DNA from: a virus
Direction: 5' to 3' (one strand)
Virus genome (UHGV): UHGV-0885819
DNA: 13,646 nt
In this document: one piece after another, positions 1 through 13,646 of the stretch
Numbering within the stretch: position 1 is the stretch's first letter
Layout of the letters: each line of letters starts with the position of its first letter
Notes under the pieces: generated by a model
The model's input: the letters and a program-made list of their open reading frames with translations, nothing else
Database searches by the model: none
Told to the model about the DNA's origin: nothing
Position numbers and translations under genes: made by a program

Positions 1-335
1 AAGTGCTCGCAACATTCGCTTATGCGGATTATTGCCGTAGTGCCGCGACGCCGGGCGCAAGATGCAGAGATTGCCACGGTACAGGCCGTGCGGTTGATAT
101 AGCCAAAACGGAGCAGTGGGGGAGAGTTGTTGAGAAAGAGTGCGGAAGATGCAAAGGCGTCGGTTATTCAAGGATGCCAGCAAGCGCCGCATATCGCGCT
201 GTAACGATGCTAATCCCAAACCTTACCCAACCCACCTGGTCACGCACTGTTAAGCCGCTGTATGACGCTCTAGTGGTGCAATGCCACAAGGAAGAGTCAA
301 TCGCAGACAACATTTTGAACGCGGTCACACGTTAG
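1..335 (+). CDS. Q: Late antiterminator Q, C-terminal part only (5' end lies outside the window; stop TAG 333-335)
   Basis: Translation ends ...ADNILNAVTR and contains a CxxC...CxxC zinc-binding pattern (CRDCHGTGR...CGRCKG). It lies directly upstream of a lambda-type pR'/tR' leader. The GTG at 3 in the ORF track is not the real start. Confidence 0.8.
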   Translation, partial: VLATFAYADYCRSAATPGARCRDCHGTGRAVDIAKTEQWGRVVEKECGRCKGVGYSRMPASAAYRAVTMLIPNLTQPTWSRTVKPLYDALVVQCHKEESIADNILNAVTR

Positions 336-377
336 CAGCATGATTGCCACGGATGGCAACATATTAACGGCATAATA

Positions 378-413
378 TTGACTTTTTGAATAAAGTTGGG
401 TAAATTTGACTCA
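378..413 (+). promoter_or_regulatory. Late promoter pR' (-35 TTGACT 378-383, 17-nt spacer, -10 TAAATT 401-406, start near 413) with the Q-utilisation (qut) region
   Basis: Hexamers with canonical spacing seen directly. The sequence is nearly the same as lambda pR' as I recall it, and the distance from the predicted start to tR' (about 190 nt) matches the lambda 6S leader. Confidence 0.7.
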
Positions 414-605
414 ACGATGGGTTAATTCGCTCGTTGTGGTAGTGAGATGAAAAGAGGCGGTGCTTACTACCGATTCCGCCTAGTTGGTCACTTCGACGTA
501 TCGTCTGGAACTCCAACCATCGCAGGCTGAGAGGCCTGTAAAATGCAATCCCGAAACAGTTCGCAGGTAATAGTTAGAGCCTGCATAACGGTTTCGGGAT
601 TTTTA
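413..605 (+). ncRNA. Short pR' leader transcript (lambda 6S RNA equivalent) ending at tR'
   Basis: Inferred from the promoter start and the downstream intrinsic terminator; no protein-coding potential in this interval. Confidence 0.5.
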
Positions 606-608
606 TTT
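548..608 (+). terminator. tR' rho-independent terminator
   Basis: Perfect 10-bp inverted repeat ATCCCGAAAC (548-557) / GTTTCGGGAT (591-600) enclosing an inner GCAGG/CCTGC hairpin, followed by TTTTATTT (601-608). Confidence 0.8.
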
Positions 609-683
609 GGGTCAGTCGTATAAAGGTCATTACGGAAGGCTGTTAACCTTCTTATCGTGGTTCGAGTCCACGCTGTCCCGCCA
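609..683 (+). tRNA. tRNA-Asn (anticodon GTT), about 75 nt with encoded CCA
   Basis: Manual cloverleaf: acceptor GGGTCAG/CTGTCCC (one T-T mismatch), anticodon stem GAAGG/CCTTC, loop CTGTTAA, T-arm CGTGG-TTCGAGT-CCACG, discriminator G, CCA. Anticodon loop and T-arm resemble E. coli tRNA-Asn; the D-arm is atypical. Confidence 0.65.
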
Positions 684-688
684 AATAT

Positions 689-764
689 GCTGGTTTAGCT
701 CCAATGGTAGAGCAGTCGCCTTGTAAGCGAATGGGTAGCGGTTCAAGTCCGTTAACCAGCACCA
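689..764 (+). tRNA. tRNA-Thr (anticodon TGT), 76 nt with encoded CCA
   Basis: Manual cloverleaf: perfect 7-bp acceptor GCTGGTT/AACCAGC, D-arm GCTC-CAATGGTA-GAGC, anticodon loop CTTGTAA, T-arm AGCGG-TTCAAGT-CCGTT, discriminator A, CCA. The G27-A43 arrangement matches E. coli tRNA-Thr as I recall it. Confidence 0.75.
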
Positions 765-851
765 TAACTGAGCCGTAGCTACTGGCTATCCTGGATTCAT
801 CAGTGATAGTTATGCTGCGGCCTTCTACACATGACCTTCGTGAAAGCGGGT

Positions 852-886
852 GGCATGAGGTTGCGCTAACAACCTCCTGCCGTTTT
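852..886 (+). terminator. Stem-loop with a short T-run upstream of S (weak terminator or processing structure)
   Basis: GGCATGAGGTT (852-862) pairs with AACCTCCTGCC (871-881) at 10 of 11 positions, followed by GTTTTG. The equivalent hairpin is present in lambda. Confidence 0.3.
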
Positions 887-1006
887 GCCCGTGCATATCG
901 GTCACGAACAAATCTGATTACTAAACACAGTAGCCTGGATTTGTTCTATCAGTAATCGACCTTATTCCTAATTAAATAGAGCAAATCCCCTTATTGGGGG
1001 TAAGAC

Positions 1007-1330
1007 ATGATGATGCCAGAAAAACATGACCTGTTAGCCGCCATTCTCGCGGCAAAGGAACAAGGCATCGGGGCAATCCTTGCGTTTGCAATGGCGTACC
1101 TTCGCGGCAGATATAATGGCGGTGCGTTTACAAAAACAGTAATCGACGCAACGATGTGCGCCATTATCGCCTGGTTCATTCGTGACCTTCTCGACTTCGC
1201 CGGACTAAGTAGCAATCTCGCTTATATAACGAGCGTGTTCATCGGCTACATCGGTACTGACTCGATTGGTTCGCTTATCAAACGCTTCGCTGCTAAAAAA
1301 GCCGGAGTAGAAGATGGTGGAAATCAATAA
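1007..1330 (+). CDS. S: Class I holin S (107 aa; three consecutive ATG codons at 1007, 1010 and 1013, the third matching the lambda S105 start)
   Basis: Protein [39 protein letters not shown]... is almost identical to lambda S as I recall it, with three predicted transmembrane segments and a G-run ahead of the start. Confidence 0.9.
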
Positions 1331-1790
1331 TCAACGTAAGGCGTTCCTCGATATGCTGGCGTGGTCGGAGGGAACTGATAACGGACGGCAGAAAACCAGA
1401 AATCATGGTTATGACGTCATTGTAGGCGGAGAGCTATTCACTGATTACTCCGATCACCCTCGCAAACTTGTCACGCTAAACCCAAAGCTCAAATCAACAG
1501 CCGCCGGACGTTACCAGCTTCTTTCACGTTGGTGGGATGCCTACCGCAAGCAACTTGGCCTGAAAGACTTCTCTCCCAAAAGCCAGGACGCAGTGGCATT
1601 GCAGCAGATTAAAGAGCGTGGCGCTTTACCGATGATTGATCGCGGTGATATTCGTCAGGCTATCGACCGTTGCAGCAATATCTGGGCTTCACTGCCGGGC
1701 GCTGGTTATGGTCAGTTCGAGCATAAGGCTGACAGCCTGATTGCAAAATTCAAAGAAGCAGGCGGAACGGTCAGAGAGATTGAGGTATGA
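1314..1790 (+). CDS. R: Endolysin R (lytic transglycosylase, 158 aa)
   Basis: Protein [39 protein letters not shown]... matches lambda R in sequence and length. Its start overlaps the end of S and its stop overlaps the Rz start (ATGA). Confidence 0.9.
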
Positions 1791-2224
1791 GCAGAGTAAC
1801 CGCGATTATCTCCGCTCTGGTTATCTGTATCATCGTCTGCCTGTCATGGGCTGTTAATCATTACCGTGATAACGCAATCGCCTACAAAGAGCAGCGCGAT
1901 AAGGCCACATCCACAATCGCTGACATGCAGAAGCGTCAACGTGATGTAGCAGAACTCGACGCCAGATACACAAAGGAGCTTGCTGATGCTAACGCGACTA
2001 TCGAAAGTCTCCGTGCTGATGTTTCTGCTGGGCGTAAGCGCCTGCAAGTCGCCGCCACCTGTGCAAAGTCAACGACCGGAGCCAGCGGCATGGGCAATGG
2101 AGAAAGCCCAAGACTTACAGCAGATGCTGAACTCAATTATTACCGTCTACGAAGTGGAATCGACAGGATAACCGCGCAGGTTAACTACCTGCAGGAGTAC
2201 ATCAGGACGCAATGCCTGAAATAA
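1787..2224 (+). CDS. Rz: i-spanin Rz (145 aa, inner-membrane subunit)
   Basis: N-terminal transmembrane helix ([16 protein letters not shown]) followed by a charged coiled-coil region. Position and N-terminus match lambda Rz; the central and C-terminal parts diverge from lambda. Confidence 0.85.
1986..2171 (+). CDS. Rz1: o-spanin Rz1 (outer-membrane lipoprotein embedded in the +1 frame of Rz)
   Basis: ATG at 1986 sits 8 nt after AAGGAG. The signal peptide [20 protein letters not shown] ends in a lipobox cysteine and is followed by a proline-rich stretch. Fully nested within Rz, as in lambda. Confidence 0.75.
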
Positions 2225-2256
2225 TTTTTTTGCAAATCACAAAGTCAATTTAATGA

Positions 2257-2281
2257 GCCTCGCGATGCGGGGCTTTTTATT
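2257..2281 (+). terminator. Intrinsic terminator after Rz
   Basis: GC-rich 7-bp stem GCCTCGC / GCGGGGC with a 3-nt loop, followed by TTTTTATT. Confidence 0.5.
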
Positions 2282-2302
2282 CCCAACTCTATAGGTAATT
2301 TT

Positions 2303-2803
2303 ATGACCCAGCATATTGGCGTAAAACTGATTAACGCCTTTCCGATGACGAGACAGGCATATAACGATTTTCGTGGCTGGCAGCTTCCTGCCGGAGAAAA
2401 CGGCGAGGAAGAAGGCTATCTGGTTGAATATCTGGATGGCGGAAAACCTAACACCGATCGCTTTGATGGCTACGTTAGCTGGAGTCCAAAAGAAGTATTC
2501 GAAAAGGCTTATCGTCCGGTATCAGGGCTAAGTTTCGGCCTTGCCATCGAAGCACTCAAACTGGGTAAGAAAGTTACCCGCGCTGGCTGGAATGGGAAAG
2601 GCATGTATCTGCAATTAGTTCAGCCACCGCAATCAGCCACTCCGAATGATTGGCGTTATGACGTTACATGTGGTGACGAGTATACATTTGTTCCTGGTGT
2701 AAAACTTCTTCCCTGGATTGGGATGAAGACTGCTGATTGTAAATTTGTTCCGTGGTTGGCGAGTCAGACTGATGTTCTGGCTGAAGACTGGCAAATCATT
2801 TAA
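2303..2803 (+). CDS. 166-aa two-domain accessory protein: unrecognised N-terminal domain plus a C-terminal DUF2829-like (Tad2-like) domain
   Basis: Clean ORF in the post-lysis accessory slot. The C-terminal half carries GWNGKGM and a [17 protein letters not shown] tail, which I recognise as DUF2829 hallmarks. The domain call is from memory, not from a search. Confidence 0.75.
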
Positions 2804-2819
2804 CCATGTAGGCATTACA

Positions 2820-2841
2820 AAGCCCATCTACTGGTGGGCTT
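2820..2841 (+). promoter_or_regulatory. Stem-loop in the 233-bp spacer after the 166-aa gene
   Basis: Perfect 7-bp stem AAGCCCA / TGGGCTT with an 8-nt loop and no following T-run. Confidence 0.3.
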
Positions 2842-3036
2842 GATAATGAAACCGGAATTTATTCTGGGCAACCAGTTACGGCAGTACAGCGAAACAACCC
2901 AAGCCAGTAAGTGGGGAAATAACACTGGCAGCCACTGAAAGATGAACCTCCAGCCTTATGGCAAAAAAGATTCTTTGTGGTGGCGGACTGATGGAAAGAC
3001 ATCCTAATCAAGCAACTACTCTACAGGGTCATAATT

Positions 3037-3375
3037 ATGAACGACCAGCAAATCGAAAAAGAAATCGTTGAGAAAGGCAAAACGGCACCGCGCGTTACGC
3101 CAGACCATATCGAAAGCATTATTCTTGCGGAAACGTACTTCACTGCTGCTGATGGGGCTATTGCAACTGGCGATGACTATCACGACAGTTTGGCTCTGCT
3201 GACATTTTGTGTATTGACTCTACAAAATGGCTTCACCGTCACCGGTGAAAGCGCTTGCGCCAGTCCTGAAAACTTTGATGCAGAAATTGGTCGGAAGATT
3301 GCCCGGCAAAATGCTGTAAACAAAATCTGGATGCTCGAAGGTTACTTGCTGAAGCAGAAGCTAAGCGAACAGTAG
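3037..3375 (+). CDS. Conserved phage protein of unknown function (112 aa), possibly the N4 gp49 / Sf6 gp66 family
   Basis: ORF preceded by an AGGG Shine-Dalgarno-like motif. Motifs YFTAADG and GESACASPENFDAEIGRKIA look familiar from lambdoid prophage proteins placed ahead of terminase genes; the family assignment is uncertain. Confidence 0.75.
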   Translation: MNDQQIEKEIVEKGKTAPRVTPDHIESIILAETYFTAADGAIATGDDYHDSLALLTFCVLTLQNGFTVTGESACASPENFDAEIGRKIARQNAVNKIWMLEGYLLKQKLSEQ

Positions 3376-3478
3376 TTATTACAAAAGCCATTCCCTACAG
3401 AGTGGCTTTGACAATGGCTTATACCCTACACGGGATAACTTAACTGATATCCCTTTTAACGGATAAACGGAGCCAACA

Positions 3479-3691
3479 ATGGCAGAGATTATTCCCATGA
3501 CTGAAGAACAGAAATTCAAGTTAGAAATTTACCGACTGCTATCTAAGAACAATTCAGCGGCAGAGGAAGCTTTTGCATTCATTGGTGCTGACCAGCTGAA
3601 ACTGGAATTGTTCAAGTTGCACTACAACGATGGCGGTGCAAATCCAGACTTCACATCTCGCACTATCGAAGCGGTGCGTAAATCGAAGTAA
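3479..3691 (+). CDS. Small hypothetical protein (70 aa)
   Basis: ORF with GGAG 8 nt upstream of the ATG, predicted helical, no recognisable motif. Sits immediately upstream of the small terminase gene. Confidence 0.55.
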   Translation: MAEIIPMTEEQKFKLEIYRLLSKNNSAAEEAFAFIGADQLKLELFKLHYNDGGANPDFTSRTIEAVRKSK

Positions 3692-3756
3692 GCGTTAGAC
3701 CTGTTCACTACCGGAGCATGACGCTCAACCTGAAATAACAACTAAGTGAGATGAAT

Positions 3757-4245
3757 ATGGCAGCACCAAAGGGCAACCGATTTTGGGAGGCCCGCAGTAG
3801 TCATGGGCGAAATCCTAAATTCGAATCGCCTGAGGCGCTGTGGGCTGCTTGTTGTGAATACTTCGAGTGGGTAGAAGCTAACCCGCTATGGGAGATGAAG
3901 GCGTTCTCGTATCAGGGTGAAGTGATACAAGAGCCTATCGCCAAGATGCGAGCGATGACCATTACCGGCCTCACTCTGTTCATTGATGTGACGCTTGAAA
4001 CATGGCGCACATATCGCCTGCGAGAAGATTTATCTGAAGTCGTTACGCGAGCAGAGCAGGTCATCTACGACCAGAAATTCTCTGGCGCAGCCGCTGACCT
4101 TCTCAACGCTAACATAATCGCCCGTGATTTGGGCCTCAAAGAGCAGTCGCAAGTTGAAGACGTGACACCTGATAAGGGAGATCGCGATAAGCGGCGCTCT
4201 CGTATCAAGGAGCTATTCAACCGTGGAACTGGACGCGATTCTTGA
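3757..4245 (+). CDS. 3: Terminase small subunit, P22 gp3-like (162 aa from ATG 3757; an in-frame ATG at 3751 is an alternative start)
   Basis: Protein [48 protein letters not shown]... matches P22 gp3 as I recall it, including length, and is followed by the large terminase gene. Confidence 0.85.
4024..4045 (+). other. pac-like site for headful packaging initiation, inside the small terminase gene
   Basis: GAAGATTTATCTGAAGTCGTTA matches the 22-bp P22 pac sequence as I recall it, and it lies within the gp3 homologue (peptide REDLSEVVT) as the P22 pac site does. Confidence 0.5.
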
Positions 4246-5722
4246 TAACCTGAGCGACGAAGAGCAAATAGAATTGCTCGAACTACTCGAAGAAGAAGAG
4301 AACTACCGGAACACACACCTGCTATATGAATTTACGCCATACAGCAAACAGCGTGAGTTCATCGACGCCGGACATGACTATCCAGAGCGATGTTTTATGG
4401 CTGGTAACCAGCTTGGTAAGTCATTTACTGGTGCTGCTGAAGTCGCGTTTCACCTTACAGGGCGTTATCCGGGCACAAAAGGCTATCCTGCTGATGGTAA
4501 ATATGGCGGTGAGTGGAAAGGTAAGCGTTTCTATGAGCCTGTTGTCTTTTGGATTGGTGGCGAGACAAACGAGACTGTAACCAAAACGACTCAACGCATC
4601 CTGTGCGGTCGTATCGAAGAGAATGATGAGCCTGGCTACGGTTCCATACCGAAAGAAGACATCATTAGCTGGAAGAAGTCTCCTTTCTTTCCGAACCTTG
4701 TTGATCATCTTCTGGTTAAGCATCACACGGCTGATGGCGTTGAAGATGGCATTTCAATCTGCTACTTCAAGCCATACTCGCAAGGCCGCGCTCGCTGGCA
4801 GGGTGACACAATCCACGGCGTGTGGTTTGACGAAGAGCCACCATACAGCATTTATGGCGAAGGTCTTACCCGTACCAACAAATACGGGCAATTCTCAATT
4901 CTGACGTTTACCCCGCTGATGGGGATGTCTGACGTTGTTACCAAGTTACTGAAGAATCCCAGCAAGTCGCAGAAAGTGGTCAACATGACCATCTATGACG
5001 CTGAGCACTACACCGACGAGCAGAAAGAGCAAATCATCGCATCCTATCCTGAGCATGAGAGAGAGGCGCGTGCTCGCGGTATTCCTACGATGGGTAGTGG
5101 TCGAATCTTCCAGATACCGGAAGAGACGATTAAGTGTCAGCCGTTCGAGTGTCCTGATCACTTCTACGTAATTGGCGGGATGGATTTTGGATGGGATCAC
5201 CCGCAGGCGCAGGTTCAGCTTTGGTGGGATAAGGACGCAGACACAATCTACGTTTCACGCGTGTGGAAGGCGAAAGAAAAAACAGCCGTTCAGGCATGGG
5301 GAGCTGTTAAATCATGGGCGCATAAAGTGCCAACCGCATGGCCTCATGACGGAAACCAGCACGAGAAGGGCGGCGGTGAGCAGCTCAAAGGGCAGTATGC
5401 AGATGCTGGTTTTATGATGTTGCAGGAGCATGCGACATGGCCTGATGGCGGTAATGCTGTGGAGCCTGGCATCACTGAATTGCGCGACATGATGCTCGAT
5501 GGTCGCTTCAAAGTATTCAACACCTGTGAGCCATTCTTTGAGGAGTTCCGCCTCTATCACCGTGATGAAAACGGGAAAATCGTCAAGCTTAACGACGACG
5601 TGCTATCCGCCGTTCGCTATGCATACATGATGCGCCGCTTCGCAAAAATGATGCGCGACATCAAAAAACCAAAAGAGAAAAAGATACCAGCCCCAATCAG
5701 GCCCATCGCACGGAGAACTTAA
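4223..5722 (+). CDS. 2: Terminase large subunit, P22 gp2-like (499 aa, GTG start overlapping the end of the small terminase gene by 23 nt)
   Basis: Protein [37 protein letters not shown]... with an ATPase-like region and a C-terminal nuclease region. AAGGAG lies 10 nt upstream of the GTG; length matches P22 gp2. Confidence 0.9.
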
Positions 5723-7888
5723 ATGGCCGACGAAAACAGACTCAATTCCATTCTGTGTAAGTTTGACGCAGACTGGATGGCGAGCGATGAAGCCAGAACC
5801 GAGGCGACAAATGACCTGTATTTTAGCCGAGTGTCGCAATGGGATGACTGGCTATCAAACTACACGACCCTGCAATATCGCGGACAATTCGATGTTGTTC
5901 GCCCGGTGGTCAGGAAACTGGTCGCAGAGATGCGCCGTAACCCTATCGACGTTCTCTTCAGACCAAAAGACGGCGCTAATCCTGATGCTGCCGATGTGTT
6001 GATGGGGATGTATCGTACTGATATGCGCCATAACACGGCAAAGATTGCTGTTAACGTTGGCGTTCGTGAGCAGATAGAGTCCGGCGTTGGTGCATGGCGT
6101 CTGGTCACGCAGTACGAAGACAACGACCCAACAAGCAACAATCAGGTAATCCGACGCCTTCCAATCCATGAAGCCTGCTCACACGTCATATGGGACGCCA
6201 ACAGCAAGCAGATGGATAAGAGCGACGCTAAGCACTGCACGGTGATTAACGCTTTGTCACGCAATGGCTGGAAAGAGTTCGCAGAGGATTACGGTATTGA
6301 TCCTGACACCCTGCCATCTTTCCAGAATCCGAACGACACATGGCTGTTTCCGTGGGTATCGAATGATGTCGTCTACGTCGCTGAGTATTACGAGGTCGAA
6401 GAGAAGAAAGAGAAGGTCTTCATCTACCGCGACCCGCTGACAGGTGAGCCGGTCAGCTATTACCAGCAGGATATCAAAGACGTCATCGACGACCTGGCTA
6501 ATCGTGGATTCATTAAGGTAGCAGAGCGCAAGGTGAAGCGTCGGCGTGTGTATAAGTCGATCATCACCTGCACGCAGATACTGAAAGACCGCGAGAAGAT
6601 AGCCGGAGAGCATATTCCAATCGTTCCAGTGTATGGCGAATGGTCATTCGCTGGTGACAAGGAGTGCTACGAAGGAGTGGTAAGGCTGACGAAAGACGGT
6701 CAGCGCCTTCGTAACATGATCATGTCATTCAACGCCGATATTGTTGCTCGTTCACCGAAGAAGAAACCGACCTTCTTCCCTGAGCAAATCGAAGGCTACG
6801 AATACATGTACGGTGGAAATGACGACTATCCGTACTATCTGCAGAACAAGACCGATGAAAACGGTAACGACCTGCCGATTGGTCCAATCTCCTACATGGA
6901 AAACCCTGAAGTACCGCAGGCCAACGCTTACATGCTTGAGGCTGCCACCAACGCAGTGAAAGAGGTGGCTAGTCTTGGCGTGGATGCGCAGGCGGCAAAT
7001 GGTCAGGTCGCTTTCGATACCGTCAATCAACTGAACATGCGGGCAGACCTTGAGACATACGTGTTTCAGGATAACCTGGCTACCGCAATGCGACGTGATG
7101 GCGAGATTTATGCCTCAATGGTCAACGATATTTATGACGTTCCTCGTCATGTAACGCTGACACTTGAAGATGGAAGCGAGAAAGACGTTCAACTCTATGC
7201 GCAAGTTGTCGATTACCAGTCCGGCAATGTGGTCACACTCAACGACATTCGTGGTCGATATGAGTGCTATACGGACGTTGGGCCATCCTTCCAGAGCATG
7301 AAGGAACAGAACCGCGCAGAGATTCAGGAGTTACTCACCAAGGTTCCGCAAGGTACTCCAGAGTTCCAGATGCTGATGCTGCAATACTTCACGCTGCTTG
7401 ACGGTAAAGGCGTCGAGATGATGCGAGAGTACGCGAACAAGCAACTGGTGATGATGGGGCTGAAGAAACCAGAAACACCTGAAGAGATGGAGATGGTACA
7501 GCAGGCACAACAACAGCCGCAGCAGCCATCAGCAGAGCAAATTCAGGCGCAGGGTATCCTTCTGCAAGGTCAGGCTGAATTGCTCAAGGCAGAGAACCAA
7601 CAGGCGCAGATTCAGGTTGAAGCCGCCAAGGTTGAAGCCCAAAACCAACTCAACGCCGCGAAGATTGCAGAAATCTTCAACAATATGGACCTCGACAAGC
7701 AGGCAGAACTGCGTGAGTACCTCAAGCTCGTAGGTCAATTCCAGCAACAGCGCAGCAAAGATGCTCGTGCTAACGCTGAGCTGCTTCTTAAAGATGCAGA
7801 CCAGACTCATTCACAACGCATGGATTTCGCGAATCTTATGCGTCAAGTTCAAATCCCCTCCGGCGGAGTAGCCGAGACACCTCAATAA
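5723..7888 (+). CDS. 1: Portal protein, P22 gp1-like (721 aa)
   Basis: Start ATG directly follows the terminase stop (TAAATG) with GGAG upstream. Long Q/A/E-rich C-terminal helix is typical of the P22 portal barrel; position and size match. Confidence 0.9.
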
Positions 7889-7901
7889 GAGAGAGTTAAT
7901 C

Positions 7902-8813
7902 ATGGACCAAACCACCGACATTCAGGCTTCTGAAGAATTAACCCTGCCCGGCAATCATGCAGCGGCATCTGCTGATGGCTTAGTTGTCGATAATGCCAAC
8001 GACAACGCAGGTCAGGAAGAAGGCTTCGAGATTGTCCTGAAAGACGATGAGAAACCAAAACAAGACCCGGCAACTAATGCTGAATTTGCCCGTCGCCGCA
8101 TCGAACGCAAACGCCAGCGTGAGCTTGAGCAACAGATGGAAGCGGTTAAGCGGGGAGAGTTGCCGGAGCACCTGCGGGTGAACCCTGAGTTACCAAAACA
8201 ACCAGACCCTAACGATTATCTTTCCGAAGACGCACTGGCTAAGTACGACTATGACCAGAGCCGCGCACTGGCTGCCTTCCAGCAGGCAAACAGTGAATGG
8301 CAGATCAAGGCTATGGATGCACGAAGCCAGGCTGTCGCCGAGCAGGGTCGCAAAACTCAGGAGTTCACCCAGCAATCAGCGCAATACGTCGAGGCAGCCC
8401 GTAAGCACTACGACGCAGCGGAAAAGCTCAATATCCCTGACTATCAGGAGAAAGAGGATGCATTCATGCAACTGGTGACGCCAGCAGTCGGTGCCGACAT
8501 CATGCGCCTCTTCCCGGAGAAATCCGCTGCTCTCATGTATCACCTTGGTGCTAATCCTGAGAAAACACGCCAGTTGCTGGCGATGGACGGGCAATCCGCG
8601 CTGATTGAACTCACTCGACTGTCAGAACGTTTAACTCTCAAGCCTCGAGCCAAACCTGTTTCAGAAGCCCCGCTACCTGATGAACCCATTCAGGGACACG
8701 CTGTTGCTGCAAATATATCTGCGATTGAAAAGCAGATGGAAGCGGCAGCAAACAAAGGGGATGTAGAGACATACCGCAAGCTTAAGGCGCAACTGAATAA
8801 AGGAATTCGATAA
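7902..8813 (+). CDS. 8: Scaffolding protein, P22 gp8-like (303 aa)
   Basis: Protein [50 protein letters not shown]... resembles P22 gp8 in sequence and has the same length; it ends in a helix-turn-helix-like coat-binding tail. Confidence 0.9.
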
Positions 8814-10108
8814 TGGCATTAAATGAAGGTCAACTGGTCACGTATGCTCTGGATGAAATCATCGAAACCGTCCAGAACCTGACGCCAATGGCGTCCAAAG
8901 TGACAAAATACACCCCTCCGGCAGAATCCATGCAGCGTTCAAGCAACACCGTGTGGATGCCTGTTGAGCAGGAAGCGCCAACCCAGACTGGCTGGGATTT
9001 AACTGGCAACGCAACCGGGATTCTGGAACTCTCCGTGAAGTGCAACATGGGCGATCCGGATAACGATTTCTTCGAGCTTCGTGCAGATGACCTGCGTGAT
9101 GAGCGTTCTTACCGTCGCCGCATCCAGGCATCCGCCAAAAAACTGGCGAATAACATTGAGTCAGCGATTGCCAAACAGGCAACTGAAATGGGCTCGCTTG
9201 TTGTTCACGATACCCGCGCAATTGGTCCATCTACTGGCCTGTCTGGCTGGGATTTTGTGTCTGATGCAGAGCGCCTGATGTTCTCCCGTGAGCTAAACCG
9301 CGATATGGGCATCAGTTACTTCCTGAACCCTGACGATTACCGCAAAGCAGGCCGCAACCTGGTAGATGGCGACATCTTCGGGCGAGTTCCTGAAGAAGCG
9401 TATCGCAACGGTACTATTCAGCGTCAGATTGCTGGCTTTGATGAAATTCTTCGCTCACCTAAACTTCCGGCAGTTACCAAGTCAACCGCTACTGGTGTAA
9501 CTGTTTCTGGTGCGCAGAAGTTTAAGCCGCAGGCATACACTCTTGATACCGATGGTAACAAAGAGAACGTCGACAACCGTGTTGCAACGGTGACCGTATC
9601 CTCCACCACCGGATTTAAGCGCGGCGACAAAATCAGCTTCACTGGCGTGAAATTCCTGTCTCAGATGGCGAAGAACGTGCTGACTGATGACGCGACTTTC
9701 TCAATCACCCGTGTGATCGATGGTACTCACATCGAAATCACGCCGAAGCCGATTGCGCTTGATGACGCTTCACTGACAAAAGAAGAGAAGGCTTACGCTA
9801 ACGTAAACACCTCTCTTGCTGATACCACTCCGGTAAACGTTCTGAACGTGGCAACGACCACCGCTAACGTGTTCTGGGCTGATGACTCAATCCGTCTGCT
9901 GTCTCAGCCGATCCCGGTAACCCATGAACTGTTTGCTGGCATGAAAACGTCTTCCTTCAGCATTCCTGGTATTGGTGTTAACGGCATCTTCGCAACGCAG
10001 GGTGATATCAACACTCTGTCTGGTAAGTGCCGTATTGCTGTGTGGTATTCAGCATGTGCTGTACGACCAGAGGCAATTGGTGTTGGTCTGCCTAACCAGA
10101 CCGCGTGA
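8813..10108 (+). CDS. 5: Major coat protein, P22 gp5-like (431 aa)
   Basis: Protein [54 protein letters not shown]... resembles P22 coat protein. Start overlaps the scaffold stop (TAATG). Confidence 0.9.
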
Positions 10109-10113
10109 TAACC

Positions 10114-10140
10114 AGAGGGAGCTTCGGCTCCCTTTTCTAT
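10114..10140 (+). terminator. Tetraloop hairpin terminator or attenuator just after the coat gene
   Basis: Stem GAGGGAGC (10114-10121) / GCTCCCTT (10126-10133) closed by a TTCG tetraloop and followed by TTTTCTATT. Confidence 0.5.
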
Positions 10141-10151
10141 TGGAGATACCA

Positions 10152-10739
10152 ATGAGCGTAATGATTTTTCAGGCTGGCGGAGATACCAAAATATGGGGGC
10201 GCAAGCTGAAAACGAAAACCGTTGATCCTGATGATGTAGCTGTGCACTTAGCAAATGGCTGGTATAAGCACCCTGACGATGTTCCTGATGATCCTCTTGT
10301 TGGTGATCAAATTGGGAGTGTTGGCGTAGGTGAAACTTCCCCAGTTGATATGGGCGAAGTGTCCGACGGTTATCACACTTTTAACGAGCTTTACGCTCAC
10401 CGAGTGCGCCTCTTCTCATCGCTGATGCATGCTTACGCTGAGCTTTCGTGGTGGTCTCGCAAACACAGTGACGGTGAAGAGTGGGATGGCTGGATTATTG
10501 CTGGTATCACCACTCCAGAAGGCGAAATCACTTATCACCTACCTGTTGAAGAAATCGAGTTCCTTCCTGAAGGTACTGAGCTTGAGTTCGGGAAAGAGTG
10601 GGATGGTCATGAAGCAAATGATGTTCTTGGACGACTCCTGAGTTTGCGTCCGGCCATTGCAGAGCCAGAAGAAAAACAGCGTAAAAAGCCTGGTCGAAAA
10701 CCTAAGGCGGCAGCAGATGAACCTGACAACGAAGGGTGA
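10152..10739 (+). CDS. Unrecognised acidic protein (195 aa) between the coat and gp4 genes
   Basis: ATG at 10152 with GGAG 6 nt upstream; its 3' end overlaps the gp4 start by 23 nt. By my count the product has roughly twice as many acidic as basic residues, plus a lysine-rich tail ([11 protein letters not shown]). The upstream part of the six-frame ORF (9972-10151) overlaps coat and is not coding. Confidence 0.7.
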
Positions 10740-11217
10740 TTTAGTTCTTGCGGCATTACGTAAGCTCGGTGTGGCATCAAATGCCACGTTAACCGATGTC
10801 GAACCGCAGTCTATGGAAGACGGCGTTAACGACCTTGAAATGATGATGGCTGAATGGCTTGGCGGTGATGCGTCACCTGGTATCAACGTTGGCTACATTT
10901 TTGCTGATGCAGATGTTGCTCCGGATCCGGGCGATGAGCACGGCTTATCAAATAACGCTATTAATGCCGTCATTTTCAACCTTGCCTGCCGCATTGCTCC
11001 AGATTATGCGCTGGAAGCGTCTGCAAAACTTATAACCACTGCCAGATACGGGAAAGAGCGACTCGTCAAACTGTCTGCAATGGACAGAGCAAAAGCCGCT
11101 AAATGTAAGTCCGGTTATCCAAACCGTATGCCTGTTGGTAGCGGTAACCAGTTGGCGAAGTGGAACGGTTGGAATTACTTCCACCGAAAGGAACCTTGCG
11201 ATAACGGGAGCGAATAA
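10717..11217 (+). CDS. 4: Tail accessory factor, P22 gp4-like (166 aa from ATG 10717)
   Basis: Protein [47 protein letters not shown]... matches P22 gp4 in sequence and length. The upstream TTG at 10657 in the ORF track is unlikely to be the start. Confidence 0.85.
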
Positions 11218-12635
11218 TGCCGATTCAGCAACTTCCGCTTATGAAAGGTGTCGGCAAAGACTTCAGAAACGCCGACTATATCGACTATCTGCCAGTGAAT
11301 ATGCTGGCTACCCCCAAAGAAATCCTGAACAGCAGCGGATATCTTCGCTCATTCCCGGGCATTGCCAAACGTTCTGATGTGAACGGCGTATCGCGCGGCG
11401 TCGAGTACAACATGGCGCAGAGTGCTGTTTATCGCGTGTGTGGTGGCAAGTTGTATAAGGGCGAAAGCGAAGTCGGTGATGTTGCCGGAAGTGGTCGTGT
11501 ATCAATGGCGCACGGTCGGACATCACAGGCGGTAGGCGTTAATGGTCAACTGGTCGAGTATCGCTATGATGGCACGGTTAAAACCGTCTCAAACTGGCCT
11601 ACAGACAGCGGATTCACGCAGTATGAGTTAGGTTCGGTCCGTGACATTACGAGCTTACGTGGTCGTTATGCGTGGTCAAAAGACGGCACTGATTCATGGT
11701 TTATCACTGACCTTGAAGACGAATCGCATCCTGACCGTTACAGCGCACAATATCGTGCTGAGTCTCAGCCTGACGGTATCATCGGCATCGGAACATGGCG
11801 AGACTTCATCGTCTGCTTTGGTTCATCGACGATTGAATATTTCTCCCTGACTGGCGCAACCACCGTTGGTGCTGCTTTGTATGTCGCACAGCCATCACTG
11901 ATGGTGCAAAAAGGCATCGCCGGGACTTACTGCAAAACGCCATTCTCTGATTCATATGCGTTCATCAGCAATCCGGCAACAGGTGCGCCGTCTGTGTACA
12001 TCATCGGCTCCGGTCAGGTGTCACCAATCGCCAGTGCGAGCATTGAGAAAATCCTCCGCTCCTACACTGCTGATGAACTGGCTGATGGCGTGATGGAATC
12101 GCTGCGATTTGATGCGCATGAGCTGCTGATTATCCATCTTCCGCGCCATGTTCTCGTGTACGACGCATCTTCAAGCGCCAATGGTCCGCAATGGTGCGTA
12201 CTGAAAACAGGACTGTATGACGATGTGTACCGCGCTATCGACTTCATTTACGAAGGCAATCAGATAACGTGCGGCGATAAGCTGGAATCGGTGACCGGGA
12301 AATTGCAATTCGATATCAGCAGCCAGTACGACAAGCAACAGGAACATCTGCTGTTTACTCCTCTGTTCAAAGCGGATAACGCCAGAGTGTTCGATCTTGA
12401 GGTTGAATCGTCAACTGGCGTTGCGCAGTACGCCGACCGCCTGTTCCTCTCTGCAACCACTGACGGCATAAATTACGGACGTGAGCAGATGATTGAACAG
12501 AATGAACCGTTCGTTTACGACAAACGCGTTTTGTGGAAGCGAGTTGGGCGCATCAGGAAAAATGTCGGCTTCAAATTGCGCGTTATAACGAAGTCACCTG
12601 TCACTCTGTCTGGTTGCCAGATAAGGATTGAGTAA
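11217..12635 (+). CDS. 10: Tail accessory factor, P22 gp10-like (472 aa)
   Basis: Length and position match P22 gene 10; start overlaps the gp4 stop (TAATG) with GGGAG upstream. Confidence 0.85.
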
Positions 12636-13336
12636 TGGCTGATTCGAATCTCAATGAGCCGGTAACAATTCAGGCTACACGACTCGATACATCAATCCTT
12701 CCACGCAATATATTCAGCCAGTCTTACCTGCTGTATGTCATTAATCAGGGGGCTGATGTTGGCGCAATTGCCGGGAAGGCAAATCAGGCTGGTCAGGGCG
12801 CTTACGATGCTCAGGTGAAAAACGATGAACAGGATGTCGAACTGGCTGATCACGACGCAAGAATCACCGCAAACACAAAAGCGATAAATCTCCTTGAGGT
12901 CAGGTTAACAACCGCCGAAGGGAAGATAGTCGTACTGCGTAGCGATGTTGATTACTTGCTGGATGAGGTTATCGATATTCAGGCGCATCTGGTCACTGTT
13001 GACCAAAGACTGGATGGCGTAGAAAGCGATGTATCTGACATTAAGAGTGATTACGTATCGAAAACCGTAACCGAATTGCAGTCTCTTGAGTCACCGCTGG
13101 ATGTAAAAACATCATATTCAGTTGATGGAATTCAGGTTGTTGGAGCAAGAAATACTGGATGGACTGCAGCCACAGGTACGCCACTTCTTGGCTCATTCAA
13201 CGCAAACCAGTCATACATTGTCGGCACTACGTACACGCAATCCGAAGTCGCAGCTCTCGCTACAGGTTTGCAGCAGTCGCGGCAGCGTATTCTGGCGCTT
13301 GAAACGGCACTTAGATTACATGGGCTGATTGACTGA
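12635..13336 (+). CDS. 26: Tail needle (cell-envelope-penetrating plug), P22 gp26-like (233 aa)
   Basis: N-terminus [73 protein letters not shown]... resembles P22 gp26, followed by a heptad-like coiled-coil region; same length as P22 gp26. Confidence 0.85.
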
Positions 13337-13646
13337 TGATTACATTCAAACCAACGCGAAACATCGACCTGATAGAAGCTGTCGGAAATCACCCTGACAT
13401 TATTGCCGGAAGCAACAACGGTGATGGATACGACTACAAGCCTGAATGCCGTTACTTTGAGGTGAACGTGCACGGGCAGTTCGGCGGCATTGTTTACTAT
13501 CAGGAGATTCAGCCGCTTACATTCGATTGCCACGCCATGTACCTGCCAGAGGTTCGTGGATTCAGCAAGGAAATCGGACTGGCGTTCTGGCGATACATTC
13601 TGACTAACACCACCGTTCAGTGCGTCACATCGTTCGCCGCACGCAA
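13336..13646 (+). CDS. 14: P22 gene 14 position (first 103 codons; runs off the 3' edge of the window)
   Basis: ATG overlaps the gp26 stop (TGATG). The frame stays open to the window end ([51 protein letters not shown]...). Identity is assigned by synteny, not sequence recall. Confidence 0.6.
   Translation, partial: MITFKPTRNIDLIEAVGNHPDIIAGSNNGDGYDYKPECRYFEVNVHGQFGGIVYYQEIQPLTFDCHAMYLPEVRGFSKEIGLAFWRYILTNTTVQCVTSFAAR

Follow-up and report, generated by a model that had tools for sequence, protein, structure and literature searches.

Why should a temperate phage carry two tRNA genes directly behind the terminator that precedes its late operon, and what might they contribute to the infection? 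The question is raised by a 13,646-nucleotide stretch of viral DNA (UHGV virus genome UHGV-0885819; hereafter the window), which is late-region DNA from a P22-like (Lederbergvirus) phage and in which a lambda-type Q gene, the late promoter pR' and the terminator tR' are followed by the lysis genes S/R/Rz and then by the genes for terminase, portal, scaffold and coat (Table 1). The Q gene is incomplete and extends past the left end of the window. The tR' hairpin has a folding energy of -26.9 kcal/mol (z = -6.66; none of 200 shuffled sequences is as stable), and the 5' end of the tRNA-Asn gene lies 3-4 nt past its T-run. As holin S is the first protein gene downstream, the tRNA cassette forms part of the late-operon leader.

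Table 1. Features of the late leader region, with window coordinates.
Feature	Position	Strand	Basis
Antiterminator gene Q, lambda-type, 3' part	3..335	+	Open reading frame; 'antitermination protein Q' in matching records; near-identical to lambda Q
Late promoter pR' (TTGACT-17-TAAATT)	378..406	+	Promoter scan; homologous to lambda pR' by alignment
Intrinsic terminator tR': hairpin 547-601 plus UUUUUAUUU	547..608	+	RNA fold; near-identical to lambda tR'
Segment substituted relative to lambda: mobile tRNA cassette, 161 nt	605..765	+	Alignments with exact boundaries
tRNA-Asn(GUU), 75 nt, discriminator G73, encoded CCA	609..683	+	ARAGORN; Rfam; covariation
Spacer AATAT, 5 nt (AACAT in phage 21, Sf6 and phage L)	684..688	+	Alignment
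tRNA-Thr(UGU), 76 nt, discriminator A73, encoded CCA	689..764	+	ARAGORN; Rfam; covariation
Holin S, first late protein gene 3' of the cassette	1007..1330	+	Open reading frame; 'holin' in matching records

An earlier note on this DNA had described lambda-like flanks with about 160 bp replaced immediately after tR', and the alignment bears this out. The flanks match lambda at about 97% identity; homology is lost within the tR' T-run and regained at AACTGAGCCGTAGC (window 766), lambda 44780-44944 (165 nt) being exchanged for window 605-765. Short words shared by the two segments, such as TAAGCGAAT, prompted the idea that the lambda segment is a decayed copy of the cassette; their global alignment, however, reaches a z of only 1.2-1.3 over shuffled or random lambda segments and is equalled by 12-16% of these controls, and the reading of the lambda segment as a relic is therefore rejected. 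A consensus scan of window positions 1-1400 returned pR' as the sole sigma-70-like site, which gives no sign of a separate cassette promoter in that interval and leaves Q-dependent readthrough as the only evident route of expression. As the note had also proposed, the cassette would thus depend for its expression on Q carrying polymerase through tR'.

On the minus strand, the same scan of positions 1-1400 found no promoter; an antisense region would here span 609-1006. In Kapi1, a phage with the same cassette, an antisense signal over the tRNAs is clear in the transcriptome, and the Salmonella prophage BTP1 shows a comparable antisense signal between its tRNAs and holin gene (PMC12922286). Further downstream, open reading frames of 166, 112 and 70 aa lie between the Rz and small terminase genes (window 2303-2803 and 3037-3691), in the place of Kapi1 hypothetical genes that include Kapi1_043, reported as the most highly expressed gene of that phage (PMC12922286).

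The two loci had been read as Asn-GTT and Thr-TGT tRNA genes with encoded CCA ends, and the tRNA finders proposed as a check accept both of them. ARAGORN calls exactly two tRNAs in the whole window, tRNA-Asn(gtt) and tRNA-Thr(tgt), and the Rfam tRNA model RF00005, with a gathering score of 29 bits, matches the former with 55.3 bits (E = 7e-10) and the latter with 61.5 bits (E = 1.5e-11); no other Rfam family matches above threshold anywhere in the window. The minimum-free-energy fold of each gene is the cloverleaf, and the CCA ends are encoded at 681-683 and 762-764. The anticodon arm of tRNA-Asn reads GAAGG-CUGUUAA-CCUUC and that of tRNA-Thr GUCGC-CUUGUAA-GCGAA, the latter with a G27·A43 mismatch, a U28-A42 pair and G39. 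In the acceptor stem of tRNA-Asn, U4 (window 612) stands opposite U69 (window 676), and a second mismatch, U13·U22 (window 621/630), lies in its D-stem; these are the T-T mismatch and the atypical D-arm that the note had remarked upon. The identity elements used by the E. coli synthetases (G34, U35, U36 and G73 for AsnRS; G1-C72, C2-G71, G35 and U36 for ThrRS) are all found in the respective window tRNAs. With only 62% identity to host asnT and 71% to host thrU, neither tRNA is a recent host copy. Natural variation supports the structure of tRNA-Thr further: four pairs (3:70, 5:68, 6:67 and 49:65) show compensatory double changes, 94.7% of cells are paired, and the covariation score is equalled in 0 of 500 shuffles. 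In all 18 variants G27·A43 is unpaired and U28-A42 constant, while the acceptor stem has accumulated compensated changes; pairs 30:40 and 31:39 vary in 1-2 of the 18.

The cassette is an already known, annotated mobile module of lambda-like and P22-like phages. Both window tRNAs are 100% identical to the copies in phage 21, Sf6, HK446 and Kapi1, and with respect to phage 21 and Sf6 the cassette differs by one spacer base only. At least 80% of the cassette query is covered in 59 phage records, E. coli prophages carry it in 353 out of 5,426 complete genomes, and at least 120 IMG/VR contigs contain it. It is annotated as tRNA-Asn plus tRNA-Thr in Sf6 ('similar to phage 21'), Kapi1, mEp506, SfI and others (GenBank records with the annotated pair: AF547987, MT813197, PV340542 and NC_027339); the HK446 record (NC_019714) has no tRNA annotation. 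In phage 21, Sf6, HK446, Kapi1, mEp506 and SfI the pair occupies the same place as in the window, between tR' and the holin gene, and in the IMG/VR matches listed it always stands right after a terminator T-run plus ATTT. What lies upstream differs. The cassette follows a 21-type Q and tR' in phage 21 and Sf6, and a phage-21-type tR' again in phage L, whereas in the window, HK446 and Kapi1 it follows a lambda-type Q/pR'/tR'. The latter is the minority arrangement: among the 120 IMG/VR matches listed, the upstream tR' is mostly of the phage-21 type, and about 11 are lambda-type as in the window. IME10, the best overall match of the window (96% identity over 94%), has the same Q and lysis genes and no tRNA in the slot, which marks the slot as a variable 'moron' site; the Q-to-S interval of IME10 (NC_019501 15317-16855; L015) is ~140 bp longer than that of the window.

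The content of the slot varies as well. The IMG/VR matches listed (L016-L135) comprise 99 Asn+Thr arrays, seven Asn+Gly(UCC) arrays (e.g. L022) and four with Asn alone, together with seven more to which Phe(GAA), Arg(UCU) or Gly(UCC) has been added (e.g. the Asn-Phe-Thr-Arg(-Gly) arrays of L059 and L076); Klebsiella phage Mulock (L008:1201-1520) also has an array of this family. On one contig (L117:1359-1434) the tRNA-Thr gene is chimeric, phage-like in its 5' third and identical to host thrU from about nt 26, and is directly followed by a gene that is 1 nt off host glyT. Recombination inside the tRNA seems to have picked up the host thrU-(tyrU)-glyT operon here, and the Gly(UCC) genes of the arrays may plausibly have been acquired in this way. 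In the Salmonella P22-like phages L cII-101 (L007:784-855), ST160, PS3 and ST-32, the tRNA-Asn is identical and is followed by a diverged tRNA-like sequence of 72 nt that retains the acceptor and T arms of tRNA-Thr, is annotated as tRNA-Leu(TAA) and receives no ARAGORN call; this second gene may have decayed or may have been re-targeted. The specificity of HepS, for which the HepS paper gives tRNA-Thr(GGU) as the main and the UGU species as a secondary target, does not explain this variant.

The most direct indication of function comes from tRNA-Thr. Phage tRNAs have lately been reinterpreted as countermeasures to tRNA-cleaving immunity, and one such study shows that P2 OLD, the effector of the classic P2-lambda interference, kills as a nuclease that cuts host tRNA-Thr(UGU) at 28|29 and 40|41, inside paired CNG motifs; cleavage of Lys(UUU), Asn(GUU) and Val(UAC) is slower (Govande 2025, NAR, PMC12445682). 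In the same study, the tRNA-Thr(UGU) of phage 21 ('tRNA-Thr21') withstood cleavage, protected Old+Gam+ cells and, when expressed from a plasmid, restored ACA decoding, and its resistance is credited to C28U/G42A and a shorter anticodon stem (PMC12445682). The tRNA-Thr of the window shares the UGU anticodon with ThrU, the primary OLD target, and is 100% identical to the experimentally tested genes of phage 21 (AJ237660) and HK446 (NC_019714); it is the same molecule that was shown to resist OLD and to rescue when expressed from a plasmid. Instead of CUG/CAG at nt 28-30/40-42 within the 5-bp stem of host thrU, it has UCG/CGA together with G27·A43, and with C28U/G42A it falls into the OLD-resistant class that is formed by tRNA-Thr21 and tRNA-Thr6 (PMC12445682) and by the tRNA-Thr of HK446, T4 and Bas32 (Derzhaev 2026, bioRxiv 10.64898/2026.07.10.737580). 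The window thus holds the very tRNA-Thr with which the role against P2 OLD was established, and the locus illustrates established knowledge rather than adding to it.

The extent of this protection is qualified in the second study. The preprint credits HK446 tRNA-Thr with 'strong counter-defense' for the OLD-sensitive phages HK97, HK542 and Bas34, and reports that a single tRNA-Thr neither rescued lambda nor relieved OLD toxicity in recB cells; HK446 is stated there to encode a protein inhibitor of OLD, Oad2, and the authors doubt that the tRNA is the main anti-OLD device (bioRxiv 10.64898/2026.07.10.737580). Gly(UCC), which recurs in the slot arrays, is named there among the five tRNAs that OLD depletes most (bioRxiv 10.64898/2026.07.10.737580). 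The rescue tests of both studies ran from plasmids rather than from the native late-operon locus (PMC12445682; bioRxiv 10.64898/2026.07.10.737580).

The tRNA-Asn of the cassette receives no discussion in the available portions of these two OLD papers (PMC12445682; bioRxiv 10.64898/2026.07.10.737580). Overlooked in the description of HK446, it nevertheless shows every change expected of a nuclease-resistant variant (Table 2). For the PARIS nuclease AriB, the targets are Lys(UUU), Thr(UGU) and Asn(GUU), all cut at 40|41, and recognition requires U36-A-A-U39-C40|N41 as well as U16 (Belukhina et al., PMC12409363). Compared with the host copy, the window tRNA-Asn is without both CNG motifs and without U39, C41 and U16, and the AriB determinants U39, N41 and U16 are changed in tRNA-Asn and tRNA-Thr alike. 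By comparison of the sequences, then, the defined determinants of both OLD and AriB are altered in both window tRNAs. CNG loss is not universal in the tRNA-Asn lineage, given that seven of the 120 IMG/VR matches listed (Klebsiella type) have CAG/CUG or CUG/CAG at these positions; the motifs arise there through compensatory changes.

Table 2. Nucleotides at the positions recognised by OLD and AriB in host and window tRNAs.
Position	Host asnT	Window tRNA-Asn	Host thrU	Window tRNA-Thr
nt 36-41	UAAUCC	UAACCU	UAAUCA	UAAGCG
nt 16	U	A	U	A
nt 28-30/40-42	CGG/CCG	AAG/CUU	CUG/CAG	UCG/CGA

We offer only as a tentative proposal, which we hold to be possible but somewhat short of probable, that tRNA-Asn is a resistant replacement for a secondary target of OLD and AriB, that U4·U69, U13·U22, A16, C39 and the loss of the CNG motifs are evasion features, and that the cassette may blunt P2 OLD and PARIS-like systems during late expression. 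The role of tRNA-Asn bears on the wider question of whether resistant tRNAs come as matched sets in small temperate phages. Against PARIS the set would be incomplete: tRNA-Lys(UUU), the prime PARIS target, is absent from the window by ARAGORN and from the complete Kapi1 genome, and as tRNA-Lys is required against the PARIS system that was studied, the Asn/Thr pair alone should not defeat that system.

Taken as a whole, the locus is probably best understood as a mobile late-leader cassette whose main role is to provide stand-ins for host isoacceptors cut by Toprim nucleases of the OLD and PARIS kind, with extra decoding capacity as a second benefit. The cassette, having no evident promoter of its own, would be made mainly when Q lets polymerase from pR' pass tR', and host tRNA-processing enzymes would presumably excise both tRNAs from the late transcript. 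Activated P2 OLD kills infected cells chiefly through cuts at the anticodon-stem CNG motifs of host tRNA-Thr(UGU). The phage tRNA-Thr, which also reads ACA but lacks these motifs and has a shortened stem, survives and keeps the late proteins translatable, an effect demonstrated with the identical sequence on plasmids; the phage tRNA-Asn is predicted to substitute likewise for the secondary target tRNA-Asn(GUU). The second and compatible gain would be added decoding capacity for late genes rich in ACA and Asn codons. Two further points weigh against a role in counter-defence. The cassette is expressed late, whereas the triggers of OLD act early, and codon supply could by itself explain why the cassette is retained, given the ACA enrichment of the late genes. 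The first point is sharpened by the Q gene itself, whose fragment in the window (3-335, the C-terminal 110 codons) contains three ACA codons: making the antiterminator calls for tRNA-Thr(UGU) at a stage when the cassette is not yet expressed, which poses a timing problem for counter-defence.

The second point deserves closer attention. In the late genes of the window, ACA accounts for 13.0 per 1000 codons and 22% of Thr codons, with Asn at 45.4 per 1000; the corresponding values are 14.1 per 1000, 25% and 52.2 per 1000 for the late genes of Kapi1, compared with 8.1 per 1000, 11% and 35.7 per 1000 for those of lambda, which is without the cassette, and 5.4 per 1000, 10% and 37.7 per 1000 for a sample of 41 E. 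coli genes. Late-gene ACA usage in the window is thus 2.4-fold that of the 41-gene host sample (Fisher p = 6e-6) and 1.6-fold that of lambda (p = 0.03), and the codon comparison that the note had recommended finds ACA and Asn commoner than in the host sample. If the cassette served solely to supply codons that the late genes over-use relative to the host tRNA pool, with nuclease resistance incidental, then co-transcription with the late operon would lift decoding just when the structural proteins are made, the usage above both the host sample and lambda would be accounted for, and the array variants with added Arg(UCU) and Phe(GAA) would fit; the OLD study moreover describes host thrU as the sole ACA reader and as low in abundance (PMC12445682).

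We nevertheless consider this account, taken alone, unlikely. The same cassette stands behind different types of Q and tR' and before late genes of podovirus, siphovirus and myovirus type, and a mosaic module found before such different gene sets is not co-adapted to any one of them. Codon supply alone does not predict the lost CNG motifs, the loss of U39 and U16 or the invariant G27·A43 mismatch, and, according to both studies, E. coli thrU fails to rescue where the phage tRNA succeeds (PMC12445682; bioRxiv 10.64898/2026.07.10.737580). Nor can low GC be the cause of the ACA enrichment, since the window has a host-like GC content of 50% and no general A-rich bias. Codon supply, which has real support, is better regarded as complementary to counter-defence: a phage whose late genes rely heavily on ACA is left in need of the very tRNA destroyed by OLD, and the two functions are compatible.

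Much less probable is the suspicion, voiced in the earlier note for tRNA-Asn, that one or both genes are non-functional relics carried passively. The two U·U mismatches of tRNA-Asn prompt it, and the altered second gene of Salmonella phage L, if decayed, would be a precedent, but the sequence of tRNA-Asn is invariant in phage 21, Sf6, phage L and Kapi1, that is, even beside the decayed neighbour. Among 13 distinct natural variants, U4·U69 is retained in 11, including two diverged lineages in which neighbouring pairs have co-varied, and U13·U22 in all 13. Compensatory double changes affect five pairs (5:68, 6:67, 7:66, 28:42 and 29:41 in canonical numbering), with 90.1% of cells paired, among variants retrieved with a pattern in which the D-arm and some of the T-arm of tRNA-Asn were held constant. 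The RF00005 score of 55 bits and the presence of the AsnRS identity elements also speak against a relic. On this comparative evidence, U4·U69 and U13·U22 are conserved traits of the lineage and not decay, and the suspicion is not supported for tRNA-Asn. The earlier interpretation of the locus was otherwise largely correct, and is in part supported by the present analysis.

It is also highly improbable that the tRNAs are an adaptation to lysogeny that makes up for a host tRNA gene broken by prophage integration. tRNA genes are the integration sites of many prophages, and the idea is raised for HK446 in the discussion section of the 2026 preprint (bioRxiv 10.64898/2026.07.10.737580). Kapi1, however, which has the same cassette, integrates in argW and leaves that gene intact (PMC8787464); its cassette, instead of lying at attP, is separated from att and int by 15.5 kb, and encodes Asn and Thr(UGU) rather than Arg tRNAs. 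The att and argW data of Kapi1 thus largely refute att-site compensation, against which there also stand the low identity to asnT and thrU and the position of the cassette past a terminator that stays shut in lysogens. The proposal that the tRNAs are primarily a processing signal, at which cuts by RNase P and at the 3' end detach the leader and terminator hairpin and set the 5' end of the late mRNA, with decoding secondary, draws on the constant 3-4 nt between T-run and tRNA-Asn in every context examined, but is scarcely credible in view of lambda and IME10, which have the same leader and lysis genes and no tRNA, of the conserved anticodon arms and identity elements, needless for a mere signal, and of the rescue of ACA decoding by plasmid-expressed tRNA-Thr described in the OLD study (PMC12445682).

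A cassette of nuclease-resistant stand-ins, the reading favoured here, invites comparison with the other phage tRNA sets. The anti-PARIS set of the T5 type shares Thr(UGU) and Asn(GUU) with the window, two of its three anticodon species, and substitutions in the tRNAs of both phages fall on shared recognition positions, namely nt 39 and 41 and, for the T5 Lys and Asn species, nt 16. T5, however, includes a tRNA-Lys that the window pair lacks, identity between the window tRNAs and their T5 counterparts is only 61-64%, and T5 is a virulent phage with a large cluster (about 25 annotated tRNA genes), in contrast to the two-gene late-operon cassette of a temperate phage.

In P1 (L013:1849-2002) the Asn(GUU) and Thr(UGU) genes are likewise adjacent and in the same Asn-then-Thr order, and N4 (L014:952-1201), with Asn, Ser, Thr and Pro genes, also places Asn before Thr. 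The tRNA-Thr genes of P1 and N4 are related to that of the window (81% and 87% identity), whereas their tRNA-Asn genes, 91% identical to each other, are only 58-62% identical to the window gene and form a separate lineage. As the Asn lineage of the window is thus distinct from those of P1, N4 and T5, the pairing of Asn with Thr arose more than once. P1 also differs in that its tRNA-Thr retains the CNG motifs and its tRNA-Asn retains U39, unlike the window copies, and in that its pair is expressed from another operon context than the late leader.

A third parallel concerns the slot itself. Stx phages such as 933W are said, in an account from 1999 by Plunkett et al., to carry ileZ-argN-argO between Q/pR' and stx, that is, in the same variable slot as the window cassette, past the late promoter and terminator and before the first late gene. 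The ileZ, argN and argO tRNAs read the rare codons AUA, AGA and AGG and are classically explained by codon supply. The anticodons of the window cassette, GUU and UGU, are not those of AUA, AGA or AGG readers, although some arrays in the slot elsewhere add Arg(UCU).

Follow-up and report, generated by a model that had tools for sequence, protein, structure and literature searches.

The window, that is, the whole stretch of 13,646 nucleotides that was analysed (UHGV virus genome UHGV-0885819), contains the late genes of a P22-like (IME10/CUS-3/Sf6-type) Escherichia coli phage or prophage. Over its whole length it shares 96–97% identity with IME10-like phages and with prophages of E. coli. The lysis genes are preceded by two tRNA genes and, ahead of these, by the 3' end of a Q antiterminator gene (PF03589); they are followed by full-length P22-type genes for the small and large terminase subunits, portal, scaffold, coat, gp4, gp10 and gp26. 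The presence of a lambda lysis cassette in such a P22-like background is a known mosaic. The tRNA genes, tRNA-Asn (GTT) at 609–683 and tRNA-Thr (TGT) at 689–764, both on the + strand, are located between Q and S, and homology to lambda begins right after them, at about position 766. An ORF of 166 aa (2303–2803, + strand), between Rz and the terminase genes, matches PF11195 (Thoeris anti-defense 2-like, E 1.8e-24) and is a candidate anti-defence gene of the late region. A decaying prophage was also considered, and no sign of one was found here: S, R, Rz, Rz1, both terminase subunits, portal, scaffold, coat, gp10 and gp26 are all full-length ORFs.

The lysis cassette and its holin

S, the first gene of the lysis cassette, occupies 1007–1330 (+ strand, 107 codons) and encodes a class I holin of the lambda family (PF05106 Phage_holin_3_1, E 2.5e-30, with a score of 105 bits where the cut-off is 23.8). 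It is followed by R, Rz and Rz1, the ends of which overlap as in lambda. The R endolysin gene (1314–1790, + strand, 158 aa) overlaps the end of S and is colinear with lambda R; its matches are annotated as R, endolysin or lysozyme, and no Pfam match was obtained for it at the default threshold. The gene for the inner-membrane spanin Rz (1787–2224, + strand, 145 aa; PF03245 Phage_lysis, E 5e-37) has the length of CUS-3 Rz. The outer-membrane lipoprotein spanin Rz1 (1986–2171, + strand; PF06085 Rz1, E 5e-19) is encoded inside Rz in the +1 frame, and its ATG at 1986 stands at the position equivalent to that of the annotated CUS-3 Rz1.

A total of 1,281 homologues of S were found, which are called 'phage holin, lambda family' where the source names them. 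The S DNA is about 99% identical to that of lambda, Sf6, CUS-3, HK544, IME10 and many other coliphages. From residue 3 onward the product is the 105-aa holin P0001, one residue (R105G) away from lambda S105; from this identity, three transmembrane helices and a charged C-terminal tail can be assigned to it. Each feature of the lambda holin family that was checked was found in the gene, which can be assigned to that family. The Arg105Gly change (A>G at 1319, GRNQ to GGNQ) leaves one positive charge fewer in the cytoplasmic C-terminal tail; the Gly105 allele is common in P22-like and lambdoid prophages of E. coli (at least 1,000 contigs).

A triple ATG at the start of S

The preliminary description of this DNA had reported that the holin start reads Met-Met-Met instead of Met-Lys-Met, that products started at the first or the second ATG lack Lys2, and that three potential initiation codons stand in a row. 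All of this was borne out. The sequence at 1007–1015 is ATGATGATG, which forms, in frame, the first three codons of the ORF 1007–1330, whose 107-aa product ends in AGVEDGGNQ. AUG1 (1007–1009, + strand) corresponds to the start of S107, the antiholin, in lambda, and AUG3 (1013–1015, + strand) to the start of S105, the holin. Codon 2 (1010–1012, + strand) is ATG in place of AAG, as seen in alignments to lambda and to a Logan contig described below; it encodes Met and is a potential new start for a 106-aa product. The 105-aa product of AUG3 is identical to P0001, annotated 'phage holin, lambda family' and present on 645 contigs. The dual-start layout is therefore present, with ATGs at 1007 and 1013 and an extra one at 1010. 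One defining feature of the dual-start antiholin motif, at least one Lys or Arg separating the starts, is absent, as codon 2 is Met. The gene is most aptly called an allele of lambda S whose dual start is degenerate.

Compared with lambda S (NC_001416, 45186–45509), four base differences were found in the whole gene: A>T at 1011 (Lys2Met), G>A at 1036 and T>C at 1240 (both silent), and A>G at 1319 (the common Arg105Gly allele). As a consequence, the product of the third ATG differs from lambda S105 by Arg105Gly alone. The states at 1036, 1240 and 1319 are common, and the T at 1011 is the sole unusual base of this S. Among 151 related loci covering the whole of S, 150 carry A at 1011, and 46 of the 151 have the S of the window except for this base. 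S in the window is thus the commonest E. coli S haplotype with one derived A>T transversion. Because 150 of 151 loci carry A at 1011 and 46 differ solely there, the triple ATG is one derived substitution in a known motif, not a compositional oddity.

Rarity and reality of the allele

In megablast searches with an 80-bp query, none of 1,219 places in complete E. coli genomes and none of 91 phage records matched it exactly. A 35-mer across position 1011, designed so that the wild-type sequence cannot seed it, found none in 5,426 complete E. coli genomes and 50,697 phage records, compared with 1,107 places in 1,047 complete E. coli genomes for the AAG version of the same 35-mer. Exact-pattern scans of IMG/VR, of the GTDB species representatives and of the JGI metagenomes did not find the ATG allele either. 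With codon 2 left free in the pattern, AAG was read in 156 of 156 matches, and Lys2 is present in all 114 S genes from IMG/VR.

The exact 107-aa MMM protein was nevertheless recovered on two Logan (SRA assembly) contigs in a collection of 15 billion proteins. One of them, ERR4158231 (our locus L001, MMM at 3001–3009), carries an S gene identical to that at 1007–1330, preceded by a Q gene of a different family (PF06530) and by an upstream region with seven differences in 250 bp. In this contig GGGGG is also changed to GGGGC (the equivalent of position 1000), so that the first Shine-Dalgarno (SD) sequence is weaker and the 'sdi' hairpin shorter (from −10.3 to −7.4 kcal/mol). The combination of GGGGC with MMM may represent a coupled change of start partition and N-terminal charge.

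A sequencing or assembly error, the true codon 2 being AAG, would affect a single base and would account for the absence of the allele from every curated collection searched. An A>T change outside a homopolymer is, however, an atypical consensus error, the same 107-aa protein is present on two Logan contigs, and ERR4158231 is an independent source, as judged from its different Q family and its seven upstream differences. An error is therefore very improbable. A private sequencing error as the main explanation was rejected since the identical MMM protein recurs in an independent assembly with another Q and another flank. The MMM allele is thus real, though very rare, and two phage backgrounds at least carry it.

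Natural variation at position 2

Among family representatives of the 107-aa class, the N-terminus is MKM in 73, MKKM in seven, MRM in five, MQM in two and MMM in one. Exact protein look-ups were then restricted to the single-step neighbours of AAG on the present S background. They returned MKM on at least 1,000 contigs, MNM on 31, MEM on five, MMM on two and MRM on one; MQM and MTM were found on no contig in these look-ups. Several different prophage mosaics, with every control element intact, carry the K2N allele (AAT; loci L165–L170, gene at 1501–1824), and so does one complete genome, that of E. coli FDAARGOS_1256 (NZ_CP069451.1, 3588312–3588346). In complete E. coli genomes there is thus one AAT place and no ATG place for the 1,107 AAG places. 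K2N and K2E share with the allele of the window an identical background protein, identical regulatory elements and the loss of the Lys2 charge; they differ from it in that they have no third start codon and, for K2E, in that a negative charge is added. Since K2N is found on 31 contigs and in a complete genome, and K2E on five contigs, loss of the Lys2 charge seems to be tolerated in nature. Loss of the basic residue can be described as rare and recurrent, the novelty of K2M being merely the added third start codon.

More distant holins present the same layout. The P22 gene 13-type (Met-Lys-Lys-Met) and Met-Arg-Met holins (P0018, P0081), found in P22-like phages that infect Salmonella and other enterics, are of the same Pfam family and likewise have two starts, with one or two basic residues between them, whereas there is none here. 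Holins of the Met-Gln-Met lineage, found in E. coli prophages (P0134; L159, 1501–1824), are 74% identical to the S product of the window. They have two in-frame AUGs separated by an uncharged codon, a hairpin upstream holds their SD sequence in its 3' arm, and an endolysin gene and Rz follow. In contrast with the present allele, this is a diverged protein, accompanied by a PF00959 lysozyme, and the Met-Gln-Met start is fixed in the lineage, for which 61 blocks are indexed in the collection, whereas MMM is a rare SNP.

As Lys2 is nearly invariant, the MMM allele may be mildly deleterious or disfavoured, and recent or transient, rather than a tuned alternative, although the low overall diversity of S makes this weak evidence. 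The 114 S copies from IMG/VR showed 31 non-synonymous variant states and 14 distinct proteins.

Two side observations were made on the public copies of S. First, exact lambda S start regions were present in assemblies labelled Cohnella, Pedobacter, Veillonella, Flavobacterium, Arcanobacterium (a 'plasmid' of 3,566 bp) and others (L123–L157). Many of these carriers are contigs of about 3.5 kb, and many 3.5-kb ENA contigs encode error-laden S proteins. The lambda S in these odd taxa looks like contamination of public assemblies by lambda control DNA. Second, three IMG/VR 'viral genomes' (among L003–L122) carry an S stop at codon 56 (W56*), where the classic Sam7 amber of laboratory lambda strains lies; this points to DNA of cloning vectors or of standard lambda in the data sets concerned.

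Translational control of the start region

According to a recent preprint, the partition of starts in lambda S depends on four elements: a GGGGG SD for Met1, an unusual UAAG SD for Met3, an upstream stem-loop over GGGGG and an intragenic stem-loop at nt 31–47. The same text gives an antiholin to holin ratio of about 1:2 resulting from these elements, about one third of lambda S translation beginning at Met1 (bioRxiv 10.1101/2025.05.14.654169).

All four elements are intact in the window, with the same sequences as in lambda. The upstream 'sdi' hairpin (AUCCCC-UUAUU-GGGGGU, 985–1001, + strand), predicted to occlude the first ribosome-binding site, matches the stem-loop placed at nt −21 to −7 in the preprint. 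GGGGG (996–1000, + strand) precedes AUG1, AUG2 and AUG3 by 6, 9 and 12 nt, respectively; its equivalent is annotated as a ribosome_binding_site in the lambda imm21 record OM418625, and its duplex with the anti-SD has an energy of −9.7 kcal/mol. UAAG (1001–1004, + strand) precedes AUG2 by 5 nt and AUG3 by 8 nt, and serves the S105 start in lambda, as stated in the preprint (bioRxiv 10.1101/2025.05.14.654169). The downstream intragenic hairpin (GCCGC-CAUUCUC-GCGGC, 1037–1053, + strand) matches the hairpin at nt 31–47 that, according to the same preprint, helps to set the start partition.

With ViennaRNA, the 6-bp upstream hairpin had the same energy in the window and in lambda (−10.3 kcal/mol in a 51-nt context), and the downstream hairpin was predicted in both. 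A disturbance of start choice through RNA structure was ruled out, as both hairpins and their energies are unchanged compared with lambda. In a longer context, the base-pairing probabilities of the AUGs depended on the context and barely differed between K2M and wild type. An Rfam search with the start region returned nothing relevant. Because AUG2 is flanked on both sides by starts demonstrated in lambda, its use as a start is plausible.

In summary, the locus resembles lambda S in its nucleotide identity, in the GGGGG and UAAG sites, in both hairpins and in the order and overlaps of R, Rz and Rz1. It differs in the ATG at codon 2, in the absence of an extra side-chain charge, in the third in-frame start and in its P22-like morphogenesis background.

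Expected consequences for lysis timing

What loss of the Lys2 charge does has already been studied with site-directed mutants. In the work of Blasi et al. of 1990, the inhibitor function of S107 was reportedly defined by the positively charged Lys2, and Steiner and Blasi are said to have shown in 1993 that N-terminal charge grades the lethal capacity of both S107 and S105. White et al., in 2010, reportedly found S105 formylated and S107 deformylated, and the retention of the formyl group by S105 is said to be explained by its TMD1 quickly leaving the cytoplasm.

S107 is S105 with an additional Met-Lys, hence with two extra positive charges, that of Lys2 and that of the amino group of the deformylated Met1 (PMC6116005). 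These charges block the insertion of TMD1, and S107 dimerises with S105 and inhibits it; phages that make S105 only lyse 5–10 min earlier (PMC6116005). PMC9636201 outlines the mechanism in the same way, an additional positively charged residue altering antiholin topology, and a faster supply of holin leads to a shorter lysis time, as put in the preprint (bioRxiv 10.1101/2025.05.14.654169). When charges were counted over the first residues, S105 (fMet-Pro-Glu-Lys-His-Asp) had a net charge of −1 and S107 of +1, and the MMM product −1 if formylated and 0 if deformylated.

In lambda, TMD1 of S107 is held in the cytoplasm by its N-terminal charge, S107-S105 dimers are non-productive and hole formation is delayed. 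In the window, with the partition machinery unchanged, translation would start at AUG1 and AUG3, and probably at the new AUG2 as well. The 107-aa (MMMPEK...) and 106-aa (MMPEK...) products, having no extra side-chain charge, would insert like S105 and behave as holin effectors. The approximately one third of S translation that normally yields inhibitor would then join the holin pool, and all S would count towards the triggering threshold. Lysis would be expected at least as early as with the S105-only (M1L) allele, several minutes before wild type, and the burst should be smaller to match. The shift in timing could be small, as the antiholin accounts for only a few minutes.

Most likely, then, the 107- and 106-aa products lose most or all antiholin activity, and lysis should occur somewhat earlier. 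To the more specific prediction, that the longer products insert like S105, act as effectors and bring about triggering at least as early as M1L does, we assign a probability of about 0.7. The phenotype proposed in the preliminary description, a weaker or absent antiholin with earlier lysis, agrees with the published S107/S105 mechanism.

The outcome expected here is that of the laboratory S105 allele of lambda, in which Met1 is changed to Leu and only the holin is made: no functional antiholin and earlier lysis. The two alleles differ in that M1L removes the upstream start and decreases the total amount of S, whereas K2M keeps the upstream start or starts, whose product would become an extra effector. 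As K2M keeps these starts, we infer that the total active holin should exceed that of M1L.

Discussion

The charge that may remain on the longer products has to be weighed against this prediction. If Met1 of the MMM product were deformylated, one extra positive charge would be left, and the product could be a weak inhibitor. The antiholin would then be weakened rather than lost, the free alpha-amino group of the 107- and 106-aa products slowing the export of TMD1, and the shift in lysis time would be smaller than for the S105-only allele. This proposal is in line with the deformylated Met1 being one of the two extra charges of S107 (PMC6116005). It would also make sense of the Met-Gln-Met lineage, where two starts and an SD within a hairpin are kept without a basic residue, as expected if the extension still acts. 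We consider it rather unlikely. The inhibitor function is said to be assigned to the charge of Lys2 by the mutagenesis of Blasi 1990 and of Steiner and Blasi 1993, and S105, which has a similar N-terminus, reportedly retains its formyl group, so that without Lys2 the longer products should retain it as well.

The loss of antiholin could also be of little consequence to the phage. If AUG3 dominated initiation, loss of the inhibitor charge would have no effect relevant to fitness, and MMM would be one of many rare missense variants drifting neutrally in a prophage. Rare missense variants of S are indeed numerous (14 distinct proteins among the 114 IMG/VR copies), K2N has spread into several prophage contexts, and the preprint calls the biological role of the antiholin unclear (bioRxiv 10.1101/2025.05.14.654169). 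Neutral drift is nevertheless unlikely: about one third of lambda S starts are made at Met1, as given in the preprint, S105-only phages lyse earlier (PMC6116005), and Lys2 is conserved far beyond neutral expectation, though the overall diversity of S is low.

Conversely, MMM could be a selected re-tuning of the lysis clock, in which a triple-start S gives three products that are all effectors, more holin and a shorter latent period. The pairing of MMM with a weakened SD in ERR4158231 hints at co-adjustment of start partition and N-terminal charge. Selection of this kind seems doubtful to us. If it were true, MMM would be a natural reagent separating the Lys2 side chain from the deformylated alpha-amino group in antiholin topology.

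The timing of lysis is central to the life history of phages, and its textbook molecular clock is lambda S. The MMM allele is a minor natural point variant of a thoroughly studied motif and not a new system, as its phenotype is predictable from existing mutagenesis and from comparable natural alleles; it leaves current views unchanged. Together with K2N, K2E and the Met-Gln-Met lineage, it indicates that versions of the clock predicted to lack the antiholin emerge in prophages of wild E. coli and survive there at low frequency, and these charge-losing alleles could help to establish the purpose of the antiholin.

Follow-up and report, generated by a model that had tools for sequence, protein, structure and literature searches.

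A probable cargo island of variable content between the lysis and packaging modules in a P22-like phage, encoding two predicted nucleotide-signal sponges

In the 13,646-nucleotide stretch of viral DNA analysed here (the window), the segment between the lysis and packaging genes (2225-3738) is probably a dispensable, repeat-bounded cargo island of the late operon, which is composed of modular cassettes and here carries two predicted nucleotide-signal sponges. The source of the window is a P22-like (Lederbergvirus) phage or prophage, as judged from its type and gene layout.

The left flank of the island is the Rz spanin gene (1787..2224, + strand; PF03245, E 5e-37), which is the last lysis gene and contains the nested Rz1 (1980-2171) with the lipobox LLGVSAC in the embedded ORF, and the right flank is the gene encoding the small terminase subunit TerS of the P22 gp3 type (3751..4245, + strand; PF16677, E 3.6e-33; phrog_606). 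As the preliminary description had it, three small ORFs, all on the + strand, are present between the end of Rz (2224) and the start of TerS (3751). ORF-A (2303..2803, 166 aa) encodes a two-domain protein, with an uncharacterised, beta-rich N-terminal domain (aa 1-74, 2303..2524) followed by a Tad2-like domain (aa 75-166, 2525..2803); ORF-B (3037..3375, 112 aa) encodes a protein of the Acb4 family (PF13876, N4 gp49 / Sf6 gp66); and ORF-C (3479..3691, 70 aa) encodes a DUF2560 protein (P22 orf80, HK620 hkbM, Sf6 gp67; PF10834, E 2.5e-32). The long spacers described between them (2804-3036, 233 bp, and 3376-3478, 103 bp) were also found, as was the tight packing elsewhere, where the other genes of 1007-10108 overlap or lie no more than 13 nt apart. 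The G+C content is about 0.42-0.49 in the island and about 0.49-0.53 in the flanks. NCBIfam and PADLOC gave no match for the three island proteins or for the mini-ORFs of 34 and 37 aa, and an Rfam 15 scan of the whole window with E values up to 1 returned two tRNAs only, the spacers and the conserved block described below being without a match.

Island boundaries and variation among relatives

The island extends from 2225 to 3738 and is bounded by a 10-bp direct repeat, CCTGAAATAA, that occurs just twice in the 13.6-kb window, where 0.03 copies are expected. The left copy (2215..2224, + strand) covers the final codons of Rz together with its stop codon, and the right copy (3729..3738, + strand) is followed by the TerS leader CAACTAAGTGAGATGAATATG. 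The contig L086 represents an empty site, in which a single CCTGAAATAA copy joins Rz to the TerS leader and the island is absent; its TerS is of a different type from that of the window, and the empty site was seen in this one contig only. Judged from this contig, the island is dispensable in one relative.

For the comparison of gene content, the Rz-to-TerS interval was compared among phages with a TerS at least 96% identical to that of the window, the comparison covering 80 IMG/VR loci and 71 distinct intervals. The interval length ranged from 580 to 2602 bp, and 57 architectures were observed among the 71 distinct intervals, which bears out the variable gene content expected for this region. 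The Tad2-like gene was present in 5 of the 80 loci, an Acb4-like gene in 15, and the DUF2560 gene in 79. Three sub-slots could be distinguished, differently occupied among relatives, and the same slots elsewhere hold Rha, KilA-N, T5orf172, DUF551, a Dec-like protein, and others. The occurrence of the same three genes at the same positions in all relatives, which would have indicated conserved core functions, was not observed, the trio being limited, among the phages compared, to IME10 and Huey; in E. coli, e.g. strain 55989, it was found with only 75-80% coverage and about 92-93% identity.

The idea of a variable cargo slot therefore holds for ORF-A and ORF-B and fails for DUF2560, which is constant except in the empty-site contig. 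DUF2560 (PF10834 match of 111.3 bits, cutoff 25) was present in all 71 distinct intervals and in every relative examined save L086, and sits just upstream of the packaging genes; on the intervals compared, it is a constant resident of the island rather than variable cargo. The 70-aa gene exists as an ORF in the window, but it is really an 80-aa gene shortened by a GAA>TAA change at 3689-3691. This nonsense codon is private to the window (66 of 66 relatives have GAA and 80 aa) and removes the last 10 residues. No match to DUF2560 was found among PDB sequences, and its AlphaFold model (four helices, pLDDT 70) returned nothing below E = 2.8 in a Foldseek search against the PDB.

Terminator, hairpins and conserved non-coding block

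The island contains three strong hairpins and a terminator overall. The terminator T1 (2248..2281, + strand) has a 9-bp stem (stem-loop 2255-2275) followed by the T tract TTTATT, with the ATCACAAA motif upstream, a folding energy of -15 kcal/mol and a folding z-score of -3.4. The terminator reported at 2257-2281 is real, but it closes the lysis cassette and is not private to the island genes; among relatives it precedes quite different genes (Rha, KilA-N or Tad2-like).

The stem-loops noted in the spacers were recovered with strong folding z-scores, one in each spacer. The boundary hairpin hp1 (2813..2848, + strand; CATTACAAAGCCCA...TGGGCTTGATAATG; -19.7 kcal/mol, z -5.4) lies in the 233-bp spacer right after the ORF-A stop, and its paralogue hp2 (3374..3420, + strand; ATTACAAAAGCCA...TGGCTTTGACAATGG; -18 kcal/mol, z -4.3) lies at the 103-bp spacer right after the ORF-B stop; both are without a U tract. 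In the minimal relative L016, the hp2 element directly follows T1.

The 233-bp spacer also contains a conserved non-coding block of about 126 nt (2878..3004, no strand assigned), with 99 of 126 columns invariant among 70 loci and a pi of 0.023 against 0.039 for TerS. Copies of the block were detected in 163 phage records, of which 157 reach at least 95% identity (P22, HK620, HK97 and HK022 are among the records), and in 1120 of 5426 (21%) complete E. coli genomes, being unannotated in most among the matches listed; HK97-type phages carry it without DUF2560. As a structured RNA it showed no excess over shuffled sequence (folding z -0.5 on the + strand and -1.2 on the - strand), and its substitutions are too few for covariation analysis. 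Mini-ORFs across the block, among them one of 37 aa that is annotated in Huey, were rejected as genes, their starts or ends varying outside the block. In the accessible text of the BTP1 transcriptome paper, nine ncRNAs are mentioned, without coordinates for this region.

The spacers are conserved above the surrounding coding DNA, and the reading of the interval as loosely packed has to be given up, the spacers being conserved boundary elements that are among the better-conserved parts of the region. The island consists of cassettes parted by paralogous "ATTACAAA + hairpin" elements and the block of about 126 nt; in the 15 loci of the 80 that have it, the ORF-B-type gene is inserted after the block and before hp2.

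Predicted sponge proteins ORF-A and ORF-B

For the C-terminal domain of ORF-A, the PF11195 (DUF2829) profile scored 86.5 bits (cutoff 25), with aa 77-166 aligned to positions 2-73 of the 73 in the profile. The domain also matched solved Tad2 structures, with the same predicted fold. In SPO1 Tad2, the contacts to 1''-3' gcADPR are W25, N26, I63, T65, D67, H71, W73, S76, T78 and D79. Eight of these ten are identical in ORF-A (W96, N97, T143, D145, W151, S154, T156 and D157), and the two replaced are I63, which is M141, and H71, which is V149. At the level of aligned residues, the Tad2 ligand pocket is conserved in ORF-A. The domain shares its family, predicted fold and 8/10 contacts with Tad2 proteins (SPO1 gp34.65, ModTad2 and HgmTad2/AcrIIA7), while ORF-A adds the 74-aa beta-rich N-terminal domain, which none of the Tad2 proteins characterised so far possesses. 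ORF-A also differs in the region of the beta2-beta3 loop, which is poorly modelled (pLDDT <50 at 117-131), and in the valine at SPO1 H71, ligand binding by ORF-A being a prediction.

A close counterpart is Kapi1_043 of phage vB_EcoP_Kapi1, proposed as Tad2-like by its authors (BMC Genomics 2026, PMC12922286). It occupies the same slot after the lysis genes and T1, and its N-terminal domain is 99% identical, but the central Tad2 part is another allele (58% amino acid identity in the C-terminal domain, 26-50% nucleotide identity in the core); Kapi1 has no Acb4 gene, and its TerS is different from that of the window. The same central part (about aa 100-140) differs between allele types among the relatives, with four types distinguished, and this swap of the central, ligand-facing part between otherwise identical genes suggests specificity switching by recombination.

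The N-terminal domain (74 aa) is predicted to have an SH3/Tudor-like fold, with no Pfam model and no relative in the PDB, and its consensus is ...PMTRxxYNxxRGWxLPxDENGxDEGYLVEYxDGGKPN.... The family comprises about 1,560 clusters at 50% identity, and the domain stands alone (74-76 aa) or is found N-terminal, central or C-terminal within a protein. Among 146 sampled representatives, it was fused to Tad2 (52), Sequestin PF21825 (38), Acb4 (19) and Acb2/Tad1 (1), so that all four known sponge lineages are represented, and the other recognisable fusions were four single unrelated matches only. Sequestin itself was discovered via its fusions, in a guilt-by-fusion census limited to Pfam families; such a census would miss the N-terminal domain because it has no Pfam model. 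The domain repeats the fusion pattern of Sequestin, but it is beta-rich and not PF21825. Identity with Lockin was rejected, Lockin being reported absent from INPHARED and the N-terminal domain being present in IME10, Kapi1 and Huey, and so was identity with TadIV-1, which is restricted to T4-like phages. We tentatively propose, as an assignment that may well prove wrong, that the N-terminal domain is an undescribed anti-defence module, in the first place a further immune-signal sponge or an obligate sponge partner. Two other features go with this proposal, the block shared by P22-like and HK97-like phages and the swap of the central Tad2 part.

ORF-B scored 118.5 bits with PF13876 (cutoff 27), its aa 20-109 being aligned to the whole profile (positions 1-82 of 82). 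SPO1 Acb4 (PDB 9e4w) was found with E 1.2e-3 over 42 residues by single-sequence phmmer and with E 6.2e-8 by the family profile, and is the only significant PDB match for ORF-B. PF13876 has been defined as the Acb4 family, all eight tested members bound 3'3'-cGAMP, and homologues from Gram-negative phages also bound 3'3'-cAA (PMC11722364). A Salmonella phage protein with a central region identical to that of ORF-B is included in Table S3 of the same paper.

The contacts of SPO1 Acb4 to 3'3'-cGAMP are K36, F48, E49, V56, Y57, F62, N63, I66, T70 and K81. In ORF-B, F48, F62 and I66 are kept, N63 (a backbone contact) is D, and E49, V56, Y57 and T70 are changed to T, C, A and I, respectively; K36 and K81 fall outside the alignment. 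As compared with the known Acb4 proteins (SPO1 9e4w, N4 gp49 and Sf6 gp66), ORF-B is a full-length PF13876 member with the ENFDAEIGR core kept, but E49, which reads guanine in the SPO1 protein, is replaced, and so are Y57 and T70, which contact phosphate there. The N-terminal helical part of ORF-B (aa 23-55) varies between alleles.

Fusion or co-encoding of Tad2 and Acb4 is common, and one protein of the Acb4-Tad2 type blocks Thoeris as well as CBASS. The window contains the same Tad2/Acb4 pair as the fused sponges known from Pasteurella phage Pm86 (Acb4-Tad2; Acb4-Sequestin is found in Pseudomonas phage Ab09), but as separate neighbouring genes 233 bp apart. Two of the three island genes thus fall in experimentally characterised anti-defence sponge families, in agreement with the suggestion of an anti-defence hotspot; the label of small proteins of unknown function no longer applies to ORF-A and ORF-B and is retained for DUF2560.

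Expression, alternative explanations and significance

A consensus scan, which atypical promoters could escape, found no sigma-70-like promoter on the + strand ahead of any of the three ORFs, and the total site count was no higher than in shuffles. The distance from T1 to the ATG of ORF-A is only about 22 nt and is conserved. Because T1 lies 22 nt upstream and no promoter was found, expression of ORF-A needs antitermination or an unrecognised promoter. In the proposed mechanism, transcription from a Q-antiterminated late promoter would read through T1, and ORF-A and ORF-B would be made together with the lysis and virion proteins. Both proteins are predicted to oligomerise and bind alarm nucleotides, the Tad2-like domain of ORF-A sequestering gcADPR-type signals of Thoeris TIR proteins and ORF-B sequestering CBASS cyclic dinucleotides. 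With the alarm nucleotides bound, ThsA and the CBASS effectors would stay inactive and abortive infection would be averted. The strong expression of the Kapi1 homologue in this slot (see below) speaks for the sponge reading; against it, the Kapi1 host is without Thoeris (PMC12922286), and therefore the benefit is not host-specific there.

It is also possible, though rather unlikely, that these genes are classical morons with their own transcription in the prophage state, which would pre-load the lysogen with sponges (e.g. securing its own induction) or alter host signalling. By the description of Juhala and Hendrix, presence or absence at the same position among close relatives is found here and an own promoter is not; as to a downstream terminator, strong hairpins follow the stops of ORF-A and ORF-B, and neither has a U tract. 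T1 before and hp1 after ORF-A give the layout expected of an autonomous unit, and the G+C content of the island is slightly under that of the flanks. The expression data point the same way at first sight, since Kapi1_043, in the same slot and with the nearly identical N-terminal domain, was expressed more strongly, by read coverage, than any other gene of the prophage when lysogens were grown in either of the two media, the neighbouring lysis genes included (PMC12922286). However, scaffold and capsid reads from spontaneous induction were present in the same cultures (PMC12922286), and the transcript data are confounded by this induction; the coverage could come from a part of the late transcript that hairpins protect and keep stable. 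The morons and variable regions of lambdoid phages (lambda bor downstream of Rz, the P22 "ant moron", and P22 rha-orf25-orf80-orf59c) are likewise non-essential, present in some relatives only, inserted in the late operon and bordered by hairpins or terminators, but the genes of the window show no promoter of their own, and the cargo is anti-defence rather than lysogenic conversion. A 2008 comparison of epsilon34 recorded the ant moron as the only moron in the morphogenetic gene cluster, and did not discuss the lysis-to-terminase interval as one.

The two remaining explanations are far less probable than that of morons. It is very unlikely that the interval holds conserved core functions of lysis or packaging, with long spacers as the decaying remnants of lost genes. 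The near-constant DUF2560 gene, always just before the packaging genes, and the nonsense mutation in ORF-C would fit this explanation, but ORF-A and ORF-B are missing from most relatives, L086 lacks the entire interval with DUF2560 included, the block occurs without DUF2560 in HK97-type phages, and spacers more conserved than the adjacent coding DNA are the opposite of decay, so that this explanation is already largely refuted. To our knowledge, E. coli, Salmonella and Shigella are normally without type II CRISPR-Cas, which counts against the anti-CRISPR function given to the homologues of ORF-A and ORF-B in the annotation of phage Huey. Such a function is likewise very unlikely: AcrIIA7 belongs to the same DUF2829 family, but the likeness is that of the DUF2829 fold only; the authors who defined Tad2 hold the family to be anti-Thoeris sponges, Cas9 binding never having been shown; the gcADPR pocket residues are conserved in ORF-A; and Acb4 is the sole structural relative of ORF-B. 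The Huey annotation was set aside in favour of Tad2 and Acb4.

Read as a cargo island with predicted sponges, an anonymous stretch of "hypothetical proteins" in a very common enterobacterial prophage family becomes a defined anti-defence locus, with a predicted anti-Thoeris gene beside a predicted anti-CBASS gene in a slot that has clear boundaries and many alternative occupants. The slot is a practical place to search for new counter-defence genes, the candidates by association being Rha, KilA-N, DUF551, the unknowns of 62, 91 and 129 aa, and DUF2560. The N-terminal domain of ORF-A, if the proposal is true, could be a fifth fused sponge-type module, and the allele mosaic of the Tad2 domain is a natural series for the mapping of ligand specificity. 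In phage therapy and in prophage biology, it may be possible to read from the slot's gene content which signalling defences a given P22-like phage is able to overcome.

Setting and variability of the accessory island

The DNA of the window represents the late region of a P22-like (Lederbergvirus) phage or prophage. Two plus-strand tRNA genes, tRNA-Asn (GTT, 609-683) and tRNA-Thr (TGT, 689-764), sit between the Q region and the gene for holin; the same arrangement is present in Kapi1 and BTP1, and antisense transcription across the tRNA pair was reported in the Kapi1 study (PMC12922286). Genes encoding holin (1007-1330), endolysin (1314-1790) and Rz (1787-2224) follow, and an Rz1 o-spanin gene missing from the earlier gene list is embedded in Rz in the +1 frame (1980-2171, plus strand, 63 aa from a TTG start, lipobox LLGVSAC). 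The P22-type small terminase gene TerS (3751-4245) is followed in order by genes encoding the large terminase, portal, scaffold, coat and further virion proteins. An uncharacterised plus-strand ORF with an acidic C-terminus (10109-10740, within 9972..10739), situated after the coat gene and before the gene 4 homologue, may represent a further variable slot within the head gene cluster.

Between Rz and TerS, ORF-A (2303-2803, 166 aa), ORF-B (3037-3375, 112 aa) and ORF-C (3479-3691, 70 aa), with spacers of 233 bp and 103 bp, were all present as listed in the preliminary description, which had also noted correctly that genes elsewhere abut or overlap: outside the interval, the genes from holin to coat overlap or are separated by at most 13 nt. 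The G+C content of the interval is a few points below that of its flanks, and the nearest deposited genomes over it are IME10 and Huey (~94% identity, 89-93% of the query).

By chance, 0.03 copies of the decamer CCTGAAATAA would be expected in 13.6 kb; the window has exactly two, one at the end of Rz (2215-2224) and one immediately ahead of the TerS leader (3729-3738). When exact matches to the hypothetical empty junction were sought, it was found in one viral contig (L086 2114-2140, IMGVR_UViG_2563366968_000005), where the Rz stop lies within CCTGAAATAA, CAACTAAGTGAGATGAATATG follows, and a TerS gene of a different type (142 aa) begins 12 nt on, with no island and no DUF2560 gene. The whole of 2225-3738 is thus read, with this one contig as support, as an insertion or deletion unit.

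The Rz-TerS DNA was compared among 80 viral contigs with TerS 96-100% identical to that of the window. Interval length ranged from 580 to 2602 bp, and 57 architectures were observed among 71 distinct interval sequences, the variable content that the preliminary description had anticipated. DUF2560, the family of ORF-C, was found in 79 of the 80 loci (the lone exception is a contig without upstream DNA), a Tad2-like gene in 5, an Acb4-like gene in 15 and both together in none. The gene trio of the window was common only to IME10 and Huey, and therefore the same three genes in all related phages, which would have indicated conserved core functions, were not what was found.

Three sub-slots were distinguished (counts are distinct intervals out of 71). 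The first, after Rz and the terminator T1, holds genes encoding Rha (29), KilA-N (17), N-domain-Tad2 (7) or T5orf172 (5), or nothing; the second, between a conserved block and the hairpin hp2, holds Acb4 (15), DUF551 (5), a 62-aa unknown (4) or nothing; the third, between DUF2560 and TerS, holds an orf59c-like gene (31), a 134-aa phrog_3018 match (12), a 95-aa relative of the N-domain (6), a 129-aa unknown (4) or nothing. The 134-aa protein (12 of 71 relatives; loci L066-L074 and L078-L083) matches phrog_3018 'head decoration protein' and resembles the Dec protein of phage L; this shows that virion accessory genes, too, are hosted by the island. In P22 (L084, AF527608), ~600 bp between orf25 and orf80 carry no annotated gene, and a 104-aa minus-strand ORF in this stretch (L084 1867-2181) is a possible unannotated occupant of the second sub-slot.

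Terminator, hairpins and conserved block

A terminator-like stem-loop, T1, with a T tract after it, is located at 2255-2275; hairpin hp1 (CATTACAAAGCCCA...TGGGCTTGATAATG, 2813-2848) directly follows the ORF-A stop and hp2 (ATTACAAAAGCCA...TGGCTTTGACAATGG, about 3378-3417) the ORF-B stop. All three fold far better than shuffled sequence (z-scores of -3.4, -5.4 and -4.3, respectively), in agreement with the stem-loops and terminator described previously. hp1 and hp2 are paralogous, a similar motif (ATCACAAA or ATTACAAA) precedes T1, and varying upstream genes adjoin these elements in relatives. Relatives also carry T1 behind their lysis genes, with a gene for Rha, KilA-N or a Tad2-like protein coming next, so we read it as a putative terminator closing the lysis cassette and not, as had been proposed, one private to the island. 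In late operons of the lambdoid type, polymerase modified by Q should transcribe past a terminator such as T1. Many relatives (L016, L001, L003; Kapi1_042, Huey_CDS0063) carry a 47-50-aa hydrophobic ORF across the Rz stop, with the sequence MPSMIAIILLIILHIWLC...; the window is without it, T1 directly following Rz.

The spacers, previously taken as loose packing, are conserved elements. The ~126-nt non-coding block at 2878-3004, between hp1 and ORF-B, varies less than any other segment of the region, with 99 of 126 columns invariant in 70 loci and a pi of 0.023, compared with 0.039 for TerS (the gene used for sample selection), 0.064 for DUF2560 and 0.080 for the 103-bp spacer. It was present at ≥95% identity in 157 of 163 matching phage records. 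In P22 (AF527608 40180-40307) it starts at the rha stop codon; it is also found in HK620, Sf101, BTP1 and ST64T, in HK97 between gp73 and gp74 (AF069529 38729-38854), and in HK022, mEp235 and HK544, HK97-type siphoviruses with quite different head genes. The block was detected in 1120 of 5426 complete E. coli genomes (21%); among the 12 records listed, 10 are unannotated there and 2 have a Rha-family gene under the match. The block had no match in Rfam and no RNA structure detectable by folding. Candidate roles are a recombination linker promoting cassette exchange, a cis-acting site on the late transcript, e.g., a Rho loading or processing site, and a protein-binding DNA site.

Sponge-family genes and their expression

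ORF-A has two domains, the N-domain (aa 1-74) and a Tad2-like domain. The Pfam model PF11195 'Thoeris anti-defense 2-like' covers residues 77-166 (86.5 bits, cutoff 25), and this stretch also matches the solved Tad2 structures ModTad2 (E 2.6e-16), SPO1 gp34.65 and HgmTad2/AcrIIA7. Of the ten SPO1 Tad2 residues for which contacts with 1''-3' gcADPR or with its ordered waters have been reported, ORF-A keeps eight unchanged (W96, N97, T143, D145, W151, S154, T156 and D157) and differs at two (I63 to M141, H71 to V149). Nine Tad2-like genes occupying this slot are ~100% identical over their first ~240 nt (N-domain) and their last 30-60 nt, and share only 13-50% nucleotide identity across the central Tad2-domain part; they fall into four allele types, one of which (L039, L052, L053) also alters pocket residues T65, D67 and T78. 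Since the replacement is central only and recent work shows that Tad2 homologues bind differing sets of signals, the mosaic looks like recombinational switching of specificity. The label 'anti-CRISPR protein' for the Tad2-like CDS0064 and Acb4-like CDS0066 of Huey (PQ850609, L001) was not adopted; it looks outdated and is probably a legacy, by structure-based transfer, of AcrIIA7, a DUF2829 member.

ORF-B belongs over its full length to PF13876 (N4 gp49 / Sf6 gp66 family; 118.5 bits, cutoff 27). Chang et al. (PMC11722364) showed that SPO1 Acb4, which acts as a tetramer and soaks up CBASS cyclic dinucleotides, is a protein of this family, and that all 8 homologues they tested bound 3'3'-cGAMP. 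The family table of that study includes Sf6 gp66 and a Salmonella phage protein identical to ORF-B in its central region. Acb4 (9e4w) was the only significant solved relative by sequence (E 1.2e-3 single, 6.2e-8 with the family profile), and the SPO1 Acb4 ligand contacts are kept only in part. ORF-B alleles have conserved ends and a variable aa 23-55, a pattern like the Tad2 mosaic. Together with 3004-3036, ORF-B is an insertion between the block and the 103-bp spacer, which in most relatives are contiguous upstream of DUF2560.

ORF-C (P22 orf80, HK620 hkbM, Sf6 gp67) is predicted to be a small four-helix protein, and its model gave no informative structural match. A GAA to TAA change at 3689-3691 shortens DUF2560 from 80 to 70 aa, removing the last ten residues, and the 30 nt downstream still read EALDLFTTGA in frame. 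The stop is a private and probably recent mutation, because none of the 66 relatives that could be checked carries it, all having GAA.

The promoter scan found no sigma-70-like promoter upstream of ORF-A, ORF-B or ORF-C, and the ORF-A start lies only ~22 nt beyond T1, these nucleotides being conserved together with the cassette. In Kapi1 lysogen RNA-seq, Kapi1_043, proposed as Tad2-like by the authors of that study, had the highest expression of any prophage gene in each of the two media (PMC12922286); it occupies the slot of ORF-A, with an N-domain 99% identical. This favours independent expression in the prophage state, but scaffold and capsid reads were also high in these cultures owing to spontaneous induction (PMC12922286), and therefore the data do not establish such expression; a hairpin-protected segment of late mRNA would explain them equally well.

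Alongside the family membership, fold, pocket conservation and accessory modular locus observed here, the most likely course is that late transcription would pass T1, that ORF-A and ORF-B would be expressed along with the lysis and virion genes, that both proteins would form oligomers and capture the signals of Thoeris (gcADPR-type) and of CBASS (cyclic dinucleotides), and that this capture would prevent effector activation and abortive infection.

The N-terminal domain of ORF-A

In the family alignment, 24 of 74 N-domain positions are invariant, many of them W, Y or R, compared with 12 of 92 in the Tad2 domain. A full-library search returned 1,563 cluster representatives at 50% identity, in which the domain is N-terminal, central or C-terminal in proteins of 72-354 aa; stand-alone proteins of 74-76 aa exist. 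Among 146 representatives scanned against Pfam, the partners were Tad2 (52), PF21825 (Sequestin, 38), PF13876 (Acb4, 19) and the Acb2/Tad1 hairpin domain (1), with four unrelated single matches (WDGH, DUF7307, AP2 and HNH_3) and no partner recognisable by the scan in the remainder (at least 32 of 146). Single examples bear out the architectures N-domain-Acb4, N-domain-Sequestin and Acb4-N-domain-Sequestin.

Like the N-domain, Sequestin is tied by fusion to Tad2 and Acb4, through which it was found; that census queried Pfam families only, and the N-domain would therefore have escaped it. No description of the N-domain was found in the searchable literature. As an additional anti-defence module, whether itself a sponge or an obligate sponge partner, the N-domain is a strong candidate. 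Guilt by fusion is no proof, however, and its role may be purely structural.

The earlier reading of a moron or anti-defence hotspot is right in substance: the variable slot and the sponge-family genes agree with it, and the lack of a promoter upstream of the three ORFs in the scan does not fit a moron in the strict sense. Accessory slots of variable content in lambdoid late operons, here with members of known sponge families, are already known in kind. What rises above routine is a precisely bounded island with an empty-site relative, a hairpin-and-block scaffold common to P22-like and HK97-like phages, intragenic allele replacement in the Tad2 domain and, most of all, an uncharacterised domain that occurs almost exclusively with sponge families.

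Follow-up and report, generated by a model that had tools for sequence, protein, structure and literature searches.

Which function is encoded in the gap between the lysis and the packaging genes of the viral genome UHGV-0885819, and does it reside in one or in both halves of the protein found there? A preliminary description of the window (the whole stretch of 13,646 nucleotides analysed here), based on the letters alone, had proposed in this slot a two-domain protein whose C-terminal module resembles DUF2829/Tad2 and which would be a candidate anti-defence sponge. The ORF proved to be real, on the plus strand, with an ATG start and a product of 166 aa that corresponds to PHROG 872. The motifs quoted for it were located as well: GWNGKGM at aa 95–101, the 17-residue end motif at aa 150–166, and GYLVEY in the N-terminal half. 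The coding sequence is laid out as follows:

2303–2803, plus strand: two-domain coding sequence (N-terminal module, hereafter N-module, and Tad2 domain)
2303–2524, plus strand: N-module, aa 1–74, predicted beta-beta-alpha-beta-beta-alpha, an unnamed "sponge-associated" family
2525–2800, plus strand: Tad2/DUF2829 domain, aa 75–166 (PF11195, E 8e-25 with the C-terminal half alone)
2612–2713, plus strand: hypervariable insertion in the Tad2 domain, aa 104–137, between beta2 and beta3

By sequence comparison, the C-terminal domain was confirmed as a member of the Tad2/DUF2829 family. The profile search that the preliminary description had suggested, with the whole protein and with its halves, matched PF11195 ("Tad2-like") at aa 77–166 (86.5 bits against a cut-off of 25, E 1.8e-24), covering profile positions 2–73 of 73, while the N-terminal 71 aa had no Pfam match. 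A sequence search against solved Tad2 structures returned ModTad2 (9eib, E 2.6e-16), 8v3e (E 3e-16), SPO1 Tad2 (8sme, E 3.3e-14), HgmTad2 (8kbi, E 1.9e-12) and SptTad2 (8wjd, E 3.6e-12); with the C-terminal half alone the values against solved Tad2 proteins ranged from 5e-17 to 2e-12. In the AF2 model, the domain consists of helices at aa 78–86 and 155–159 and strands at aa 91–93, 102–106, 138–142, 148–150 and 163–165. The resulting order, alpha1-beta1-beta2-(insertion)-beta3-beta4-alpha3-beta5, agrees, as far as the succession of elements goes, with the published SPO1 Tad2 description.

The binding pocket could be traced residue by residue. SPO1 Tad2 contacts gcADPR through W25, N26, I63, T65, D67, H71, W73, S76, T78 and D79 (SPO1 structure paper), and the predicted pocket of the window protein comprises W96, N97, M141, T143, D145, V149, W151, S154, T156 and D157. 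Eight of the ten contacts are identical (W96, N97, T143, D145, W151, S154, T156, D157), and the other two, I63 to M141 and H71 to V149, are the same exchanges as M76 and V84 of HgmTad2, which binds gcADPR with these residues in place (HgmTad2 structure paper). Across 55 aligned homologues W96, W151 and D157 never vary, and N97, S154 and T156 hardly do. In addition, the SQTD motif is that of the gcADPR binders SPO1 Tad2 and HgmTad2, unlike the SVSD of the His-ADPR binder ModTad2. Members of the family variously bind 3'cADPR, His-ADPR, N7-cADPR, cUMP/cCMP or cyclic dinucleotides and, because of this functional plasticity, the ligand cannot be fixed from sequence.

The insertion is the most variable block among the 55 homologues, with pLDDT below 50 at aa 117–129 in the AF2 model; matches to E. 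coli prophages break into two around it, and it varies between alleles. In HgmTad2, the equivalent insertion forms a cyclic-dinucleotide pocket, with contacts R31, P32, D34, L36, K46, S47, F70, T71 and N85 (HgmTad2 structure paper). The HMMER alignment, unreliable in this variable and low-pLDDT region, places only P32 on an identical residue (P108), with L36, K46 and N85 in gaps. In the window protein there seems to be no recognisable counterpart of this additional HgmTad2 pocket, which takes cGG and cGAMP, though a pocket of another kind may exist.

A different function is implied by the Pharokka-style annotation of Huey, Louie and Mimir124, under which the protein would be an anti-CRISPR of the AcrIIA7 type. 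Relatives are indeed annotated either as DUF2829 or as "anti-CRISPR protein", and the similarity to AcrIIA7, which is the same protein as HgmTad2, is genuine (PDB 8kbi, 9kzr; E 1e-11 to 1e-12). We know of no type II CRISPR-Cas system in E. coli. Moreover, Li et al. saw no inhibition of Cas9 by HgmTad2 or other Tad2 proteins, either in vitro or in vivo, and concluded that HgmTad2 inhibits Thoeris and CBASS, a view shared by Yirmiya et al. As Li et al. could not reproduce the Acr activity reported earlier, an AcrIIA7 anti-CRISPR function was rejected; we consider this reading very improbable and the label misleading for these genes. As a Tad2 homologue, the protein is unremarkable, and the Tad2 call itself is already known, close orthologues in relatives being annotated accordingly. 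The interesting part of the gene is the N-module.

Before turning to it, the genomic setting has to be considered. The preliminary description had placed the gene between spanin and terminase genes and behind a terminator hairpin, and both elements of this setting were borne out by Pfam and ORF calls and by folding against shuffled sequences:

1787–2224: Rz spanin (PF03245)
1980–2171: Rz1-like ORF embedded in Rz
2251–2285, plus strand: upstream hairpin with U tract, intrinsic-terminator-like, left cassette boundary (dG -15 kcal/mol, z -3.4)
2813–2848, plus strand: downstream hairpin without U tract, right cassette boundary (dG -19.9 kcal/mol, z -3.8)
3037–3375, plus strand: neighbouring Acb4-family gene outside the ORF, 112 aa (PF13876, N4 gp49/Sf6 gp66)
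3751–4245: terminase small subunit gp3 (terS)
4223–5722: terminase large subunit

The upstream hairpin (2251–2279 before the U tract) has a 9-bp stem with six GC pairs, followed by TTTTATT. Together with the 27-nt leader it is conserved in IME10, Kapi1 and Huey; farther upstream the sequence differs. The downstream hairpin, absent from the preliminary description, begins 10 nt past the stop codon, and none of 200 shuffled sequences folds as well; E. coli prophage matches run through it, and it may stabilise the mRNA. The promoter scan found no sigma-70-like promoter on the plus strand in the interval from the upstream terminator to the start codon. With a hairpin on either side, the gene forms an accessory cassette that lies between lysis and packaging functions in an Sf6-like temperate phage. 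The Acb4-family gene follows 234 nt downstream. It matches PF13876 at E 1.8e-34 and the SPO1 Acb4 structure 9e4w at E 1.2e-3; PF13876 has been identified as Acb4, an anti-CBASS cyclic-nucleotide sponge (PMC11722364). The pair of Tad2-like and Acb4 genes is also adjacent in phage N4.

Orthologues of the two-domain gene are Kapi1_043, Huey CDS0064 and an unannotated ORF of IME10. Kapi1_043 was flagged as Tad2-like from annotation tools only, in a 2026 paper which reports that, of all prophage genes, it had the highest expression in lysogen cultures whatever the condition; the host lacks Thoeris (PMC12922286). These data raise the question of whether the gene acts chiefly for the benefit of the lysogen, as a lysogenic-conversion moron, rather than as an anti-defence factor of the lytic cycle, either by buffering ADPR-type or cyclic-nucleotide messengers of the host or by pre-loading the cell so that the induced prophage escapes the signalling defences of its host. 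The hairpins that insulate the cassette at both sides and its presence in 363 of 5,426 complete E. coli genomes would fit such a role. However, N4 and N4-like phages, which are strictly lytic, have this architecture too, the promoter scan was negative, and the RNA could be abundant because the hairpins on both sides make the transcript more stable. A moron role would also be compatible with sponge biochemistry, altering only when the sponge matters. Overall, we regard a main function in the lysogen as improbable.

The preliminary description had also singled out the first 70 or so residues as a separate, unrecognised module, and this holds. The isolated N-module is modelled confidently (AF2 pLDDT 94.5), and searches with it gave no annotated relative in the resources covered: zero Pfam models for the N-terminal 71 aa even at E<=10, no NCBIfam or PADLOC model, only PHROGs families without assigned function, and in BFVD only members of its own family, without function. 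Against the PDB, the sequence profile gave chance-level matches only, and Foldseek with the model reached a best E of 2.1, i.e., no relative of solved fold. A literature search on motifs such as SWSPKEVF found no paper. Among the candidates considered, DUF1653 (PF07866; PDB 3BE3) was rejected because structural and sequence similarity was not found, and TadIV-1, more provisionally, as a two-helix dimer of Straboviridae. Lockin was provisionally rejected as well: it is hexameric, has a curved beta structure and is said not to occur in INPHARED phages, whereas tblastn placed the N-module in N4, in crAssphage (gp41) and in 136 INPHARED phage records. For Lockin, TadIV-1 and Tad3–6, there was no PDB match to the N-module by sequence or fold, Tad3–6 being set apart by description only.

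A family profile was built from stand-alone and fused members, with alignment A1 seeded by the window sequence, and retrieved at least 3,538 representatives of 50%-identity clusters. Members occur in N4, the prototypical crAssphage, Sf6-like prophages and Vibrio, Pseudomonas and Klebsiella phages. Partners were counted in the best-scoring 148 of the 3,538 representatives. Among these 148, the partner is Tad2 in 52, Sequestin in 44, Acb4 in 16 and the Acb2/Tad1 hairpin in two; Pfam domains other than sponges are found in only two, and about 43 have unclassified partners, many of which resemble frameshifted Tad2. Clustering of 49 unclassified partner segments gave mostly singletons and no robust new partner family. 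Within these best 148 representatives, recognisable fusion partners are almost exclusively signal-sponge domains. All domain orders occur, the N-module being N-terminal in most architectures, and triple fusions that include it are present. Stand-alone genes exist as well, one of them behind the endolysin in a phage contig that carries a DGR; of those examined, none adjoins a recognisable sponge gene.

Irrespective of the fusion partner, a set of polar and aromatic residues in the module hardly varies. In each single-partner class, conservation of at least 82% is seen for K8, R17, Y20, N21, R24, W26, E32, D36, E42, Y43, D45, N50, Y57, S59, W60 and S61 (D45 falls to 69% in the multi-partner class). 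The two most conserved loops, aa 27–37 and aa 44–56, are predicted to be ordered (pLDDT ~90–98), and the module is net acidic.

The only remark on the module that we found in the literature concerns RyR Tad, for which an unknown fold and a domain-swapped dimer are described. The N-domain of this protein (CB1 gp68) matches the N-module profile with 33.4 bits (E 1.7e-12). In the crystal it swaps the beta1 strand between protomers, thereby aiding dimerisation, and the isolated N-fragment lacks activity against type I Thoeris (bioRxiv 10.64898/2026.06.04.730250). On this evidence, the N-module could be a structural accessory only, a domain-swapping dimeriser that cross-links or stabilises sponge oligomers and has no ligand of its own, with avidity or higher-order assembly as the gain and a functionally plain Tad2 sponge as the outcome. 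Residues 2–5 form a strand when AF2 models the whole protein and coil when it models the isolated domain, as would fit a strand that requires a partner, and the mostly N-terminal position of the module agrees with it. Nevertheless, Sequestin, Tad2 and Acb4 already self-assemble into homo-oligomers, and a mere dimeriser is for this reason not obviously needed; surface-type polar residues stay near-invariant across representatives that are ~40–55% identical, beyond the usual needs of a scaffold; and RyR Tad is a divergent short form that lacks the two most conserved loops. A purely structural role is in our view unlikely, while being the strongest of the competing readings.

It is also conceivable that the N-module binds a protein, blocking ThsB or a CD-NTase or countering the sponge-sensing Panoptes system, in which case fusion to sponges would give a block at two levels. 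The partners span Thoeris and CBASS sponges, suggesting a function that is not bound to one ligand, and the module has its two very conserved loops. Panoptes is triggered by sponges, including Acb4–Sequestin, so that a phage would do well to link a counter-measure to its sponge. Furthermore, Tad3–Tad6 are described as small unrelated proteins that directly bind and inhibit ThsB. Flexible loops are described for Tad3–6, whereas those of the N-module are predicted to be ordered; the N-module has no PDB match by sequence or fold; and the preprint that annotates Tad3 in the hot spots of N4-like phages still terms the N-domain fold of RyR Tad unknown (bioRxiv 10.64898/2026.06.04.730250). Direct inhibition of an immune protein thus has a low probability.

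Our preferred reading is that of a two-domain anti-defence protein, a Tad2 sponge joined to an autonomous N-module in a hairpin-bounded cassette, and as a whole we hold it to be likely; the preliminary proposal of a candidate anti-defence sponge is supported at the level of sequence. The data themselves establish family membership, the conserved pocket residues, the anatomy of the cassette and the fusions of the N-module; sponge activity and ligand are deduced from homology, and we infer the oligomeric state, the effect in vivo and the mode of expression. Against the reading stand the net acidic charge of the N-module, its unclassified partners, the negative promoter scan and the absence of Thoeris from the Kapi1 host. 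By homology, aa 75–166 would form a tetramer in which the Thoeris signal produced by TIR proteins, 1''-3' gcADPR (3'cADPR), is enclosed in two pockets between protomers. This would withhold the signal from the effector ThsA, and therefore abortive infection would not be triggered. The N-module would probably dimerise by exchange of beta1 strands as in RyR Tad, and the Tad2-like gene and the adjacent Acb4-family gene could jointly blunt Thoeris and CBASS signalling. That the N-module has an independent function of some kind seems to us rather probable. Among the specific options the leading one, with not quite an even chance, is that it adds a second anti-signalling activity by binding another small molecule, and is more than mere glue. 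Slightly more tentative still is the suggestion that it represents a new anti-signalling family, most plausibly a homodimer that sequesters an immune nucleotide beyond the range of its partner.

Research on phage sponges that capture immune second messengers is expanding fast, and new families have recently come to light via their fusion partners. If the N-module binds a signal or an immune protein, this would account for a half that is conserved in thousands of proteins annotated as "DUF2829" and add a testable anti-defence family. As an anti-signalling family, it would make the present gene a natural dual inhibitor and, with its at least 3,538 clusters at 50% identity, rank among the largest unrecognised anti-defence families. 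Even as a dimeriser only, it would inform how phages assemble multi-sponge complexes. At the level of the locus, the adjacent Tad2-like and Acb4-like genes identify the slot behind the lysis genes in Sf6-like phages as a putative anti-signalling island.

The closest counterparts of the window protein share its two-domain architecture: Huey CDS0064 (96% identity) and Kapi1_043 of Escherichia phage vB_EcoP_Kapi1 (75%), both in the same slot and behind the same upstream hairpin and leader, and N4 gp49 (~55% in the N-module), likewise paired with an Acb4 gene. SPO1 Tad2 (gp34.65, PDB 8SME/8SMF) has in common with it the family profile, the alpha1-beta1-5 order and the pocket, in which contacts are identical or replaced as in HgmTad2; it is a homotetramer that sequesters the signal, and the same mechanism would be expected here. 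It differs in being a single domain of 89 aa, where the window protein has 166 aa with an extra N-terminal module of 74 aa, and in its beta2–beta3 insertion (24 aa against 34 aa, of unrelated sequence). HgmTad2 (AcrIIA7; PDB 8KBI–8KBM) has the same gcADPR pocket, including the M/V variants and an identical WLASQTD; unlike the window protein, it has no N-module. RyR Tad (Pectobacterium phage CB1) carries an N-domain homologous to the N-module (34% identity) and, like the window protein, has it fused N-terminally to a gcADPR sponge domain. That sponge is an all-helical RyR Repeat12-like domain and not Tad2, and the N-domain is the short form without the conserved RGWxLPxDEN and DGGKPN loops; it is nonetheless the only N-module member with structural data, the beta1-swapped dimer. 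Finally, Sequestin (PF21825) was discovered through guilt by fusion to known sponges, in the network that it forms with Acb4 (PF13876) (Tal et al. 2025, PMC12265669). That screen was Pfam-based and the N-module, which differs from both families in having no Pfam model and a beta-rich fold without PDB relative, was for this reason invisible to it. In other respects the N-module behaves as Sequestin and Acb4 do: it is short, borne by phages and prophages, and either stands alone or is joined, in no fixed order, to other sponge domains.

The 166-aa product of the ORF at 2303-2803 was run against Pfam as the entire protein and as each half separately. The preliminary description had read it as an unrecognised N-terminal module of about 70 aa joined to a DUF2829/Tad2 domain, and both parts of this reading were borne out: PF11195 ("Thoeris anti-defense 2-like") matched aa 77-166 with 86.5 bits (cut-off 25, E 1.8e-24), and aa 1-71 had zero Pfam matches, even at E ≤ 10, with aa 1-74 predicted to fold separately. 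Every crystallised Tad2 could be aligned to the C-terminal half (ModTad2, E 2.6e-16; SPO1 Tad2, 3.3e-14; HgmTad2/AcrIIA7, 1.9e-12; SptTad2, 3.6e-12). The structure papers list contacts to 1''-3' gcADPR in SPO1 Tad2 (W25, N26, I63, T65, D67, H71, W73, S76, T78, D79) and contacts in HgmTad2 (W21, N22, G23, M76, A78, T82, V84, W87, L88, S90, T92, D93), and in the HMMER alignments these pocket positions correspond to W96, N97, M141, T143, D145, V149, W151, S154, T156 and D157, eight of them identical to SPO1 and the other two to HgmTad2. None of the 55 two-domain homologues in the alignment departs from W96, W151 or D157, and N97, S154, Q155 and T156 are almost fully conserved among them. The SQTD motif is that of gcADPR binders, whereas the His-ADPR binder ModTad2 has SVSD. 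Finally, the AlphaFold2 model (pLDDT 85) has the order alpha1-beta1-beta2-insertion-beta3-beta4-alpha3-beta5, which is the published order of SPO1 Tad2 (compared by description of order alone). By these alignments, the C-terminal half (aa 75-166) is a Tad2 domain.

It would form a tetramer and sequester a TIR-derived ADPR-type signal; that it functions as a sponge is very probable, and 3'cADPR, the most likely ligand, is a reasonably good guess, the certainty of this reading being limited because the Tad2 family is plastic. The beta2-beta3 insertion (aa 104-137, window 2612-2713) is hypervariable among homologues and poorly predicted (pLDDT below 50 at aa 117-129). Since it is missing the residues of the cyclic-dinucleotide pocket of HgmTad2, a second, CBASS-type pocket within the Tad2 half is not supported by the sequence.

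The window is, by sequence comparison, an Sf6-like (Lederbergvirus) phage or prophage with Sf6, Kapi1, Huey and HK620-type phages as its kin, and its lysis-to-terminase region is 94% identical to that of phage IME10. The genes run in the order Q antiterminator fragment, tRNA-Asn, tRNA-Thr, holin, endolysin, Rz/Rz1, the Tad2-like ORF, the PF13876 gene, DUF2560, terS gp3, terL and portal. On re-reading the sequence, the ORF and its quoted motifs were found as first described, the ORF occupies the proposed slot between spanin (Rz/Rz1) and terminase (terS gp3) genes, and the terminator hairpin claimed ahead of it was recovered with its U tract. The features are:

609-683, + strand: tRNA-Asn(GTT), between the Q gene and holin
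689-764, + strand: tRNA-Thr(TGT), between the Q gene and holin
2251-2285, + strand: terminator-like hairpin and U tract, 5' of the ORF (dG -15 kcal/mol, z -3.4)
2303-2803, + strand: Tad2-like two-domain CDS, ATG start, 166 aa
2813-2848, + strand: second strong hairpin, 3' of the ORF (dG -19.9, z -3.8)
3037-3375, + strand: Acb4-family gene, 112 aa, PF13876 (N4 gp49/Sf6 gp66), next gene after the ORF

The PF13876 family is now known as the anti-CBASS sponge Acb4 (PMC11722364), and the Tad2-like and Acb4-family genes together look like a two-gene anti-signalling island. IME10, Kapi1 and Huey keep the upstream hairpin and a 27-nt leader, while the DNA further 5' diverges and a gene-65-like ORF is present or absent there; because of this pattern, the hairpin was taken as the left end of the cassette. 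The gene-65-like ORF (48 aa, signal peptide) lies between Rz and the cassette in Sf6, Kapi1 and Huey and is lacking in the window and IME10; when window 2225-2302 is compared with the loci L003 (3752-3976) and L002 (2722-2946), similarity restarts exactly at the upstream hairpin. A promoter scan of the + strand upstream of the ORF found no sigma-70-like promoter. Among 5,426 complete E. coli genomes, 363 contain cassette-like DNA, but in just four does the match span 80% or more of the cassette, since matches split in two around the middle of the Tad2 domain; this split, around 2612-2713, marks the insertion as an allelic hot spot. The tRNA placement is shared by Sf6 and Kapi1. IME10 is the window's closest relative, and its RefSeq entry (NC_019501.1) leaves the whole Rz-to-terS stretch without annotation, including the orthologous Tad2-like ORF at about 2804-3304. 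Elsewhere in the window, the 3' terminus of the coat gene is overlapped by an ORF at 9972-10739 (+ strand) whose C-terminal part is a WDGH domain (PF25311, E 2e-39); the real start of this ORF is probably internal and, with the coat gene before it and ORF 10657-11217 downstream, it may be another accessory gene.

The N-terminal module (N-module, aa 1-74) was recognised by none of the curated libraries searched (Pfam, NCBIfam, PADLOC). Alone, it has a confident predicted fold (pLDDT 94.5), with the order beta-beta-alpha-beta-beta-alpha in the AlphaFold2 model. In the PHROGs search, phrog_872 (unknown function) takes the entire protein (E 9e-69) and further phrogs of differing lengths match the N-terminal half alone, which gave the first hint of its mobility. 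A profile built from the window sequence and 19 short homologues retrieved, at E ≤ 1e-3, 3,538 cluster representatives (50%-identity clusters), of which 1,642 reach E ≤ 1e-10, and tblastn placed the module in 136 GenBank phage records, among them N4, many N4-like phages, the prototypical crAssphage, and Vibrio, Pseudomonas, Klebsiella, Acinetobacter, Rhizobium and Clostridium phages. On many contigs, its genes truly stand alone (56-76 aa). One stand-alone short-form gene (P0061, 73 aa, 3001-3222 in metagenomic phage contigs L009-L013, seen in 47 index blocks) directly follows an endolysin-like gene (ELLD + PG_binding_1) and precedes about 1.1 kb without called genes; the reverse transcriptase upstream of it possibly belongs to a diversity-generating retroelement.

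Fusion partners were taken from a Pfam scan of the 148 top-scoring of the 3,538 representatives. Within this best-scoring set, the partners were Tad2 (52), PF21825 (44), PF13876 (16) and the Acb2/Tad1 hairpin domain (2), and only two non-sponge Pfam partners were seen (one AP2, one HNH). Of these families, PF21825 comprises the 3'cADPR sponge Sequestin and PF13876 the cGAMP sponge Acb4 (PMC12265669, PMC11722364); Sequestin was itself discovered by seeking Pfam families fused to Tad2 and Acb4 (Tal et al., PMC12265669). The local domain parse of the same 148 gave N-Tad2 (46), N-Sequestin (31), N-Acb4 (7), Acb4-N-Sequestin (6) and Acb4-N (3), besides N-Sequestin-Tad2, N-Tad2-Sequestin, Sequestin-N, Tad2-N, N-Sequestin-Acb4 and N-Acb4-Sequestin; the partner was unclassified in a further 44, many resembling frameshifted Tad2. 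An RyR-like domain is joined to the module in one representative and in Pectobacterium phage CB1 gp68. Gp41 of Carjivirus communis, the prototypical crAssphage (locus L007:1501-1950), annotated only as PF13876-family, consists of a short-form N-module and Acb4. Another protein (P0128, 215 aa, 14 contigs) combines the N-module, the first half of a Tad2 domain and a P22-like portal fragment (PF16510), and probably arose by deletion or recombination in a prophage remnant.

Whichever partner is attached, the same residues are near-invariant (K8, R17, Y20, N21, R24, W26, P29, E32, D36, G38, E42, Y43, D45, N50, Y57, S59, W60, S61, P62, F66, Y70), which argues for a function independent of the partner. 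CB1 gp68 was characterised as "RyR Tad" in a June 2026 preprint (bioRxiv 10.64898/2026.06.04.730250), according to which its N-fragment by itself gives no type I Thoeris inhibition and, in the crystal, its N-domain swaps the beta1 strand, completing a five-stranded sheet in the dimer. With 34% identity and a profile E of 1.7e-12, this N-domain is a divergent member of the N-module family, of the short form and without the two most conserved loops. The main rival explanation, that the N-module is a pure domain-swap dimeriser, is consistent with the RyR Tad data; we regard it as unlikely. An autonomous anti-signalling function is favoured, and seems probable, because the module also occurs alone, its partner domains self-assemble already, the conservation of its polar and aromatic residues exceeds what a scaffold would require, and its behaviour in the fusion network is exactly that of proven sponge domains. 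A small-molecule-binding dimer would be the likeliest form of such a function, a suggestion we make tentatively; that the module is instead a protein-binding inhibitor, acting on a signal synthase or on a system that senses sponges, e.g., Panoptes, appears improbable.

A Tad2 homologue as such is already annotated in relatives of the window, and one more will not surprise a specialist. Our literature search found no paper naming the N-module family or remarking on its fusion pattern; within the limits of the searchable literature, the fusion census is new, and the two-domain form and the N-module are uncharacterised there. The N-module offers a concrete lead that is cheap to test, with more than 3,500 clusters, ties to five sponge families and a presence in N4 and crAssphage. 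The Huey, Louie and Mimir124 relatives are annotated "anti-CRISPR", a label we rejected, as it derives from AcrIIA7 (HgmTad2), whose published Acr activity is not reproducible. The Kapi1 orthologue (Kapi1_043), proposed as Tad2-like from annotation tools only and reported to have the highest expression of all Kapi1 genes in lysogen cultures (January 2026, PMC12922286), occupies the same slot and is 75% identical to the window protein (99% in the N-module), with differences almost only in the beta2-beta3 insertion. In phage N4, gp48 (Acb4) adjoins gp49 (N-module and Tad2), the same pair as in the window.

Follow-up and report, generated by a model that had tools for sequence, protein, structure and literature searches.

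A WDGH-domain protein between the coat gene and gene 4 of a P22-like prophage: a possible counter-defence module

In the P22-like phages, relatives of the gene studied here are gene 6 of epsilon34 and its homologues, which differ in length, those of P22 and Scho1 having internal deletions, and whose role is unknown (PMC2629481). The P22 copy, orf69, is non-essential (PMC2629481, citing Eppler et al. 1991), and orf186 of phage L is listed as 'function unknown' (PMC8022706). Other systems that come into the comparison are small phage proteins directed against nucleotide-signalling immunity. Sequestin sequesters 3'cADPR and blocks type I Thoeris, and it came to light because it is fused to Tad2 and Acb4, two sponges already known (Tal et al., bioRxiv 10.1101/2025.07.12.664507). 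The same study equates the family PF13876 (N4 gp49, Sf6 gene 66) with the Acb4 anti-CBASS sponge (Tal et al. 2025, bioRxiv 10.1101/2025.07.12.664507). The case of Acb5 illustrates that a small module of this kind can be an enzyme, using Trp, Arg and His.

We analyzed a window of 13,646 nucleotides (UHGV virus genome UHGV-0885819) in which a 195-residue open reading frame (ORF) lies between the coat gene and gene 4. A reading of the sequence alone had left this ORF unplaced and had proposed that it encodes either a virion or assembly protein specific to this phage lineage or an acidic, DNA-mimic-type anti-restriction protein.

The slot between the coat gene and gene 4

The content of the window, as judged from Pfam matches and synteny, is the late operon of a P22-like prophage, and positions 9900-10900 are 100% identical to the chromosome of E. 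coli 88-3493 in a search of complete E. coli genomes. A Q antiterminator fragment, holin, Rz, gp3, gp2, portal, scaffold, coat, gp4 and gp10 were confirmed by Pfam. The P22 gene order proposed from the sequence thus stands for genes 3, 2, 1, 8, 5, 4 and 10; the ORF after gp10, which has no Pfam match, is gp26 by synteny alone, and gene 14, by P22 synteny, would extend past the window end. The unmatched ORF between holin and Rz is presumed to be the endolysin. Two tRNA genes, tRNA-Asn (GTT, 609-683) and tRNA-Thr (TGT, 689-764), are found on the + strand at the start of the late operon, between the Q antiterminator fragment (3-335) and the holin gene. The features of the slot are the following.

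8813-10108, + strand: coat (gp5) gene, left border of the slot (Pfam P22_CoatProtein, E 2.8e-166)
10114-10135, + strand: post-coat stem-loop ('t coat') with a 9-bp stem, GGGAGC/GCUCCC core and UUCG tetraloop, then a T-rich run to 10141 (fold, conservation, public records)
10142-10145, + strand: GGAG ribosome-binding site, 6 nt upstream of the ATG at 10152 (sequence)
10152-10739, + strand: 195-residue ORF, homologue of epsilon34 gene 6, ST64T and L orf186 and ST104 ORF54 (PHROG 3769; sequence, homology)
10703-10707, + strand: TAAGG ribosome-binding site of gp4, within the 195-residue ORF (sequence)
10717-11217, + strand: gp4 (head-tail adaptor) gene, its first 23 nt overlapping the 195-residue ORF (Pfam P22_Tail-4, E 1.1e-58)

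Direct reading of the sequence confirmed that the ORF has its own GGAG site and a 23-nt overlap with gp4. The gp4 ATG lies 23 nt before the ORF end and the TAAGG site inside the ORF, an arrangement suited to the translational coupling that had been suggested, and CCTAAGGCGG at the gp4 ribosome-binding site is unchanged in an alignment of four phages. We also considered the ORF as a self-expressed 'moron'; this was not supported, since no promoter-like site was found upstream of it.

The GC stem, TTCG tetraloop and T-run that had been pointed out ahead of the ORF are indeed present, terminator-like and conserved across lineages. The hairpin reads AGAGGGAGC-UUCG-GCUCCCUUU, then TTTTCTATT; with GGGAGC-UUCG-GCUCCC followed by UUUUCUAUU, it has the composition of an intrinsic terminator, and it may terminate transcription, attenuate it or stabilise the mRNA. 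For the 56-nt hairpin stretch, the folding energy is -19.2 kcal/mol (z-score -2.85 against shuffles). Its position is kept in six P22-like phages (including P22, epsilon34, Sf6, HK620 and Bas106), with two compensatory pairs, and in the public records of P22, Sf6 and HK620 it is entered either as a stem-loop or as a terminator named 't coat' or tGP5. A consensus terminator scan of the sequence did not flag the hairpin; we think that the stem extension consumes the T-run and that this explains the miss.

Homology searches contradicted the view that the ORF could not be placed by sequence. Residues 68-165 match Pfam PF25311, the WDGH domain, over all 97 positions of the model with 134.8 bits (gathering threshold 27 bits; E 1e-39), PHROG 3769 covers the whole protein (E 3.7e-101), and phrog_1175 covers residues 1-44 (E 1.9e-14). 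By tblastn, homologues of about 63% identity were found in epsilon34 (gene 6), ST64T and phage L (orf186), ST104 (ORF54) and BTP1, each of them flanked by coat and gene 4, and P22 orf69 is a truncated homologue. Identical E. coli copies in RefSeq are named either 'hypothetical' or 'WDGH domain-containing protein'. The gene of the window is thus an approximately 63%-identity member of a catalogued family, and it is neither unrecognised nor specific to one phage lineage. It is not a known virion protein, and on this point the sequence-only reading holds, the published role of the homologues being unknown (PMC2629481; PMC8022706).

A comparison of the coat-gp4 junction across P22-like genomes had been recommended; in P22, Sf6, HK620, epsilon34 and Bas106 it revealed a hairpin, a small ORF and an overlap with gene 4 in each. 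The 195-residue ORF lies between the post-coat stem-loop and gene 4 with its 3' end overlapping gene 4, and it has both the homologous N-terminal mini-domain and the K/R-G-R-K-P-K tail of the slot genes. Judged from these sequences, a slot gene is universal in P22-like phages and the WDGH insert is optional.

Short forms of the gene bear on this optional character. BLASTP aligned P22 orf69 (69 residues) to the N-domain with E 2e-8 and to the tail with E 0.006. In the closest E. coli phages (IME10, Bas106, HZ41, Dewey and Louie), flanks about 98% identical to those of the window enclose a 76-residue protein, made of the N-domain, an (EP)n linker and a tail identical to that of the window. Since the N-domain DNA of these phages matches that of the window at no more than about 45% identity, against about 98% for the flanks, the piece between hairpin and tail is swapped as a cassette. 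The junction is present in 217 of the 5,426 complete E. coli genomes, 42 of the 217 having the long form. A search with the short form as query returned hypothetical proteins only.

A Glu-Pro (GAGCCA) repeat, at 10662-10673 in the window and at about 2700-2760 in IME10, precedes the basic tail; its length differs between phages, with one EP in the window and up to 8-12 EP in some relatives. As the repeat falls on the right-hand junction of the swapped cassette, it may be a slippage or recombination hotspot.

Constraint, charge and anatomy of the protein

The ORF has 1,383 database homologues, and its overall dN/dS, calculated pairwise against five to eight relatives, is 0.13-0.19. It is therefore a real, constrained coding gene, as the sequence-only reading had assumed, and a spurious ORF is excluded. 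By parts, omega is about 0.05 in the WDGH core (residues 68-165), 0.11-0.27 in residues 1-44, about 0.4 in the linker and 0.15-0.38 in the tail. An AlphaFold2 model of the whole protein, computed with a 70-sequence alignment, has a mean pLDDT of 86.7 with lower confidence for the tail. The protein can be divided as follows.

10152-10283, + strand: N-terminal mini-domain, residues 1-44, beta-hairpin plus helix, common to P22 orf69 and the 76-residue forms (phrog_1175; AlphaFold2 pLDDT 90-97)
10284-10352, + strand: acidic disordered linker, residues 45-67, including most of PDDVPDDP (41-48) (pLDDT below 50 at 49-60; net charge -5)
10353-10646, + strand: WDGH domain, residues 68-165 (Pfam PF25311; conservation; omega about 0.05)
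10674-10706, + strand: basic tail motif, residues 175-185, kept in long and short forms (alignments; KPRKGRKPKA in P22)

Modelled alone, the WDGH domain is a compact alpha/beta structure with a pLDDT of 95.3 and a pTM of 0.83. Its near-invariant residues are D72, H75, E79, Y81, H83, R84, W100, H105, D107, Y128, H129, W150, D151, G152, H153, D157 and R161, among which are five His, four Asp, two Arg, two Tyr and two Trp. The W150-D151-G152-H153 motif and the block from S71 through R84 (SDGYHTF..ELY.HR) are both present in the window copy, and across 88 diverse members the conservation of each is at least 89%. Such a concentration of polar and aromatic residues within 98 positions suggests a catalytic or ligand-binding site. 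The basic tail motif is one that we take to be AT-hook-like. Part of its conservation is imposed by the gp4 ribosome-binding site, which is carried by the 3' part of the motif.

The protein had been described as very acidic. Its charge agrees with this description (38 D+E versus 20 K+R, net -18, pI 4.72), but it is not extreme, since neighbouring proteins have comparable pI values (portal 4.82, gp26 4.49). Within the family, the WDGH domains have a mean net charge of -5.9 with a range of -14 to 0, the window copy being the most acidic sampled; acidity is not a trait of the WDGH family.

The WDGH family, its fusions and its neighbours

A profile search (E up to 1e-3) retrieved 4,502 WDGH cluster representatives, the clusters being defined at 50% identity. 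They come from P22-like phages, Klebsiella and Serratia jumbo phages, 61-kb Erwinia and Klebsiella phages, cyanophage S-2L, lactococcal phages and actinophages. In Bacillus phages of the Tsamsa/Nate type the gene lies in an early block and overlaps a NADAR gene, in Listeria A511 it is gp21, within an early block of small genes, and in pneumococcal phages (IPP66) it belongs to the head module, between the portal and head-morphogenesis genes. An unconserved genome position of this sort is typical of accessory genes. A search for related loci returned mostly near-identical P22-like loci.

The overlap in Bacillus phage Nate (3842-5042) is one of 56 nt, between the WDGH gene, gp134, and the start of the NADAR-family gene gp135. 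NADAR enzymes undo ADP-ribosylation of DNA, and gp135 is possibly another anti-defence neighbour.

Literature searches for WDGH, PF25311 and phrog_3769 yielded nothing relevant and no link to defence, those for P22 orf69 yielded unrelated ORF69s only, and the WDGH family is absent from the supplements of Tal et al. Sequence searches of the PDB gave noise only (single-sequence best E 0.52, with PARG at E 1.2; profile best E 0.09, to H-NOX), a search of BFVD returned WDGH family members alone, and the PADLOC and NCBIfam profiles had no match to the ORF. No sequence or structural relative was found among solved anti-defence proteins.

More was learnt from the company that the domain keeps. Of the partner domains that could be identified in 72 multidomain WDGH proteins, Sequestin (PF21825) is the most frequent, with seven cases; a nucleotide pyrophosphohydrolase PHROG was found in two, and Tad2-like, Lar, RNase_T and DUF551 domains in one each. 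One protein, P0101, is a triple fusion of Tad2-like, WDGH and Sequestin domains. At least four different N-terminal modules precede WDGH-Sequestin (the Tad2-like one in P0101 and three others in P0107, P0077 and P0083), which suggests rapid module swapping. It should be kept in mind that the Sequestin fusions are not independent, as they come from a few related lineages. The genes of P0077 and P0083 lie directly downstream of a Tad2-like gene, and that of P0101 belongs to a phage with a P22-type portal, in which it is flanked by the lysis cassette and the terminase genes.

Near-identical WDGH-Sequestin bodies were also seen to carry wholly different N-termini (P0107 residues 1-85; P0077, P0083). 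The small N-terminal module of one WDGH-Sequestin protein is, at a guess, beta-barrel-like.

The window itself holds two relatives of known anti-signalling proteins.

2303-2803, + strand: 166-residue late-operon protein, Tad2-like (Thoeris anti-defence 2, PF11195) at residues 77-166 (Pfam, E 1.8e-24)
3037-3375, + strand: 112-residue PF13876 protein, full-length, of the Acb4 family according to Tal et al. 2025 (Pfam, E 1.8e-34)

The prophage therefore has a small anti-signalling cluster ahead of its terminase genes. The position of the two genes is the same as that of the P0101 triple-fusion gene, so that late expression of anti-signalling proteins looks normal in these phages, which takes away the chief argument against a late gene having an anti-defence role. 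The 195-residue ORF itself was matched by none of PF11195, PF21825 and PF13876, WDGH being its sole Pfam match at E up to 1. As to local details, the Tad2-like ORF, whose N-terminal 76 residues have no Pfam match, has the lysis cassette on one side and the small terminase gene on the other, and a DUF2560 ORF (3479-3691) comes after the PF13876 gene.

Possible functions and comparison with known systems

We propose that the WDGH domain could be a counter-defence module acting on nucleotide immune signals, a reading to which we give a probability of about 0.4. What speaks for it is homology, synteny, the optional cassette, a family independent of genome position, the fusions, the neighbourhood and the constraint, and taken as a whole this makes a tentative case. 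The minimal slot gene of every P22-like phage consists of a mini-domain of about 44 residues and a basic K/R-G-R-K tail, as in P22 orf69, between which the window phage, epsilon34, ST64T and L have a WDGH domain of 98 residues. The slot gene would be transcribed with the late operon, through the hairpin, and translated from its own GGAG, and the ribosomes would stop 23 nt inside gp4, whose translation would be coupled. As a mobile and optional module, WDGH could bind or, more likely, hydrolyze an immune signal derived from a nucleotide, such as those used by Thoeris, CBASS or Pycsar, or else a related small molecule. Its action would come late in infection, alongside the Tad2-like and Acb4-family proteins that the operon also encodes. 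We favour an enzyme over a sponge given the His/Asp constellation, and hydrolysis would be likelier than binding because of the invariant His/Asp/Arg/Tyr/Trp cluster. A more ambitious version would see in WDGH a widespread phage counter-defence family (about 4,500 clusters) of new fold that destroys or sequesters an immune signal, is carried as a cassette by P22-like phages, and whose basic tail might take it to DNA or into the capsid for the next infection; we find this version rather doubtful. Several points speak against counter-defence: the literature searches gave no link to defence, PADLOC and NCBIfam no match and the solved anti-defence proteins no relative, the Sequestin fusions come from a few related lineages, the RNase_T and nucleotide pyrophosphohydrolase fusions fit plain nucleotide metabolism equally well, and WDGH is acidic whereas the known sponges have positively charged pockets.

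These same fusions lead to another view, that of a small metal-dependent nucleotide or nucleic-acid enzyme, of phosphohydrolase or nuclease type, with a part in the DNA metabolism of the phage or in taking over the host and not in immune signalling. The dense invariant His/Asp/Glu set, with H75, E79 and H83 spaced i, i+4 and i+8, would suit such an enzyme, as would the occurrence of the gene in early-region blocks near replication genes of large Bacillus phages and a basic tail that resembles an AT-hook and could bind DNA. However, the identifiable domain most often fused to WDGH is a proven sponge for immune signals, WDGH is optional among near-identical phages, the window phage would express it late, when replication has already begun, and no fold relative was found among known hydrolases. 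We hold this view for improbable. Still less probable is that the product serves head completion or is an accessory of the virion, with the N-domain and tail placed at the capsid, portal or DNA interface, or packaged and injected, and WDGH as cargo. The position between coat and head-completion genes is fixed in all P22-like phages, with probable translational coupling to gp4, the basic, possibly DNA-binding tail is conserved, and a WDGH gene is also found in the head module of IPP66. Nevertheless, the P22 homologue can be dispensed with (PMC2629481, citing Eppler et al. 1991), WDGH occurs in early regions of myoviruses, siphoviruses and jumbo phages, and Sf6 gp6 fills the same slot without sequence similarity. 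Moreover, epsilon34 has the gene in its long form, yet its virion gels differ from those of P22 only in gp13, the tailspike and a 15-kDa Dec band and show no band of about 21 kDa; a major role in the virion is thus unlikely.

The late-operon anti-defence protein imagined by the sequence-only reading survives as a broad idea, through the fusions and neighbours, but not in its DNA-mimic form. An acidic anti-restriction protein of the Ocr or ArdA type could be argued from the net charge of -18, the pI of 4.72, the acidic clusters and the one family member fused to a Lar restriction-alleviation domain. Yet the charge density, about -0.09 per residue, is like that of the neighbouring structural proteins and unlike that of Ocr or ArdA, the acidity is not shared by the family at large (mean net charge -5.9, range -14 to 0), the most acidic stretch is a disordered and weakly constrained linker, and the fold is compact. 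We consider a DNA mimic as barely conceivable, and the remaining probability goes to something else.

As a sequence feature, the locus is ordinary: existing annotations of P22-like phages include the gene, the slot and the hairpin, and RefSeq contains an identical copy. What is new here is a functional lead for the large orphan WDGH family, through its fusion or adjacency to validated anti-Thoeris sponges, by the same logic that uncovered Sequestin. If the counter-defence reading is true, WDGH would bring to phage anti-immunity a fold that is new there and an enzymatic mechanism that may be new as well, it would account for the long-noted length polymorphism of the P22 morphogenetic operon, and P22-like late operons would carry several anti-signalling genes. 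Natural near-isogenic pairs with and without WDGH exist, the window prophage versus Bas106 or IME10, which makes this candidate family cheaply testable.

The closest known systems are epsilon34 gene 6, orf186 of ST64T and L, and ORF54 of ST104. They have the same slot (coat, hairpin, ORF and overlapped gene 4) and the same N-domain, WDGH domain and basic tail as the window gene, with about 63% identity overall and 76% in WDGH. They differ from it by an N-domain of only about 48-50% identity, by their Salmonella host, that of the window being E. coli, and by their lesser acidity. P22 orf69 and the E. coli forms of 74-98 residues (Bas106_0006, IME10) share with it the slot, the hairpin, the gene 4 overlap, a homologous N-domain and an identical or similar basic tail, but completely lack WDGH. 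Sf6 gene 6 (1686-1871) and HK620 hkbT (25865-26050) are alike in occupying the slot after the annotated coat terminator, in overlapping gene 4 and in their KRGRK-type tail. On the other hand, they have no WDGH domain and no detectable similarity to the 195-residue ORF or to the orf69/orf186 family, to which they may be analogous or from which they may have diverged past recognition. With the PF25311 family at large, the window copy shares a full-length domain match and all motif residues. Most members stand alone with 110-160 residues or have other N-terminal modules, the orf69-type N-domain and the basic tail being specific to P22-like phages. Finally, a parallel can be drawn with Tad2, Sequestin, Acb4 and Acb5. 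Although these have no sequence or fold similarity to WDGH, which is acidic overall, they are like it in being short, phage-restricted, optional and modular, and Tad2, Sequestin and Acb4 share with it polypeptides, gene clusters and the late-operon region of phages with a P22-type portal.
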